Positions 1-64,000 of a stretch of 64,000 nt of DNA are shown here, one piece after another; the stretch's first letter is position 1, and the number at the start of each line of letters is the position of its first letter. This DNA is from Gemmatimonadota bacterium (GTDB lineage Bacteria; Gemmatimonadota; Gemmatimonadetes; Palauibacterales; Palauibacteraceae). Made by a program: the position numbers and the translations under genes. The stretch covers positions 731 through 64,730 of the forward strand of contig JBATJK010000099.1 in the NCBI GenBank assembly GCA_049668445.1, read 5' to 3'. Below the pieces are notes generated by a model. The model did not search any database. It was not told where the DNA came from and worked only from the letters and a program-made list of their open reading frames with translations.

Positions 1-554
1 CCCGCTTCGTCTCTCGCGATCGGGAGCCGGGAGGAGCGGAGGTAGTCTCCCTCGGCAGTCAGCCAGTGAAGAACCGGGGGAAACCCCTGCCCCACCGCGA
101 AGCCGCCGTCGTCGAGAGCCGTGACCGAGGCCGGACGGCGAAACTCACCCGGTCCCTCGCCTTGGCCGCCGAAACTGCGGACCGGCCTCCCGGTGGAATC
201 GAACACATGGACGAGATGGGTCTGGGCATCGAGGACCAGCATGCCCCCCTCCGACGCCGGGGCTACCCAGTTAATGCGACCGAAGGCCATCGGTCCGTCA
301 ATCTCACCCACCTGCAGGTCCGGCTCGAGCCTCCAGGCTTCCGCCGGCGACCAGCCCGGGCCCCGGTTCGCAACGATCGCCACGCCGCTCGAGTCCGTGA
401 CGGATACGCTGTTGGGGTCCTTGACTGGGCCGCTCTCGCTACCGCCGGAGGAACAACCTCCCCAGACGGCTGCGCACGCCACGGTAAGGGCTACCGAGAG
501 GGTCGGATGTGAGCAAACGGGACAGTTTCGTCCCTTCTTGAGGATGGACTGCAT
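1..554 (-). CDS. NHL-repeat beta-propeller lipoprotein, 3' end runs off window start. It is paralogous to the 26735..27982 product.
   Basis: Manual minus-strand translation from ATG at 552-554 gives MQSILKKGRNCPVCSHPTLSVALTVACAAVWGGCSSGG (signal peptide plus lipobox-like GGC), then ...RPVRSFGGQGEGPGEFRRPASV with no stop before position 1. It is not in the ORF track because no stop lies inside the window. The GEGPGEF motif and overall pattern match the 26735 protein. Confidence 0.55.
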   Translation of the reverse strand, partial: MQSILKKGRNCPVCSHPTLSVALTVACAAVWGGCSSGGSESGPVKDPNSVSVTDSSGVAIVANRGPGWSPAEAWRLEPDLQVGEIDGPMAFGRINWVAPASEGGMLVLDAQTHLVHVFDSTGRPVRSFGGQGEGPGEFRRPASVTALDDGGFAVGQGFPPVLHWLTAEGDYLRSSRLPIARDEA

Positions 555-571
555 TGCGCCCCCGTGGTGTT

Positions 572-3500
572 TCAGGCCCTCCTTGCCACCAGGTAGCGAT
601 AGGCCACAGGAATGGCCACAAGCACGAATAATGTACTTGAGATCAAGCCACCTATCGTCGCTAATGCCAGTGAGTTCCAGATGTTTTCATCCTGCGACTG
701 AGCAAAGAGCACCAGTGGAAGCAACCCGAAGACCGTGGTGAAGGTGGTCATCAGGATGGGGCGCACGCGTTCCAGGGTACCCTGCAGGATGGCGTCACGT
801 GTCGGCATGCGTTGCCGCAGCTCGCCGATGTGATATACGATCAGGATCGCGTTGTTCACCACGATGCCTGCCATCATGATCGTGCCGATGTAGGCAGTGC
901 GGGTGAACGTCGCATCCGCGTAGAAGAAGATCAGGAAGACCCCGATGAGGGCCAGCGGCAGAGTGAGCAGGATCACGAACGGCGCAGCGAGAGACTCGAA
1001 CAGCGCCGCGGTCACCATGTATATCAAGAGAACCGCGAATATGACGGCAAGGTAGACCTGGGTCTTCTCTTCTTCATCCCAGCCCCAGCGATCGTCTTCC
1101 TCGATCTTGTAGCCTGGTGGCAGGGTGGTCGCGTCGACCACCGCATCTCGGATCAAGTCCCCCAGCTTTCGGGGCCCGCGGAACTCCCAGGCCACCGTTC
1201 GCTGGTACTGCTGGTCCTCCCGCAGGATCCGGGACAGGACGTTGCGGCGCTCGACCTGTGCCACGTCCGCGAGGCGTACTTCCCGGCCCGATTGGGACGG
1301 GATCCTCAGCTGGCGCATGTCAATCAAGTCGAACTCACGGTACCCGTCGAGCTTGACGGCAAAAGGCAGCTCTTCGGCGCCAACTCTGAGGACCTGCGTG
1401 CGCGGACGATCGCTCGGGAGGTTCGCCGATACGAATCGGAGAAGTTCCTCGACCGTCAGGTCGTGCGCTCCGAGGGCCTCCCGGTCCACGGCCAGGTAGT
1501 ATTCGAACTCCTTGTCCCGTTCGTACCATCGGCCGCTGGCGTTGGGATCGACGTCCTGGATCCGACTGAAGCGCTCCAGCCTCCCCGCGAGGTCGTCGGC
1601 TAGCTCCTGCACCTGCAGATAGTTGTAGCCAAGAATCTTGAGCGAGTAGTTGGGTGGGCTGCTCCCTCCCCCATAAAAGGATGGGCCGTAGCCGTATACC
1701 CGCACGTCGGCGCCAGAGAACTGGTAGCTGTAGGCCACCATCTGCTCCTTGATGGCGACGGGTACCTGCGTCGTCTCCAGGTCCTTTGGAAACGTGATGC
1801 GCAGAAAAGCGTACTGCGGCTGAACCCACGCTTCGTATCGATTGACCTCGGGGATGGACGAGATCTTCTCCTCGAACGCCCGGGCCATTTCGTCGGTGCG
1901 TTCCAGGCCCGCCCCACGCGGAAACGTGATGTTGACGCTGATGTACGTGTCCTGGCCCCAGAAGGCCGACCATCGGATACCCCGCGTCACGTGCTTGTCG
2001 AACAAGTACCAGCTCCCGCCCAGGGCCGCGAGACACACGGCGGTCACCAGGATCGGGTGATCGAGGGCGAAACCCAGCACGCCGCGGTAGACTCGGATAT
2101 AGCCCGGACCTCGCCCACCGTTGCTCGCCGACCTTCCCGATGGGCCCGCTGCGCCGCCACCACCCTCCGATGAGTTCTCTTCAGAGGGGACCCCGTAGAC
2201 TCGCGCTCTCCAGTGCTGAATCCGGCCGGCCATGGTCGGAACGAAGGTGAACGCTACGAACAGGCTGGCCACGATCGAAAAGGCGACGGCAAAAGCCAGC
2301 GGCAGGTAGTAGATCCGGAGTTCGCCCTGCAGGAACAGGAACGGTACGAGTACGATGGCCGTCGTGGCCGTCGCCGCGATCACCGGAAGCATTACCTGCC
2401 GGGCGCCATCGGATGCCGCCTGGCGGGAGGACTTCCCCAGATGGGAGTGCCGCTCCACGTTCTCCAGCACCACGATCCCGTTGTCCACGATCAGGCCGAA
2501 GCCCCAGGCGAGCCCGGCCAGCGTGAGGACATTCAGTGAGAAGCCGCCGATATAGAGCATGTTGACGGCGATGAGGACGCTGAACCCGATGGTGGCGAAC
2601 ACGACCAGCACGGCGCTCATCGACCTCAGGAACAGGGTCAGGACCAGGAAGATCACGATCGCGGCCGCCACGGCCCGCAACCTGAGGTCGGTGAGCTGCT
2701 GCCTGATCTCCTTGCTCTGATCGTCGTCCAACTCCAGGGTCACCCCGGGAGGCATGCGAGACTCGAGAGGCCCGATCGAGGCCTTCACCGCGTCCGCGAC
2801 CCGAACGGCGTTCGTACCCGACTCCCGGGTCACGAATATCGAGATCGTCGGCTGCCCGTTGATCCTGAAGTACGAGGTGGCGTCTGCCGTCTGCTCGCGG
2901 ACCGTTCCGATATCTTTCAGTCGCACCGGTCCCTCGGGACGCTGCAAGATCACGAGATCCTCGAGCTCGGACACGTGACGGACTCTCGTGCGCACCGCCA
3001 GCGTGACCTGGCGCCCCTCGAGGACCAGCGAGCCTGGAGCTCGCAGCGTCGAGAGATCACGGATGCGCTGCTCCACCTGCTCCGGCCTCAAGTCGAGGGA
3101 CTCGAGCTTCTGCCGATCCAGTTCGACGGCGACCTCTCGGTCCTGGTCGCCCCAGATCATTACGCCAGCCACCCCATCGATCGCCGACAGGACGGGCTCG
3201 ATCTCCTCCTCGGCCACCTCCGCCAGGCGACTGAACGTGTACGGTCCATGAAGCTGATAGCTCAGGAAGCGCTGTTCCTCGTCCGAGAACTCGCGCGGTA
3301 CGTAGGGTTGAATCTGCGGATAGACGGCTGGCGGAAGCTCGTCCCGCATCGCCGCGAAGCGCTCGCTGAGGTCAAGCTGGGCGAAGTCCATCCGCACATT
3401 ACGATCGAACTCGATCTCGATCTCCGCGCTCGAGCCCGTCCCCCTGGGATCGGCGCGTGAGGTGGAGGTGATCTTCCGGACGCCGCGCACCTGCTGGGAG

Positions 3501-3703
3501 GCGGCCTCCAGCGGAGACGTCACGAAAGCCTCCATGGCCTCCGGAGATGCCCCGCCCCACGAAGCGTTGACGGTGAGTCTCGGATAGTCGACGTCGGGCA
3601 GCAGTTCCACGGGGATCAGGCGGAAGCTGTAAGCTCCCAGGGCCACCAGCGCGACATAGATCGCGGCGGTCGCTACCGGTCGCTTGATGGACAGATCGAT
3701 CAC
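572..3703 (-). CDS. RND efflux permease (HAE1/AcrB-MdtC-like), second of a tandem pair
   Basis: 1043 aa. N-terminus MIDLSIKRPVATAAIYVALVALGAYSFRLIPVELLPDVDYPRLTV is a classic AcrB family start. Twelve-TM architecture, length typical. Confidence 0.9.
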   Translation of the reverse strand: MIDLSIKRPVATAAIYVALVALGAYSFRLIPVELLPDVDYPRLTVNASWGGASPEAMEAFVTSPLEAASQQVRGVRKITSTSRADPRGTGSSAEIEIEFDRNVRMDFAQLDLSERFAAMRDELPPAVYPQIQPYVPREFSDEEQRFLSYQLHGPYTFSRLAEVAEEEIEPVLSAIDGVAGVMIWGDQDREVAVELDRQKLESLDLRPEQVEQRIRDLSTLRAPGSLVLEGRQVTLAVRTRVRHVSELEDLVILQRPEGPVRLKDIGTVREQTADATSYFRINGQPTISIFVTRESGTNAVRVADAVKASIGPLESRMPPGVTLELDDDQSKEIRQQLTDLRLRAVAAAIVIFLVLTLFLRSMSAVLVVFATIGFSVLIAVNMLYIGGFSLNVLTLAGLAWGFGLIVDNGIVVLENVERHSHLGKSSRQAASDGARQVMLPVIAATATTAIVLVPFLFLQGELRIYYLPLAFAVAFSIVASLFVAFTFVPTMAGRIQHWRARVYGVPSEENSSEGGGGAAGPSGRSASNGGRGPGYIRVYRGVLGFALDHPILVTAVCLAALGGSWYLFDKHVTRGIRWSAFWGQDTYISVNITFPRGAGLERTDEMARAFEEKISSIPEVNRYEAWVQPQYAFLRITFPKDLETTQVPVAIKEQMVAYSYQFSGADVRVYGYGPSFYGGGSSPPNYSLKILGYNYLQVQELADDLAGRLERFSRIQDVDPNASGRWYERDKEFEYYLAVDREALGAHDLTVEELLRFVSANLPSDRPRTQVLRVGAEELPFAVKLDGYREFDLIDMRQLRIPSQSGREVRLADVAQVERRNVLSRILREDQQYQRTVAWEFRGPRKLGDLIRDAVVDATTLPPGYKIEEDDRWGWDEEEKTQVYLAVIFAVLLIYMVTAALFESLAAPFVILLTLPLALIGVFLIFFYADATFTRTAYIGTIMMAGIVVNNAILIVYHIGELRQRMPTRDAILQGTLERVRPILMTTFTTVFGLLPLVLFAQSQDENIWNSLALATIGGLISSTLFVLVAIPVAYRYLVARRA

Positions 3704-3764
3704 GCTCCGCCTCCCTCTTCGCCGCCCGCGAAGCGGCGGGCGTCCACAACCTCTCGATTCGCCA

Positions 3765-6700
3765 TCAACGGTCCGTCAACGCAGGCCCGAGGGCCGCGTC
3801 CGAAAGAGGAACCCTCGCTCCACGCCCACCGGGCCCGGCCGAGGTCGCGGCCCGGACTGACTCTGTCGGCGAGACCAGGAGTGAATACACCACCGGGACC
3901 ACGATGAGCGTGAGGAACGTCGCCGAGATCAGGCCTCCGATCACCGCGACGGCCAGCGGGGCCCTGAGGTCCGCGCCCGCGCCCCACCCAAGCGCCATCG
4001 GGAGGAGTCCGAATACCGTCGTGATCGTCGTCATGATGATCGGCCGGAGTCGCAGACGCCCCGCCTCGAGAATGGCATGTCGCTTGGTGGCCCCCTCGGC
4101 TCGCTTCTGGTTGATGAAGTCCACCTTGATGATCGCGTCGTTGACGACGATTCCGATCAGAATCACCATCCCGATTCCACTCATGGCGTTCAGTCCGTCA
4201 CGGGCGAGGGCCAGTGCGACTACGGCGCCGATCGCCGCCAGGGGCACGGATATCAGCACGACCACGGGTTGCACGAGAGACTCGAACTTCGCCGCCATGA
4301 TCAGGAACACCAGGAAGAGAGCCAAACCGAACGCGAAAAGGAGTGACCGGAAGCTCTCCCTCATCTCTTCGTTCTGTCCTCCCACCCTCATCGCCGTAAC
4401 GGGCGGGAGCGGAACATCCGCCACGGCCGCCTCGATTGACTCTACGGCCGATGCGATCCCTCCACCCTGAATATCAGCCAGGACCTGCACGGTGCGGTTC
4501 TGCTCGCTACGCCGGATCTCGACCGGGCCGTAGCCCTCTCGCGCGGTCACCAGCTCCCGGATCGGAACGCCGTCCAGGGTCAGCATCATCACGTCGCCCA
4601 GCGCCTGCCTCTCGCCCTCCGGCAGGCGGACCCGGATGTCGATCTTCTCCGAGAACTCGGTATAGGGCCGGTCTGTCTCCGAGCCCCTCAGATAAGCTTC
4701 GATGGCATCCGCAACCTGTGTGACCGAGAGGCCATAGCGGGCCGCGGCGGCCCGGTTCACCTCGATCTCCAGCTCCGGCTGCGTGAGCTGCAAGTCGATT
4801 CGCGCGTCCACGATCCGCGGCAGGTCCCTGATTCGAAGCAGGACCTGGTCAGCCACCTTCACCAGGCTGTCCAGCTCCTGGCCGCGGATCTTGACCGCCA
4901 CATCCGCATCGCCGAGACCGATCGCGCGACCCAGCGAGGTCGCACGCCCCGTCTCGATCGAGATCGCGCGCGGATCGATTCCGCTCCCCTCGACCAACGA
5001 CCGGAACTCGTCGACGACCTCGGTGACATGCCGTCCCCCCTCGGGCAGCCGAACGTCGAGGGCGGCACTGTTGAGACCCGTGAGCTCCCGAGTAGCGAGC
5101 TCCGCCTCCCTCGCCCGCCCCACTCGACTGAACACCGCCTCGACCCCGTCCATCTCGAGCAGAGCAGCCTCCAGCCGGGCAGCGGCGTCCGCGGTGACCT
5201 CGAGGGGCGTCCCCACCGGGAGGTTCAACTCGACACGGAATGCACCCTCGTCAACCTCAGGCATGAGACCCCGGGGGAGGAACTCGCCGACCGCTACTGC
5301 CAGGGCGAGCGCCCCAAACGCGATGAAGAGGACCGATCCTCGATGCTCGAGCGCCCACTCCAGCGACCGCTCGTACCGAGCGGCGAACGCCGCAAACGCC
5401 CGATCAAAAGCGTCCAGCAGGGGACGGGTGGTGACGGCCAGGATCCGTCCGATCGCCCGGAACAGATCAGCAAACGTGATCCGAACGGAATCCAAGATGA
5501 ACCGAAAGGCCCGATGCACGGCACGTCCGACCTTTCGGACGATCCGAATGGGCAGCCAGCCCGTGATCTCGCGTCGCTCGTCCACGGCGCTCTCGGCACC
5601 GCCGGCTCCCTTCCTACCGACGCGGGCAGCCATGACCGGTAGCAGCGTCAGGGCCACGAGCAAGGACGCAAGGAGAGAGAAGGCCACCGCCAGGCTCAGG
5701 TCCGTGAACAGAGCTCCAGCCACGCCTTTCACGTAGAGCACTGGACCGAACACGGCAATGGTCGTGAGCGTCGACGCGGTGATCGCGCCAGCCACTTCGT
5801 TCGCCCCCACCGAAGCGGAGGCGGCAGCATCGAGCCCCTCCTCCTCTCGGTGCCGGAACACGTTCTCGAGCACTACGATGGAATTGTCAACCAGCATTCC
5901 GACTCCGAGTGCCAATCCACCCAGGGACATCACGTTCAGGCTAACATCGGCCAGGTAGCACAGGGCGAAGGCCGCCATGACGGAGATCGGAATCGCGAGT
6001 CCGATGGCTACCGGGTACCGCGGATCTCTCAGGAAGAGAAACAGCACCAGGAAGGCGAGGATGCCACCGAACAGGAGCGCCTGCACCACGTTCGATATCG
6101 CGTCCGCGATGAACGTTGCCTGGCTGGAGGCCACCTCGATCCCGACCTCCGGAAACTCCTCCTGCAACTGGGCGAGGATCTCGCCCACCTGGTCCGCCAC
6201 CCGGACCGTATTGGACCCCGCCTCCTTGTAGACCAGCAGACCGATCGCCGGTTCGCCATTGAAACGCGCCACCGTCTCCCGATCCGCTTCGCCCTCGAAG
6301 ATTCTCGCCACATCGCTGAGGCGGACGACGCCGCCCCCGGCGGGACGCCCGACCACCACGTCCTCCAGCTCCTCGACGCTCTGGAACTCACCCAGCGTCC
6401 TGAGGCTGTAACGGAAACGACCGCGCCGAATGCTGCCTCCGGGGGCGCTGTAGTTGGCCCGGTCGAGCGCGTCGGTAACCTGGGCGATCGTCACATCGTT
6501 CACCGACAGCTGACTCGCATCGACCTCGACCTGGATCTCCCGGATCGGCCCGCCGGTGATCGCCGCCATCGCGACTCCGTCGAGCTGCTCCAACCGGCGC
6601 TTGAACACGGCGTCGGACAGATCCCTCAACTCGGCCAGGTTGGCACCCGTGATCGCGAGCGAGATGATCGGGTCGTTGGTGGGATCGGAAGTCAGAATGA

Positions 6701-7079
6701 CAGGCCGCTCGGCGCTCTCGGGCAGAGCCCCGACCAGGTTGTCCAGCCGCTCCCGGACGTGGAGCATCGCGAACTCCATGTCGGTGCCCCAGTGGAACTG
6801 CAGACGCACCAGGGATTGGCCTTCGCGCGACCTCGAATCGACCGTGCGAACGGCCGGCACCCGGCTGACCACGGCCTCGACGGGCTCGGTGACGAAGCGC
6901 TCGACCTCCGCGGGGCCGGCATCCGGGTACGTCGTCCACACCGAAAGCGTGGGGAATGAGACATCGGGCAGGAGGTCGATGGGCAGTCGGGTAAACGAGA
7001 CGACGCCGAGGACTCCCACCGCCAGGTACAGCATGGTCGTCGCGACCGGGCGCCGAATCGACAGGTCGGACAGTGCCAT
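3765..7079 (-). CDS. RND efflux permease (AcrB/MdtB-like), first of a tandem pair
   Basis: Track ORF 3765..7133. Likely start is the internal MALSDLSIRRPVATTMLYLAVGVLGVVSFTRLPIDLLPDVSFPTLSV at 7077-7079. This overlaps the stop of the upstream TolC gene in an ATGA arrangement. Confidence 0.9.
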   Translation of the reverse strand: MALSDLSIRRPVATTMLYLAVGVLGVVSFTRLPIDLLPDVSFPTLSVWTTYPDAGPAEVERFVTEPVEAVVSRVPAVRTVDSRSREGQSLVRLQFHWGTDMEFAMLHVRERLDNLVGALPESAERPVILTSDPTNDPIISLAITGANLAELRDLSDAVFKRRLEQLDGVAMAAITGGPIREIQVEVDASQLSVNDVTIAQVTDALDRANYSAPGGSIRRGRFRYSLRTLGEFQSVEELEDVVVGRPAGGGVVRLSDVARIFEGEADRETVARFNGEPAIGLLVYKEAGSNTVRVADQVGEILAQLQEEFPEVGIEVASSQATFIADAISNVVQALLFGGILAFLVLFLFLRDPRYPVAIGLAIPISVMAAFALCYLADVSLNVMSLGGLALGVGMLVDNSIVVLENVFRHREEEGLDAAASASVGANEVAGAITASTLTTIAVFGPVLYVKGVAGALFTDLSLAVAFSLLASLLVALTLLPVMAARVGRKGAGGAESAVDERREITGWLPIRIVRKVGRAVHRAFRFILDSVRITFADLFRAIGRILAVTTRPLLDAFDRAFAAFAARYERSLEWALEHRGSVLFIAFGALALAVAVGEFLPRGLMPEVDEGAFRVELNLPVGTPLEVTADAAARLEAALLEMDGVEAVFSRVGRAREAELATRELTGLNSAALDVRLPEGGRHVTEVVDEFRSLVEGSGIDPRAISIETGRATSLGRAIGLGDADVAVKIRGQELDSLVKVADQVLLRIRDLPRIVDARIDLQLTQPELEIEVNRAAAARYGLSVTQVADAIEAYLRGSETDRPYTEFSEKIDIRVRLPEGERQALGDVMMLTLDGVPIRELVTAREGYGPVEIRRSEQNRTVQVLADIQGGGIASAVESIEAAVADVPLPPVTAMRVGGQNEEMRESFRSLLFAFGLALFLVFLIMAAKFESLVQPVVVLISVPLAAIGAVVALALARDGLNAMSGIGMVILIGIVVNDAIIKVDFINQKRAEGATKRHAILEAGRLRLRPIIMTTITTVFGLLPMALGWGAGADLRAPLAVAVIGGLISATFLTLIVVPVVYSLLVSPTESVRAATSAGPGGRGARVPLSDAALGPALTDR

Positions 7080-8455
7080 CAGGTCGCTCCCTGGCCCAGG
7101 TCTCCCCCGACCTTTTCCTCGAGGCTGGCCCAACCGATCAAGTAGTCGTAACGCTCCTGGAACAGGGCCTGCTCAGTGAGTGTCAGGCGGTCGATCGCCT
7201 GCTGCAGATTGAAATAGGGGATGCTGCCGAGACGGTACTGCTCGCGGGCCAACGAGAGTCGCTCCGTGGCCAACTGGACGTTGCGGTCCAGGATCGTGAG
7301 GCGCTGGCTTCGTCGCTTGAGTTCCTTCACCAGGTCCCGCACCTCTTTTTCGAGCTGGAGCTGCTCCGCGGTGAGCCGGGCCGCCGACTGCCGCTTCTGC
7401 ATGTCGGCCTGTGCGGTCTGCCGCTTGCGGCCGAATCCCGAGAACACGCTCCAGGAGCCCTGGATGACGAAGCCGTCAGACGTGTTCGCCGGGTTGAAGT
7501 CCAGGAGGCTCTCGTCCCGTCCCAGTTCCTTGCTGCGGCCCAGGCTGTACCCGAGGTCGATTCGCGGCAGATAGCTCGACTTGGCGGACCAGAGATCCGC
7601 CGTTGCCGCCTTCTGGTCCTGCTGGAGAGCCAGGAGGTTGGGGTTCATGGCCAGAGCCGTGATCACGAGCGCATCGGCATCGAGGGGCTCCGCGTCCGGA
7701 ACGAGGTCTACGTCCACCAGTTCGATGGAACCGGGGTCCGTGTTGGTGACCGGCACGCCGAGCGTCACCTGCAACTGCCTCAAGGCCCGGGACAACGCGT
7801 CCACCGAGTCGAGTACCCTGAGCTCGGCGTCGCTGAGATCCATCTCGGCCCCCAGCAGGTCACTCCGGGACGAAGCAGCGATCCGGTAGCGTTGCTCCGT
7901 GACTGAGAAGTCCTGCCGGCGAGCGGCAAGTTGTCGCTCGGACACGTCCAGGAGCTTTCTCTGCTTGAGGGCCTCGAAGTACGACCACTTGACGTCTCGA
8001 ATCACGACCCGTTCCGCGGCCGTCAGCCGAAAATCAGCGGCATTCTCCCGGGCATCCCCGGCCTGGACGTTGGCGATGCGCTCCGGGCTCAGGAGTGACA
8101 GCCCGAACGATAGGGAGCCCGAGCTGCTCTTTCGCTCGGAGGTGATCGGCGGATCCAGCGTCTGCGCCACACCCGTCGGATCGACGAAGGTCACGTTGGT
8201 GAAGGCGGTCTGGGAAAGTGAACCCCGCAGATCGATCGTGGGCAGGAATGCCCCCCAGTCCGCCCATCTCGACGAGGTTGCGGCGGCGGCGGCGGCTGTG
8301 GAGGATTCGATATTCGGGTTCATCGACAGGCCCGTTCGAAGAGCTTCCTCGAGGGTCGTAACCTCCTGCGCCACCGCCGTTGGTGCCGCGATGGCTGCCA
8401 CGGCGAGGAGACCGACCAGGCTCAGGCCCCTGCGACAGCGACCGTGGCGACTCAT
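7079..8455 (-). CDS. Outer membrane efflux factor (TolC/OprM family)
   Basis: 458 aa with signal peptide MSRHGRCRRGLSLVGLLAVAAIAAPTAVAQE, and composition typical of OMF proteins. Operon position is between the MFP and RND genes. Its ATG at 8453-8455 overlaps the MFP stop (ATGA). Confidence 0.8.
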   Translation of the reverse strand: MSRHGRCRRGLSLVGLLAVAAIAAPTAVAQEVTTLEEALRTGLSMNPNIESSTAAAAAATSSRWADWGAFLPTIDLRGSLSQTAFTNVTFVDPTGVAQTLDPPITSERKSSSGSLSFGLSLLSPERIANVQAGDARENAADFRLTAAERVVIRDVKWSYFEALKQRKLLDVSERQLAARRQDFSVTEQRYRIAASSRSDLLGAEMDLSDAELRVLDSVDALSRALRQLQVTLGVPVTNTDPGSIELVDVDLVPDAEPLDADALVITALAMNPNLLALQQDQKAATADLWSAKSSYLPRIDLGYSLGRSKELGRDESLLDFNPANTSDGFVIQGSWSVFSGFGRKRQTAQADMQKRQSAARLTAEQLQLEKEVRDLVKELKRRSQRLTILDRNVQLATERLSLAREQYRLGSIPYFNLQQAIDRLTLTEQALFQERYDYLIGWASLEEKVGGDLGQGAT

Positions 8456-9657
8456 GGCGCGCCCCCTGCACCACCCTCCGCCTCCGTATCCGCCAGCCGC
8501 ACCATGGCATCATGGGTCAGGGTCGTGTGCCCGCCCACCAGGACGATCTCGCCTTCCGCCAGTTCATCCGTTTCCTCAGAGGGTACCACCTCGATCGCTT
8601 CTTCGTTCTCGAGCCCTGTCGTGACGTAGCGCCACTTGGCTCGGCCGGTGCTCGCCCCCTCCGACTCAGGCTCGAACACGAACACCACTTCCCTGCGGCT
8701 CCGCTCGACGATGGCTTCCTTCGGCACCGAGACCCGGTCCTCGTACAGTCGACCGGCGATCCGCACATTGGCGTGCATTCCCGGGAGAATGCGGGCCCCG
8801 GGGTTCCGGAGCCGCACCGTGGCCCTTCCCACGTGACTGACCGGATCCACGACCGGATTCACGGTCGCCACCTCGGCCTGAAACTCCTCGCCCGGAAAGG
8901 CCGTGAACATCACGGTCGCGTCCCGACCCACTTCGAGGGCCGCGATCTCGCTTTCCAGCACCTGCACGTCCACGTCCACGAGCGACAGGTCCACCACGGT
9001 CGCCACGGAGTCGTTCACACCGAGGCGACTTCCCACGTCGACGACAAGGTTGGCCAGCCTGCCCGAGTACGGCGCCCGGATCACCGTCTTCTCAAGGTTG
9101 TATTTCGCCTGTTCTAGCCGTGCCTCCGCGCCGACCAGACCGCTCCGGATTCGCGCCTGTGTCTGGCGCACCCGGAGGACCTCGGGGTCGTCGATGGTCT
9201 CGTCGCCAAGTGTCAGATCCTGGTAGGAAGCTTCCGCCTGCTCCAGGGCTCCCTGCGCCTCCTTGCGACTGATCTCGTACTCGACGGGGTCGATCCTCGC
9301 GATGACATCGCCCGCGGACACCCACGCTCCTTCACGAACCGGGACCTCGATCACCGGCCCACCTACCTGGGCGTGGAGCGGCGCCCTGCGCGTGGCCGCG
9401 GCCTGCCCCTCGGCGCTGACCCAGAGGACGAAGGTCCCCCGCTGCACCGCGGCGCCCTCCACGGGAACCGCGACTCCCGTTGCGAACGCCGACGCTGCCG
9501 CCGTGCTCTGGGCAGCGGCGCGCGCCGAATCGACGGTCGCGCTCTCGGAGTCTTCAGGGGTCTCTTCGCTGTTCTGCTTGAGGCGCAGGTAGATCCCGCC
9601 GAGGGCGGCGGCTGCGACAACGAACACCAGAATTGTGACGAGGTAGCGCGACTTCAT
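8452..9657 (-). CDS. RND efflux membrane fusion protein (HlyD/AcrA family periplasmic adaptor)
   Basis: 401 aa. N-terminal TM anchor MKSRYLVTILVFVVAAAALGGIYLRL followed by coiled-coil/lipoyl/beta-barrel type sequence (…VSAGDVIARIDPVEYE…). It is the first gene of the efflux operon. Confidence 0.85.
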   Translation of the reverse strand: MKSRYLVTILVFVVAAAALGGIYLRLKQNSEETPEDSESATVDSARAAAQSTAAASAFATGVAVPVEGAAVQRGTFVLWVSAEGQAAATRRAPLHAQVGGPVIEVPVREGAWVSAGDVIARIDPVEYEISRKEAQGALEQAEASYQDLTLGDETIDDPEVLRVRQTQARIRSGLVGAEARLEQAKYNLEKTVIRAPYSGRLANLVVDVGSRLGVNDSVATVVDLSLVDVDVQVLESEIAALEVGRDATVMFTAFPGEEFQAEVATVNPVVDPVSHVGRATVRLRNPGARILPGMHANVRIAGRLYEDRVSVPKEAIVERSRREVVFVFEPESEGASTGRAKWRYVTTGLENEEAIEVVPSEETDELAEGEIVLVGGHTTLTHDAMVRLADTEAEGGAGGAP

Positions 9658-9825
9658 GGAAACGCGTCCCGGTTCAGAGTTCGAGCCTGCTGTACGGTAT
9701 ACACCCTGGGGCGCAAAATCTTCTGGAATGGGTGTGGATGCCTGACATCACTATCACAACACCCGATCCGCGGTCTGCGCTGGATCGCAAGCGTTCACCC
9801 ATCGCTCCCTTAGACTCTACGCGCA

Positions 9826-9861
9826 CCGAAGAGGTTGCCCCCGTGCGTCTTCGGTGCTGCC
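9826..9861 (-). terminator. GC-rich hairpin downstream of the antiporter gene, upstream of the efflux operon promoter region
   Basis: Perfect 10-bp inverted repeat gcaccgaaga / tcttcggtgc with a roughly 15-nt loop. There is no U-tract, which is common in high-GC genomes. Confidence 0.3.
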
Positions 9862-9871
9862 GCCGACGGTC

Positions 9872-11023
9872 TCAAACGGGAAGGAAGAAGAAAGCCAGCC
9901 CCAGCATGAGGTACACGGCCAGGAGCTGCACTCCCTCCATCCAGTGCGACTCTCCGTCGAGAGAAACGAGGGCCATAACCCCCGCCGACAACACGACGGC
10001 CACCACTTCCAGCGACGTGAAATGCAGGTCCATCGGGGCCGGTCCGATGGCGTAGCTGAGGAACACGAGAAGGGGGGCGACGAACATGGCGATCTGAATG
10101 GACGATCCGACCGCAATGTTGACCGACAGGTCCATCTTGTTCTTGGCGGCCATCAGCACGGCCGTGGAGTGCTCCGCCGCGTTACCCACCAGCGCCACCA
10201 GGATGACGCCGACGAACACCTGGTTCATGCCCAGGTCGTGAGCCGCCTCTTCCAATGCGCCGACCATCATCTCAGACATGACGCCCACTGCAGCGGCGGA
10301 GAGGAGAAGCAGGCCGAGGGCGCGCGATGCCCCCCCACGCTGGCCGTGATCGCCGTCCGCCGAACCATGATCCATGGCGGCGCCCGTGCCGAGGTACAGG
10401 TGGGAGTGGGTCCGGAAGCTGAACACCAGTCCGAGAACGTAGGTCGCCATCAAGACGATCGAGATGTCCAGGCTGAGGCCCCGCTCGAGCCCGACGGCAC
10501 CTTCTCCCACGACCTGGTGGAAGATCGCCGGCAGCACGAGACCGATGGCCGCCAGCAGCAGCATCGTCGCCCCCATGCTTGCAGCCGTACGGTTGAATCG
10601 CTGAATCGGCGGGAACTTGAGGCCGCCGACCAGAATGCTCAGGCCCAGCACGAGCAGGAGGTTCCCGATGATCGATCCGGTCAGCGATGCCTTGACCACG
10701 TCCATCAGGCCTGCCCGAAGGGCCATGATCGCGATGATCACCTCGGCGGCGTTGCCGAATGTGGCGTTGAGGAAGCCTCCCCACCCGGCTCCCAGGTGCT
10801 CGGCCAGCCGCTCGGTCGCCCGGCCCATGTAGCCGGCGAGCGGAATGATCGACACCGCCGCCGCGATGAACACCGGAGTCCCATGCAGACCGAACCCCCA
10901 CACCATCGTCAGGGTGGCCGGAACCGAAAGAAGAAGCACGAGCAGGATGCGGTCCACGGACAGGACGCGACGTGCGTCCGGGGTCGAGTCGGCCACGGCA
11001 CCTCCCTGCTTCGGATCGGTCAC
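9872..11023 (-). CDS. Ca2+/H+ antiporter (CaCA family, ChaA/CAX-like)
   Basis: 383 aa polytopic membrane protein. The conserved CaCA alpha-repeat motif [41 protein letters not shown] is present. Confidence 0.85.
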
Positions 11024-11085
11024 GGAGCGCGAAGCGCGCCGAAGCCTGATCCGGGGGTATCTGTCGTGAGGGCGCCTCCCGAAAA

Positions 11086-11156
11086 TCCCGGGAGCAAAGG
11101 CGTCGTCCGGATTCGAACCGGAGTAGGGGGCTTTGCAGGCCCCTGCCTAGCCACTC
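11086..11156 (-). tRNA. tRNA-Cys (anticodon GCA), discriminator U73, CCA not encoded
   Basis: Reverse complement folds as GGCGTCG-TG-GCC-GAGTGGCTA-GGC-A-GGGGC-CTGCAAA-GCCCC-CTAC-TCCGG-TTCGAAT-CCGGA-CGACGCC-T. Acceptor stem is 7 bp, T arm 5 bp with TTCGAAT loop, anticodon loop CT-GCA-AA. Confidence 0.75.
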
Positions 11157-11324
11157 GGCCACGACGCCACGCCGGAAGTCCTTCTGGTTCCGGGGCGCGG
11201 AAACTAGCCGCTTCCGCGACCCGTGGCCAGAGTCCGAGTTCGCTTGTGCGGCCCCGTGGCGGACGCCTATACTCCGGTCCACGCTCGCCGCTCCGCGGCG
11301 CGATTCACCGTACCGGAGATCGTC

Positions 11325-13124
11325 ATGGCCCGGAGCCCCGCTCCGCTCGTGCACCCCAACCTGATCCGCCTTGGCTGCGCAGTGGTTGCGCTGCTATCCG
11401 CGGCACCTTCGCCCGCCGAAGCACAGGTACGGGACCGGGACGCCCGGATACCGCAGGCCGGCTCCCTCTGGATCGAGTTGTCACCCCAGTTCTACAACTG
11501 GAACGAGCAGTTCGCCGAGAACAACGCGGGCGTCAGCGACGGTAGTCGTGAACCGTTGTTTTCCGACTACGACGGCAGCGTTGCGGCGCGCCTGTTTCCG
11601 GGCCTCGACCCGATGCTCGAGGTGGTGAATCGAGACGCCGATGCCCTCGGCTTCATCCCGCTGACGGGGAGTGATCTCGATCTCGGAGACGTCGACTTCG
11701 GTTCGATCGACGTGTTCGTCCGCCGGATCCCGTTGGCTCTCCAGTTCGGCATTGGTGGCTTCGCTGCCATCGAGATCCTGGCCCCACTCGTCAAGACGGA
11801 GGTCGAGACGGGATTCGCGTACGATTCCACTGCGACCAATGTACTCCGGGCTGAGACCGCGCTCGCCGACCCGACAGCGTTCTTCTCGCAGTTGGACGCT
11901 GCCCAGGCTCAGCTGCAAGCCCTCGTGGACGGCGGTACTCTCTCTCCCGAGGACCAGGCCACCGCTGAGTCCCTTCTCGCGGACTCGGACGCGTTCCAGG
12001 GAGCGCTGGACTCCAGGATCTCGGGGCAGCAGTACCTGTTCACCTCCGGCAGCTCCGCCGGACAGCAGATGACCGGCTACTACGGCGGATTCGAGGCCGG
12101 ATTCCAGTCATTCGGGATCACGCTGCCGGGGTTCGGACTCCCTGACAACGCCACCCGGTCTGATTTCAACGCCTATTTCGAGCGCGATCCGGTCCTCGGT
12201 CAGCCGCTGGGCAAGGTCACGCGTGGCTGGGCGTTCTCGGAGATCGAGATCGGCGCCCGATTCAAACTGCTCGACACGTTCGGGTGGCCCGAGCGGCCCG
12301 AGCCTCAGCCGGAGGTTGCCGCCGCCGCGCTTCCGGTCGAGGCCGACACGACCGTCGTCACGGACCCGCTGGCAGCGGCGCCCCCGCCGGTGGATGATGA
12401 GGATCCGGATTCCGTACCCGCGGAAGCGGCGCGTCGGCGAACCGACACCCCGGCCGAGGCCGTAGAGGCAACCGAACTGGTTCCGGTGGACCTGCCCGGG
12501 GTGAGATTCAGGACGACCGTGGGAGCCCGGTATCGATTCCCGCTCTCGGACCCTGACAAGGATCCGTATCTGGATCCCGACGTCTTTCTCCAGCAGCCCA
12601 TCGGGACAGGCCAGGCCGACCTGCAACTCGAGCTGTTTCAGGACGTGGCTTTCGGGCGACGTTTCATGGCTGTCGCCGGCGTCACCTATGGTCTACAGCT
12701 CAAGGACGAACTCGTGCGGCGCGTTTCGCCGCCCGGGCAGCCCTATGGTTATACCTCGCAGAAGACCACCGTCTCACGTGACATGGGCGATTTCCTGGAG
12801 ATCGTGATCTCGCCCCGCTTCTCACTCACCGAGGCCATGTCACTGGCGGTCGAGTACACGTTTTGGAACAAGGGGAACGACGTGTACCAGACGACCTCGG
12901 GTGGCGTCGACGCCTCACCGCTCAACGTCGAGACGTCCCAGACGCGGCACATGCTGGGAATCGGAGCCCACTACAGGACAACGCGCCTGTTCGCCGCCGG
13001 CAGGGCTGGCGTGCCGATCGATCTGGCCTTCCTGTGGCAGACGGCGATCTCGGGATCCGGGGGACAGACCCCTGCGCTCGGCGTGGTCACCCTCTCGATT
13101 CGGTTGCCGATTCAGCTATTCTGA
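11325..13124 (+). CDS. Putative outer-membrane beta-barrel protein with an acidic proline-rich internal segment
   Basis: Track ORF 11223..13124. Probable start is internal MARSPAPLVHPNLIRLGCAVVALLSAAPSPAEA (signal peptide). The C-terminus ...LSIRLPIQLF ends in Phe with alternating hydrophobic residues, which is an OMP beta-barrel signature. Middle region PERPEPQPEVAAAALPVEADTTVVTDPLAAAPPPVDDEDPDSVPAE is low-complexity. Confidence 0.5.
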   Translation: MARSPAPLVHPNLIRLGCAVVALLSAAPSPAEAQVRDRDARIPQAGSLWIELSPQFYNWNEQFAENNAGVSDGSREPLFSDYDGSVAARLFPGLDPMLEVVNRDADALGFIPLTGSDLDLGDVDFGSIDVFVRRIPLALQFGIGGFAAIEILAPLVKTEVETGFAYDSTATNVLRAETALADPTAFFSQLDAAQAQLQALVDGGTLSPEDQATAESLLADSDAFQGALDSRISGQQYLFTSGSSAGQQMTGYYGGFEAGFQSFGITLPGFGLPDNATRSDFNAYFERDPVLGQPLGKVTRGWAFSEIEIGARFKLLDTFGWPERPEPQPEVAAAALPVEADTTVVTDPLAAAPPPVDDEDPDSVPAEAARRRTDTPAEAVEATELVPVDLPGVRFRTTVGARYRFPLSDPDKDPYLDPDVFLQQPIGTGQADLQLELFQDVAFGRRFMAVAGVTYGLQLKDELVRRVSPPGQPYGYTSQKTTVSRDMGDFLEIVISPRFSLTEAMSLAVEYTFWNKGNDVYQTTSGGVDASPLNVETSQTRHMLGIGAHYRTTRLFAAGRAGVPIDLAFLWQTAISGSGGQTPALGVVTLSIRLPIQLF

Positions 13125-14774
13125 CAGCAGTTCCGCCGCGTGCCGCCGGGACACTTCACGACCAGGATCACCACCCAGCATGCGGGCCAGCTCCTCTACC
13201 CGTTCCTCTCCCTCGAGCGTTCGCACGCGGGCCGAGGCCAGGCCGTCTTGCTGGACCTTCTCCACGAAGAGGTGCACGGAGGCCTTCGACGCGATCTGCG
13301 GCAGATGCGTGATCGCGAACACCTGGTGATTCTCGGCCACCATGGCCAGCCTCTCGGCGACGCGGTGGGCCACCCGGCCGCCGACGCCCGAATCGATCTC
13401 GTCGAACACGAGGCTTGGGACTCCATCCACTTCTGCGAGCACGGTCTTCAGAGCCAGCATCACGCGACTCAGCTCGCCACCCGAGGCGACGCGGGCAAGA
13501 GGTCCCGGCTCGAAGCCGGGATTGAGGCTCACCTGGAACTCGGCGCGCTCTGCCCCATGACTTCCCAGTTCGGCAAGTTCCTCCAAACGCACGCGGAAAC
13601 GCCCTCCCTCCATGCCAAGCTCGTCGAGCAAACCGGTGACCTCGCTCTCGAGCCGGGCCGCGGATGCCTTCCTTAGAGCGGTCAGCTGGTCCGCCTGGAC
13701 AACCAATTCCTCCAGAGCGGCCGTCTCCTCCACGGCAAGGGCGTCGAGATCGAGCACACTGCGATCGGCTCTCTCCAGCTCCTCGCGGGCGGCTTTCCCG
13801 GTAGCGAGAACTTCTTCGATCGTCCCGCCATACTTGCGTTTCAGCCCGTGTATCAGGTCGAGCCGGTCACGCAACTCTGCCAGGCGCCCCGGGTCGTGTT
13901 CGACCGCATCGCGATAGGCGGAGAGACGTCTGCCAAGTTCTTGCAGCGTAGTCCTGGCATCGGCGTACAGCGCCTCGATCTCGCTCGCCGTGGGGTCGAT
14001 CCGGACCAGGTCCTCGACCTTCCGCGACAGACCGCCAAGTCCCTCGACGAGCGCACCATCGTCTCCGTACACGGCCGAATGCAGTGCGGCGGACAAGTCG
14101 ATCAGCTCCTCCGAGTGCTCGAGACGCCGGGCTTCCAGGGCGGCTGTCTCGTCCTCCCGCAGCGTGAGGCCGGCTGACTCGATCTCCCGCGCACGAAATG
14201 CGAGAAAATCGGCCCGTTCACGAGTGGCGGACGCCTCGGCCCGGGTCGCAGCGATCCTGCCGCGGAGACCGACCAGCCTGGCGTGGGCCTCGCCCGTACG
14301 GTCGGCAGCGTCCCTGGCCCCGGCGAACGCATCAAGGATGTCCCGCTGGGCTTCCCGCCTCAGCAGCGCCTGGTGTTCGTGCTGACCGTGGAGATCGACG
14401 AGTCTCTGCCCGATGTCTCGGACCAGGCCCGTGGTCGCCGCCGAACCGTTGACCCAGGCCCGATTGCGTCCCTCACGGAGGACCTCGCGGCGCAGAATTA
14501 GCCAGTCTCCGTCGACCTCGATTCCCTGCTCCGCGCACAGGCGGACCAGTTCCGGCGCCCCCGAGCAATCGAACACACCTTCTACCAGTGCCCGGTCTTC
14601 ACCGGCGCGCACCAGGTCGGAAGAGGCCCGCTCTCCGAGCAGCAGCGAAAGGGCGCCGACGATGAGCGACTTCCCCGCCCCGGTCTCTCCCGTCAGAACG
14701 TTCAGGCCCGGCTCGAGCTCGATGCGCAGGTCATCGATGACCGCGTAGTTCCGGACATGCAACTCCTTCAGCAT
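13116..14774 (-). CDS. recN: DNA repair protein RecN
   Basis: 552 aa. MLKELHVRNYAVIDDLRIELEPGLNVLTGETGAGKSLIVGALSLLLGERAS (Walker A), SMC-like coiled coil, C-terminal signature region. Confidence 0.9.
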   Translation of the reverse strand: MLKELHVRNYAVIDDLRIELEPGLNVLTGETGAGKSLIVGALSLLLGERASSDLVRAGEDRALVEGVFDCSGAPELVRLCAEQGIEVDGDWLILRREVLREGRNRAWVNGSAATTGLVRDIGQRLVDLHGQHEHQALLRREAQRDILDAFAGARDAADRTGEAHARLVGLRGRIAATRAEASATRERADFLAFRAREIESAGLTLREDETAALEARRLEHSEELIDLSAALHSAVYGDDGALVEGLGGLSRKVEDLVRIDPTASEIEALYADARTTLQELGRRLSAYRDAVEHDPGRLAELRDRLDLIHGLKRKYGGTIEEVLATGKAAREELERADRSVLDLDALAVEETAALEELVVQADQLTALRKASAARLESEVTGLLDELGMEGGRFRVRLEELAELGSHGAERAEFQVSLNPGFEPGPLARVASGGELSRVMLALKTVLAEVDGVPSLVFDEIDSGVGGRVAHRVAERLAMVAENHQVFAITHLPQIASKASVHLFVEKVQQDGLASARVRTLEGEERVEELARMLGGDPGREVSRRHAAELLSE

Positions 14775-14781
14775 GGATCCA

Positions 14782-15669
14782 TCAATCGGCGTCAGGTCGG
14801 ACGTCGCCCCAGCGCATCTTCTGGCGCAGGACGGAGAAGAAGTTCTGGTCCGGCATACGGATCAGCCGAACAGGATGCGGAGAACGCTGCGCAGACACCC
14901 TGCCTCCACCACCCAACCTGCCTCCGCTCTGCCCATCCACCGTCACGAGGATCCCATCCATCCGGCTGAGAATCTCCACGCTGATCGTCGCGTCCGCCGG
15001 GACCACGACCGGCCGGATCGACATGGTGTGCGGACAGATAGGGGTAGCCACAAGAGCGTCCAGAGTGGGAAAGAGTATCGGACCTCCGGCGGACAGACTG
15101 TAGGCCGTCGACCCGGTGGCCGTCGCGAGGACGATCCCGTCCGCACTGTACTGACCGATTTCCTCGTCGTTGACCCACACCCGCATGGAGATCAGTCGTG
15201 CGAAGCCACCCTTGTGCACGACCGCATCGTTGAGCGCGTAGAACGTCTCGCTGGGTTCGGCGTCCGCCGTTCCGACACCGCCCTCGGCCGGGTGAAGTCC
15301 CACCTGGAGCGCCAATCTGCGCTCTTCTTCGTAGTTGCCATCGCGCAGGCGGCACATCAGATCCTCGACCTGATCAATCCGCACTGCGGTCAGGAAACCC
15401 AGCTTCCCCAGGTTGCAGCCGACGACGGGGACGTCGCGCGGCCCCGCGAACCGCGCCCCGCGAAGGAGAGTCCCGTCTCCACCCAGGGTGAGAAGAAAGT
15501 CCAGTTCACCCACCTCGTCCTCGAGAGGTGGACCGTCACCGCCCGATTCGGCCAGGAGATCAGCCGTAAGGACCAGTTCGGCCCCTATCTTCTCGGCCGA
15601 GTTCCGCAAACGATCGAGGATGTCGTGAAGGGCGGGATGATGCGGCTGTGACAACACGCCGAGTCGCAT
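14782..15669 (-). CDS. nadK: NAD+ kinase
   Basis: 295 aa. GGDGTLL and NLGKLGFL motifs, with DGIVLATATGSTAYSLSAGGPI. Confidence 0.9.
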   Translation of the reverse strand: MRLGVLSQPHHPALHDILDRLRNSAEKIGAELVLTADLLAESGGDGPPLEDEVGELDFLLTLGGDGTLLRGARFAGPRDVPVVGCNLGKLGFLTAVRIDQVEDLMCRLRDGNYEEERRLALQVGLHPAEGGVGTADAEPSETFYALNDAVVHKGGFARLISMRVWVNDEEIGQYSADGIVLATATGSTAYSLSAGGPILFPTLDALVATPICPHTMSIRPVVVPADATISVEILSRMDGILVTVDGQSGGRLGGGGRVSAQRSPHPVRLIRMPDQNFFSVLRQKMRWGDVRPDAD

Positions 15670-15670
15670 G

Positions 15671-16543
15671 TCAGTGCGTCCTCTCGATTACGTACGATGC
15701 GATGGCTCTGAGACCCTCAGGCCGATCGAAGAGGGCCAGTTCGGCCATCGCCGCCTCGGCGAAAGCCCGGCTGATCCTCTCCGTTTCCTCCACGCCGAAC
15801 AGGGCCGGATAGGTCGCTTTGCCCAGGGCGCGGTCCCGGCCGCTCTCCTTGCCAAGCTCACCCGCCGTGCCCCGCAGATCCAGAATATCGTCTACGGCCT
15901 GGAAGGCCAGCCCGAGGTCCATGCCGAACCGGCGCAGAGCGTCCAGGCTGGAACTCGACGCGCCCGCCGCGATGCCACCCATGACCGCGCACGCGGCGAT
16001 CAGACGGCCTGTCTTGCCGGAGTGGATCTCCTCGAGTTCCTCCTTCGTCACCCACCTCCCCTCGGCCCGGAGATCCAGGAGCTGTCCGCCGACCATTCCC
16101 GATGCGCCGGATGCCGCCGTCAATGTCTCGACGAGCCGATCAATCACGGCCGGGTCAAGCCCGAGCAGGGCTCCACTCCGCACGATGGCCCGCACCGCCA
16201 GGGGCATCAGCGCGGCGCCGGTCAGTACCGCCCGAGGCACCCCAAACTTCACGTGGACCGTGGGACGGCCGCGCCTCAACACGTCGTCATCCATGCACGG
16301 AAGATCGTCATGCACCAGGGAGTACGCGTGCACCAGCTCGACGCTGAGCGCGAGATCCGCGATCGAAGAGTTGTCGCCGCCCAGCGCTCGATACGAGGCC
16401 ATCAGGAGCAAAGGGCGGATCCGCTTGCCGGGGCTAAGCACGGAATAGCGCACCGCTTCGGAGACCTCGGGTTCGAGGTGATCGAGCTCCTCGCGCAGAA
16501 ACAACTCCAGGGCCCGGTCGAAGTCCACCCGCAAGGACGCCAT
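15671..16543 (-). CDS. ispA: Polyprenyl diphosphate synthase (farnesyl/geranylgeranyl diphosphate synthase, IspA-like)
   Basis: FARM motif LVHDDLPCMDDDVLRRGRPT and SARM FQAVDDILD. Track ORF begins at 16624, but the likely start is internal MASLRVDFD, which avoids overlapping xseB. Confidence 0.8.
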   Translation of the reverse strand: MASLRVDFDRALELFLREELDHLEPEVSEAVRYSVLSPGKRIRPLLLMASYRALGGDNSSIADLALSVELVHAYSLVHDDLPCMDDDVLRRGRPTVHVKFGVPRAVLTGAALMPLAVRAIVRSGALLGLDPAVIDRLVETLTAASGASGMVGGQLLDLRAEGRWVTKEELEEIHSGKTGRLIAACAVMGGIAAGASSSSLDALRRFGMDLGLAFQAVDDILDLRGTAGELGKESGRDRALGKATYPALFGVEETERISRAFAEAAMAELALFDRPEGLRAIASYVIERTH

Positions 16544-16592
16544 CCGGACCAGCGGATCTTCCACCGGCCCGCTCGATTCCGGACCCGAGGGC

Positions 16593-16853
16593 CTAGTCTG
16601 ACCCTGCCCCACCCGCGTCCTCACTCTTTTCGAGGTCCGGGGGGCTGGCCCTCAACGGCTCCGAGGCCCCCTTCACCAGCTCCTCGACCTTGCCGTGCGC
16701 CGAATCGAGCAGGCTCCCTGCCACGCGCAGTCTGTCGATGCCGCGTTCGAACAAGCGCAGCGCTTCGTCCAGGGCCAGATCGTCTCGCTCCAGGGAGTCC
16801 GCGATCGTCTCCAACTCTGCAAGCGCTCGCTCGAACGTCAGGTCGTCGCTCAT
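16593..16853 (-). CDS. xseB: Exodeoxyribonuclease VII small subunit
   Basis: 86 aa. MSDDLTFERALAELETIADSLERDDLALDEALRLFERGIDRLR is typical XseB. It has an ATGA overlap with xseA. Confidence 0.85.
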   Translation of the reverse strand: MSDDLTFERALAELETIADSLERDDLALDEALRLFERGIDRLRVAGSLLDSAHGKVEELVKGASEPLRASPPDLEKSEDAGGAGSD

Positions 16854-18028
16854 GCGTCCTCTACAGGTAGATCGATGTTCCGGATCCCGCCGACTTCGCA
16901 GCGAATGGTCGCATCCACGACCCGAAGATCAAAACTGGCCCCCAACTCGAACATGCTACCTCGACGCAGCACCGTCCCCTCATCATCGAGGGGGACCGCG
17001 TAGCCGCGACTGAGAGTCGCCAACGGGCTCAGGGCATCCAGCCGGGCCGAGACGAGCGAGAGCCCCCCCGCCCTTGCACTCAGCGAGTCTCCAATGGCAC
17101 GAACCAGGCGGCTGGCGTTGTCCTCCGTCCGGTCCCGGCCCCTTCTCACGACATCCCTCAGCGCGGAGGCCATGCCGTCTCTCAGCCCCGCCAACCTGGA
17201 CAGGAGCGCACCCACCTCCGGCACGACTGTCTCGGCCGCCGCGGATGGAGTAGCGGCACGGTGGTCTGCCACGAGGTCGGCCATGGTCACGTCAATCTCG
17301 TGACCGACAGCCGACACCACCGGGATCGGACACGCGGCGATCGCCCGGGCGACGGATTCCTCGTTGAAGGCCCACAGGTCCTCGACGGATCCGCCCCCCC
17401 GTGTGACGATCACCACGTCGCACGACCCTTCACGCCCGATGCTCTCGAGCGCTTGGACGATCTCCGGAGCCGCCTCCCGTCCCTGAACGCGGCAATTGGA
17501 GACCAGGATCTGAGTCCAGGGAGCGCGCCGACGAATGACCGCTATGATATCCCTCAGGGCGGCTCCCGAACGCGAGGTTACGACGCCCACCCGACGGGGA
17601 ACCTCCGGCAGCGCTCGCTTGAGGGCCGGGTCGAGCAGGCCCTCCGCCGCCAGGGTGGCTCGCAGTCTCTCGAAGGCCAGTCGCCACAGGCCGTCACCGC
17701 GCGCCTCCAGCGCCCTCACGACCAGCTGATACTTGCCGCCAGCGGGATAGACGGTCAGGCGACCGAAGACGCAAACCTCCATCCCGTCGTCCGGATCGGT
17801 AGGCAGGGCGCGCGCATCCGAGCGAAACATGACGCAATCGACCTGGGCGTCGTGATCGCGAAGCGTGAAGTAGCAGTGGCCCGAGCCGTGACGTCGCCAG
17901 CGGCCGATCTCGCCCCTCACCCACAGGGGTTCGAACGACGATTCGAGCACCTGACGGACGGCTTCGTTGACCTCAGAAACCGGTACCGCCGTGGCCGGCG
18001 TCCGGCCCGGATCAGCGACCTGCCCGAC
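16850..18028 (-). CDS. xseA: Exodeoxyribonuclease VII large subunit. The start is approximate.
   Basis: OB-fold N-terminus ...VPVSEVNEAVRQVLESSFEPLWVRGEIGRWRRHGSGHCYFTLRD. Track ORF extends to 18148, overlapping folD by about 100 nt. The true start is probably a GTG/CTG near 18020-18052. Confidence 0.8.
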   Translation of the reverse strand, partial: VGQVADPGRTPATAVPVSEVNEAVRQVLESSFEPLWVRGEIGRWRRHGSGHCYFTLRDHDAQVDCVMFRSDARALPTDPDDGMEVCVFGRLTVYPAGGKYQLVVRALEARGDGLWRLAFERLRATLAAEGLLDPALKRALPEVPRRVGVVTSRSGAALRDIIAVIRRRAPWTQILVSNCRVQGREAAPEIVQALESIGREGSCDVVIVTRGGGSVEDLWAFNEESVARAIAACPIPVVSAVGHEIDVTMADLVADHRAATPSAAAETVVPEVGALLSRLAGLRDGMASALRDVVRRGRDRTEDNASRLVRAIGDSLSARAGGLSLVSARLDALSPLATLSRGYAVPLDDEGTVLRRGSMFELGASFDLRVVDATIRCEVGGIRNIDLPVEDA

Positions 18029-18048
18029 GTCCTCGATAGCGACTATCC

Positions 18049-18939
18049 TCAGGCGAGTCCCGCGAGCCGCCTCGCAGCAACCACGGTGTTCTTGAGGAGC
18101 ATGGCGATCGTCATCGGACCCACTCCGCCCGGGACCGGCGTGATCCACGACGCTTTCTCGGCGATCGCGTCGTAATCGACATCCCCCACCAGGCGGTAGC
18201 CGCGCTCCCGAGTATCGTCATCCACACGATTGACGCCGACGTCGATCACCACCGTACCCTCTGAGACCATGTCGGCCGTAACGGCGTTCGGCCACCCGAC
18301 GGCCACGATCAGGAGGTCGGCAGACCGGGTGATCTCACCCAGGTCCTGGGACCGGCTGTGCGCCATTGTGACGGTCGCATTGGCCCAGGGAGCCTTCTGG
18401 GAGAGAATCGCGGCCATGGGCCGGCCGACGATGTTGGAGCGCCCGACGATCACGGCGTGCTTGCCGGCCGGATCGTACCCGATGTGCTTGAGCATCACCT
18501 GGACACCGGCGGGCGTGCAGGGACGAAACGCGTCGGGGTCGCCGCTCGCAAGGCGACCCACGTTGACCGGATGGAAGCCGTCGGCGTCCTTCTCGGGCCG
18601 GATCCGCTCCATCACCGTCTTCTCGTCCACGTGGTCGGGCAGGGGCAGCTGGACGAGGATCCCGTGAATCGACGGATCCTCATTCCACGCGTCGAGGATC
18701 GAAAGGATCTCTTCCTGGGAGGTGTCGGCCGGAAGGCGCTGATCGACGGCCTTGATGCCGACCTCGGCGCACTTCTTCTCTTTCATCCCGACGTAGACGC
18801 TCGATGCCGGGTCTTCGCCGACCAGCATGACCGCCAGGCACGGCTCGACGCCGGCGGCCTTCAGCTCCTCTACCTCCTGCGCGACTTCATCCCGAACGGC
18901 CTGCGAAATAGCCTTACCGTCAATGATCTGAGCGGACAT
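18049..18939 (-). CDS. folD: Bifunctional methylenetetrahydrofolate dehydrogenase / methenyl-THF cyclohydrolase
   Basis: MSAQIIDGKAISQAVRDEVAQEVEELKAAG…, followed by NIVGRPMA and the PVPGGVGPMTIAMLL tail. Full FolD length. Confidence 0.9.
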   Translation of the reverse strand: MSAQIIDGKAISQAVRDEVAQEVEELKAAGVEPCLAVMLVGEDPASSVYVGMKEKKCAEVGIKAVDQRLPADTSQEEILSILDAWNEDPSIHGILVQLPLPDHVDEKTVMERIRPEKDADGFHPVNVGRLASGDPDAFRPCTPAGVQVMLKHIGYDPAGKHAVIVGRSNIVGRPMAAILSQKAPWANATVTMAHSRSQDLGEITRSADLLIVAVGWPNAVTADMVSEGTVVIDVGVNRVDDDTRERGYRLVGDVDYDAIAEKASWITPVPGGVGPMTIAMLLKNTVVAARRLAGLA

Positions 18940-18985
18940 GTCATCTCCTCGCATCTATTCCGAGCGGCCGGTGCTATCCGGCCCG

Positions 18986-20560
18986 TTATCGGGCGAAATT
19001 GACGGCCCGGGTCTCCCGGACCACGACGACCTTGATCTGTCCCGGATACTGCAGTTCTTCCTCGATCCGGCTTGCCGTCTTTTCGCTGAGAGCGGCCATC
19101 TCTTCGTCCGTGACTTTTTCGGGCATGACCATAATCCGGATCTCCCGCCCGGCCTGAATGGCGTACACCTTCGATACTCCAGTGTACGAACGCGCGATCT
19201 CTTCCAGCTTCTCCAGTCGCTTCACGTAGTGCTCGAAGGACTCACGGCGGGCGCCTGGGCGAGCGCCCGAGATCGCGTCCGCGGCGGTAACCAGGAACGT
19301 CTCCGGGTAGCGGGCCGGCTCCTCGCCGTGGTGGGCCTTGATCGCGTTCAGGACCTGGTCGCTCTCACCGGCTCGCTTGCACAGATCGTAGCCGATCTCG
19401 ACGTGGCTGCCCTCCTGCATGTGGGTAAGGCCCTTGCCGATGTCGTGCAGCAGCGCCATCCGTTTGCACATCTCGACGTCCACTCCCAGCTCGGCGGCCA
19501 TATTCCCCGCCAGCAGCGCCACCTCGCGCGCATGCATCAGCTGGTTCTGCCCGTAGCTGGTCCGGAACTTCAGATTCCCGAGCACGTCGGTAAGAGACTC
19601 CGGCAGGTCGTGGATGCCCAGGTCGTAGAGCACTTCCTCCGCCGCCTCCAGCATCTCCCCCTTCACATCCTCTGCCGCCTTCTCGACCACCTCTTCGATG
19701 CGTCCCGGGTGGATCCGGCCGTCCACCACCAGCCGCTCCATGGCGATCCGTGCCACTTCACGTCGGATCGGATCGAAGCTGGAGAGGATGACGGCTTCGG
19801 GAGTATCGTCCACCACGACATCCACACCCGTCGCGGCCTCGAAGGAGCGGATGTTGCGGCCTTCTCGGCCTATGATGCGCCCCTTCATATCGTCGCTCGG
19901 GAGGGGGACCACGGAGACGGTAATCTCTGACGAGTGATCCACCGCGAGACGCTGGATGGACATCGCGATGATCTTCCGAGCCTCTCGCTCCGCCTCCCGA
20001 CGTGCCCGCTCTCTGATGTCGCGGACCGTCCTGGAGGCCTCTGCCTTCGCTTCGTCCTCGATTCGCGAGACGAGCTCGGCCCGAGCTTCCTTCGCCGTGA
20101 GCCCGGCGATCTTCTCGAGCCTCGTCGTGAGCTGGGCCCGCTCCGACTTGAGTTGCTCCTGCGCGGACTTCAGCTCCTCTCGACGCTGACCCGCCTCTTC
20201 CTCGCGTTGCGCCACCCGCTCCTGGCGCTGGTCCAGCACGTCCAGTTTGCGTTCGAGACCCTCTTCCTTCTCGCCCAGGCGCTTCTCGGTCTTCTCCAGC
20301 TCCGCGCGCCTCTGCTCCGCTTCTTCCAGCAGCTCCTGCTTGAGGCGGTAGCCCTCTTCCTTGCCCAGGAGTTCAGCCGCACGCCGGAGATTGTCGGCTT
20401 CGGCGCCCGCGGCCTCGAGTATTCCCGCTGCTTCATCTTCCGCGGTGCGCCTGGCGGCCTTTGCCCTCCGCACCTCCAGCGCGCGGCCGCCGAAGACACC
20501 CACGACCAGAGCAGCGGCCGCGGAGAGGATGGTGATGAGGTTCTCCATCGCTGACTCCAT
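18986..20560 (-). CDS. rny: Ribonuclease Y
   Basis: 524 aa. N-terminal TM helix, long coiled coil, KH domain (IIGREGRNIR) and HD domain (LLHDIGK…HHGEE). Confidence 0.9.
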   Translation of the reverse strand: MESAMENLITILSAAAALVVGVFGGRALEVRRAKAARRTAEDEAAGILEAAGAEADNLRRAAELLGKEEGYRLKQELLEEAEQRRAELEKTEKRLGEKEEGLERKLDVLDQRQERVAQREEEAGQRREELKSAQEQLKSERAQLTTRLEKIAGLTAKEARAELVSRIEDEAKAEASRTVRDIRERARREAEREARKIIAMSIQRLAVDHSSEITVSVVPLPSDDMKGRIIGREGRNIRSFEAATGVDVVVDDTPEAVILSSFDPIRREVARIAMERLVVDGRIHPGRIEEVVEKAAEDVKGEMLEAAEEVLYDLGIHDLPESLTDVLGNLKFRTSYGQNQLMHAREVALLAGNMAAELGVDVEMCKRMALLHDIGKGLTHMQEGSHVEIGYDLCKRAGESDQVLNAIKAHHGEEPARYPETFLVTAADAISGARPGARRESFEHYVKRLEKLEEIARSYTGVSKVYAIQAGREIRIMVMPEKVTDEEMAALSEKTASRIEEELQYPGQIKVVVVRETRAVNFAR

Positions 20561-20652
20561 CTATCTGCAAGGAAGGGATCCGGGCTGGCGTCGTCGCAGT
20601 CACGAGGCCCGCCCCTGTCCCACAAGCCCGATCCGATCACCAACCCCAAATG

Positions 20653-20690
20653 AAAAAGGGCCGGCGGCCTCCACGAGGCCCCGCCGGCCC
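20653..20690 (-). terminator. Rho-independent terminator after zapA
   Basis: Minus-strand reading GGCCGGCGG-ggcctcgtggagg-CCGCCGGCC followed by cTTTTTc. It lies immediately downstream of the zapA stop. Confidence 0.5.
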
Positions 20691-20803
20691 GATGCACGGC
20701 ATTGCGAGCGCGATCGATGCCGCGCGAGCCGTGCGATCTATACGTCCACCTGACCGTTAGCGATAGCCAGCGTCCGCCTCGTAAGTCACCCCAAGTTGTC
20801 CGA

Positions 20804-21130
20804 TCAATCGTCGGTTGGCAAGCCGCCGGCGTCGTCATTCACGACCGATCCGACGCGCTCTCTGAGCGCCGTAACCCGCTCCAGCACGCCGCCCGAGTGC
20901 TCGGTCAGCTCCCTGCGCGTACGGAACAGCTCGTCCGTTATCTGCAATGCCGCGAGCACGGCGGCCCGGTGCGGCTCCGCCACCTGGCCGCGGACGTGCG
21001 CCTGCTGAACCGCGTCGTCCACGTAACGAGCACATTCCAGCGTGTACTCCTGGGGGGCATCCGTACGAATCGCGTATTCTTCCCCGAAGATAGTGACCCT
21101 GACCGTGGCCCTCTCGGCTCCATCACTCAT
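20804..21130 (-). CDS. zapA: Cell division protein ZapA-like
   Basis: 108 aa. VRVTIFGEEYAIRTDAPQEYTLECARYVDDAVQQ fits the ZapA N-terminal fold pattern. Position immediately after pheT is as in Bacillus. Confidence 0.65.
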   Translation of the reverse strand: MSDGAERATVRVTIFGEEYAIRTDAPQEYTLECARYVDDAVQQAHVRGQVAEPHRAAVLAALQITDELFRTRRELTEHSGGVLERVTALRERVGSVVNDDAGGLPTDD

Positions 21131-21141
21131 CGTGTCACTCC

Positions 21142-21459
21142 TCAGCCCGCGGACTCGTCTTCCATCACGATCAGTCTCCCCCGGATGCGCTTTGCCCGGG
21201 TGTGCGCTTCCCTGAGCACTTCCTTCAAGCGAAAGTTCTCCTCAGTGAGTTCCTGCAGACGGCTTCCCAGGGAGGCCGGATCCGAGACATCGACTCCGGA
21301 ACGCTGGAGCAGCCCCGTAAGGCGTGCGTGCTCACCTTCGGCGAGCGAGGCACGGCCCCTGTACTCCTCCAGCTCTCGAACGAGTCGATCGATGCCCTGT
21401 TCGAGCACGCCGAGTTCCCGCTCGATCGCGGCGGGATCACGAGGAGCGGATTCTGGCAT
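21142..21459 (-). CDS. Small coiled-coil protein (possible ZapB-like divisome partner), hypothetical
   Basis: 105 aa with heptad-like sequence …IERELGVLEQGIDRLVRELEEYRGRASLAEGEHARLTGLL…LQELTEENFRLKEVLREAHT. It sits between pheT and zapA, and overlaps the pheT 3' end by 23 nt. Confidence 0.45.
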   Translation of the reverse strand: MPESAPRDPAAIERELGVLEQGIDRLVRELEEYRGRASLAEGEHARLTGLLQRSGVDVSDPASLGSRLQELTEENFRLKEVLREAHTRAKRIRGRLIVMEDESAG

Positions 21460-23902
21460 TGAATCGTTCCTCCAGATAAGCGGTAATCGAGATCAATCCG
21501 TCTTCCACGTCCGCATCGCGAAGCGTCCGGTCCGGCGCTCTGAACACGAGGCGCCAGGCCAGGCTGCGCTGTCCCTCCTCGATCTTATCACCCTCATAGA
21601 CATCGAACAGGACCAGCGACTCCAGCGTGTCTGGACCCGCGGCTCGGATCGTGTCCGCGACGCTCGCGGCGGTCACCGTGCGATCCACAAGGAGCGCCAG
21701 GTCCCGGGTCACCGCCGGGAACGTCGGGAGGTCCTGATAGGAGCGCCGATCCTCGAGCTGCACGGAGTCGAGCTTGAACTCCGCGGCATACGCTGACGCA
21801 GCCCACACCGGCGCGTCCAGTGCGTCATCGCGTACGCGACCCGCGACTCCGACCAGACGCCCATTCTCGAAGATGCAGAATGCCTCCTCCCCGAGCCACC
21901 ATCCCCACCCGATATGGAGTCCATCGCCGACCTCCTCGGGCCTGCCCGGGAGGATCTCGCCGAGCCCCAGCTCGGCAACTAGGTCCTCCAACGACCCTTT
22001 CAGGTCGGCTACCGTGAGATCGCCCTCGGACCCGCTCCAGTGCGCCGGCTGACTCAGACCGGTCATCGCGAACGCGACGCGAAGCTCCTCGCTCACCGTA
22101 AGGTCTGCCCCGTTCCGATCGCCTGGTGCATCCTTCGCCGACCGGAACACGCTGCCGATCTCGAACAGCCTCACGTCACGATGGCCCCGGGTCCAATTGT
22201 ACTCCACTCGACCCAGGAGAACCGGGACCAGGTCCGTTCGCAGGAAAGACTCGGCCTCGGAGAGCGGCTTGAGGAGGCGAGCCGGCTGGCCCGCGGTCCG
22301 GGACTCGGGCACGAAGCTCGAGCTGCGGGCCTCCAACAACCCGGACGAGGAAAGCGTGCGCCTCACACGGTCCGCGCGCTGCCAGGACGGACTGTCCGGA
22401 ACCGCGCTCGGCCTGAAGGCTCGCGCTTCTTGCGGGAACGACTCGTAGCCGTACCGACGGGCTACCTCCTCCAGGAGATCGACCTCCGTACGAACGTCAG
22501 TCCGCCAGCCCGGAACGGCTACATCCAGGACCGTCGGTCCTTCGGAACCCGACTCTGCGACGGTGACACCGAAACCCAGGGGTTCGAGAAGCTCCGCGAT
22601 CCGGTCACTCGTCAGTCTCAGGCCGAGCACCGCCTCTACGCGCGAGGGACGGAGCCCCACGGGAGGAACGGAAAGCGGAGCTCGGCCGACGCGAATCGCC
22701 TCTTCATCCGCCACACCACCCGCCGTCGCAACGATCAACTCCACACAACGTCGGAGCGCCTCTTCCATCCCAGACTCGTCGATTCCACGTTCGAACCGGT
22801 ACGATGCGTCCGTCGCCAGCCCCGTCGCCCGGGCCGTGTGGCGCGTGTGCCTCGGGTCGAAAGCGGCGCACTCGATGAGGAGGTCGGACGTCCCGTCGGA
22901 CACCTCGGAATCAGCCCCTCCCATCACGCCTGCCAGGGCCACGGGGCGCTCCGCATCCGCGATCACGCTGACTTCCGGACCGAGCTCGTGGCGGGCTCCA
23001 TCGAGCGTGGTGTGCGGTTCGTTCCGCGCCGCGCGGACACGAATCTCCGGACCTGCGAGCCGCGCCAGGTCAAAAGCGTGCAGCGGCTGGTTCAGCTCGA
23101 GGAGCACATAGTTGGTGGAATCGACGACGTTGTTGATCGGCCGGGACCCCGCAGCGCGAAGCCGGGCCTGCAGCCACTCCGGGGATGGGCCCACGGTAAC
23201 CCCGCGAACGACGGCTGCCAGGTAGCGAAAGCAACGATCTCCGTCCTCGATCGTGACGCCAACACCGCCGGCTGTGGCCGACTCCTCGCCGGACTGCCAG
23301 CGTGGCGACCAATCAGGTCCCCCGAAAGAGGGAAGCACGAGGTCGTTCACGCCTCCGGGAGCGAGCTCACGCGCCACACCCACGTGGCACGCCAGGTCGA
23401 TTCGGTTCGGCGTGAGGTCGACCTCCAGCCGCGCGTCCGGCAGCCCGAGAGCTTCCAGGAACGACTCACCGGGCGTGTGCCCTTCCCCGAGGCGCATGAT
23501 GCCTGCCGAATCCCGCCCCAGGCCAAGTTCCTTCTCGGAACACAGCATCCCGTTGCTTTCCTGCCCACGGATCTTGCGGCGCTCGATCTTGAAGCCGCCG
23601 GGCAGCGTGCCCCCCGCCGGTATGAACGGGTAGAACGCGTTCTCCACCACGTTGGGAGCCCCGCAGACCACCTCCAGCAGGTCGTCCCCCCCTGCATCGA
23701 CCCGACACAGGGACAGGCGATCCGCGTTCGGATGCTTTCCGACTTCGACGACGCGACCCACGACCACATCGGCGAGTTCGTCACCCACGAGTTCAGCCCT
23801 ATCGACGGGGACGGCGCGCGCGCTGAGCGCGGCGGCCAGTTCAGCGGCCGAGCCCTCGATCGAAGGCGCAAGGGCGTGAAGCCAGTTGACGCTGATGTCC
23901 AT
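21437..23902 (-). CDS. pheT: Phenylalanine--tRNA ligase beta subunit
   Basis: Internal start [41 protein letters not shown]… at 23900-23902. This overlaps the pheS stop (ATGA). tRNA-binding, B3/B4, B5 and FDX-ACB regions are recognisable by length and motifs. Confidence 0.9.
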   Translation of the reverse strand: MDISVNWLHALAPSIEGSAAELAAALSARAVPVDRAELVGDELADVVVGRVVEVGKHPNADRLSLCRVDAGGDDLLEVVCGAPNVVENAFYPFIPAGGTLPGGFKIERRKIRGQESNGMLCSEKELGLGRDSAGIMRLGEGHTPGESFLEALGLPDARLEVDLTPNRIDLACHVGVARELAPGGVNDLVLPSFGGPDWSPRWQSGEESATAGGVGVTIEDGDRCFRYLAAVVRGVTVGPSPEWLQARLRAAGSRPINNVVDSTNYVLLELNQPLHAFDLARLAGPEIRVRAARNEPHTTLDGARHELGPEVSVIADAERPVALAGVMGGADSEVSDGTSDLLIECAAFDPRHTRHTARATGLATDASYRFERGIDESGMEEALRRCVELIVATAGGVADEEAIRVGRAPLSVPPVGLRPSRVEAVLGLRLTSDRIAELLEPLGFGVTVAESGSEGPTVLDVAVPGWRTDVRTEVDLLEEVARRYGYESFPQEARAFRPSAVPDSPSWQRADRVRRTLSSSGLLEARSSSFVPESRTAGQPARLLKPLSEAESFLRTDLVPVLLGRVEYNWTRGHRDVRLFEIGSVFRSAKDAPGDRNGADLTVSEELRVAFAMTGLSQPAHWSGSEGDLTVADLKGSLEDLVAELGLGEILPGRPEEVGDGLHIGWGWWLGEEAFCIFENGRLVGVAGRVRDDALDAPVWAASAYAAEFKLDSVQLEDRRSYQDLPTFPAVTRDLALLVDRTVTAASVADTIRAAGPDTLESLVLFDVYEGDKIEEGQRSLAWRLVFRAPDRTLRDADVEDGLISITAYLEERFNARIRSS

Positions 23903-24945
23903 CAGGCGAACTGCTCGAGGAAGCCGCAGTCGGCTTCGTACAGGAGTCGAATATCGGGGATTCGGTACCGGAGCATCGCGATCCGGGCCGGTCCCATTCC
24001 GAACGCGTAACCGGTGTACCGCTCCGGGTCGTACCCCACGGCCTCGAACACCGCCGGATTCACCATGCCACTGCCCATGATCTCGATCCAGCCGGTTCGC
24101 TTGCAGGCCGCGCAACCCGAGCCTTCGCAGATGAAACAGCTCACGTCCACCTCGGCCGAGGGCTCCGTGAACGGGAAGTACGAGGGCCGAAAACGGGTGC
24201 GTGTCGAGGGTCCGAAGAACCGGTGCACGAAGTAGTCGATCGCGGCACGGAACTCGATGAAGTCGATCCCTTCATCGACGGCCAGGCCCTCGACCTGCTC
24301 AAAGGCGGGGGCGTGCGACGCATCATACGGATCTCGCCGGAAGACCATCCCGGGCGCCAGGATCCTGACCGGCGGTTCGTGTTCCATCATCACACGCGCC
24401 TGGACCGGCGACGTGTGCGTCCTGAGGAGCAGTCCCTCGTCCAGGTAGAACGTGTCGTGCATATCCGCCGCCGGATGGTCGAGCGGAATATTCAGAGCTG
24501 TGAAGTTGTGCCAGTCGGTCTCGACCTCGGGCCCGGCGGCGCGCGTGAACCCGAGCTCCTTGAAGATCTCGCAAATCTCATCGATCACCAGGGTGACCGG
24601 GTGGACGCCGCCCCGCCACCGTCGACGCCCCGGCAGTGTCAGGTCCGGCCCCACTGTCTCTTCCGGCTCAAGCAGCGACGCCAGTTCGTCCACCCGCATC
24701 TCGAGCGTCGTTTCCAGTGTCCTCTTGACCTGGTTCGCGGTCTTGCCGGCTTCCGGGCGCTCCTCGGCCGGGACGTTCTTCAGACCGGACAGGGCGCGGG
24801 ACAGGAGTCCGTTGCGCCCCAGAAAACGGACGCGAGCCTTCTCCAGCGACTCAGAGTCCTCGGCCTCCTGGATCGCCTCCAGAGCCTCGACCCGGATGGA
24901 CTCGAGGGTCTCTCTGAGGTTTCCCTGCTCGTCCTTCGAACTCAA
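23902..24945 (-). CDS. pheS: Phenylalanine--tRNA ligase alpha subunit
   Basis: 347 aa. Class II aaRS core with [17 protein letters not shown] and [12 protein letters not shown] motifs. Confidence 0.9.
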
Positions 24946-25298
24946 TGCGAGTGCTCTTTCGCCAGTTTCGCCAGCTCAGCGAAGGCCTCCGGCTCGCGAA
25001 TCGCGAGATCGGCCAGCGCCTTTCGGTTCAGGTCCACGCCAGCACTCTTGAGACCCGAGATGAACCGGGAGTACGAGAGATCGTGCTCGCGGCTCGCGGC
25101 GTTGATCCTGGCGATCCACAATCGGCGGAAGTCCCGCTTGCGACGACGACGATCGCGGTACGAGTAGGCCCACCCTCGTTCGACGGCGTTCTTCGCCGTG
25201 CGATACAGCTTTGAACGAGCGCCGAACTGGCCGCGGGCCTGCTTGAGTACCTTCTTCTTGCGCTTATTTCGAGCAACGCTCGATGTCACACGCGCCAT
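24942..25298 (-). CDS. rplT: 50S ribosomal protein L20
   Basis: [68 protein letters not shown]. Confidence 0.95.
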
Positions 25299-25382
25299 AT
25301 CGATATCCTCTTCTTTCTATATTCCAATGCTTCAAAGCCACATCCGGACTGCCCGTCCGTGCGGCGTCAATGCTCTACGGGC

Positions 25383-25577
25383 TCAGCCTCCGAGCAACCG
25401 GCGTACCCGGCTCTCGTCGGCCTTCGAGACGAGCGTCTTCTTGCGGAGATTGCGCTTCCGCTTCGGACTCTTCTTCGTCAGGATGTGGCTATGAAAAGCC
25501 TTGTTACGTCGAAACTTCCCTGATCCGGTCTTCCGAAACCGCTTGGCGGCAGACCGGTTGGTCTTCTGCTTTGGCAT
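25383..25577 (-). CDS. rpmI: 50S ribosomal protein L35
   Basis: 64 aa. [42 protein letters not shown]. Confidence 0.9.
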
Positions 25578-25583
25578 CTTGCT

Positions 25584-26135
25584 CTACCCTTTCTGACTTT
25601 CCTTTGGACCGATGAGCATCGTCATGGTCCGGCCTTCCTTGCGTATGTCCGACTCGACGTTGCCTAGCTCCTCGAGCTCTCCCTTTACGCGCTCGAGGAC
25701 CCGAACGCCCAGCTCGGGGTGCGTCATCTCCCTGCCCCGGAAGCGAAGCGTGAACTTCACCTTGTCCCCATCGTCCAGGAAACGTCTCGCGTGTCGGAGC
25801 TTGAAGCCGAAATCGTGATCCTCGATCTTCGGCCGCATCTTGATTTCCTTCACGTGGATGATGTGCTGCTTCTTCTTCGCCTCTTGCGCCTTCTTCGCCT
25901 GCTCGTACTTGAACTTCCCGTAGTCCATGATCTTGCACACGGGAGGGCGCGAGTTGGGTGCGACTTCCACAAGGTCCAGGCCCTGTTCCGCCGCCATCGT
26001 TCGGGCCTCGTCCGTGGCAATGATGCCCAATTGCTCGCCGTCCCCGTCGATCAGGCGGATCGGACTGATGCGAATTCTGTCGTTTACGCGCAGCTCGTCT
26101 TGGCTCACTTCACCTCTTCCAGGGCCGTGGTGCAT
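25584..26135 (-). CDS. infC: Translation initiation factor IF-3. The start codon is uncertain, and a non-ATG start is likely.
   Basis: …RLIDGDGEQLGIIATDEARTMAAEQGLDLVEVAPNSRPPVCKIMDYGKFKYEQ…KEIKMRPKIEDHDFGFKLRHARRFL. An AGAGGTGA Shine-Dalgarno-like sequence lies near 26110. Confidence 0.85.
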   Translation of the reverse strand: MHHGPGRGEVSQDELRVNDRIRISPIRLIDGDGEQLGIIATDEARTMAAEQGLDLVEVAPNSRPPVCKIMDYGKFKYEQAKKAQEAKKKQHIIHVKEIKMRPKIEDHDFGFKLRHARRFLDDGDKVKFTLRFRGREMTHPELGVRVLERVKGELEELGNVESDIRKEGRTMTMLIGPKESQKG

Positions 26136-26734
26136 CCGTCGCCGATCCGCCGGGCCCGGGGCAGATCGACGACCACGAAAAATGCCCGTTCGACATGAGC
26201 CGAGCGGGCATACACGACACGGCTGCGACCCAACGAGGATCGCGCCATCGTGATTGACCCGGCGGCTGTGACCGCGCCCCCGGGCTGCGGTTCGCCGAAA
26301 GGTGGGAGCAATGGCTCCACTTTCCGTGTTTTCAGGGTGGCCAAGGTATGACCGGACTTCAGAAGTGTCAACGAGAGGAGGGGTTGCTGGCCCGGATGGG
26401 TTCGTCTCCGATGGATCCGTTCACACGTGAGACGTGAGTCATGCGGTTTTCGTCTACCGGCATGTAATATTTCGTCGTCGAGCGGCAAATAGAATATGAG
26501 GCCGGACGTGGACGCTCGCCTGAAAGGGCGGGCCCTGGCTGGTTTCGCTCACGCTTGAATCTGATCCGGAGGCCGGTGCGGGGCGCAGCGAGCCGATTGG
26601 CTCGAACCGGTCTCCGGTCAGGTTTATCGCCCGACCAACGTTCCCTACCCACGATGTGTCTCATGTAAGAGCACGCTTTCATCGCGGCGACCGCATTCCG
26701 TCGCGGAGCACCAACCCGTGAACAGGATCTGGAC

Positions 26735-27982
26735 ATGCGCGCCCACGAGGCACTCTACGACTCGTCCACGCGTCGAATTCTCCTCGTGGCCTGGGCGGTG
26801 GTCGCGGTCATCGCCCTCGCACTCGGAGCCTCGGGTTGTGCCAGCGAGGCTCCAGCCAGCGGCTGGGGTGGCACCGTCGACACGCTGAGCAGCGGCCAGG
26901 TCTCTGTGTACAATCCCGTGGGCTCACTGTGGTCCGCCGGCGACGGGTGGGTACTCGAGGAAGAGCTCAGAATAGGGACACTCGAGGGCACCGGGCCCGA
27001 CATGTTCGGGGCGATCACCGACTTCGAGGTCGATCGCTATGGTCGTTTCTGGCTGTTCGAGGGACAGGCGCAGGAAATCCGCGTATTCGACTCGAGCGGC
27101 CGCTTCATCCGGACGGTGGGCAGGAAGGGAGAGGGACCGGGGGAATTCAACCAGGTGATCGGCATGACCTGGGGGCCGGACGAGAACCTGTGGCTCGTGG
27201 ATCCATCGAACAATCGCCTGTCGGTCGTGGACACGGCCGGTGTCTTCGTCGACAGCCACCCCACGATCGGCGGCATCGTGGTCATGCCCTGGCCGGGAGG
27301 CTTCGACGACGCCGGGCAGTTCTATACCTACGGTGTGGACACCTCGGTCGATGATGATTTCGCGCTCGTCATGGTCCGGCACGGACTCGACCTCCAGCCC
27401 ATCGACTCCGTGGCCCCTCCCGAGTACCCCGGGGAGCGCGAGTACTACGAGATCAAGAACGAAAGCAGCTGGATGATGACGGGCGTGCCCTTCACCCCAT
27501 CCATGGAATGGCGGCTCGGCCGCGACGGCACCGTATGGGGGGGGCTAACCGGAGAGTACCGCATCTTCCAGTTGAGTTGGGAAGGCGACACGCTCCGGTC
27601 GATCCGCAGGGCCTACGCTCCGTTGCCGGTGACCGATTCGGATCTGGACGAGGCGAAGGAGAGACTGGACTGGTTCATAGAGGCCGGAGGCAAGGCCGAT
27701 TGGTCCCGAATTCCGGCTACGAAGCCCGCTTTCGATGACTTCGTGATCGATGATGATGGGTTCATCTGGGTTCAGATGATCGCCGAGCCCGGTGAGGAGG
27801 GTCGGCTGTTCGATGTCTTCGATCCCGCGGGGCGGTACCTGGGCGAGGTCCTCGCGCCCTTCCCGGCTGAGTTCAACCCGGCCCCGATCTTGAGGGACGG
27901 CTACATGTACGCGGTGTCTGAAGACGAGTTGGAAGTGCCGTTCGTGGTTCGGGCCCGGATCGAGCGACCCGAGGGTTCCTGA
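26735..27982 (+). CDS. NHL-repeat beta-propeller lipoprotein, hypothetical
   Basis: 415 aa. Signal peptide plus LGASGC lipobox-like Cys. Repeated blades carry the G-x-G-P-G-E-F motif (GRKGEGPGEFNQVIGMTWGPDENLWLVD…). Paralogous to the partial gene at 1..554. Confidence 0.6.
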   Translation: MRAHEALYDSSTRRILLVAWAVVAVIALALGASGCASEAPASGWGGTVDTLSSGQVSVYNPVGSLWSAGDGWVLEEELRIGTLEGTGPDMFGAITDFEVDRYGRFWLFEGQAQEIRVFDSSGRFIRTVGRKGEGPGEFNQVIGMTWGPDENLWLVDPSNNRLSVVDTAGVFVDSHPTIGGIVVMPWPGGFDDAGQFYTYGVDTSVDDDFALVMVRHGLDLQPIDSVAPPEYPGEREYYEIKNESSWMMTGVPFTPSMEWRLGRDGTVWGGLTGEYRIFQLSWEGDTLRSIRRAYAPLPVTDSDLDEAKERLDWFIEAGGKADWSRIPATKPAFDDFVIDDDGFIWVQMIAEPGEEGRLFDVFDPAGRYLGEVLAPFPAEFNPAPILRDGYMYAVSEDELEVPFVVRARIERPEGS

Positions 27983-27994
27983 ACGCCGGGAAGA

Positions 27995-28768
27995 CTAGGC
28001 CGTCCCGTCCCACTCCCGGCGAGCCGTATCCAGTCTCTCGGGCGTGCCGACGTCCATCCAGCGTTCACCGGTAACGTCGAAGGGCTCGATGCGTGCGCCC
28101 TCGGCGGCGAGCCTCAGGTACGAGCGCACGATGGAGAAAGCCCCCTCTTCCGAGAGCCTCTCCAGGATGTCGGGGGACAGGGCGTGAATGCCCGTGAACC
28201 CGGCCCGCCACTGCAGGCCGGATGGGGCCCTGGCCCACTCCTCCGCGCCCGTGCGCATATCGATCCTCCCACACAGCCCGGATTCGTCGAACACGAGGTG
28301 ACGACTGGCAGGCCTCCTGTTCACGGCCAGCGTGGCGAGAGAACCTGAGGCCTCGTGCTCCCGGGCCACAGCGGCCAGGTCGATCGTCGACAGCACGTCC
28401 ACGTTGTGTACCAGAATCGTCCGGTCGCCGCGAAACAAGTTCCTGGCCCGCTTGAGGCCGCCACCGGTCTCGAGCGCCCCTTCGGGCTCGAGCGACACAA
28501 CGACCTCCGCCCCGGACCACAGGCAGGGTGAGGCCAGGCCTCGCGTCGCCTGCGCACCCGCTGCACAGTGCTCGGCCAGGAAGTCCGAAACCATCTCGGC
28601 GTGATGGTGCAGGTTGATGACGACCCGGTCACAGCCCGCGTCCACGAGCCGGCTCAGCGTCCTCTCCAGAAGCGTCACTCCGCCGATCTCGACGAGCGCC
28701 TTCGGGGTGCCCTTCGTGAGAGGGAGAAGGCGCGTGCCGAGGCCGGCGGCGAGGATCATTCCATCCAC
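27995..28768 (-). CDS. murU: MurU-like sugar-1-phosphate nucleotidyltransferase (N-acetylmuramate alpha-1-phosphate uridylyltransferase family)
   Basis: MDGMILAAGLGTRLLPLTKGTPKALVEIGG…VVINLHHH is the NTP_transferase G-x-G-T-R-L signature. It lies 7 nt downstream of the AmgK-like kinase, mirroring the amgK-murU pairing. Confidence 0.7.
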   Translation of the reverse strand: MDGMILAAGLGTRLLPLTKGTPKALVEIGGVTLLERTLSRLVDAGCDRVVINLHHHAEMVSDFLAEHCAAGAQATRGLASPCLWSGAEVVVSLEPEGALETGGGLKRARNLFRGDRTILVHNVDVLSTIDLAAVAREHEASGSLATLAVNRRPASRHLVFDESGLCGRIDMRTGAEEWARAPSGLQWRAGFTGIHALSPDILERLSEEGAFSIVRSYLRLAAEGARIEPFDVTGERWMDVGTPERLDTARREWDGTA

Positions 28769-28775
28769 GGATCGC

Positions 28776-30293
28776 TCACCGTCCCGCTGCCTCGCGCGCC
28801 GGCCAGTATGGCTCCTCTCGGTGGTGCACCCTCACTCGCACGTCCGGGAATACACCGCTCACGTGCCTGGCCAGTCGTTCAGCGAAGTATACGGAACGGT
28901 GCTGACCTCCGGTGCACCCGAAAGAGACCGTGAGGCTTTCGAAGCCCCTGCGGAGGTACTCCGAGACGTGCGCCTCGGACAGATCTCGAACGTTCGTCCA
29001 GAACGCTTCGCTGGAAGCGTTCGTTTCGATGAACTCGACGACGCCGGAGTCGAGCCCGGTCAGCGCCCGGTATTCCGGCTCCCGGCCCGGGTTCGGGACG
29101 GATCGGCAGTCGAACACGAAGCCGCCCCCATGGCCGTCGACCGGATCCGGGTAACCACGCCGATAGCTGAAGCTGAACAGATGGAGCGTGAGTCCGGTGT
29201 GGCTGGGCACCGCATCCGGCGCCGACCACGAGGCGGCGATGTGGCCGAACACCCGCTCCAGTTCGGGCACGCGAACCGGTAGCCCCTCGTCGAGCAGGGT
29301 TCGAAGGTTGCGGGCTGCGAAGGGCACGCTGCGCAGGAATCGCGGCTTCCTCTCGAAGAAGCCCCGGTATCCGTACGCTCCCAGTGCCTGCATGATGCGG
29401 ACGAGCACGTACCCCCGGTACAGGAGCTGGAACCGTTCCCGGTCGACCGACGTCTCCTCCTCCAGGGCTTCGAGGTAGCTTTCGAGGAGGCTCGATCGCA
29501 GCTCCGGGGGCAGATCCGCCTTCGCATCGTACAACAGGGAGGCGATGTCATACGGCAGGGCCCCCCGCCTGCCGCCCTGGTAGTCGATGAAGCGGGGCGA
29601 ACCATGCTGGAGCATGACGTTCCGGGACTGGAAGTCCCGATACAGAAAGTGTTCGCGCTCCGCCGCCAGGAGGAACTCGATCAGCGCCTCGAAGTCGTAC
29701 TCCAGCCTGGCCTCGCTGAACGGAACGTGGGCCAGCTTGAGGAAGTGGTACTTGAAGTAGTTCAGGTCCCACAGAATCGACTGGCGGTCGAACGCCTCCC
29801 GGGGATAGGCGACGGAGTAGTCCACCACCCGACCGCCCCGGACCTGGAACCGCGGCAGCCAGCGGACCACGTCGCGGTATACGGACACCATCGCTTCGGG
29901 AAAGGCGCCGCCGGCCTCTGTCCGGGACTCGTCCAGGGCGTCGAAAAGAGTCGTGTCTCCGAGGTCTTCGAGGAGGTAGACACCACCCTGTTCGTCATCC
30001 GCGATGATTTCCGGAACCGGAAGGTCGATGCTGCGGAAGGCTCGCGTAAAAGACAGGAATGCCCGATTCTCGTCGTGGTCCGGCCCCATCACGCCGATGA
30101 CCGATTCGTTCCCGGAGCCCAGCAGCCTCCGATAGGCGCGATTGGACCCGTCCCCGGCCAGCGCGAGTACCGCTGACGGGGCCTCTCCGAAGCGCTCCCG
30201 GTACAATCCGATCAGGCGTTCCTGCATGGTGGAAGGAGAAGCTATGGCCGACGGGATCCGGCGCAACAGCCGTGACAGCGAGAATGAGGCCAT
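28776..30293 (-). CDS. amgK: Fusion protein: AmgK-like anomeric MurNAc/GlcNAc kinase (APH fold) + RapZ C-terminal domain
   Basis: The N-terminal part has the APH catalytic loop YRDFQSRNVML and metal-binding IDYQG, with overall AmgK-like length. The C-terminal roughly 150 aa align to the RapZ/YvcJ C-domain: LHLFSFSYRRGYP…FVFDCRSVPNPGREPEYRALTGLD…LTVSFGCTGGQHRSVYFAERLA. The start may instead be the internal MQERLIGLY near 30227. Confidence 0.65.
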   Translation of the reverse strand: MASFSLSRLLRRIPSAIASPSTMQERLIGLYRERFGEAPSAVLALAGDGSNRAYRRLLGSGNESVIGVMGPDHDENRAFLSFTRAFRSIDLPVPEIIADDEQGGVYLLEDLGDTTLFDALDESRTEAGGAFPEAMVSVYRDVVRWLPRFQVRGGRVVDYSVAYPREAFDRQSILWDLNYFKYHFLKLAHVPFSEARLEYDFEALIEFLLAAEREHFLYRDFQSRNVMLQHGSPRFIDYQGGRRGALPYDIASLLYDAKADLPPELRSSLLESYLEALEEETSVDRERFQLLYRGYVLVRIMQALGAYGYRGFFERKPRFLRSVPFAARNLRTLLDEGLPVRVPELERVFGHIAASWSAPDAVPSHTGLTLHLFSFSYRRGYPDPVDGHGGGFVFDCRSVPNPGREPEYRALTGLDSGVVEFIETNASSEAFWTNVRDLSEAHVSEYLRRGFESLTVSFGCTGGQHRSVYFAERLARHVSGVFPDVRVRVHHREEPYWPAREAAGR

Positions 30294-30560
30294 CCGGGCG
30301 TCCCCCGCTCTTCTCGCCCGACTCGAGGACCGGATTCGAACGCTCGAGGGACTGCCACAGCTGGCGGAACACGTGGACCGATGCAGGAGCGAAGCGAGAG
30401 TCGCCGGCTACCGGCCGCCGGCGCATCCTCGATCCAAGGACAGGGACTACCAGGTCTGGCTGCGGAGAATCGGCTGGCGATAGGTTCACGGTCCCCTCTC
30501 CGGGGCCGGCGGAGCCGGACTGCAGGGGGCATCTAACGGACCTCCCACTACGAGGACGGC

Positions 30561-31226
30561 ATGGGGAAGATCAGGCAGTACGACGGAGACGGGATCAGGG
30601 TCACCTACGATGCCGAACGCTGCATCCACGCCGCTGAGTGTGTTCACGGGCTCCCGGAGGTGTTCGACCCGGACCGGAAGCCATGGGTCGAAGCAGGGGC
30701 GGCTTCGGCGGAGGACCTCGCGGCCGTGATTCGCCGATGCCCGACCGGAGCCCTGGCCTATGCGAGACTCGACGGCGGGCCCGACGAAGGGCCGACATTG
30801 ACGAACGAGTTGCGGATCGTCCGGGACGGCCCCGTCTACGCCACAGGCGGGCTGGTCCTCCTCGATGCGGAGCACAGCGAGATCGGACGTGAGAGTCGGG
30901 TCGCCTTCTGCCGCTGCGGCGCCTCGGAGAACAAGCCGTACTGCGACGGACGGCACGCGGAGGCCGGTTTCGAGGACCCCGGGGTGATCGGGAACCCGAC
31001 CGTCCGTCCTCCGGGCGACGACGACCCGTCCGACCTTACCATCAGGCTTCGGCCGGACGGCCCCCTGGTCCTGGAAGGACATTTCACGGTCGTGGGCACG
31101 GACGGTGAATCCGCGGAGGGGTCGTCCGGAGCCCTGTGCCGCTGCGGCGCTTCGAAGAACAAGCCCTTCTGCGACGGTACCCACCGGGAGATCGATTTCG
31201 AGGCGAAGGACCCGTCGGCGGGTTGA
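30561..31226 (+). CDS. Iron-sulfur protein: N-terminal ferredoxin-like single-cluster domain + two CDGSH (mitoNEET-type) motifs
   Basis: N-terminus has RCIHAAECVHGLP…RCPTGAL. Two copies of the CDGSH motif follow: CRCGASENKPYCDGRH and CRCGASKNKPFCDGTH. Confidence 0.8.
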   Translation: MGKIRQYDGDGIRVTYDAERCIHAAECVHGLPEVFDPDRKPWVEAGAASAEDLAAVIRRCPTGALAYARLDGGPDEGPTLTNELRIVRDGPVYATGGLVLLDAEHSEIGRESRVAFCRCGASENKPYCDGRHAEAGFEDPGVIGNPTVRPPGDDDPSDLTIRLRPDGPLVLEGHFTVVGTDGESAEGSSGALCRCGASKNKPFCDGTHREIDFEAKDPSAG

Positions 31227-31278
31227 AGACCTGAAGCTCGCGGCGTGGGCAGAAGCTGAGTTGCAGGCCAGAAAGCAG

Positions 31279-33009
31279 TCAGCCGGCTTCGCCCGCTTCT
31301 CCCGGAATGGGGAACCAGCGCAGATGCTCGAAATCTCCGGTCACGTCGTCGGTACAGCGGCCCCGGGTCGCCACGGTTGATCCGCCGTCCGCGACGATTC
31401 GCTCCGCCTCTTCCAGGTAGGACGCCAGGTCTCCCTCGCCCGCCGAATACCGGTGATGCGGGCACTCGATTCCGTTCGGAGTGAAGCGGACATCCCACAG
31501 GCTCATTGGCGGCTCGCTGCGTCCGCGTACGTGCGTCCACAAGCCGGTGTGCGGATCGAAGTCATACTGGTCCAGCAGGCGCCAACCGTGCTCCGCGACG
31601 AAATGCACGGCATCCAGGACGAACTGGAAGACGGTCTCGGAGATGAAGTAGTTGAAGTTGACTCGCACCCAGCCGGGCTTGATGCCCTCGCACCCGCGGC
31701 TGATCTCGCGCTCGAATTCACGCGATTTCTCGACATCGATCCCGAGGAGGCGGTGCCCGTAGGGCCCAGCGCAAGAGCATCCGCCGCGGGATTGGATTCC
31801 GAACAGGTCGTTCAGGAGCGCCACCACGTAGTTGTGGTGCAGATACCGCTCGCCGCTTCGCAGAACGAACGACACGATGGACAGCCGCTCGTGGGTCCTG
31901 TCACCCAGGATTTCGATGTTCGGGTCGTTGCCCCACGACTGGATGGCCCTCCTGATGAACGCTTCTTCCCGCTCTCGGATTACCTCCCACCCGACGGCGT
32001 CCTTTAGCGCGAAGACGAGTCCCGCCCGGATCGACCCGACGATCTGTGGTGTCCCGCCTTCCTCGCGCTTCTCCGGGTCCTCGAAATACCTGTGATCGTC
32101 GGGGTTCACGTACCATACGGTCCCGCCTCCGGGGACATCGGGCACCCGGTTCGTGAACAACTCGCGGCGTGCCACGAGGAGGCCAGGAGTATCGGGCCCG
32201 CCGATCATCTTGTGAGGCGAGATGAAGACCGCGTCCTTGTAGTCGAGCCGATCCTCTTCCGAATCCCCATCCGGTCCCATTCGGATGCCCACGTACGGCG
32301 CGGCCGCCGCGAAGTCCCAGAGGGCGAGCGCTCCATGCCGATGCAGAAGCACCGATACGTCTCGAACCGGCGTCGTAATCCCGGTCACGTTCGAAGCCGC
32401 CGAGAACGATCCGATCTTGAGGGGCCGCTCCGCGTACTCCACCAACCGCGACTCCAGCTCGGCGAGATCGATCCCTCCATGCAGGTCTTCGTGGATGGTC
32501 ACCACGTCCGCGATCGATTCCCTCCACGGCAGCTCGTTGGAGTGGTGTTCATACGGTCCGATGAACACGACAGGGCGGTCCCCCGCGGGAATCTGGGCGG
32601 AGAGTTCGTATCGATCGTCGAGATCCGCCGGAATGCGGAGGTTCATCACCCCGATGAGCCGGTCAATCGCCCCCGTCGTACCGGTTCCGCAGAAGATCAC
32701 GGCATGCTCGTCAGTCGCCTTCACACACCGGGCGATAATCCGACGAGCGTCCTCCCGGAACCGCGTCGTCTGCAGGCCCGTGCCCGAACTCTCGGTGTGC
32801 GTGTTGGCGTACAGCGGCAGGACCGCTTCGCGAATGAAGTCCTCGATGATCGAAATGGAGCGTCCGGAGGCCGTATAGTCCGCGTACGTGACACGGCGGG
32901 GTCCGAACGGGCCTGGCACCGCCTCGTTTTCCCCGATGACGGAAGACCGGATCAGGTCGATGAGCTCCCGGCCGTCTTCCGGGCCGAAGTCGATCAAGCG
33001 CCTACCCAC
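31279..33009 (-). CDS. Aminotransferase class V-fold PLP-dependent enzyme (cysteine desulfurase-like) with C-terminal extension
   Basis: 576 aa. …VTYADYTASGRSISIIEDFIREAVLPLYANTHTESSGTGLQTTRFREDAR…, and a C-terminal RGGCSCAGPYGHRL resembling the SufS/NifS active-site Cys loop. The start is probably downstream of the track start, because of a 16-nt overlap with the AI-2E gene. Confidence 0.65.
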   Translation of the reverse strand: MGRRLIDFGPEDGRELIDLIRSSVIGENEAVPGPFGPRRVTYADYTASGRSISIIEDFIREAVLPLYANTHTESSGTGLQTTRFREDARRIIARCVKATDEHAVIFCGTGTTGAIDRLIGVMNLRIPADLDDRYELSAQIPAGDRPVVFIGPYEHHSNELPWRESIADVVTIHEDLHGGIDLAELESRLVEYAERPLKIGSFSAASNVTGITTPVRDVSVLLHRHGALALWDFAAAAPYVGIRMGPDGDSEEDRLDYKDAVFISPHKMIGGPDTPGLLVARRELFTNRVPDVPGGGTVWYVNPDDHRYFEDPEKREEGGTPQIVGSIRAGLVFALKDAVGWEVIREREEAFIRRAIQSWGNDPNIEILGDRTHERLSIVSFVLRSGERYLHHNYVVALLNDLFGIQSRGGCSCAGPYGHRLLGIDVEKSREFEREISRGCEGIKPGWVRVNFNYFISETVFQFVLDAVHFVAEHGWRLLDQYDFDPHTGLWTHVRGRSEPPMSLWDVRFTPNGIECPHHRYSAGEGDLASYLEEAERIVADGGSTVATRGRCTDDVTGDFEHLRWFPIPGEAGEAG

Positions 33010-34076
33010 TCGGTCGGATCATCCTCGGCCCCACTTACCACGACCTCCGCCGGCTTCGAGCCCAGGAGCACAGCCATCCAGCGCGTTTCGTCGTTGGCCT
33101 CGAGCACGATCTTCATGATCATCGTCAGGGGAACCGAAAGCAGCATCCCGACCGGCCCCAGCACCCAGCCCCAGAAAATCAGGGACAGGAACACCACGAG
33201 CGTCGAAAGGCCCATGCCCTCACCCATGACCCTCGGTTCGATGAAGTTCCCGATCGCCGTGTTGATGACCAGGTAGCCGATGGCAGTCAGTGTGCCGTCA
33301 CCTGGCCCCAGCTGGAGAAAGGCCAGCATGACTGCCGGAATCGCCGCAATGAACGACCCGAGACTCGGGATGTAGTTCAGGAGAAACGCCAGTAAACCCC
33401 ACAGCAGCGCGTAGTCGACCCCGATGATCCTTAGCCACAGCGCCACCAGCACACCCGTCGTGAGGCTGATCAGCGTCTTCAGGGCAAGGTAACGGCGCAC
33501 GTTGTCGTTGATCTCCGCGATCGGCAAAAGGCTGCGGTTCGCATTCGGAAAGGCCAGGCGAACCTTGGCCGAGAAGCCGGAGATCTCCAGCAGTATGAAC
33601 ACTGTGATGATCAGGATCAGGGCGATCTTGCCCAACACGTCGCCCACTCCCGTGAAGATGCGACCGACGATTCGGAGGATCTCTCCGGGGTCGAAGGAAT
33701 CCGCCAGGAGCTGCCCCGACACCTCGAACCCATGCCCGGAAAGCCACACCACGAGATCCGCCACCTCCCGTTCCAGGCGCACCTGGTAGCCGGGAAGCGA
33801 GCGTGTGAAGTCGATCAGGGATGTGCCGATCAGGGTGCCCGCCATGGTCCCGATACCGAGCAGCATCAGCACGATCAGAAGGACCGAAAGCCAGGTTGGC
33901 AGGCCCTTTCGCTGTAGCCATTGCAGCGGTGTCGCACAGATCACGGCCAGCATGACGGCCAGAAGGAATGGAACAAGGATGGGCTCAGCGGTTCGCACGC
34001 CCGCCACCAGGACGACGAATGCCGCCCCGTACAGCAGGAAGCGCGCAGCCTTTGAGAGTCTCGGCCCGTCGGTCAT
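32994..34076 (-). CDS. AI-2E family transporter (PerM/YdiK/TqsA-like)
   Basis: 360 aa. Eight TM segments and the conserved IGNFIEPRVMGEGMGLSTLVVFLSLIFWGWVLGPVGMLLSVPLT region. Confidence 0.85.
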   Translation of the reverse strand: MTDGPRLSKAARFLLYGAAFVVLVAGVRTAEPILVPFLLAVMLAVICATPLQWLQRKGLPTWLSVLLIVLMLLGIGTMAGTLIGTSLIDFTRSLPGYQVRLEREVADLVVWLSGHGFEVSGQLLADSFDPGEILRIVGRIFTGVGDVLGKIALILIITVFILLEISGFSAKVRLAFPNANRSLLPIAEINDNVRRYLALKTLISLTTGVLVALWLRIIGVDYALLWGLLAFLLNYIPSLGSFIAAIPAVMLAFLQLGPGDGTLTAIGYLVINTAIGNFIEPRVMGEGMGLSTLVVFLSLIFWGWVLGPVGMLLSVPLTMIMKIVLEANDETRWMAVLLGSKPAEVVVSGAEDDPTEWVGA

Positions 34077-34147
34077 TCCGCATCCCGTGAAACGGTTTAG
34101 GTCGGTACAGAAACCTGTTGCGCCCGCCAGTCGAATCGTAAGGTAAC

Positions 34148-35644
34148 GTGCGATACGGTGCTGCCGTCAACGGGGATTTGCAAAGCCAGGAGCCGCCGCG
34201 CGTGACAACACTTCAGACTGCATGGCCGTACATCGCGGCGGAACTGGCTTTCCTGCTCTCCTTGATCGTCTCTTCGCACATCCTGCTTCACAAGAGAGAG
34301 GTCAGGGCCGCCATCGGCTGGATCGGGCTCGCCTGGCTCGCGCCGGTCGTCGGATCGATTCTCTACCTCGTGTTCGGCATCAACCGGATCAAGCGTCGGG
34401 GGTCCGAGATTCACGCCAGCATGGACCGGATCCCCATCCCGACACGGCTTCCGCCGACCCTCGCTCCGCAGAGGCCCCCCGCACCGATCGACGAATCGCT
34501 GCAACCGCTGGCGAGGGCCGTGGATCGGCTGACTCAAAACGAACTCGTGGCGGGCAACCGGATCGAGCCGCTGCGGAATGGAGACGCAGCCTATCCCGCG
34601 ATGCTCGACGCGATCCGGGGAGCCCACACCTCGGTGGCGCTCGCCACGTATATCTTCGATATGGACCGGGTGGGTATGGAGTTCGTGGAGGAACTGGGCG
34701 CGGCCGTCCGGCGGGGGGTACAGGTCAGGGTCCTCATCGATGGGGTAGGAGCGGCATACAGCAAACCTCGAGCTCCGGGGACCCTGCGCGATCGAGGTGT
34801 CCGGGTGGCGCAGTTCGGGGGCCGGATGGTCCCCTGGCGCATGCCCTATGTCAACCTCCGGAACCACCGCAAGATCCTGGTCGTCGATGGCACGATCGGT
34901 TTCACCGGGGGGATGAATATCCGCGAGTCAGGCTGCCTCAAGCTCGACACACCCTTCCCTACGAGGGACCTGCACTTCAAGCTGGAGGGCCCGGTGGTCT
35001 CACAACTCGTGACCGCCTTCGCCCAGGACTGGACCCACACGACGGGCGAGCACCTCGACGGCGACCTGTGGTGCCCGCCAGTCACTGCGGTGGGTGCATC
35101 CATCGCACGTGGCGTGAGCGACGGACCGGACGACGACTTCGAGAAGCTGTCCTGGACGATCCTGGCCGGCCTCAGAGCGGCGAAACGACACGTTCGGATC
35201 ATCACACCGTACTTCCTTCCCGACCAGGCGTTGCTCACGGCCTTGAACGCGGTCACGCTCGCTGGAGTGCGGCTGGACATCGTGCTGCCAGAAACGAGCA
35301 ACCTGCGAATCGTCGGGTGGGCGATGCGCGCCCAGCTGGCGCAGGTCATGGAGTATGGTGCGCGGATCTGGCTCAGTCCGGCCCCGTTCGACCACACGAA
35401 GCTGATGCTGGTGGACGACGGGTGGGCGCTGTTCGGCTCCGGGAATTGGGATCCGCGCAGCCTCCGTCTCAACTTCGAGTTCAACGTGGAATGCTACGAC
35501 CCCGACCTCGTCGCGATCCTGGACGCGATCGTCACGGAGACGATCGAAGATGCGCGCCCACTATCGCGGGACGAATTGGACGGCCGCAGCCTCCCGGTGA
35601 AGCTGCGCGACGGGGCTGCCTGGCTATTCTCCCCCTATCTCTGA
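34148..35644 (+). CDS. cls: Cardiolipin synthase (phospholipase D superfamily)
   Basis: Two N-terminal TM helices and two HKD motifs: NHRKILVVDG and DHTKLMLVDD. Confidence 0.85.
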   Translation: MRYGAAVNGDLQSQEPPRVTTLQTAWPYIAAELAFLLSLIVSSHILLHKREVRAAIGWIGLAWLAPVVGSILYLVFGINRIKRRGSEIHASMDRIPIPTRLPPTLAPQRPPAPIDESLQPLARAVDRLTQNELVAGNRIEPLRNGDAAYPAMLDAIRGAHTSVALATYIFDMDRVGMEFVEELGAAVRRGVQVRVLIDGVGAAYSKPRAPGTLRDRGVRVAQFGGRMVPWRMPYVNLRNHRKILVVDGTIGFTGGMNIRESGCLKLDTPFPTRDLHFKLEGPVVSQLVTAFAQDWTHTTGEHLDGDLWCPPVTAVGASIARGVSDGPDDDFEKLSWTILAGLRAAKRHVRIITPYFLPDQALLTALNAVTLAGVRLDIVLPETSNLRIVGWAMRAQLAQVMEYGARIWLSPAPFDHTKLMLVDDGWALFGSGNWDPRSLRLNFEFNVECYDPDLVAILDAIVTETIEDARPLSRDELDGRSLPVKLRDGAAWLFSPYL

Positions 35645-35657
35645 CCGGAGTGTTCGG

Positions 35658-36785
35658 ATGCTCGTGAACGGACGGGACACACGGTCGATCCGCCTCGCGG
35701 AGCCACCGCGTAAACCGCCGGTGCCCGAGATCATCGACCAGACGAGGCTCCCCCACGAAGTCCGCTTCGTACTCCTCGAGACGCTCGAGGACGCCGAGAG
35801 AGCCATTCGGGAAATGTGGGTGCGCGGGGCGCCTCTGATCGGCGTAACCGCCGCATACGGGATGGCCCTGGGCGCCCGGACGGACCCGTCGGACGGCGGG
35901 CTCGAGTCAGCGGCCCGCCGGCTGTCGGATACTCGTCCGACCGCCGTGAACCTGGCGTGGGCCCTCGGGGACATGCTCGAGAAGCTCCGCCCCCTGCCGC
36001 CGGCCGACCGGGAGTGCGCGGCATTCGAGCACGCGGCGGCCCAGGCTGAAGCCGATGTGGCCGCATGCCGGGCGATAGGGCGGCATGGCCGCGTAATACT
36101 GGACGGCCTCGCGGCCGCCGGAACTTCGGCCGGAGGAGTGCAGATCCTGACGCACTGCAACGCCGGTTGGCTGGCTACGGTCGACTGGGGCACCGCCCTG
36201 GCCCCTGTGTTCGACGCACACCGTTCCGGCGTGCCTCTGCACGTGTGGGTCAGTGAGACGCGGCCGCGGAACCAGGGCGCCGGGCTCACGGCGTGGGAAC
36301 TCGCCCAGGAGGGTATCCTGCACACGGTGATCCCCGACAACGCGTCCGGCCACCTGCTACGCACCGGGCGCGTGGATGTCGTGATCACCGGAACCGATCG
36401 AACCACGTCAGCCGGCGACGTGTGCAACAAGATCGGCACCTACTTGAAAGCCGTGGCTGCACGCGATTGTGCGGTCCCCTTCTACGCAGCCGTCCCGAGT
36501 TCCTCGATCGACTGGGAACTGGGCGAAGGCGAGGCCGCGTTGATCCCCATCGAGGAGCGGGATGGGTCGGAAGTGACGCACGTGCGTGGATTGGGGCCCG
36601 ACGGGCAAATGACGTCCGTGCGGATCACACCCGCGGGAAGCCGGGTCGCCAACTTCGGATTTGACGTCACGCCCGCGCGGTTGGTCACGGGGCTCATTAC
36701 CGAGCGAGGCGTTTGCGCTGCGAGCCGGGAGAGCCTGGCATCGCTGTTTCCTGACAGGGCCAGTGGAGAGGATACGCAAGGATGA
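35658..36785 (+). CDS. mtnA: S-methyl-5-thioribose-1-phosphate isomerase (MtnA / eIF-2B-like family)
   Basis: 375 aa. …LETLEDAERAIREMWVRGAPLIGVTAAYGMALG…TRPRNQGAGLTAWELAQEGILHTVIPDNASG…. Confidence 0.8.
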   Translation: MLVNGRDTRSIRLAEPPRKPPVPEIIDQTRLPHEVRFVLLETLEDAERAIREMWVRGAPLIGVTAAYGMALGARTDPSDGGLESAARRLSDTRPTAVNLAWALGDMLEKLRPLPPADRECAAFEHAAAQAEADVAACRAIGRHGRVILDGLAAAGTSAGGVQILTHCNAGWLATVDWGTALAPVFDAHRSGVPLHVWVSETRPRNQGAGLTAWELAQEGILHTVIPDNASGHLLRTGRVDVVITGTDRTTSAGDVCNKIGTYLKAVAARDCAVPFYAAVPSSSIDWELGEGEAALIPIEERDGSEVTHVRGLGPDGQMTSVRITPAGSRVANFGFDVTPARLVTGLITERGVCAASRESLASLFPDRASGEDTQG

Positions 36786-37582
36786 GACTGCTCCAGGTTG
36801 ATGCATTCACTGACGAGCCGTTCGCCGGCAACCCGGCGGCGGTGTGTCTGCTGGACGGTCCGGCCGAGCCCGACTGGATGCAGAACGTTGCGCGTGAGAT
36901 GAACCTCTCGGAGACCGCGTTTCTGTATTCCCGGCAGAACGCGTTCTCGCTTCGCTGGTTTACGCCCGCGGTGGAGGTCGAGCTGTGCGGGCACGCGACC
37001 CTGGCCAGCGCACATGCCCTGTGGGAGGAAGGGGTCCTCGACCCGATCGAGTCGGCCCTTTTCGACACGCTGAGCGGCCGACTCGCGGCGACCCGACGCG
37101 GCGATGGAATCGAGATGGACTTTCCGGCCGAGTATGCCCAGACCTGCCTGCCACCCCCGGGTCTCCTGGACTCGCTGGGCGGAGTCAGTCCGGTGGCGGT
37201 GGCCCGGAACCGTTTCGACATCCTGATCGAGGTCGCCGACGAGGCGACGGTTCGAGCTCTCCGCCCGGACTTCCAGCGCCTGAGTTCCGTCGCGGTGAGA
37301 GGCGTCATGGTAACCGCGCGGGCGGGAAACGAGCTGGTGGCGAGCGGTATCGACTTCGTCTCCCGCTTCTTCGCTCCCGCGGTCGGGGTCGATGAAGACC
37401 CGGTGACCGGCTCCGCCCATTGCTGCCTCGGACCGTGGTGGGCCAGTCGCCTCGGGACCGACGATCTCCTTGGACGACAGGTTTCGGAGCGCGGAGGGAC
37501 CGTAGGCGTACGCGTCCGCTCGGACCGGGTTCTGCTGGCGGGCAGGGCGGTCACCGTGCTGAGGGGTGAGCTGCTGGGCTAG
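36782..37582 (+). CDS. PhzF-family isomerase (phenazine biosynthesis PhzF-like / YddE family)
   Basis: MRLLQVDAFTDEPFAGNPAAVCLLD…LSETAFL…ELCGHATLASAHALWE. It has an ATGA overlap with mtnA. Confidence 0.8.
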   Translation: MRLLQVDAFTDEPFAGNPAAVCLLDGPAEPDWMQNVAREMNLSETAFLYSRQNAFSLRWFTPAVEVELCGHATLASAHALWEEGVLDPIESALFDTLSGRLAATRRGDGIEMDFPAEYAQTCLPPPGLLDSLGGVSPVAVARNRFDILIEVADEATVRALRPDFQRLSSVAVRGVMVTARAGNELVASGIDFVSRFFAPAVGVDEDPVTGSAHCCLGPWWASRLGTDDLLGRQVSERGGTVGVRVRSDRVLLAGRAVTVLRGELLG

Positions 37583-37946
37583 CGCTCTGGAGGTCAGGGA
37601 CATGGACAGCGACGATATTTTGAGCGTGAACAGTGAAGAGGCCCTGGACGATGTCCTGCGGCTGCCACTGGCCCTGCTCTACAAACACTCCACCCGCTGT
37701 GGGACCAGTATGCGGGCGATGCTGGAGGTGGAGCGGTTCGCTCGGAGCCAGGGAGAGATTCCCGTGTACGGGATCGATGTCATCCGGCAGCGTGGGATTT
37801 CCGACCAGGCCGCGCGGCGGCTCGGAATCGGACACGAATCGCCCCAGGTCATCCTGATTCGAGATGGCCACGCGATGTGGCACGCCTCGCATTTCCGGGT
37901 CACGGCCGCAGCGCTGGCGGCGGCCGCCGAACAGGTCAGCGACTAG
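37566..37946 (+). CDS. YtxJ-like thioredoxin-fold protein (bacillithiol-system redox protein family, DUF2847-like)
   Basis: …LALLYKHSTRCGTSMRAMLEVERF…IPVYGIDVIRQRGISDQAARRLGIGHESPQVILIRDGHAMWHASH. A single-Cys T-x-C motif is present. The true start is possibly MDSDDIL at 37602. Confidence 0.5.
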   Translation: MSCWASALEVRDMDSDDILSVNSEEALDDVLRLPLALLYKHSTRCGTSMRAMLEVERFARSQGEIPVYGIDVIRQRGISDQAARRLGIGHESPQVILIRDGHAMWHASHFRVTAAALAAAAEQVSD

Positions 37947-38922
37947 CCGCGGCCACGAATCGACGAACGATTCCCTCCACCGCCTCGATCGAGTCAACAC
38001 CGGCGACACTCTTCCCCGCCTGCCAGAACTGCCGGCGCCCGGTTTCGTCGCGATTGGCGCGCGCGAGCCGGACTCCCGACTTCAGGGCGTAGAACGAGCG
38101 CATCCAGTGTTTGGTGCGACGGCCGCTGAGCAAGCGTCTCGCTACCGGTCCGGCACGGGTCCCCATGGCATCCACGTAGGGCGTCCGGAGAACCGCCAGA
38201 GGCACGCCCGTGACCTTGTCGCTCAGCACGACATCTTCTTCACCAGCCGCGATGATGGCCCCCTTGTACGCCTCACTGGCGGAGCATTCGACCGTAGCGA
38301 TGAACCGCGTTCCCATCTGCACGCCGGCGTATCCCAGGCGAAGTGCCTCGACGAAGTCGCGCTCCGCGCCGATCCCGCCGGCGCAAACCACCGGCAAGCC
38401 CAGGTCTCCCACCTCGTCCAACAATCTCTCAGCGGAATGCGGACCGGAGTGCCCCCCCGCCCGCTCGTTGACGGCGATCAACCCCTGTGCGCCCCCATCC
38501 ACCGCCTTCTGGGCCCACTTCCTTTCGGTCACGTCGTGATACACGACCCCACCGACTTGCTCGGCTCGCTCAACGACCCACGCCGGATTCCCGAGCGAGG
38601 TCACGAAGAAGCGGATGCCCTCCTCGAGGGCCACGTCGACCCACGTGGCCATGCGATCCTGGTAACGCCTGGATGACTTCTCGATGAGTGCGTTGAATCC
38701 GATGGGACGGGAGGTCAGGTCCCGAATGTAGCGGAGGCCGTTCCTGAACCCGTATCCGTGCACATAGGTCAGTGACACCGGTTGCACGATCCCGATACCG
38801 CCAGCCGCGGAAACGGCGGCCACGAGCTCTGGATTGCCGCATGGGTACATCGCGCCGCCGATCAGCGGAACGTCGATCCGCGCATCGCGCGTGAGCGCCG
38901 TACTCAGGAGATCAGCGCTCAC
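37936..38922 (-). CDS. Nitronate monooxygenase / FMN-dependent 2-nitropropane dioxygenase family (FabK-like TIM barrel)
   Basis: MSADLLSTALTRDARIDVPLIGGAMYPCGNPELVAAVSAAGGIGIVQP…GGIG. Confidence 0.8.
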   Translation of the reverse strand: MSADLLSTALTRDARIDVPLIGGAMYPCGNPELVAAVSAAGGIGIVQPVSLTYVHGYGFRNGLRYIRDLTSRPIGFNALIEKSSRRYQDRMATWVDVALEEGIRFFVTSLGNPAWVVERAEQVGGVVYHDVTERKWAQKAVDGGAQGLIAVNERAGGHSGPHSAERLLDEVGDLGLPVVCAGGIGAERDFVEALRLGYAGVQMGTRFIATVECSASEAYKGAIIAAGEEDVVLSDKVTGVPLAVLRTPYVDAMGTRAGPVARRLLSGRRTKHWMRSFYALKSGVRLARANRDETGRRQFWQAGKSVAGVDSIEAVEGIVRRFVAAASR

Positions 38923-39902
38923 AGGGGGTGGGTCTGTCCGGCCCGCGCGATTTCGAATCCCGCGGCGAGGACGGCTTTCCGTTCAGGGCCGTCGAGATCG
39001 AGAACTGGATTCGAACTGTTCAGGTGCGTCAGTATGATCGACCGATCGGACCGGGCAAGCGGTCCCAGGCGCTCCATCGTGTCGATGATGAGCGGGTGAG
39101 GAACCTCTGACTGATTTCTTCCCGGAAGCTCAGCCGCCGAATAGAAGGTCGAGTCCAGGAGGGCGATATCGACCTCGGCGACCACATCCTCGATCCGCCG
39201 GTCCCATTGATCCCAGCGGTCGATGTCCGGCAGGTACAGCAGGGAGCGGCGGGGCCCCTGGAATACGAAACCCAGGGTATCGCTGTACTCGTCCCGGTGA
39301 GGTACCTGTAGAGCGGTCACGCTCAAGTCTTCGGCCAGGCGCGTCGGGCGCTCCGGCTCGAGCACCCGCAGATCCAGGCGCCCCTCATCGACCATGAGGC
39401 TCCATGGACCGTTTGTCCTCAGAAACTCGGCCATGCGCGAACTGCAGTAGCAGGGTGTCGGCTCCATCCCGAGACCCTCTCGACCGAGCAATGCCAGGCC
39501 CAGGTAATGGCCGATATGTGCGTGCGTGAGGAGAATCCCCTCGAACGGCCGTCGCGCTGCGGCCCGGGCTCGGAAAGCGGCGCCCGGCAACAGGTCCATC
39601 TGCCGGATCAGGTCCGGCGTGGCGTCCACCAGGAACGCGCTCCCCGATTCCGGATTGACGATGCCCAGCGAAGCCACGTAGTGGGGATCCAGCCGGGCCC
39701 TGTCACACCGCTCCGAATAGCAGCCGGCCTGCGGAAGCCCTCCGTCCTGTATCGAGCCGAGAACGATCGCGAGCCACTCGGGCGCCGGTGTCAGACCCGG
39801 CAACATCTTGAACCGGGTCCCGAGGGCTCCGCACACGGCAGCGCCCGCAAAGGCTCGGCGGGTCCACGTGCGGGGCGACGCCGGGTCGGGACCGTGCCTC
39901 AC
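38919..39902 (-). CDS. MBL-fold metallo-hydrolase (PqqB-like) with Tat-type signal
   Basis: RRAFAGAAVCGALG twin-arginine leader, and HAHIGHYLG metal-binding motif. Confidence 0.7.
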   Translation of the reverse strand: MRHGPDPASPRTWTRRAFAGAAVCGALGTRFKMLPGLTPAPEWLAIVLGSIQDGGLPQAGCYSERCDRARLDPHYVASLGIVNPESGSAFLVDATPDLIRQMDLLPGAAFRARAAARRPFEGILLTHAHIGHYLGLALLGREGLGMEPTPCYCSSRMAEFLRTNGPWSLMVDEGRLDLRVLEPERPTRLAEDLSVTALQVPHRDEYSDTLGFVFQGPRRSLLYLPDIDRWDQWDRRIEDVVAEVDIALLDSTFYSAAELPGRNQSEVPHPLIIDTMERLGPLARSDRSIILTHLNSSNPVLDLDGPERKAVLAAGFEIARAGQTHPL

Positions 39903-39915
39903 CGGCGAGGCCGCC

Positions 39916-41856
39916 TCATGGCACGAGGGCCCTCGTGCGGACTTCGTCCTGGATTCGCTCCACGAACTCCTGCACCGGCATCACGACCTGTTTCTTCTCC
40001 GCGCTCCGAGCCCTGACGGCCACGGTACCCGCTTCCAGTTCTCGTCCCCCGACGACCAGCAGATACGGAATCCTGTTCAACTCGCCATCCCGGATCCGGT
40101 AGTTCAGCGTGTCGGAGCGGACGTCGAGTTCCGCCGCCAGGCCAGCGTCTCGCAGTGTGCTCACGATTTCGGCTGCTCCCTCTGCCTGGTCGTCGGTGAT
40201 CGGCAGCACGCGCACCTGCTCCGGGGCCAGCCAGACCGGGAAGGCCCCCGCGAAGTGCTCGATCAGAAAGCCCGTGAACCGCTCGAGCGTCCCGAAGATG
40301 GCGCGGTGAATCATCACCGGCCGGTGCGGCTTGTTATCCGGTCCGATGTACTCGAGCTCGAATCTCTCGGGCAGGTTGAAGTCGAGCTGAATCGTCGCAC
40401 CCTGCCACTCGCGGCCGATCGCGTCTTTGAACTTAATGTCGATCTTGGGGCCGTAGAACGCTCCCCCTCCCTCATCGACGCCATAAGGTCGGCCCACCCG
40501 GTCGAGGGCCTGTCTGAGATCCGTTTCCGCCCGGTCCCACACATCGTCAGCCCCGATCCGTTTCTGCGGCCGGGTCGAGAAGTCCAGCCGGTACTCGAGT
40601 CCCAGTGTCCCCATCACTTCGTCGATCAAGTCGATGCAGGTGAAGATCTCGTCCTCGACCTGGTCCGGCGTGCAGAACAGATGCCCATCATCCATGGTGA
40701 GCATCCGCACCCGCAGCAGTCCGTGCAGGGTGCCCGAACGCTCGTAGCGATAGACGTTGGCGATCTCCGACAGGCGCAGGGGCAGATCCCGGTAGCTGCG
40801 CTGACGGGCGGCGTAGATCATGGTGTGGCCCGGACAGTTCATGGGCTTCACCCGGAACGCCTCGCCCTCGCCTTCCTCCTGCATCCTCGGATACATGTTC
40901 TCGGCGTAGGCCGGGAGGTGGCCGGACCTGCGGAACAGCGCCTCACTGGCGACGTGGGGCGTGAATACGAATTCGTAGTCCTGCTTCAGGAGAAGATCCT
41001 CGATCCATCGCCTGAGCTTCATCTGGATCCGCGCGCCCTTCGGATGCCACGCCACCAGGCCCGGGCCGAACTCCTCGTGGAAGCTGAACAGGTCCTGCTC
41101 CTGGCCGATCTTGCGATGGTCGCGCTTCTTCGCCTCTTCGAGCTGTGTCAGATACGCGGCGAGAGCCTTCTTGTCGTAGAACGCCGTGCCGTAGATGCGC
41201 TGAAGCATCTGGCGCGTCTCGTCACCCCTCCAGTAGGCGCCGGCCCCAGAGAGCAGCTTGAAGTGCTTGATCTCGTCCGTCGAAGCCACGTGAGGGCCGC
41301 GGCAAAGATCCGTGAACGGGCCATCCGTATACGTGGAGATCGTCTCCCCTTCGGGAATCTCCGCCAGGCGCTCCAGCTTCAGCGGATCGTCCGCGAACAG
41401 GTCTTCCGCCTCCTGCAAGTCGACCTCACGTCGCTCGAACGCGTATCCCTGCTTGACGACCTCGGCCATGCGGGCCTCGATCCGCTCGAGGTCCTCGGGC
41501 GTGAACGGCTCCGGCACGTCGAAATCGTAGTAGAAACCGTTCTCGATGGGGGGCCCGAATCCGATCCCCGCGCCCGGATAGAGATCGCGCACGGCTGTGG
41601 CGAGCACATGAGCCGTGGAGTGGCGGAGGGCGTAGAGAGCGTCGGCGTCATCGTCGCCTCGCGTCACGATCGCCACGGTGGCACCGTCGGGAAGCGGCCG
41701 GTTCAGGTCCCTCAGCTCGCCGTCCACTCGCGCGGCGACAGCGGCGCGGGCCAGGCCCGGGCCTATCGAAGCCGCCAGATCGGCCGACGACGAGCCGGCG
41801 GGAAGGTCCTTCACGGATCCGTCAGGGAGGGAAACCCTCAACTTGGAGTCGCTCAT
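39916..41856 (-). CDS. thrS: Threonine--tRNA ligase
   Basis: 646 aa. TGS domain start MSDSKLRVSLPDGSVKDLPAGSS, editing-domain HSTAHVL, class II core, and anticodon-binding C-terminus. Confidence 0.95.
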   Translation of the reverse strand: MSDSKLRVSLPDGSVKDLPAGSSSADLAASIGPGLARAAVAARVDGELRDLNRPLPDGATVAIVTRGDDDADALYALRHSTAHVLATAVRDLYPGAGIGFGPPIENGFYYDFDVPEPFTPEDLERIEARMAEVVKQGYAFERREVDLQEAEDLFADDPLKLERLAEIPEGETISTYTDGPFTDLCRGPHVASTDEIKHFKLLSGAGAYWRGDETRQMLQRIYGTAFYDKKALAAYLTQLEEAKKRDHRKIGQEQDLFSFHEEFGPGLVAWHPKGARIQMKLRRWIEDLLLKQDYEFVFTPHVASEALFRRSGHLPAYAENMYPRMQEEGEGEAFRVKPMNCPGHTMIYAARQRSYRDLPLRLSEIANVYRYERSGTLHGLLRVRMLTMDDGHLFCTPDQVEDEIFTCIDLIDEVMGTLGLEYRLDFSTRPQKRIGADDVWDRAETDLRQALDRVGRPYGVDEGGGAFYGPKIDIKFKDAIGREWQGATIQLDFNLPERFELEYIGPDNKPHRPVMIHRAIFGTLERFTGFLIEHFAGAFPVWLAPEQVRVLPITDDQAEGAAEIVSTLRDAGLAAELDVRSDTLNYRIRDGELNRIPYLLVVGGRELEAGTVAVRARSAEKKQVVMPVQEFVERIQDEVRTRALVP

Positions 41857-41994
41857 CGCATACCCGTCGATGATTCGAGTGACTGTACCGGTCCGGCTTC
41901 GTCTATCGGAGGCCAGACCGCGATATCGAGGGAAAGAAGGTAGAGGGTGCCCGACAAATCGACCAGCGGCGGTTTCCCCCCACCTGACCCCGAC

Positions 41995-42333
41995 TCAGCT
42001 TCCTTCGGGCGCCAACTCGATTCGATCCGGCAGGTTCGGCACCATGCACAGAAACTCGAACGGCCCGGATTCCGCGGCCCGGTACCAGTGAGGTACACCG
42101 GCCGGGATGAAGACGACGTCTCCGGCGGACACCGCGAACGTGTCGTCCCCTATGCCGATGTTCGCTCGCCCCCTCAGCACGTACTGTTCGTGTTCTACCG
42201 TGTTGGTGTGACGTGGCATCCCGCCTCCCGGCTGCATGATGAACCGCCGCATCTGGAAGTTGGGGCCCGTGTCCTCACCGATCAGGACCTGTCGTTCGGT
42301 TCCGGAGCCGGCGGCAACCGACTCGACCGGCAT
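41995..42333 (-). CDS. Cupin domain protein
   Basis: Probable start is internal MPVESVAAGS… (112 aa), with the conserved cupin core GGGMPRHTNTVEHEQYVLRG…GDVVFIPAGVPH. The longer track ORF (to 42765) runs antisense to the neighbour and is low-complexity. Confidence 0.6.
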   Translation of the reverse strand: MPVESVAAGSGTERQVLIGEDTGPNFQMRRFIMQPGGGMPRHTNTVEHEQYVLRGRANIGIGDDTFAVSAGDVVFIPAGVPHWYRAAESGPFEFLCMVPNLPDRIELAPEGS

Positions 42334-42507
42334 GTCTTCTGCTCGTCTCACGTACACTGGTGATGCTCCCTTCAAACAGGTCGACCCATTCCCCCTGGCA
42401 CGGGATACGACGATCTTAGTGCGATTGCGCGTCGAAGAGAACGGCTCGAGCGTCACATGACCGCTTCGGACGCGCGGCCAAACCGGAAACCTATCGTGGA
42501 GAGTTGC

Positions 42508-42972
42508 ATGGAGAAGATCTGGAAGGCGGCAGTGTTCGCCGCGTGTCTGCTGCCCGGCGCCTGCGGCGAGCCTGCGGATCGAGAGAATCTGCCTCCGGGG
42601 GACGCCGCGAGCCCGGTCATGGAGGCGACGACACAAGGCGTTCAGATCATCTCGCCGGCCGACGGTGAGGTCCTGGAGAGAGGTGCCGTCACCGTGCGGC
42701 TGCGAGTCGAGGGCCTCATGGTCGTGCCGGCTGGCGTCGAGCAGTCCTCGTCCGGACACCACCACCTGATCGTCGACGCTCCCCTGCCGGACCTGGGTCT
42801 GCCGATTCCGTCAGAAGCCGGCCGGTATATCCACCTCGGCATGGGTCAGACGGAGTACGTGCTCGAAGGACTCGAGGCAGGCCAGCACCAGGTCATCGCC
42901 CTCGTGGGAGACCATGTGCACGTTCCGCTGAGCCCCCCCGTGGCCGACACCGTCCGTTTCGTCGTCCGCTAG
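42508..42972 (+). CDS. DUF4399-like secreted/lipoprotein (GHHHL motif)
   Basis: Probable start MEKIWKAAVFAACLLPGACG (signal plus Cys). Conserved SSGHHHLIVD motif typical of DUF4399 proteins. Confidence 0.5.
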   Translation: MEKIWKAAVFAACLLPGACGEPADRENLPPGDAASPVMEATTQGVQIISPADGEVLERGAVTVRLRVEGLMVVPAGVEQSSSGHHHLIVDAPLPDLGLPIPSEAGRYIHLGMGQTEYVLEGLEAGQHQVIALVGDHVHVPLSPPVADTVRFVVR

Positions 42973-42980
42973 GCGACCCC

Positions 42981-43007
42981 CCGGCCCGTGCCCACTCCAC
43001 GGGCCGG
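42981..43007. terminator. Bidirectional GC hairpin between convergent genes
   Basis: Perfect 10-bp inverted repeat ccggcccgtg / cacgggccgg with a 7-nt loop, in the 37-nt gap between the DUF4399 gene and the convergent lipoprotein gene. Confidence 0.35.
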
Positions 43008-43009
43008 AT

Positions 43010-43513
43010 TCAGTCGCGCAGGATTCCGTACCGACTCACCGTGACCCGATCCGCGCCGAGTACCACCCAGATCTTCGCTCCCAGCTGTCCCGCCAGGCGC
43101 TCACTCACGTCCAATCGAACCGTCGAACCGTCGTCCTTCGTGATGAAGAACCCCGAGGCATCCTCGGCGAGGATGCCGACCAACGGCACGTCACCGTCGA
43201 CCGAGAGAATCCGGTACTCGGACACCCGGACGGCCGGGCCGTAGTCGGAGCTGACGGGAGTACCCGAGACCCACACTTCAGCCCCGGCCGCTCGCGCGAT
43301 TTCCGACTCGTAGTCACCCACCACGACCACGGACTCCTCGCCCTGGATCACCGTTCGCACCGCCGCCTCACTGCCAAGGCGGCGGACGGTTCCGCGCGCC
43401 GTCGTTTCGGGCGTGCTCACCGCGGGACCACTCTCGACGACCGCCTTGCGTGAACAGGACACCGAAACCAGTGCGACCGCCACGAGTCCGACTGCTGCTA
43501 GAATCCGTCGCAT
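43010..43513 (-). CDS. Hypothetical secreted/lipoprotein
   Basis: Signal peptide MRRILAAVGLVAVALVSVSCSRK. I recognise no conserved domain. Confidence 0.45.
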   Translation of the reverse strand: MRRILAAVGLVAVALVSVSCSRKAVVESGPAVSTPETTARGTVRRLGSEAAVRTVIQGEESVVVVGDYESEIARAAGAEVWVSGTPVSSDYGPAVRVSEYRILSVDGDVPLVGILAEDASGFFITKDDGSTVRLDVSERLAGQLGAKIWVVLGADRVTVSRYGILRD

Positions 43514-43584
43514 TCGTCCGTCTCCATTGCGTTACGTTTCCCTGGTGTCGCTCCGGCGCTCGATCCCCGATCCGGATAGCGATT

Positions 43585-44739
43585 CTACACTTCCTCGACC
43601 AACCCCTGCCACAGGTCGAACCAGTAGCCAAGGTACTTCCAGCGCCCCCAATCCGCGTAGACCTGCTCCGCTTCCCTGTCGGACGGAAGCCGGCCCTCGA
43701 AGTAGCGGCTGGACACGAAGGCCCGGTACACGGAATCGACCGCGAGGTGGTCGTAGCGACCGAGGAGCATGAGCATCGTCGCGGCGGCATAGGGGCCTAC
43801 ACCCTTGATGTCGAGCAGCGCGCGCCGGACCTCCTCCGTGCTCGCGTCCCGTGTGCGCAACTCCTCCAGGTCCAGGTCGCCTGCCGTGACCCGCTCGGCC
43901 AGTTCACGAACGTAGGGCGCACGGTAGCCCAGCCGGGCTTCCTCCAGAGTCCGCCCGTCGGCGGCCGCGATCGCCGCGGGCGTGGGGAACGAGTTCGGTA
44001 ACGCCTCGGGATCGGGCCCGCTGAGGGGCCCGGCCTCACCGAGTTGCCGGGTCAGGCCCCGGACCATGGCTTTGGTCCCGCCCCATTGAACGTTCGTCGT
44101 ACAAATCGTCTTCACGGCGTCCTCGAACACCGAGGGCGAGCGCAGCAGGCGCCCCAGTCCGTTGCTGGCAGCCTCCCAACGGGGCCCCGCCTCTCTGCAG
44201 TGCGCGTGAAACGGTCGAAGGTCCTCATCCAGCCGAAGCATACGCGTGATCGAACGACGCACGGTCTGCCGCTCCGATGCCCGCATCTCGCCCTGGTGTG
44301 TCACCTCGATTCGAATACGCGGACGATCCACGCTCCCCGTGCCCGTGACTTCAAGATGAACCACCCGGCCTGGACCCAGACGCTCCGTGCGGATCAGGGC
44401 ATGGCGGTCGCCATCCCAGCGGTTGGGGTGGAGGACGGCCCAACCGTGCGAGTACACCGTCCCCGCGAACTCGAACGGGGTCGGCGCCGCGAAAGTGATC
44501 TTCGTGGTGCGCAGATCGCCGCGGCCAAGCCCCCGTGGAGACGTCACGGCGAACTCTCCTTCCAGAGCAACCACACTCCGGCAAACTGGACTGGCGGCAA
44601 ACTGCGCTCGGCGTCGAGTACCACGGCGCGCACGCGGCTCCCACCCCGCGACGGATCCCCCCGACTGGCCACGAGCGCGCCGTTCGAGAGGCCATGGCCC
44701 CACCCCGTGAGACCGTCGGGGCCTTCGACCTGGCCACAC
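43585..44739 (-). CDS. HhH-GPD base-excision DNA glycosylase (AlkA-like 3-methyladenine glycosylase II family). The start is uncertain.
   Basis: AlkA_N-like region followed by helix-hairpin-helix …LLDIKGVGPYAAATMLMLLGRYDHLAVDSV…. The N-terminal roughly 60 aa of the track ORF are Arg-rich and probably not translated. Confidence 0.6.
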   Translation of the reverse strand: MWPGRRPRRSHGVGPWPLERRARGQSGGSVAGWEPRARRGTRRRAQFAASPVCRSVVALEGEFAVTSPRGLGRGDLRTTKITFAAPTPFEFAGTVYSHGWAVLHPNRWDGDRHALIRTERLGPGRVVHLEVTGTGSVDRPRIRIEVTHQGEMRASERQTVRRSITRMLRLDEDLRPFHAHCREAGPRWEAASNGLGRLLRSPSVFEDAVKTICTTNVQWGGTKAMVRGLTRQLGEAGPLSGPDPEALPNSFPTPAAIAAADGRTLEEARLGYRAPYVRELAERVTAGDLDLEELRTRDASTEEVRRALLDIKGVGPYAAATMLMLLGRYDHLAVDSVYRAFVSSRYFEGRLPSDREAEQVYADWGRWKYLGYWFDLWQGLVEEV

Positions 44740-45368
44740 GACGGAGCATCAAACCGGGCGAGCATGTCCGAGAGCTTCTGCGAAGCCAGTGTCTCAATCC
44801 ACACTTCAGCCAGGCCCAGGGCTCCATTCCGGTGGTGAAGCTGGGCAGGCTCGTCGGGCGCTCGGAACCGGACGTGCACGAAGAAGAAGGCGTGCAGCGG
44901 ATGTCCTTCTGGAAACGACACCCAGTCGAAGGCACGCCCTTCGAACACCACCGCCTCCGCCGCCAGCGCTCCGAGGCGGCCCAGGACGGTGTCGGGCGGC
45001 CCCGCGCTGAGGGCTACGAACGCCCCGCCATCCCCGCGCTCGAGGAACCGCCGGTACCACTCGGACAACTCGTCCGAATCTCCGGGGCCCGTCGTGATGA
45101 GTTCGAGCGCCGAGCCGTCGCCGAAGCGAATATGGACGTTCCTCAGACCGTTCTCGTGGACCCGTCCCGGCTTGAGCGAAAAACCTAGCGCGTCACGGAA
45201 GGCGGTGCCGGCCGACCCTAAATCGGTCACGGCGATCACCACGTGATCCAACCGTATGGCCGCTGATTCCGCGCGACACGAGACCGCGCCCCCCTGCCCC
45301 GCGGCGTCCGGCGCCGCGGCCAGGAGAGACAGCGCTGCCAGCCCGAGAAGCCCTCTCCGGCTCAGTAC
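44544..45368 (-). CDS. Glyoxalase-like (VOC-related) domain protein with Tat-like signal. The start is approximate (GTG).
   Basis: …LDHVVIAVTDLGSAGTAFRDALGFSLKPGRVHENGLRNVHIRFGDGSALELI…, preceded by a SRRGLLGLAALSLLAAAPDAAG leader. The start was trimmed to avoid a 120-nt overlap with the upstream gene. Confidence 0.5.
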   Translation of the reverse strand, partial: VLSRRGLLGLAALSLLAAAPDAAGQGGAVSCRAESAAIRLDHVVIAVTDLGSAGTAFRDALGFSLKPGRVHENGLRNVHIRFGDGSALELITTGPGDSDELSEWYRRFLERGDGGAFVALSAGPPDTVLGRLGALAAEAVVFEGRAFDWVSFPEGHPLHAFFFVHVRFRAPDEPAQLHHRNGALGLAEVWIETLASQKLSDMLARFDAPSCGQVEGPDGLTGWGHGLSNGALVASRGDPSRGGSRVRAVVLDAERSLPPVQFAGVWLLWKESSP

Positions 45369-46228
45369 ACGCGCTCCGTACCGTCCGCCATCACCCGGCG
45401 CACGCGAACCTGGTTGTCCAGTGAGAGTTCCAGGAGCCACATGCTGCCGTCCGGACCGGCCATACCGCCCGACGGAGCCCAACCTGCCGGAGAACGCGCG
45501 ACGACCGATTCGCTTCCGTCAGGATCGATCCGGATGACGGCCGCGCCGGCAAAGGAGGCCACGTAGATCCGTCCCTCGCCATCCAACCACAGGCCCAGCA
45601 GGGAATGTCGGTCCTCGACTTCCAAGGCACGGGGCGTGAGGCTCGACAGGTTGGGTTTCCAGACGATCGCGGTCTCACGGCGCGTGTCCGCGCGCAGAAG
45701 ATCACGGCCCGCCGTGATCACGACCTTTCCGTCCGGTGTCGGAAGGGCGAAACCCGGCTCAGGGCGAGGGAGTGTCGTGCGGGTCACTTTCCCGGTCGCA
45801 CCCAAGCGCACGAGGGCCGGCCCGCCCGAGTGCTGCAGAATGTAGGCGACGCCCATCTGGTCGTGAACGAAGCCGAAGTCACCGTAGTCCCAGAGGTAGC
45901 CTGCCCTGCGCGGGATCACATCCGTCAGAGTGCCGTCCGGATCCAGTCTCCACACTCTGTGATACGGCCGGCCGGTGGCGTCGTCGTTCGTGGCATCCTC
46001 ACCATACAGCCGGTTCTCCGCGTCCAGGTACAGCTGCTGTGTATGAACCCCGATCACGGCAAGCGTGCGCGTACCGGTCGGGGAAATCCGCCACACGTTC
46101 TGGAGGTCGGAGTAGTAGACGAAACCACGACTGTCCATCACGACACTGACGGGCGGCTGCGCGGCTACCCCGTTCGCCAGGGACACCACCGCGACGGTAG
46201 CGAGCGCCGCAATTGACGCAGTTCTCAT
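45362..46228 (-). CDS. Secreted beta-propeller protein, hypothetical
   Basis: Signal peptide MRTASIAALATVAVVSLANGVAAQ. Repeated blade-like units (YYSDLQNVWRISPTG…, RVWRLDPDGT…, GRIYVASFAGAAVIRIDPDGS…). Confidence 0.5.
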   Translation of the reverse strand: MRTASIAALATVAVVSLANGVAAQPPVSVVMDSRGFVYYSDLQNVWRISPTGTRTLAVIGVHTQQLYLDAENRLYGEDATNDDATGRPYHRVWRLDPDGTLTDVIPRRAGYLWDYGDFGFVHDQMGVAYILQHSGGPALVRLGATGKVTRTTLPRPEPGFALPTPDGKVVITAGRDLLRADTRRETAIVWKPNLSSLTPRALEVEDRHSLLGLWLDGEGRIYVASFAGAAVIRIDPDGSESVVARSPAGWAPSGGMAGPDGSMWLLELSLDNQVRVRRVMADGTERVY

Positions 46229-46262
46229 ACGCGAACCTCCTCCGGTCTGGCCGGGTTGGTGT

Positions 46263-46853
46263 TCACTTTGGGGAGGTTGCGGTCACCGCGGCAAGTGACC
46301 CATTGAACTCCTCGGCCCAGACTTCGGCCTCGAAAGCGCGCAGACTCACCTGGGGACTGCGCCACGATCCCTTCGGAACCCCGGCCTTGTGGCAGAGACC
46401 GTCCAGAAAGGCCTCCCGGTCCCATCCCTGCTCCACGGGCACCTGCGGAAGAAGCAGGCCCAGGGTGGTCTCTCCGTACAAAAGGAGCCCGTGGGTACCG
46501 ACGAGCACCTCCTCCGGTCGGATCGGCCGCGGAGTCGTGAGAGCACTGATCTCGAACCGGAGGGCCGGAAGCTCGTCGCGGGTCACCGGGGAGAAACGGG
46601 GATCGTCCAGCGCCGCGGCCACCGCGACGCGACGCACGCACTCCGGGAGTGACCTGCGGGCAGGACATTCGCCGCGACAGCCCCGAAGACGCCCCGTCCG
46701 CGCGCGCCGAACGGTGACGAACGCGGCGCGCGGTTCCACGAGGTCCCGGAGAACGGACCCGATCTCGGGCCGTGGCTGCCCGTCCAGTGCGCACGCGACA
46801 GAGCCGCGGGCCAGAACAAGGAGCTCGGCTCTCTCCTGTCCGCCGACCGGCAT
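46263..46853 (-). CDS. AMMECR1 domain protein
   Basis: Internal start MPVGGQERAELLVLARGSVA. Motifs AAFVTVRRARTGRLRGCRGE and the GLLLPQVPVEQGWDREAFL tail match AMMECR1. It has an ATGA overlap with the GH97 gene stop. Confidence 0.75.
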   Translation of the reverse strand: MPVGGQERAELLVLARGSVACALDGQPRPEIGSVLRDLVEPRAAFVTVRRARTGRLRGCRGECPARRSLPECVRRVAVAAALDDPRFSPVTRDELPALRFEISALTTPRPIRPEEVLVGTHGLLLYGETTLGLLLPQVPVEQGWDREAFLDGLCHKAGVPKGSWRSPQVSLRAFEAEVWAEEFNGSLAAVTATSPK

Positions 46854-48838
46854 CAGCGACCCTGCCCTGTCTTTCGCACCAGCCTGGCGACCCAGCCACC
46901 GCCCGGCGCCAGGTGAACCTCCAGCGGCTCGCCCGCCTCGAACTCGAGGGTCACCTTGCGGTAGTCCTGCGGGTTGCGGCCGGCATTTCGACCGTCCCTG
47001 AATACCTCGGCGGACCATGCGCCCTCGTCCAGGAATCCCGTGTCCAGCGAAAGGTCACGCGCTTCCCAGTCCGTCATGGCGCCAATGTACCAGGAGTCCC
47101 CCGATCGCCTGGCCACAGCCAGGTAGTCGCTTACGCTGGCCGCCAGCACCTTCGTGTCATCCCATACGGTCGGGACATCCACGATGAACGCAGTGCACTC
47201 CGTTTCCTGGAGGTAGTGCGACGGTGAATCCGCCAGCATCTGGAGCGGACTCTCGTACACCACGTACATCGCCATCTGGTGCACCCGCGTGCCGAGGCTC
47301 ATCGGGCGGTCGAACACCGGCTTGAACTGCTCCTCGGTGGCGTTCAGCATGGCCCCGGGCGTGTAGTCCATCGGCCCGGCCAGCATCCGGATGAACGGCA
47401 GCGTCACGTCGTGCTCGGGCGTCGGATACGGACTCCACTTCACGTGCTCCAGGCCGCGCACGCCCTCCCGGGTCACCACGTTCGGATAGGCCCGGCGCAG
47501 GCCCGCGGGCTTGTAGGCCCCGTGAAAATCGACCAGCAGGTGACGACGCGCCGCGGCTTCGGCGATCCGCCAGTAATACTCGACCATGGGCTGGTCGTCT
47601 CGCTGCATGAAATCGACCTTGATCCCTGCGGCGCCCCAGGCCTCGAAGCGGTCCAGCGACTCGTCCAGTCGGTCGTCGAGGGACTTCCACACCACCCACG
47701 GGATGAGGCCCACCCCGCGTTCCTCGGCGTGAGCGAACAGGACGTCGAGGTCGACGTCAGGATTGAGAGCGGTCAGGTCCGCCGGGTCGGACCAGCCCTC
47801 GTCGAGAATCACGTACTCGATGCCCTGGTCGGCCGCGAAGTCCACGAAGTACTGATAGGTATCCGTGTTGACGCCCGCCTCGAAGTCCACACCCGTGAGG
47901 TTGAGCGCGTTCCACCAGTCCCACGCCACCTGCCCAGGACGGATCCACGACGGGTCCTCGATGCGAAGCGGGGCCGCGAGGCGCCACACCATGTTCGTGC
48001 GAACCAGGTCCGCGTCCTCGTCAGCCACCACGAATACACGCCACGGGAACGTTCGAGGGCCAGAGGTCCGGGCGATGTAGGGCTCGCGGCTCACGACGCG
48101 CACCGTACGATCATTCACCTGCTCCACTTCGGCCGGGTAGGCGGGCGAGACGCCGGCCAGCATCGACGTTCCGGTGCCAGCCAGGTACAACCCCGGATAG
48201 GCCTGGAGGTCCGACTCGGTGATCGCCAGCTTCGGCCCGCCCGGCCACGAAGCGAGGACGGGAAGGTGGGCCATCGTGCCCGGCTCCACCTGGCTTGCCC
48301 GCAGGCGCTCGTACAGCCGCTCGGAGTGTGTGAGGAAGCTCTCCTCGGCCGGAAACCACAGATCAGGGTCCCGCACGAGGTGCACGGCGAAGTCCTCCGA
48401 CGCGATGACGATCGGGCCAGTCTCATCAGCCCGAAACCGGAACGCCACTCCGTCATCGTAGGCGCGCGCGTCCAGTCCCCAGCCTCCCTTGAAGTCGAGG
48501 TGCAGCGCCGAGTAGCGATCGCGTACGCGTGACTGCTTCTCGGGCACGACCGGCTCGAGCCAATCATCCGTATCCGCTCGCCTCGATGACGAGACGGTCA
48601 CTCCGGGCCCCACCGAAGTGCCATCTGCCAGATGCAGTGCGATCGCCGAGGCGGACACCAACTCCTCCCCGTCCATCGAAACCCGATACGTCAGTTCATC
48701 CCCGGCTCGAACGCTGAGCTCGATACGGCCGTCCGGAGAGGTCAGGGCGTAAGCCGCCGGCTCCTGGGCGCCAGCAGGAGAGGGGACCAGCAATGTCGCG
48801 GCAAGCACTGTGACCCCAGGCAGGGTGATTGGCTTCAT
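46853..48838 (-). CDS. Glycoside hydrolase family 97 (alpha-glucosidase/alpha-galactosidase, SusB-like), secreted
   Basis: Internal start MKPITLPGVTVLAATLLVPSPAGAQE (signal peptide). Conserved GH97 catalytic region GIKVDFMQRDDQPMVEYYWRIAEAAARRHLLVDFHGAYKPAGLRRAYPNVVTREGVRGLE. Confidence 0.8.
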   Translation of the reverse strand: MKPITLPGVTVLAATLLVPSPAGAQEPAAYALTSPDGRIELSVRAGDELTYRVSMDGEELVSASAIALHLADGTSVGPGVTVSSSRRADTDDWLEPVVPEKQSRVRDRYSALHLDFKGGWGLDARAYDDGVAFRFRADETGPIVIASEDFAVHLVRDPDLWFPAEESFLTHSERLYERLRASQVEPGTMAHLPVLASWPGGPKLAITESDLQAYPGLYLAGTGTSMLAGVSPAYPAEVEQVNDRTVRVVSREPYIARTSGPRTFPWRVFVVADEDADLVRTNMVWRLAAPLRIEDPSWIRPGQVAWDWWNALNLTGVDFEAGVNTDTYQYFVDFAADQGIEYVILDEGWSDPADLTALNPDVDLDVLFAHAEERGVGLIPWVVWKSLDDRLDESLDRFEAWGAAGIKVDFMQRDDQPMVEYYWRIAEAAARRHLLVDFHGAYKPAGLRRAYPNVVTREGVRGLEHVKWSPYPTPEHDVTLPFIRMLAGPMDYTPGAMLNATEEQFKPVFDRPMSLGTRVHQMAMYVVYESPLQMLADSPSHYLQETECTAFIVDVPTVWDDTKVLAASVSDYLAVARRSGDSWYIGAMTDWEARDLSLDTGFLDEGAWSAEVFRDGRNAGRNPQDYRKVTLEFEAGEPLEVHLAPGGGWVARLVRKTGQGR

Positions 48839-48857
48839 AGGAGCGCGGGACCTCCCG

Positions 48858-49538
48858 TCAGGATTGGGTTCTCCGGTACAGGGCATTGATCGTGACCCTC
48901 CACCCCTCCTCCGTCTCGACAACGACCTCCCGAGTCGGCACGACCGGGACGAAACCGGCCGAGGCAAGCGTCGAATCGAGAAGCGGGGCCTCGACCAGGT
49001 AATGGGTCCCGGAGTGAAAGCCCTCGTAGACGTGCTTCTCGCCGGCGAGGAGACGGATCGACTCTCCGTGCGGCCGTGAGCGCGGGCTCCAGACTGCGAC
49101 CAGCAGACGACCGTCCGGAGCGACACACCGGCTCATCTCGCGTATGGCCCCGGTCCACTGACTCTCCGTCGCCGCCTGATGCAGCACCCCCAGGGCCACG
49201 AGCACGTGGACCGAAGCATCAGCGAAGTCGCCTAGATTCTCCATGTGCCCGAGCCGGATTCGGCGATCGGATTCTGCCGGACCGAGGACGCCTGCCACCC
49301 GCTCGCGAGTTCGAGCCACCATCGCCTCGGAACTGTCGATGGCGAACACGTCGAATCCTCGCTCGGCCAGCATCACGGTGTTACGGCCGGCGGCGCACCC
49401 GACGTCGAGCACCACGACCTGTCCGGGATCCGAGAAATCGTTCAGCAGTTCCTGCAGGCGAGTGTCCGGATCCCTGTCCGTGAATCGCTCCACGGCCTCA
49501 CCGCTCTCCCAGAAGGAACCCTCGCCGGCGGGAGTCAC
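48858..49538 (-). CDS. Class I SAM-dependent methyltransferase
   Basis: VLDVGCAAGRNTVMLAERGFDVFAIDSS (motif I), 226 aa. Confidence 0.8.
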   Translation of the reverse strand: MTPAGEGSFWESGEAVERFTDRDPDTRLQELLNDFSDPGQVVVLDVGCAAGRNTVMLAERGFDVFAIDSSEAMVARTRERVAGVLGPAESDRRIRLGHMENLGDFADASVHVLVALGVLHQAATESQWTGAIREMSRCVAPDGRLLVAVWSPRSRPHGESIRLLAGEKHVYEGFHSGTHYLVEAPLLDSTLASAGFVPVVPTREVVVETEEGWRVTINALYRRTQS

Positions 49539-50071
49539 CGGCCCGGTGCCTCAGCCGGCAGGAACTCGGCCGGGATCTCGTTCCCGGCCCGCTCCTGGTC
49601 AAAGATCCAGCTCGTGATCCACCAGCGACTTCCGTCGTTGTACAGCTGAATGCTGTTGATCCCGCGGCCGAAGACCTCGCCGTCCGGTTCCCCGCTCGAC
49701 GCGTAGGTGCTCCAAACGTGGGCCACGTTGCCGAACCGTTGAACCGTCCGGTGGACCTCCCACTCGAAGAACGCCGGCGCGTCGGCCGCGCCGAATCGGT
49801 CGTGGTACTCCGCCAGGGTCATCGTCTGGATTACCGGATCCCCGTCCGCTCCCAACCCAGTGATCGCCACCAATGCGTCGGGGTGGTGGATCCACTCGTC
49901 CCGCTCGCGGTCCGGCGCCGTTCCCGCCGGTCGGGACACCACCTCGTAGTAGGCATCCAGTATGCCGTCGAGCGTCTCGACGTCTTCCATGCGGCCACCA
50001 CCCACCTGTGCCTGGATCGAGCCCGGCGCCACGAGGGAAGTGACGATGAGCAGAGCGAGTACTCGTTTCAC
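49535..50071 (-). CDS. Secreted NTF2-like (SnoaL/DUF4440-like) protein, hypothetical
   Basis: Signal peptide MKRVLALLIVTSLVAPGSIQAQ. It shares …FGNVAHVWSTYASSG…RWWITSWIFDQE… with the 50838..51362 product. Confidence 0.5.
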   Translation of the reverse strand: MKRVLALLIVTSLVAPGSIQAQVGGGRMEDVETLDGILDAYYEVVSRPAGTAPDRERDEWIHHPDALVAITGLGADGDPVIQTMTLAEYHDRFGAADAPAFFEWEVHRTVQRFGNVAHVWSTYASSGEPDGEVFGRGINSIQLYNDGSRWWITSWIFDQERAGNEIPAEFLPAEAPGR

Positions 50072-50838
50072 GACATCTCCTCGAGGTTGTGGGCCGCCGA
50101 CTCAACGCCGCGCCCCGGTTGTTGGCAATGGCTCTCCCGGCCCACGATGCCGACGATCTCCTCCGGCGTCCGGGCAAGGAAATCTGGAGCTTCGGGCCAG
50201 CCGTCGACGGACTCACCTCCGTACAGAACGGCGATGCTCCACACGCTCAGCTCCAGACCACGAGCGACCACCTCCTTCCGCGCCTGCGCAACGCACATGG
50301 CATCGGTAGGGTGATCACCCACGTAGAACGCCGCGCCGGGCCCCATGGATGTCATGCGTTCGAGGCAATCCAACAACCCGTCCGGGGCCGGTTTCTGCCT
50401 CCCCGGCGCGACCTGCTCGTAGCCGATCACGTGATCGAATCGGTCTCCCAGGCCCAGCGGGTCCAGCGTCGCCTCGATGATCTGGCGGGAATTCTGCGAC
50501 ACGATCCCGTGCGGCAGGTGTGCGAGCGCCTGCAGAGTCTCCGGCACGCCAGCAAACGGCTGGACGGGCGTTTCGTCCGTCAGTTGGCACCGGGTCCACA
50601 TGCGACCCGCGGACTCGAGCATGTCTTCCCGGAGTCCGAACTCCCGCTGATAGAAGTCCCTCCAGTTCGTGCACCGGGCCACGGCGGCATCGTAGTTCTC
50701 GACCGAATGGAGAGTCTCGAAATCGTCCCAGGACCGCCCGGTGAGACCCTCGATGATGGATCGGTTGACGCTCAGGTTCCGATGGCGGGAGTCTACCAGC
50801 GTTCCGTCATAGTCCCAGACAATGGCGCAGGCCCGCAT
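50068..50838 (-). CDS. HAD-superfamily hydrolase (phosphoglycolate phosphatase-like)
   Basis: Internal start MRACAIVWDYDGTLVDS (motif I DxDGT), and …YVGDHPTDAMCVAQA (motif IV). Confidence 0.75.
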   Translation of the reverse strand: MRACAIVWDYDGTLVDSRHRNLSVNRSIIEGLTGRSWDDFETLHSVENYDAAVARCTNWRDFYQREFGLREDMLESAGRMWTRCQLTDETPVQPFAGVPETLQALAHLPHGIVSQNSRQIIEATLDPLGLGDRFDHVIGYEQVAPGRQKPAPDGLLDCLERMTSMGPGAAFYVGDHPTDAMCVAQARKEVVARGLELSVWSIAVLYGGESVDGWPEAPDFLARTPEEIVGIVGRESHCQQPGRGVESAAHNLEEMS

Positions 50839-51362
50839 CAGTCGCCGAAGCTCGGCACCGGGAGGTCGTCGCGCGGAAGCTCGTTGACCACGGACACGAC
50901 CTTCCACCGGCCATCGACGCGTATCAGCGACCACAGATCCACGCCCGGTCGCGCCGGCCGTGCGGTACCGGGGATGCTGGACTCGTACACCACACTCACG
51001 TGGGCGACGTCTCCGAACTCGGTCGTCTCGGCCGAGGTAACCGTTTCCTGAAACCCGTTCACACTGGCGGCCGCCAGTTGATTCTCGAAACGGAGCCAGT
51101 CCAGCAGGAAGCCGTCGACGCTCATGACCTTGAGATCCGGTGGATACCGAAGCACCACGATCGCCTCCGGGACGAACACGTCGCGTACGACCTCCCAGTC
51201 AGGCGTGTTCCCGTCCGTCCAGGAAACCAGGTCGTACACGTCCCGAACCACCTGCTCTACGGAACGAAGGTCCTCTGCGCTCTCGTCCGTCTGGGCCAGC
51301 GCCGGGGCCGTCAGAAGCATGGAAAGAGCACAGGCCAACCCTGTCACCCTGATTCGGTACAC
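50838..51362 (-). CDS. Secreted NTF2-like protein, paralog of 49535..50071. The start is approximate.
   Basis: Leader …GLACALSMLLTAPALAQ. Shares …FGDVAHVSVVYESS…RWKVVSVVNE…. The track ORF extends to 51452, but that would overlap the upstream gene by 61 nt. Confidence 0.45.
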   Translation of the reverse strand: MYRIRVTGLACALSMLLTAPALAQTDESAEDLRSVEQVVRDVYDLVSWTDGNTPDWEVVRDVFVPEAIVVLRYPPDLKVMSVDGFLLDWLRFENQLAAASVNGFQETVTSAETTEFGDVAHVSVVYESSIPGTARPARPGVDLWSLIRVDGRWKVVSVVNELPRDDLPVPSFGD

Positions 51363-51390
51363 GGCTCTTCTCCTTTCGCGTACACGTCTG

Positions 51391-52194
51391 TCAGTCGTTC
51401 TGCGGGGCTTCGTCAGCCGCTCCAGGCGCTGGCGCTCCCGGCACGGCCGCATCGATAGCCGGACGGGTGGAGGCGATCGCGGCCTCGACCTGCCTCGCCA
51501 GTCTGTCGATCAGCGCCCGGGCTGTATCCTGCCGACTCCGCACTTGCGAGGAATAGATGGAGCGCGCCATGAAGAAGGAGCCCGCGATGGCCGCTAGCGG
51601 GAATGCCACGAGGCCAGCACCTAGACCGAGGGTCGCCGAGAGAGCTCCGCCAAGACCGAAGCCGACGCCACCGCCGACTCCACCCATGATGCCGCCGAAC
51701 CAACCCGCGGCGAGCCCGGAGTAGCTCTGCTCGACCCGGATCAGGGTCTGACCGTTCTGAGACGAGACCAGCACCTGCTGCTCGGTGAGGTTGGATCCTT
51801 CCTGCGAACTCCACGTCAGCGACCGGCCGACAGCGCTCGCGGTGCCGCGTCCGGGAGTGGCGGCCACGATGGTGGGCACGAGCTCCTCGAGACGCTCGAC
51901 GGGCATCTCTCCCTCGACCACGCGTTCGATCGCGACGGCCGTCGGCGCGCCGGCAAGCCGGCTTCCCAGGGTAGCAGGCAATTGGGCGTTCAGCTCGCTC
52001 GCCGCCTGGCGCAGCATTCCGGGATCGATGCCGGCTTCGGCGGCGATCTCCTCCAGGTCGGCCATGGTCAACCCGGCCGGATCCGGCGCGGTGGGCTCGG
52101 CACGCTGCATCTCGGTAGCCCGCCGCAGGATGAGGGCGATTTCCTCCTCCGAGTAGCGACGGGGTTCGGGCAATAGATCGTTCATGATCCGCAC
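51391..52194 (-). CDS. Hypothetical protein with glycine-zipper membrane hairpin
   Basis: 267 aa. Helical N-terminal domain, then GWFGGIMGGVGGGVGFGLGGALSATLGLGAGLVAFPLAAIAGSFF (GxxxG repeats), then Ala/Pro-rich tail. Confidence 0.45.
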   Translation of the reverse strand: MRIMNDLLPEPRRYSEEEIALILRRATEMQRAEPTAPDPAGLTMADLEEIAAEAGIDPGMLRQAASELNAQLPATLGSRLAGAPTAVAIERVVEGEMPVERLEELVPTIVAATPGRGTASAVGRSLTWSSQEGSNLTEQQVLVSSQNGQTLIRVEQSYSGLAAGWFGGIMGGVGGGVGFGLGGALSATLGLGAGLVAFPLAAIAGSFFMARSIYSSQVRSRQDTARALIDRLARQVEAAIASTRPAIDAAVPGAPAPGAADEAPQND

Positions 52195-52230
52195 AATCTA
52201 GCGACCGGCGAATCCGCTGCGACCCCGGCT

Positions 52231-54048
52231 TCAGTTGGACTCATCGAATTCCCAGGAAGCCACGAAGTCCCGGGTCGGGGCCTCGCCCGTAAGCCGGGCT
52301 CGGACCATCTCGATGGGCATCGTCCCACCCTGGAGGATCGCGTCGTGGAATTCTCGCTCCGTCATCCGGCCCGTTTCGACCAACTCAGAATGAAGAGCTA
52401 GTATCTGCATGCCACCGATCATGTACGCGGCCTGGTACAGCGGAGAGTACGACCCGTTGAACGATCTCCTCACCTCGGCCGTCGCGCTGGCCCGTTCGTG
52501 ACCCACCCCGTCAACCAGGAAGTCGATCGCCTGGTCCGGCGTCATCTCCCCGAGGTGGAATTTGAGGGAGAAGATGATCCGGGCAGCACGGTGCTTCCTC
52601 CAGAACAGCATTCCCATGCGATCTTCCGCCGTGGCGGGGAATCCCAGGTCCCACAGCCGCATCTCCCAGTACAGGGCCCAGCCCTCTCCCCAGAAGGGCG
52701 TGCCGAACACCCTGCGGTGCGGGTTGTACCGCCGCGTCATGAAGCCTTGCAGGTGGTGCCCCGGAATGAGCTCGTGGTGAACGGTGGCGCGGGAGAAGTG
52801 GACGTTGTTCGCCCGCATGCTCATCAACTTGTCCTCGTGCGCCATACCGTCGGTCGGAAACGAGACCTGGATCACTTCTCCGCCGAGGAAGAACGGGGCG
52901 ATCTTCTGCATCTCCGGTGACATCATCTCGAGGCGCCACACCTCCTCGGCGAGCGGCGGGATGGTCAGGAGGTCGCGCGCCTCGAGAAAGGCCACGGCCT
53001 CCCACGCGAGATCGCGCACCAGGTCCGGCTGCTCCCCGGGGTCCACGTGAAGCGTCTTGACGTGCTCCAGGGCGGCGTGCCAATCGTCCCCAAAGCCCAT
53101 GTCGCGAGACGCACGCACCATCTCGGCCTCGCACCAGGCGAATTCCCTCTCGCCGATCGCGATCAGCTCCTCGGGCGTGTAGGCGATCATCTCGTGCTCG
53201 AGATCCGACCGCATGCCGTCCGCTCCTATCGGATCACCCACGATCGGCTCGTCGCCTCCGGCCTCGACGCCCACGAGACGCTCCCGCACGAAGTCGACGT
53301 AGCCGGCCAACAGCGAGTCGACCGCCGAGTAGGGGGACTCCACCCACCATGTGAACAGTGGATCGTAGCCGGCGTAGTGGCCGTACCAGTGCTCGAGATC
53401 GCGGCGGAGTGAGTTGATGGCCCGCGCCGCACGGAGCGCGACGATCGGCGAGGGAACAGTCGCCTCCCCCGCCGTGGCATCGAGCAAAGTTTCGAAGCCG
53501 GTCTGCAGGCCTTCGACCTCGTCCGCGAGCGCCTGGAGAGCGACGGCGGCCTCTCGCGGATCGACGGGTGCCAGATCTCGACGAGCCTCCTGCAAGGACG
53601 CGATCGTGGGGATGAATGGCACGAGGCTCTGCAGCTCCTTCGCGCGTTGGCCTTCGCGCTCCAGCAATTCGAGTTCGTAGCGCAGTTCCGACCGGAGGAG
53701 GACGTGGTCGATGCGCCCCTCCAGACCGAGCCCTCCCATTTCGATCTCGTCGAGCTGCTGCAACCACCCTTCGTAGAACGTGCGCAGTCGCTGTCGCCGA
53801 TCCGGCGAGTATGCCACGTCCCAGCGGCGCAGAAGGACCTCGCGGTCCGCCGAGTAGCGGCCGACGACTCCCGCCAGGTCGCTCTCTTCCATCGCGACGA
53901 TTGCACGAAGGTCCGGGGCTGCCTCCTCCTGCGCGTCCGCCGGCGAAGCGGTGATCAGCAGAGCGGAGAGAAGAAGAACGGCGCTCGGAGTCCAAGGGAT
54001 GCTGTCAGGTTTCACGTGCGGTTTCCTCCAGCGAGTCGCTTGAAGCAA
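52231..54048 (-). CDS. DUF885 family protein (putative secreted metallopeptidase-like)
   Basis: 605 aa. Signal peptide, conserved region …ATVHHELIPGHHLQGFMTRRY…FWGEGWALYWEMRLWDLGF typical of DUF885. Confidence 0.7.
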   Translation of the reverse strand: MLQATRWRKPHVKPDSIPWTPSAVLLLSALLITASPADAQEEAAPDLRAIVAMEESDLAGVVGRYSADREVLLRRWDVAYSPDRRQRLRTFYEGWLQQLDEIEMGGLGLEGRIDHVLLRSELRYELELLEREGQRAKELQSLVPFIPTIASLQEARRDLAPVDPREAAVALQALADEVEGLQTGFETLLDATAGEATVPSPIVALRAARAINSLRRDLEHWYGHYAGYDPLFTWWVESPYSAVDSLLAGYVDFVRERLVGVEAGGDEPIVGDPIGADGMRSDLEHEMIAYTPEELIAIGEREFAWCEAEMVRASRDMGFGDDWHAALEHVKTLHVDPGEQPDLVRDLAWEAVAFLEARDLLTIPPLAEEVWRLEMMSPEMQKIAPFFLGGEVIQVSFPTDGMAHEDKLMSMRANNVHFSRATVHHELIPGHHLQGFMTRRYNPHRRVFGTPFWGEGWALYWEMRLWDLGFPATAEDRMGMLFWRKHRAARIIFSLKFHLGEMTPDQAIDFLVDGVGHERASATAEVRRSFNGSYSPLYQAAYMIGGMQILALHSELVETGRMTEREFHDAILQGGTMPIEMVRARLTGEAPTRDFVASWEFDESN

Positions 54049-54151
54049 TTCGGGCTCGGTGTCCGGCGCCTGCGTTGGCCGAGCGCGAACCGGGCCCCGA
54101 GATCCAGAGCTGCAGCAGCCAGGATGACGCCGGTCCAGACGAGACCGCGCC

Positions 54152-54604
54152 TCACTTCACGCCCTCCAGCCCGGCCGTCGCCATGGCTCGCCGGGCCACC
54201 TTCTCAAGGTCATCGGCCAAGCCGTACTCGAGGACGTGTACGGCCGGGTTGCCGCGGATCATGGCCGACAGGCGACGCCCTGATTCTGGCCGGAACAGGC
54301 CGACCACCGGCTTTCCCATGACGGCCGCGCGCGCGACTTCGTATCCCACGCCGAGTGACGGGGTGGTTACCTCCGCGATCACGACGTCCGCCTCCCGCAG
54401 CCACTCGAGATCACGGGCGTAGATCCCTGCATCGCCAAGGCCAGCCTCTCCACCATCCGAGAGGTCAGGACTGCCAATGTGCTCGGTGAGGACCGAACCA
54501 TGCTGGGCAAGGGCCGAGATCAGAGCCTCGTACCTGGGGGCATCGTCCCGGCCGCCACTGATCGAGGCGGAAAAGTAGATCAGGGGCCGGGCCCTGCCGG
54601 TCAC
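54152..54604 (-). CDS. 2'-deoxynucleoside 5'-phosphate N-hydrolase (DNPH1/Rcl family; nucleoside 2-deoxyribosyltransferase fold)
   Basis: GTG start preceded by GAGAGGAG Shine-Dalgarno. The 150-aa product LIYFSASISGGRDDAPRYEALISALAQHGSVLTEHIG…DLEWLREADVVIAEVTTPSLGVGYEVARAAV…GLFRPESGRRLSAMIRG is nearly collinear with human DNPH1 as I recall it (YFCGSIRGGRED…TVLTEHV…DLEWLQQADVVVAEVTQPSLGVGYELGRA…LFRPQSGRVLSAMIRG). The track ORF 54152..55138 is N-terminally over-extended with Arg/Gly-rich junk. Confidence 0.75.
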   Translation of the reverse strand: MTGRARPLIYFSASISGGRDDAPRYEALISALAQHGSVLTEHIGSPDLSDGGEAGLGDAGIYARDLEWLREADVVIAEVTTPSLGVGYEVARAAVMGKPVVGLFRPESGRRLSAMIRGNPAVHVLEYGLADDLEKVARRAMATAGLEGVK

Positions 54605-54864
54605 TCCCGCTCCTCTCGTTCGAGAACCGGGGGATCGCCCGACTCGTCCTCTTCTTGCTCCTGCCTCACGTGCGCTTCCTGTACGTGCTGCATGCCCGGG
54701 TTGAAGATCGAATCGAGCTCCTGCGCGTGGTACATGGCGCCACCGCGAACTCCGCGAGTCCGGCGATAGAAGATCCGGCCCTTCGCTTCGAGCCCGAGGA
54801 GCAGGCGGTCCAGCACCACCAGGACGACCGCCGCGACAGCGGCCCAGGCCAACCACTTCAACAC
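54601..54864 (-). CDS. Small membrane-anchored protein (1 TM + acidic tail), hypothetical
   Basis: 87 aa. MLKWLAWAAVAAVVLVVLDRLLLGL… then …QEQEEDESGDPPVLEREERE. Its stop overlaps the GTG start of the DNPH1-like gene. Confidence 0.4.
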   Translation of the reverse strand: MLKWLAWAAVAAVVLVVLDRLLLGLEAKGRIFYRRTRGVRGGAMYHAQELDSIFNPGMQHVQEAHVRQEQEEDESGDPPVLEREERE

Positions 54865-54912
54865 CGGCCTCCCGGTCAGAAAGTGGACATAGTGTCGGCA
54901 CGACGAGTGAAG

Positions 54913-55179
54913 CTACGACGTGACCAGTCGCAGAGCGATCCACAACAGGGGCAGGGAGGACACCCCGATCGCGATCCAGTCCCAGACGGCCGGGCGGCCG
55001 GTTCCCGAACGGCCGATGATCAGCAATCCGACCCCTACGAACAGGGCACTCAGAGCCACCGGAAGGAGGAGCAACGGGGCCGCCGCCCAGGCGCCCCAGC
55101 CGTCGTAGCGATCGACGACACTGCGCGCGTAGAGCCATGCCACCGCGGGCACCCAGCAGGCGAATCGGAAGTACGTCAT
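54913..55179 (-). CDS. Small integral membrane protein (2-3 TM), hypothetical
   Basis: Internal start MTYFRFACWVPAVAWLYARSVVDRYDGWGAWAAAPLLLLPVALSALFVGVGLLIIG…WDWIAIGVSSLPLLWIALRLV. It has an ATGA overlap with the upstream serine hydrolase gene stop. Confidence 0.4.
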   Translation of the reverse strand: MTYFRFACWVPAVAWLYARSVVDRYDGWGAWAAAPLLLLPVALSALFVGVGLLIIGRSGTGRPAVWDWIAIGVSSLPLLWIALRLVTS

Positions 55180-56339
55180 CGCAGGCCTTCGTCCCTGGAC
55201 TCCGCCCCCCAACCGACCTTGAACGTCGGAACCGCGTACCGGTCGAAGAAGCGCCACATGCGCCGAGTGTGTCCGCGCTCGCGCGCCCGCAGTGAGGATG
55301 TCGCTACGATCACCAGGTCGAGACGAGGCACGACCACGATGAACTGGCCGCCGTACCCCCAGGCGAAGTACGCCCGCTCGCCACCCCAGCGACGCATCCA
55401 CCACAGATACCCGTATCCGTGACCGTTCCAGGGCGAAGACCCGGTCGGTCGCCAGGACGCCGTGATCCAGTCCTCCGGCACCAGCTGCTGCCCCTCGAAA
55501 CGCCCCCCGTTGGCGTACAGCTGACCGAACTTCAGCATGTCGCGCGGTCGCAGGGACATGTTGTTACCACCGAGGTATCGGCCCTGCGGATCTCGATCCC
55601 ATTCACCGAGGCCGATCCCCATGGGCCGGAACAGTTCATCGAGCATGTATCGGCGGAGGCTCTTCCCCGAGCGCCGGGTCAGGATCACGGACAGGAGGTG
55701 CGTGTTTCCCGTGGAGTACTCGTGGCAGTCGCCGGGATCGCAGATCATGGGGCGTCGCAACTGGTCGTACGCCCAGTCCGGTGACGCGGCCCACGCACCG
55801 TAGTTCCCGAAGGATGCCGTCTCGATGCCGGTTCGCATGCTCAGGACGTGCCTGAGCTCGATATCTTCCTTGCGCGGGTCGAGCGAGCCCCTCTGAGCCA
55901 GGATCTCGTAGTAGTCCGGGAGAAGCTCGGAGAGCGGCTGGTCCACGCCGTCCAGGAGGCCGTCCCTCAGTGCGATCCCCACCATCGGCGACAGCAGCGT
56001 CTTCGAGACCGACTTGACGTTGATCGTCTGAGACGGGCGGAGGCCCCGATAGTAGTTCTCCACCAGCACGCTGTCCCGCCGGGCCACGATCAGGCTGGTA
56101 AGGGCGCTCATGCCCTCCGCTTCAGCGAGCATGCGCGCCATGCGAGCGGCGTGAAACAGGGGAGGCGGCGGCGGACCGACCAGGGACCCGGTCAGCGAGT
56201 CCATGGCAGCCGTCTCGACGCCTTCCGGCTGTCCGGAAGCCGCCCCCTGTGCAAGCAGCGGCCGGGCCACGGCCGGCAGAAACGCCGCCAGGACCAACAT
56301 CGTGACGGAGAGAACGCGGCTCAGTTCGTACACTCGCAT
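55176..56339 (-). CDS. Serine hydrolase, beta-lactamase/transpeptidase fold (class C beta-lactamase-related / esterase family), secreted
   Basis: Signal peptide MRVYELSRVLSVTMLVLAAFLPAVARPLLAQG, active-site SxxK (NVKSVSKTLL), 387 aa. Confidence 0.8.
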   Translation of the reverse strand: MRVYELSRVLSVTMLVLAAFLPAVARPLLAQGAASGQPEGVETAAMDSLTGSLVGPPPPPLFHAARMARMLAEAEGMSALTSLIVARRDSVLVENYYRGLRPSQTINVKSVSKTLLSPMVGIALRDGLLDGVDQPLSELLPDYYEILAQRGSLDPRKEDIELRHVLSMRTGIETASFGNYGAWAASPDWAYDQLRRPMICDPGDCHEYSTGNTHLLSVILTRRSGKSLRRYMLDELFRPMGIGLGEWDRDPQGRYLGGNNMSLRPRDMLKFGQLYANGGRFEGQQLVPEDWITASWRPTGSSPWNGHGYGYLWWMRRWGGERAYFAWGYGGQFIVVVPRLDLVIVATSSLRARERGHTRRMWRFFDRYAVPTFKVGWGAESRDEGLR

Positions 56340-56391
56340 GACCTGAACCTAAACGAAGAACCCGGCCGAGTTCCGCCAGGCGCGCCGGATG

Positions 56392-57390
56392 TCACTCTGG
56401 TCTGCCGGCAAGATCATCCTGGGGATAGACTTCGTCCTCCGGCTCGACGATCGTCAGAGCGGGGGTCGGACGGCGGTGCACTCGGAGTTCGAACACATCG
56501 GGGCGTGCGTAGTTGCCGGCCACGTCGATCTGCCAGCGCGGCCCCACCAGTTGGTCCGGCCTGACGTCGGCGTAGAGGATCGTCTCTTCCTGGTCCGCGG
56601 GACCGGCTACGACCTTTCCGTCCGGATCGACGATGACGGTCCCCCCCGGATTCAGCCATCCTTCCATGGCTCCGAGGTACTTCTCCTTGAAGGCATAGCG
56701 GTCGGGTATGTCGTCCAGGTGAAACGCCTGGCAGCTGCCGAGCACGAATACCCGGCCCTCCTTCGCCACGTGCCGCATGGTGGACAGCCACGGCTCGCCC
56801 CGGTCCCAGGTGGGAGCGGCGTGGAGCTGGGCGCCCCACGCGCTGAGAGCGTATCGAGCCAGCGGCATGTAGTTCTCCCAGCAGATGAGTCCTCCCAGGC
56901 GTGCGAACGGAAGCTCGTACACCGCGAGGTCGCTGCCATCGCCCCGCCCCCACACCAGCTTCTCGGCGGTCGTCGGCACCAGCTTGCGGTGCTGACCCAG
57001 GACCGAACCGTCCGATCCGATATACAGGAGCGTGTTAAACAGCGTGGAATCGCTTGACTCCGAGTTACGCTCATTTACCCCTACAGCCACCGTGATATCG
57101 CACTCCGCGGCGACGGCTCCGAGCACCTCGGTCGCAGGACCTGGAATCGAAACCGAGTTCGCGTGGAGTTCGGTGTACAGTTCGCGGAGGGGGTGCGTGT
57201 GTCCGCCCGGCATGAACCAGACCCAGATCGGATAGCCTGGCAGGAAGGCCTCCGGAAACACGACGAGCCGAGCCCCTCCGTCGGCTGCCTCCCGAATCAG
57301 GCCACATGCTTTCTCGAGAGACGCTTCGAGATCGAGGAATACCGAGCTCGCCTGCACCGCGGCTATTCGAAAAGAGGTTGCCTGGTCCAC
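56392..57390 (-). CDS. Carbon-nitrogen hydrolase (nitrilase/aliphatic amidase family)
   Basis: MDQATSFRIAAVQASSVFLDLEASLEKACGLIREAADGGARLVVFPEAFLPGYP (catalytic Glu), …RKLVPT… (Lys), GGLICWENYMPLAR (Cys). Confidence 0.85.
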   Translation of the reverse strand: MDQATSFRIAAVQASSVFLDLEASLEKACGLIREAADGGARLVVFPEAFLPGYPIWVWFMPGGHTHPLRELYTELHANSVSIPGPATEVLGAVAAECDITVAVGVNERNSESSDSTLFNTLLYIGSDGSVLGQHRKLVPTTAEKLVWGRGDGSDLAVYELPFARLGGLICWENYMPLARYALSAWGAQLHAAPTWDRGEPWLSTMRHVAKEGRVFVLGSCQAFHLDDIPDRYAFKEKYLGAMEGWLNPGGTVIVDPDGKVVAGPADQEETILYADVRPDQLVGPRWQIDVAGNYARPDVFELRVHRRPTPALTIVEPEDEVYPQDDLAGRPE

Positions 57391-57409
57391 TCTATCTCCT
57401 CAGTCCGCC

Positions 57410-57784
57410 CTAGAAGAACTGGTCGATCAGGATCGGATTGCCGTCCGGATCGAGGAATGCGATGTGCGCCGGGCCGCTCGTACTCTCGTCGGCCTCTTCC
57501 GTGAGCTCGATGCCCTCGCTCTTCAGCGATCTTTGGATCTCTCTCACGTCGGTGAACTCGCCGAGCTGCTCCATGTCCGGCCCCGCGAGGCCGGGGTTGA
57601 AGGTAAGTATGTTCCTGTCGAACATTCCCTGGAACAGGCCGATTACCGTGCCCTGGTTCACCAGGATCAGGTAATTGTGTTCCTCGGCCCCGCCTGTCAC
57701 CTCGAAGCCGAGTTTTTCGTAGAAGGCCCTGGAAGCCGCGAGATCCTTCACGGTCAGACTGACGGAAAACGCTCCCAGATCCAT
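57410..57784 (-). CDS. VOC family protein (glyoxalase/bleomycin-resistance fold)
   Basis: 124 aa. [24 protein letters not shown]…[17 protein letters not shown]. Confidence 0.75.
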
Positions 57785-57787
57785 GAT

Positions 57788-58279
57788 CTATGCTCCTTGG
57801 CCGGACACGGCCTTGCTGCGTTCGATCGATTGCAGGACCAGGTATTTCTCTCCGAAGCGGTCGAGATTGTCGATCTCCTGGTCATACTGGTCGAAGTGCC
57901 GCTCTTCGTCGGCGACCAGTTCCTCGAAGACCTTCCGAGTCCCAGCATCGTTGTTGTGCGAGGCGATGTTGGCCCACTCGTTGTACTCCGCGACGCTCTC
58001 CTCCTCCATCTTGCGGGCCTGTACCAACATCTCTCGCACGTCAGTGATCTTCTTCACCTCGTGCGACGGCCTCATCTCGACATCGCCGCCCAGGAAGAGG
58101 ATACGCTCCGCCGCTACTTCGACGTGCAACATTTCGTCGATCGATGTCTTCTTGAACAGACCCGCAAGGAGATCGTATCCCTGGTCGTCGCAATGGAAAT
58201 GGAAGTACATGTACTGGTGAATGGCCGAAAGCTCGTCCGCCACCACTCCGTTCAGCAGTTCGATGCTCTTCTCTTTCAT
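57788..58279 (-). CDS. bfr: Bacterioferritin
   Basis: Internal start MKEKSIELLNGVVADELSAIHQYMYFHFHCDDQGYDLLAGLFKKTSIDEMLHVEVAAERILFLGGDV… (ferritin-like di-iron helices). About 161 aa. Confidence 0.85.
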   Translation of the reverse strand: MKEKSIELLNGVVADELSAIHQYMYFHFHCDDQGYDLLAGLFKKTSIDEMLHVEVAAERILFLGGDVEMRPSHEVKKITDVREMLVQARKMEEESVAEYNEWANIASHNNDAGTRKVFEELVADEERHFDQYDQEIDNLDRFGEKYLVLQSIERSKAVSGQGA

Positions 58280-58380
58280 GGTTCTCTCGATGCAATGGGT
58301 GATTCCGCCTGCCGCGCATACCTCCGCCGCGCACGCGCCTGCGCCTTCTCGGCCTGCACCGCGCGGCTCAGCGTGGGGAG

Positions 58381-58440
58381 TATAACAGCTCCAAATTGAA
58401 TAGTGGATTGATGTTATGGCATACAATATTATCCATTTTC
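58381..58440 (-). promoter_or_regulatory. AT-rich promoter island upstream of bfr with Fur-box-like hexamer repeats
   Basis: tataacagctccaaattgaatagtggattgatgttatggcatacaatattatccattttcttaag is the most AT-rich 60 nt in the window. It contains TGATTGATGTTAT and AATATTATCC, which resemble GATAAT/ATTATC Fur half-sites. Confidence 0.3.
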
Positions 58441-59019
58441 TTAAGTATTCTCAGTCCGCCATGGCTCCAACGCGGACAGCACTTCGCTGGACTGCACGAC
58501 CACAGCGAACTCCCCGTGCAGGTTGGCCAGCGAGACCGCGTGAACGAGTTCTGCGGGGTGGGAGACTCCGTCGGGTCCAGCGCGATCGAACGTGGCCGTG
58601 GCGTCTGCGACAACGAAGGTCTCGAACCCCAGGTTCCCGGCCATACGGGCGGTCGTCGAGACACAGTGATTGGTGGTCAGGCCCACCATGACCAGGGACT
58701 CGACCCCCTCCGACCGCAGGTGGTCTTCCAGCCCGGTGCCGATGAAGGCACTGTTGACGCTCTTCTGAAACAGTGGCTCCCCTTCCCTGGGCTCCGCCTG
58801 CGGCTTGATTTCGACTCCGGGCTGTCCCGGTCCCAGCGCCGACCCCGGCTCGACCGAGACATGCTGGGCGTGGACCACGGGCCAGCCAGCCGCCCTCCAG
58901 GCCTCGAGGAGGCTGGCGATGACGCTCTCCGCCTCGGGGTTATTGCGAGCTCCCCAGCCTGGAGCGTCAAAGCCCTTCTGCACGTCGATTACCAGCAGAG
59001 CTGCGCCATGCGGAACCAT
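58441..59019 (-). CDS. Isochorismatase-family cysteine hydrolase
   Basis: Internal start MVPHGAALLVIDVQKGFDAPGW…LVMVGLTTNHCVSTTARMA (catalytic Cys). Confidence 0.8.
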   Translation of the reverse strand: MVPHGAALLVIDVQKGFDAPGWGARNNPEAESVIASLLEAWRAAGWPVVHAQHVSVEPGSALGPGQPGVEIKPQAEPREGEPLFQKSVNSAFIGTGLEDHLRSEGVESLVMVGLTTNHCVSTTARMAGNLGFETFVVADATATFDRAGPDGVSHPAELVHAVSLANLHGEFAVVVQSSEVLSALEPWRTENT

Positions 59020-59021
59020 GT

Positions 59022-59573
59022 TCACTCTTCCTCGAGACTCGTCATCGGGTCCTCGCCGAACCGTCCATACAGCAGGCGGACGACACCGTTTTCCCATGCC
59101 GTGACGTCCCGGAGTTCCAGCTCTCCCGCCGGAAATGGTGCGGGAAAGAGGGGAACGCCTGCCCCGAGCCAGACCGGCATCACGAACACCTCGTACTCGT
59201 CGACCGCTCCGAGGCGCTCGAACTCGCGAATGGCCTGTCCGCCGCCGATCAGCCAGCAGTCTCCCTCGAGATCGCGGTCCGCGAGGTGCGCGGCCAGCTC
59301 CCGGGGCGTCCCGCTCCAGGGGAAGGCGCGCTCGGGCATGCCGTCGATCGGGGCGTGGCTGAGAACGTAGACATCGTGATCGGGATACGGCCACTCACCG
59401 AAGTCCAACACCTGCTCATACGTAATCCTGCCCATGACGGCGCAGGAGATCTCCCGGATAAACGACTCGTAGCCGTAGTCCGCGTCGAAGAACGGCTCCA
59501 GCCAGTCGACCGCTCCGTCCGGGGTCGCGATGTAGCCGTCGAGGCTCATCGCGATATAGACCCGAAAGCGCAC
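59022..59573 (-). CDS. Dihydrofolate reductase family protein (RibD C-terminal-like / YwjB)
   Basis: MRFRVYIAMSLDGYIATPDGAVDWL…VMGRITYE…CWLIGGGQAIREF. Confidence 0.8.
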   Translation of the reverse strand: MRFRVYIAMSLDGYIATPDGAVDWLEPFFDADYGYESFIREISCAVMGRITYEQVLDFGEWPYPDHDVYVLSHAPIDGMPERAFPWSGTPRELAAHLADRDLEGDCWLIGGGQAIREFERLGAVDEYEVFVMPVWLGAGVPLFPAPFPAGELELRDVTAWENGVVRLLYGRFGEDPMTSLEEE

Positions 59574-59576
59574 GGG

Positions 59577-59867
59577 TCAGTGGAACTGGGGGTGACCGCC
59601 CTCGGGCGCGATCACCTCACCGTAGTTGGCTTCGTACTTCTGCATGTTGTCGACGAGGGCCGAGAGGATGCGCTTCATGTGCCCCGGACTCACCATCACA
59701 CGGGAGACCAGCTGGGTTCCGTTGGGAGCACTGAGAAGGAAGTCCAGGATGAACTCCTCCCTGGTGTGCGTGACCAGCATGTTGTTGCTGTACCGGCCTC
59801 GCGCGACCTCGTCGTTCGCGTTGATCTGCACCTGTGGCGCAGCGGGGCGAGTCGGGTTGTCTGCCAT
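59577..59867 (-). CDS. DUF3467 family protein
   Basis: 96 aa. …INANDEVARGRYSNNMLVTHTREEFILDFLL…MVSPGHMKRILSALVDNMQKYE. Confidence 0.55.
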   Translation of the reverse strand: MADNPTRPAAPQVQINANDEVARGRYSNNMLVTHTREEFILDFLLSAPNGTQLVSRVMVSPGHMKRILSALVDNMQKYEANYGEVIAPEGGHPQFH

Positions 59868-59940
59868 CGGGAACCGGCTCCGTGGAATCTGATTGTGAGT
59901 CTGCGGCGAGAGCGGAACCTAACACGGGCTCCGCCAGGAG

Positions 59941-60378
59941 TCAGCCACTCCGCGGGCAGTCCCTGAGGTCCGCGCTGCCGCTTCCACCCCCCCGCCAGAC
60001 CAGGAAGGCCGCCATGGCCATGACCGCGAGCGGTACCACGGGTTCGTTTGGCTGAAGCGGAAACATGAAGGGGTCGTCCACCACCACGTGCACATATGCG
60101 GCGACGGACATGATGGCGACGATCACGAGCGCTACGATCCGCGTGAAAGCCCCTACCAGTAGCGCCAGGCCCGACGCGATCTCCACGATGGGCACGACCC
60201 ACTTCACCAGCCAGATCAGCGGGATCCCGGAAGCGACGAGCTGTCCGGAGAAGGCCTCTCCCAGCATGGGGACGGCCAACTTCATCACGCCCGTCATCAG
60301 GAACAGCGCGCCAAGGGCCATGCGTATGGCGCCGGCGAAGCTGTCATCGCTGGTCTGGCGCAGGCTTCGGACATCCAT
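59941..60378 (-). CDS. DoxX family membrane protein
   Basis: 145 aa, four TM: …IRMALGALFLMTGVMKLAVP…IPLIWLVKWVVPIVEIASGLALLVGAFTRIVALVI. Confidence 0.7.
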   Translation of the reverse strand: MDVRSLRQTSDDSFAGAIRMALGALFLMTGVMKLAVPMLGEAFSGQLVASGIPLIWLVKWVVPIVEIASGLALLVGAFTRIVALVIVAIMSVAAYVHVVVDDPFMFPLQPNEPVVPLAVMAMAAFLVWRGGGSGSADLRDCPRSG

Positions 60379-60405
60379 GGATCGAAGTCTCTTTCGGGCC
60401 GCTAC

Positions 60406-61542
60406 TCAAGACTCGGTTATCGTACACTCCCACTGAATGTTCCTTTTGGCGAGCCCTTCGAGCAAGTCGGCGTGACAACCCTCCGTGCGGCCCACGAATT
60501 CCGGCGGGTTGATTCCCGGCCTGCGGAACAGGCCCTTCGCTACCTGCCGAGCGACCACCGTGCACGTGTACCCCGTCGTGCGGGCCATCGACGTGGTGCC
60601 GGTCGCAGGGTCGTAGGAATCCAGCAAGTCGTACGTATGGGTAACCGCTTTTCCGTCGAGCAGCCCCTGCACGATCACTTGCATCACCGTGAGGTCCTCT
60701 TCTCCCTCCCCCAGCTTCCAGTGCTCGAAGATGATCGCGGACGTAAGGTCCCTGGGAACGACGGTCTGCCCACCCACGTCGAGCGGCTCCTCGTCCAGGA
60801 AGCCCGTGTCCCTGAACACCTGCATGAGTTCGGCATGTCCCGGGTATCGGAGCGTCATCTCCTTCATGTCCGGGATGTCCATCGTTCGGACCAGTGAGCG
60901 GAGGCCGTCCGTATTGAAGGCCTCCAGCGTGCCGATGCCGCGAAAATCGATGAGCTCCCGACCGGAGAGGGCCGGTCGAACGACCTCCAGCCCGTTCTCC
61001 ACCAGGCGCGCTGGCCGGGTGTACTCTTCGAGCACATCCGCCGGCGAGAAGCAGGCCTTGTACTCGAACGGCCAGGTGCGCTGTTTCGGCAGTCCGCCGA
61101 CGTAGCAGCGGTAGCTGTCGATTCTGTCCAGACGGGTGTCGAGGTAGCCGAGCGTCACGTTGCAGAGGCCGGGCGCCACTCCACAGTCGACGACGGCGGT
61201 TACCTGCCGCTCGCGCGCCAGGTCGTCCAGAAGGAATGGGTCCTCAGGAAAAAAGGCGATATCCACGACGTCCCGCTCCGCCTCGATCACCGCCCGAAGC
61301 GTCTCGAATCCCATGAAGCCCGGCACGGCGTTGATCACCAGGTCCGCTTCCGCCACCACATCCCGAACGGTCTCCGGCCGGCCGAGGTCGGCCACGCGGG
61401 TACGGACGCCATCGGTTCCAGCCAGTCGTTTCAGCGCCGAGCCGTCTCGATCGACGGCCTCGACCTCGTGCTCTCCGTCGCGGGCCAGATCCAGGACCAT
61501 TGCGTGCCCCACCATACCGGCTCCCAAGACCGTGATTCTCAT
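60406..61542 (-). CDS. Saccharopine dehydrogenase family NAD(P)-binding protein
   Basis: MRITVLGAGMVGHAMVLDLARDG Rossmann start, …VINAVPGFMGFETLRAVIEAERDVVDIAFF…, C-terminal Sacchrp_dh_C-like region. Confidence 0.8.
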   Translation of the reverse strand: MRITVLGAGMVGHAMVLDLARDGEHEVEAVDRDGSALKRLAGTDGVRTRVADLGRPETVRDVVAEADLVINAVPGFMGFETLRAVIEAERDVVDIAFFPEDPFLLDDLARERQVTAVVDCGVAPGLCNVTLGYLDTRLDRIDSYRCYVGGLPKQRTWPFEYKACFSPADVLEEYTRPARLVENGLEVVRPALSGRELIDFRGIGTLEAFNTDGLRSLVRTMDIPDMKEMTLRYPGHAELMQVFRDTGFLDEEPLDVGGQTVVPRDLTSAIIFEHWKLGEGEEDLTVMQVIVQGLLDGKAVTHTYDLLDSYDPATGTTSMARTTGYTCTVVARQVAKGLFRRPGINPPEFVGRTEGCHADLLEGLAKRNIQWECTITES

Positions 61543-61585
61543 CGCTTGACTCCAGGCCGGGCCGAGGTCGGCCGGCAGAGCGGGT

Positions 61586-62620
61586 TCAAAGTGACTGGTC
61601 GTCCACCTTCTTCACGAACTCGATCAGCCCCTGAAAATAGGTCTCCTGATCGTCGTAGGGAGCCAGGTGACTGCCGTTCTCACAGTAGAGGTAGCTGCCG
61701 TTGGGAAACTGCCCGGCCATCCACTCCATGTGCGCCGGATCCATCGTGTCGTATTGGGCCCCGATCACCAGCGTGGGGGTCTGGATCTCCGACAGATCGG
61801 CTGAGCGATCCCATTCCTCCAGCGTTCCACGCAGTCCGAGCTCACTGGGGCCCTGCATCATCACGTAGATGTCCGGATTGATCTTGGAGAACGAGCGATT
61901 CACGGGCTCCGGCCAGTCTTCGAGCGGCATGCGGAGGACGTGATGCACGTAGTGCTGCTCCATCAGGAGCTCAACGTACCTGGGGTTTCCGAAGTCCTCA
62001 GCCGCCTCGAACGCCTCGAGCTCGGCCAGCGCCTCCGGGTCCATGGCCGGCTTGAGCACGTCGTTGGCGTACGCGTTGTAGGCCGGCCCGCTGGACATCA
62101 TGTTCGAGATGATCAGGCCCTTCAGGTGATCCTGGTACTTCAGCGCATACTCGATGGCCAGTATTCCGCCCCAGGACTGTCCGTACAGATAGAAATTGTC
62201 CGGCCCGAGGCCGAGCGCCTGACGAACCTGTTCCACCTCCTCCACGAAGCGGCCGACCTCCCACAGGGACGGATCATCGGGCTGGTCCGAGAAGTTGGAG
62301 CCCAGCTGGTCGTAGTAGTAGTACTCGATCCCGGCGTTCGGGAAGTAGCTGTCGAAGGCCTCGAGGTACTCGTGGGTGGCTCCCGGGCCTCCGTGCAGGA
62401 GAAGCACCTTCATCGTCGGGTGATTCCCGATTCGCTTCGTCCACACGTTGAAGGTGCCCACCGGCGTCTCGATCGGAATCAACCGCGCCCCTCCACTCAA
62501 CACATCGTCGCGGCTCGAGTAGTCGAGATAACCATCAGCGCCCGGCGTGTCCTGCGGCACCTCAGCCTGACACGCGAGCGCAACGACGCACGAGAGAGTG
62601 AGCAACAAGGATCGGTTCAC
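61586..62620 (-). CDS. Alpha/beta hydrolase, proline iminopeptidase (S33) family, lipoprotein/secreted
   Basis: Leader MNRSLLLTLSCVVALAC. …KVLLLHGGPGATHEYLEAFD…NFYLYGQSWGGILAIEYA (GxSxG nucleophile elbow). Confidence 0.8.
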   Translation of the reverse strand: MNRSLLLTLSCVVALACQAEVPQDTPGADGYLDYSSRDDVLSGGARLIPIETPVGTFNVWTKRIGNHPTMKVLLLHGGPGATHEYLEAFDSYFPNAGIEYYYYDQLGSNFSDQPDDPSLWEVGRFVEEVEQVRQALGLGPDNFYLYGQSWGGILAIEYALKYQDHLKGLIISNMMSSGPAYNAYANDVLKPAMDPEALAELEAFEAAEDFGNPRYVELLMEQHYVHHVLRMPLEDWPEPVNRSFSKINPDIYVMMQGPSELGLRGTLEEWDRSADLSEIQTPTLVIGAQYDTMDPAHMEWMAGQFPNGSYLYCENGSHLAPYDDQETYFQGLIEFVKKVDDQSL

Positions 62621-62631
62621 GTTGACCTCCG

Positions 62632-63645
62632 CTAACGGGGTGCGTTTCCGGCCGCACCTGCGGCCAGTGACATTCGATCATAGACGGCTTCCAGGTCCGC
62701 CCGGGCAAGCACGCGCCGTCCCTCCGACATCTCGCCCCCCCACAGGACGAGTCGAATCTGCCCGTCGGCCAGTTCGATCCCGGTGATCCGCCCATCCTGG
62801 AAGCAGCAACATCCCGAATTGAACAGGTTTGGGGCCGGCGATTCATCCTCGCGCGGTGGCCCGCACGGCGCCTCGTCACCGAGCCAGCCCCGATCTGTGC
62901 AGTCCGATACGATCTCGTCCCAGAACACCTGGTCCTCCGCTCGATTCCGGATCTCCTCCATGTCGAGGCCGAGTCTCCGCTCCAACTCGTCTACGATCGC
63001 AACCGACGCGAACACCGGGCGATGCGTGTGCCCGGCGATCAGCAGGAGATTCTCATGTCCCTCCGCCCAGCGTCGCATGGCCCGGTGATGTCTCTCCCGG
63101 ACCTTCCGATTCTTGGAGGGCGTATTTCGAGACACGGCCGTCAGATGCTGGATGGGCTTCCACACGAACCGCACCGTGAACCGGGCCAGGAACGCGAGAC
63201 CATCGCTCATTCCAGTTCCCTGGTGTCCATGGACGAGGAACAGGCCGCCCAGGCTGCGGTCTCCCAACCGCACGTCGAGCAGCAGTGACTCCCGAACTTC
63301 GAGTGGTCTTCCAGGATGCGCGGGGCCGAGTTCATGTCGCACGGCAGATGGAGAAGCCCATTCCTCGTCGTGGTTTCCCCAGAAGCGGATCAGGCGACCG
63401 TCGGCGTGGAAGGAAGATTCGGCAGCGTACACGTCCTCATAGGCCGCGATGACCGAATCGACCCGGCTCTTCCACAACTCCTCGACGTCACCGAGCAGCG
63501 CCAGCGTGTAGCGCTCGCGGTCGTAGTAAGCGAGAGCGCGGGTGTAGGCCGACTCACAGCGGCGAAAGTCGTCTGCCCTGTCCCGCTTTCCCCTGTGCAT
63601 GTCCGACAGAACCACGAGCCGGTCTGACGCGACGTCGATCGGCAT
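62632..63645 (-). CDS. Metallophosphoesterase (calcineurin-like)
   Basis: Probable start MPIDVASDRLVVLSDMHRG (motif I D-x-H), …LLGDVEELW (GD), GNHDEEW (GNHD/E), LVHGHQG, AGHTHRP. Confidence 0.7.
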   Translation of the reverse strand: MPIDVASDRLVVLSDMHRGKRDRADDFRRCESAYTRALAYYDRERYTLALLGDVEELWKSRVDSVIAAYEDVYAAESSFHADGRLIRFWGNHDEEWASPSAVRHELGPAHPGRPLEVRESLLLDVRLGDRSLGGLFLVHGHQGTGMSDGLAFLARFTVRFVWKPIQHLTAVSRNTPSKNRKVRERHHRAMRRWAEGHENLLLIAGHTHRPVFASVAIVDELERRLGLDMEEIRNRAEDQVFWDEIVSDCTDRGWLGDEAPCGPPREDESPAPNLFNSGCCCFQDGRITGIELADGQIRLVLWGGEMSEGRRVLARADLEAVYDRMSLAAGAAGNAPR

Positions 63646-64000
63646 CGGGACTTCTCCTCGATGCCCGGGCGCGCGACGTGCCCGCCACAGAGCCGCGGAC
63701 AGCCCGGCGGCGACTCGCGCATCATAGATGCTGGGACCGGAGCGGGGCCTTCGCTTCCCCATTCGCCCCCTCGGCGTGTTCAAGGGTGGGTTGAACGCCC
63801 GTCAATCTGCGACAGGCGCGAGGCCATGCCAATGGTCCGACGCCTGGGACTTCGGGTTCTGGCCGGCGGGGACGATTGAGACGCCTCAGGGAGCGTCGCC
63901 GTCTGCTTCCGCGACGCCGTCCGACCTCAGGAGCGCCGGGTCCAACGTCGGCATTCGGATCATCATCCACGTCGCTCCAATAGCCGGCGCGAGAAGGACG

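What the first reader, a model, noticed from the sequence alone, without database searches (positions are those of the whole stretch)
54152..56339. Operon ending in a near-canonical DNPH1 (2'-deoxynucleoside 5'-phosphate N-hydrolase) homolog, preceded by a beta-lactamase-fold hydrolase and two small membrane proteins
- **DNPH1-like gene.** The last gene, after trimming to a GTG with a strong GAGAGGAG SD, encodes 150 aa that are almost collinear with vertebrate DNPH1/Rcl: the SISGGRDD nucleotide-binding loop, VLTEHI, DLEWLREADVVIAEVTTPSLGVGYE and LSAMIRG. Such close DNPH1 orthologs are uncommon in bacteria.
- **Translational coupling.** An 87-aa single-TM protein's stop overlaps the DNPH1 GTG. 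An ATGA overlap links the upstream secreted SxxK serine hydrolase to an 88-aa polytopic mini-membrane protein.
- **Hypothesis.** DNPH1 cleaves the N-glycosidic bond of dNMPs, including 5-hydroxymethyl-dUMP. Together with membrane partners this could be a nucleotide-sanitising or nucleotide-depleting module, for example against hypermodified phage nucleotides, rather than simple salvage. The function of the pairing with a periplasmic beta-lactamase-fold enzyme is unexplained.
Basis: partly seen in the sequence, partly recalled or inferred. Interest (0 to 1): 0.6.

Follow-up and report, generated by a model that had tools for sequence, protein, structure and literature searches.

The report
Ordinary bacterial DNPH1 gene, lineage-specific neighbours
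The 150-residue protein is a genuine bacterial relative of the human nucleotide-cleaning enzyme DNPH1, but such relatives are widespread and its three neighbouring genes accompany it in only one marine bacterial lineage, so this is an ordinary housekeeping gene rather than a new four-part system.

Summary
All four genes exist as described on the minus strand: a beta-lactamase-fold hydrolase, an 88-aa membrane protein (tm88), an 87-aa single-TM protein (tm87) and a 150-aa DNPH1 homolog. The ATGA and GTGA overlaps and the Shine-Dalgarno site are also there.

The DNPH1 assignment is solid. Human and rat DNPH1 match at E 3e-36 with 57% identity. The predicted fold (pLDDT 89.6) hits only DNPH1 structures, at TM 0.81-0.87. 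The catalytic triad, both phosphate serines and the LTEH motif are kept. Only the base-contacting Arg30 is replaced, by Ser.

The claim that such orthologs are rare in bacteria is wrong. About 3,900 protein clusters match, from haloarchaea, Chloroflexota, Acidobacteria, Bacteroidales and Firmicutes, and some are already annotated as DNPH1.

The four-gene block is kept in about 20 related loci, nearly all labelled Gemmatimonadota (Palauibacterales, the marine benthic group), while the flanking genes come and go. One relative lacks tm87 and another lacks tm88. Outside this lineage the DNPH1 gene stands alone in all 10 loci inspected. Of 80 loci carrying tm87-family genes, 78 have no DNPH1 nearby. 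No anti-phage defence model matched.

Verdict: a new member of a known enzyme family inside lineage-specific synteny. Interest is low.

The parts
54152..54604 (-). DNPH1-type 2'-deoxynucleoside 5'-phosphate N-hydrolase homolog, 150 aa, GTG start, cytosolic
   Evidence: - PF05014 match, E 5e-13.
- Human/rat DNPH1 in PDB, E 3e-36, 57% identity over 114 aa.
- AlphaFold model pLDDT 89.6. The top 50 PDB fold hits are all DNPH1, TM 0.81-0.87 for the best-ranked.
- Conserved residues: Y10, D65, E89, S83, S113, E41, H42, D58, I15, I61. Human R30 is replaced by S16.
- No hydrophobic segment.
54610..54617 (-). Shine-Dalgarno-like GAGAGGAG, 5 nt upstream of the DNPH1 GTG, inside the 3' end of tm87
   Evidence: Read directly from the sequence.
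54601..54864 (-). tm87: 87-aa protein with one N-terminal TM helix, a conserved cytosolic region and an acidic tail. Its stop overlaps the DNPH1 start (GTGA).
   Evidence: - 53 close homologs with 15 invariant residues.
- Wider family of 591 representatives at E <= 1e-3. Only 4 of 56 members match DUF6191.
- 62% of nucleotide differences fall at third codon positions.
- One hydrophobic segment, residues 1-28.
- Absent in L008.
54913..55179 (-). tm88: 88-aa polytopic small membrane protein. Its start overlaps the blac stop (ATGA).
   Evidence: - About 45 homologs at >= 59% identity, plus distant relatives in other gene contexts.
- 55% of nucleotide differences fall at third codon positions.
- Hydrophobic segments at residues 28-60 and 65-87.
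- Not detectable in L015.
55176..56339 (-). Class-C beta-lactamase-related serine hydrolase, 387 aa, with a probable signal peptide
   Evidence: - PF00144 match, E 5e-26.
- Closest solved structure is Leptospira Lsa45 (8dc1), E 1e-37. Next is 6-aminohexanoate-dimer hydrolase.
- SxxK at 110-113, Tyr208 (YST), WGYGG at 327.
- N-terminal hydrophobic stretch, residues 3-30. Export is inferred, not tested.
56360..56381 (-). Terminator-like hairpin with a T-rich tail, between the nitrilase stop and the blac start. It may mark the 5' boundary of the transcription unit.
   Evidence: Consensus scan found 3 sites against 1.7 expected by shuffling, so this is weak evidence.
56392..57390 (-). Upstream neighbour: nitrilase-family CN-hydrolase. 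A variable flank, not part of the block.
   Evidence: PF00795 match, E 5e-49. Present, absent or reduced to remnants among relatives.
52231..54048 (-). Downstream neighbour: DUF885 protein. A variable flank, not part of the block.
   Evidence: PF05960 match, E 4e-53. Absent in L004, L005, L009, L010, L012, L014, L018 and L026.

Best explanation
- **The enzyme.** The last gene encodes a cytosolic, probably dimeric DNPH1-type enzyme. By homology it hydrolyses the N-glycosidic bond of 2'-deoxynucleoside 5'-monophosphates through a covalent Glu89-deoxyribose-5-phosphate intermediate. Tyr10 and Asp65 complete the catalytic triad. Ser83 and Ser113' hold the phosphate. Glu41 and His42 serve the hydrolytic step and leaving-group stabilisation.
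- **Its role.** It most likely does housekeeping work: sanitising or salvaging the dNMP pool by removing damaged or non-canonical dNMPs and yielding free base plus deoxyribose 5-phosphate.
- **The neighbours.** The three upstream genes are an exported beta-lactamase-fold serine hydrolase and two small membrane proteins. They are functionally unrelated neighbours that were fixed next to the enzyme in the Palauibacterales (marine benthic group) lineage of Gemmatimonadota.
- **Expression.** Within that lineage the genes are probably co-transcribed, and the two overlapping pairs are probably translationally coupled. This reflects compact genome organisation, not a shared pathway.
- **Shown versus inferred.** Shown: homology, fold, residue conservation and gene-order statistics. 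Inferred: enzymatic activity, substrate, export of the hydrolase and co-transcription.
For: **Enzyme identity**
- PDB phmmer gives DNPH1 at E 3e-36, against BlsM at 0.2 and a true NDT at 0.92.
- The fold search returns only DNPH1 in its top 50, from a model with pLDDT 89.6.
- Ten of eleven functionally defined human residues are conserved. Residue roles are taken from PMC10603095.

**Family is widespread**
- 3,884 clusters match across archaea and bacteria.
- Homologs are annotated as DNPH1 on Apilactobacillus plasmids and as nucleoside 2-deoxyribosyltransferase in Selenomonas and Segatella.

**Synteny is limited to one lineage**
- The block is present in every related locus with DNPH1 at 74-89% identity and enough flank. 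Nearly all are labelled Gemmatimonadota.
- It is absent from all 10 distinct non-clade DNPH1 loci.

**Small genes are dispensable and independent**
- L008 lacks tm87 and L015 lacks tm88.
- 78 of 80 tm87-family loci have no DNPH1 within the DNA held, up to 4 kb each side. Many of these contigs are short.
- Their neighbours show no recurrent partner.
- Distant tm88 relatives sit in other contexts.

**No defence signature**
- PADLOC gave only a sub-threshold TIR-like hit, E 0.011.
- No phage homologs were found.
Against: - Within the clade the four-gene block stays contiguous while the flanking nitrilase, glyoxalase and DUF885 genes are repeatedly lost.
- The 4-nt overlaps are kept in independent gene calls. 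Some selective advantage of co-expression cannot be excluded.
- The clade-typical Arg30-to-Ser change (59 of 60 clade members) could mean a shifted base preference tied to the lineage-specific context.
- No activity, expression or localisation data exist.
Confidence: 0.8

Rival explanations
1. The four genes form a functional module. The membrane proteins anchor or regulate DNPH1 at the envelope, the periplasmic hydrolase supplies or senses a substrate, and together they sanitise or deplete nucleotides, for example against phages with hypermodified DNA.
For: - The block is contiguous in all clade loci despite turnover of the flanks.
- The overlapping stop/start pairs are conserved.
- Phage DNPH1-like enzymes that reshape dNMP pools are known, such as DmtZ (PMC12884076).
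Against: - No co-occurrence outside one lineage.
- tm87 or tm88 can be lost while DNPH1 and blac stay.
- No PADLOC match.
- The neighbourhood consists of metabolic genes, not a defence island.
- DNPH1 has no membrane segment or extra domain.
Confidence: 0.07
2. The enzyme is not a general dNMP sanitiser. It is a specialised glycosidase with a different base specificity, because the base-contacting Arg30 is replaced by Ser. It might serve a lineage-specific salvage or secondary-metabolite route, as MilB and BlsM do for CMP or hydroxymethyl-CMP.
For: - Ser16 replaces Arg30 in 59 of 60 clade members, whereas Arg is the norm elsewhere.
- R30A reduces hmdUMP turnover about 6-fold in the human enzyme (PMC10603095).
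Against: - Tyr10 is kept. The ribose-specific MilB has Phe there.
- His42 is kept. MilB has Glu there.
- BlsM matches only at E 0.2.
- No biosynthetic cluster lies nearby.
Confidence: 0.12
3. The extended 328-aa ORF (54152-55138) is the real product, and the small ORFs are artefacts.
For: An uninterrupted ORF exists in this high-GC sequence.
Against: - Homologs are 146-153 aa long.
- L008 has an in-frame stop just upstream of its ATG.
- tm87 and tm88 are conserved in their own frames, with third-position-biased substitutions.
- tm87 belongs to a family of 591 representatives.
Confidence: 0.01

Closest known systems
Human/rat DNPH1 (Rcl), 2'-deoxynucleoside 5'-phosphate N-hydrolase 1 (PDB 8qhq, 4p5e, 4fyh, 2klh)
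   Same: - 57% identity over 114 residues, same length class and same fold (TM 0.81-0.87).
- Catalytic Tyr/Asp/Glu triad, both phosphate-binding serines, the LTEH(V/I) motif, Asp73 and Ile29/Ile76 equivalents.
   Different: - Arg30, which contacts base O4 through a water molecule, is Ser16 here.
- The metazoan N- and C-terminal extensions are absent.
- The host is a bacterium.
- Activity is untested.
Prokaryotic PF05014 proteins annotated 'nucleoside 2-deoxyribosyltransferase' or 'putative DNPH1' (haloarchaea, Chloroflexota, Acidobacteria, Bacteroidales, Apilactobacillus plasmids)
   Same: Same family at 43-64% identity, with the same conserved motifs.
   Different: Those genes are stand-alone with unrelated neighbours. 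Most keep Arg at the position equivalent to human Arg30.
MilB / BlsM CMP N-glycosidases and phage DmtZ dAMP N-glycosidase
   Same: Same superfamily and the same chemistry: nucleotide N-glycosidic bond hydrolysis.
   Different: - Only marginal sequence similarity (BlsM E 0.2).
- MilB has Phe for Tyr and Glu for His, which sets its ribose and cytosine specificity.
- Those enzymes sit in antibiotic-biosynthesis or phage Z-genome gene clusters. Neither context is present here.
Lsa45 of Leptospira (8dc1) and other class-C beta-lactamase-related serine hydrolases (e.g. NylB), compared with the upstream 387-aa gene
   Same: PF00144 fold, SxxK and Tyr motifs, E 1e-37 to Lsa45.
   Different: The second motif is YST rather than YSN, and WGYGG replaces the KTG box. 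The substrate is unknown. No known link to nucleotide metabolism.
Pfam DUF6191 (PF19690), compared with tm87
   Same: Small proteins with an acidic 'EEDxsGxPP'-type C-terminal region. 4 of 56 family members match, best E 1.4e-5.
   Different: The window protein itself matches only at E 1.6, below threshold. Most of the 591-member family is not captured by the Pfam model.

Membership tests
DNPH1 (2'-deoxynucleoside 5'-phosphate N-hydrolase 1) | NDT-superfamily fold (PF05014), closest to DNPH1 structures | tested here: met
   - PF05014 at 49.5 bits, above the cutoff of 28.8.
- Model pLDDT 89.6.
- Top 50 PDB fold hits are all DNPH1, TM 0.81-0.87 for the best-ranked.
DNPH1 (2'-deoxynucleoside 5'-phosphate N-hydrolase 1) | Catalytic triad Tyr24 / Asp80 / Glu104 (human numbering) | tested here: met
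   Tyr10, Asp65 and Glu89 align to them. Asp and Glu are invariant in 120 homologs.
DNPH1 (2'-deoxynucleoside 5'-phosphate N-hydrolase 1) | 5'-phosphate binding by Ser98 and, from the partner subunit's helical extension, Ser128' | tested here: met
   Ser83 (PSLGVGYE) and Ser113 (LSAMIRG) are invariant in 120 homologs.
DNPH1 (2'-deoxynucleoside 5'-phosphate N-hydrolase 1) | LTEHV motif with Glu55 (hydrolytic step) and His56 (base O2 contact and leaving-group stabilisation) | tested here: met
   LTEHI with Glu41 and His42. Residue roles from PMC10603095.
DNPH1 (2'-deoxynucleoside 5'-phosphate N-hydrolase 1) | Arg30 base-recognition residue, salt-bridged to Asp73 | tested here: not met
   Ser16 replaces Arg30, while Asp58 (equivalent to Asp73) is kept. 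Ser is found in 59 of 60 clade members and Arg in most others. In the human enzyme R30A costs only about 6-fold in turnover, so this residue is auxiliary rather than catalytic.
DNPH1 (2'-deoxynucleoside 5'-phosphate N-hydrolase 1) | dNMP / hmdUMP N-glycosidase activity, homodimer | not testable with these tools
   Needs an enzyme assay and oligomer analysis.
Nucleoside 2-deoxyribosyltransferase proper (NDT/PDT, acting on nucleosides) | Closest sequence relationship to characterised NDTs, and absence of phosphate-binding serines | tested here: not met
   A true NDT (6evs) matches only at E 0.92, against 3e-36 for DNPH1. Both phosphate-binding serines are present.
Known anti-phage defence systems (PADLOC-DB) | Match of any of the four proteins or their flanks to a defence-system model | tested here: not met
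   The only hit is a sub-threshold TIR-like ThsB match, E 0.011, for the DNPH1 homolog. The other five proteins gave nothing. No homolog in 50,697 phage records.
Conserved functional operon / four-gene module | Co-directional genes with short gaps or overlaps | tested here: met
   ATGA and GTGA overlaps and a 48-bp gap. The same layout appears in independent gene calls.
Conserved functional operon / four-gene module | Gene association conserved across distant lineages, beyond vertical synteny | tested here: not met
   - The association is restricted to one lineage, whose loci are nearly all labelled Gemmatimonadota.
- It is absent from 10 non-clade DNPH1 loci and from 78 of 80 tm87-family loci.
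- tm87 or tm88 is missing in L008 and L015.
Class-C beta-lactamase-related serine hydrolases (PF00144), for the 387-aa gene | SxxK nucleophile motif, catalytic Tyr, family HMM above threshold | tested here: met
   PF00144 at 92 bits, above the cutoff of 27. S110-V-S-K113 and Tyr208 are present. The Asn of the YxN motif is Thr here, and the KTG box is WGYGG.

The most novel reading that the evidence does not exclude
In Palauibacterales, the translationally coupled tm87 protein (a single TM helix plus a highly conserved cytosolic tail ending in EEDESGDPP) might recruit or regulate the Arg30-to-Ser DNPH1 variant at the inner membrane. This would tie removal of an unusual dNMP to an envelope process that also involves the exported serine hydrolase. 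It would be a lineage-specific membrane-associated nucleotide-sanitising unit.
Probability: 0.05. Interest if true: 0.45.

Novelty: new member of a known kind. Interest (0 to 1): 0.15.

Why it matters
- **Practical value.** The result corrects an annotation. Proteins labelled 'nucleoside 2-deoxyribosyltransferase' in Gemmatimonadota and many other prokaryotes are DNPH1-type dNMP N-glycosidases with the full catalytic apparatus. A nucleotide-pool sanitiser studied as a human cancer target therefore has an ancient and broad prokaryotic distribution.
- **A possible experiment.** The clade-specific Arg30-to-Ser change offers a natural variant for probing base recognition.
- **What it is not.** The gene cluster does not reveal a new system or answer an open question.

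Tried and rejected
- **Defence-system reading.** A PADLOC scan of six proteins gave nothing above noise, and tblastn against phage genomes found no match. Rejected.
- **tm87 as a general DNPH1 partner.**
  - A profile search found 591 relatives.
  - Of 80 metagenome loci, only the 2 clade loci carry DNPH1.
  - Clustering the immediate neighbours showed no recurrent partner. Rejected.
- **tm88 as a general blac partner.** Distant relatives sit behind a peptidase-M24/unknown gene pair or behind a DUF2164 gene. Rejected.
- **Extended 328-aa ORF.** Rejected on homolog lengths, the stop codon in L008 and the conservation of the overlapped small genes.
- **Non-coding elements.** An Rfam scan of 50000-60000 found none.
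- **Promoters and terminators.** The scan found no sigma-70-like promoter and only a weak terminator-like hairpin upstream of blac, which is not significant.
- **NCBIfam.** No model names the DNPH1 homolog or the small proteins.
- **Special affinity to vertebrates or horizontal transfer.** Identity to human DNPH1 (57%) is about the same as to haloarchaeal and Chloroflexota homologs (50-64%), so there is no sign of it.
Full report
**What is in the sequence.** The window has about 65% G+C. At 54152-56339 it carries four co-directional minus-strand genes:
- blac, 55176-56339, 387 aa.
- tm88, 54913-55179, 88 aa.
- tm87, 54601-54864, 87 aa.
- a 150-aa gene, 54152-54604, starting at GTG.

The blac stop and tm88 start overlap as ATGA. 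The tm87 stop and the GTG overlap as GTGA. GAGAGGAG sits 5 nt upstream of that GTG. A GGGAGG precedes the tm87 GTG. The neighbours on the same strand are a nitrilase-family gene upstream (52-bp gap) and a DUF885 gene downstream (about 100-bp gap).

**The 150-aa protein is a DNPH1-type enzyme.**
- Pfam places it in PF05014.
- Against all PDB sequences the best matches are human and rat DNPH1 at E 3e-36. BlsM scores 0.2 and a true nucleoside deoxyribosyltransferase scores 0.92.
- BLASTP identity to the human enzyme is 57% over 114 residues.
- An AlphaFold model built on 33 homologs has pLDDT 89.6 and pTM 0.87.
- The top 50 Foldseek hits in the PDB are all DNPH1 chains, and the best-ranked have TM 0.81-0.87.

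Residue roles come from the human hmdUMP complex (PMC10603095). The window protein keeps the following:

| Role in human DNPH1 | Human residue | Window residue |
|---|---|---|
| Catalytic triad | Tyr24, Asp80, Glu104 | Tyr10, Asp65, Glu89 |
| Phosphate binding | Ser98, Ser128' | Ser83, Ser113 |
| LTEH motif (hydrolytic step, base O2) | Glu55, His56 | Glu41, His42 |
| Salt bridge to Arg30 | Asp73 | Asp58 |
| Base-sandwiching | Ile29, Ile76 | Ile15, Ile61 |

The one departure is Arg30, which contacts base O4 through a water molecule. It is Ser16 here. Ser is found in 59 of 60 members of the close clade, while Arg dominates elsewhere. Tyr10 argues for a deoxyribose substrate, because the ribose-specific MilB has Phe at that position.

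**The 328-aa extended ORF is not the product.** Homologs are 146-153 aa long. In L008 the gene begins at an ATG just after a stop codon. The extension runs out of frame over tm87 and tm88, which are themselves under purifying selection.

**Rarity claim.** The word-indexed search returned 3,884 protein clusters at E <= 1e-5. Outside the close clade, many prokaryotic proteins are 50-64% identical, which is as similar as the human enzyme. They include haloarchaea (Natrialba, Natronococcus, Halopiger; UniRef calls them 'Putative 2'-deoxynucleoside 5'-phosphate N-hydrolase 1'), Chloroflexota, Acidobacteria and Bacteroidales. Plasmid records of Apilactobacillus kunkeei already carry the annotation 'DNPH1', and Selenomonas and Segatella have homologs too. 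Close DNPH1 orthologs are therefore not uncommon in prokaryotes. They are usually labelled 'nucleoside 2-deoxyribosyltransferase'.

**Origin of the window.** The genome-collection relatives at 74-87% identity are nearly all MAGs labelled Gemmatimonadota, including 'Candidatus Benthicola marisminoris'. One is labelled Akkermansiaceae and two 'uncultured bacterium'. A tm87 homolog is labelled Candidatus Palauibacterales. This is the PAUC43f marine benthic group described in PMC10469786.

**Do the four genes travel together?** Within this lineage, yes.
- Every locus with enough flank has blac-tm88-tm87-DNPH1 in the same order, and independent gene calls show the same 4-nt overlaps.
- The flanks vary. 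The nitrilase is intact, absent, or reduced to remnants of 30-70 aa. DUF885 is absent in eight loci. Glyoxalase and ferritin genes come and go. The block is therefore more stable than its surroundings.
- It is not indivisible. L008 has tm88 followed after 10 bp by DNPH1, with no tm87. L015 has no tm88.

Outside the lineage the association disappears. DNPH1 homologs stand alone beside unrelated genes, often flanked by genes on the opposite strand. This holds for three Bacteroidales MAGs, a contig where the gene follows a lysine-aminomutase-like radical-SAM gene, a Chloroflexota MAG and five further metagenomic contigs.

**The small proteins.** Both are real genes.
- Third codon positions carry 62% (tm87) and 55% (tm88) of the nucleotide differences from relatives. 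The figures for DNPH1 and blac are 61% and 65%.
- tm87 has a variable N-terminal TM helix and a strongly conserved cytosolic part, LDRLLLxLEARGWIFYRRTRGVRGGAMYHAQELDSIFNPGMQHVQEAHVKQEQEEDESGDPP, with 15 invariant residues in 27 sequences.
- A profile search of 1.8 billion representatives found 591 relatives at E <= 1e-3. Only 4 of 56 sampled members touch Pfam DUF6191, and the window protein itself matches at E 1.6.
- Of 80 metagenomic loci carrying family members, only the two from the same clade have a DNPH1 gene within the DNA held, up to 4 kb each side. Many of these contigs are short.
- The most distant word-search homolog is coupled to an ankyrin-repeat gene instead.
- Clustering the immediate neighbours reveals no recurrent partner.
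- Distant tm88 relatives also sit in other contexts.

**The hydrolase.** blac is a class-C beta-lactamase-related serine hydrolase (PF00144). It has S110-x-x-K113, Tyr208 and an N-terminal hydrophobic segment consistent with export. Its closest solved relative is Leptospira Lsa45, at E 1e-37. Nothing links this family to nucleotide metabolism.

**Defence hypothesis.**
- PADLOC gave only a sub-threshold TIR-like match, E 0.011, for the DNPH1 homolog and nothing for the other five proteins.
- No phage genome holds a homolog.
- The neighbourhood is a run of miscellaneous metabolic genes: RibD_C, isochorismatase, ferritin, glyoxalase, nitrilase, DUF885 and HAD.
- A phage DNPH1-like enzyme, DmtZ, does exist in Z-genome phages (PMC12884076). 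It is a distant superfamily member in a different gene context.

**Conclusion.** The gene is a bona fide prokaryotic DNPH1 homolog and most likely a cytosolic dNMP N-glycosidase for nucleotide-pool sanitation or salvage. Its three upstream neighbours reflect lineage-specific synteny, with probable co-transcription, in Palauibacterales. They do not form a conserved functional module. It is a new member of a known kind, and interest is low. The most novel reading still open is a lineage-specific functional tie between tm87 and the Arg30-to-Ser DNPH1 variant, which I put at about 5%.

Noticed in passing
window 54601-54864 (-); alignment A2; loci L023, L026-L105: tm87 belongs to a broad family of 85-100-aa proteins that Pfam largely does not capture. 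Members have an N-terminal TM helix and a conserved cytosolic 'LDRLLLWxExRGWIYYRR ... F.P...HV.E ... EEDxsGDPP' region. The family has 591 representatives at E <= 1e-3. Only 4 of 56 members match DUF6191. Gene neighbours vary, so the function is unknown.
   Followed up: partly
L110 105-4447; L116/L117 672-4414: In a Chloroflexota MAG and in two further metagenome contigs, the stand-alone DNPH1 homolog sits divergently next to a MalT/BTAD/TPR-type regulator of about 1,070 aa. This could be a regulatory pairing in that lineage, or simply synteny between related genomes.
   Followed up: no
window 59022-59573 (-); L028, L030, L036-L038: In relatives whose tm87 is 51-56% identical, a RibD_C (dihydrofolate-reductase-like) gene lies directly upstream of tm87. 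In the window it lies about 4 kb upstream. The run of isochorismatase, ferritin, glyoxalase, nitrilase, blac and tm88 genes looks like an insertion between the two, or a deletion in the other genomes.
   Followed up: partly
L003 3998-4207; L011 6072-6161 and 9604-9666: Short remnants of the nitrilase (70 aa and 30 aa) and of DUF885 (21 aa) flank the intact four-gene block in some relatives. The neighbouring genes have decayed repeatedly.
   Followed up: partly
window 51391-52194 (-): A 267-aa protein with no Pfam match and a glycine-rich hydrophobic C-terminal segment (GWFGGIMGGVGGGVGFGLGG...). It is conserved at 64-87% identity in almost every related locus, just downstream of DNPH1 or DUF885.
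   Followed up: no
window 54152-54604 (-), residue 16: The Ser-for-Arg30 substitution at a base-recognition position is nearly fixed in the Palauibacterales-type DNPH1 clade (59 of 60 members) and rare elsewhere (9 of 60).
   Followed up: partly
window 11098-11168 (-): This is the only tRNA gene in the window, tRNA-Cys (GCA). It lies inside long spurious ORFs of this high-GC sequence.
   Followed up: no
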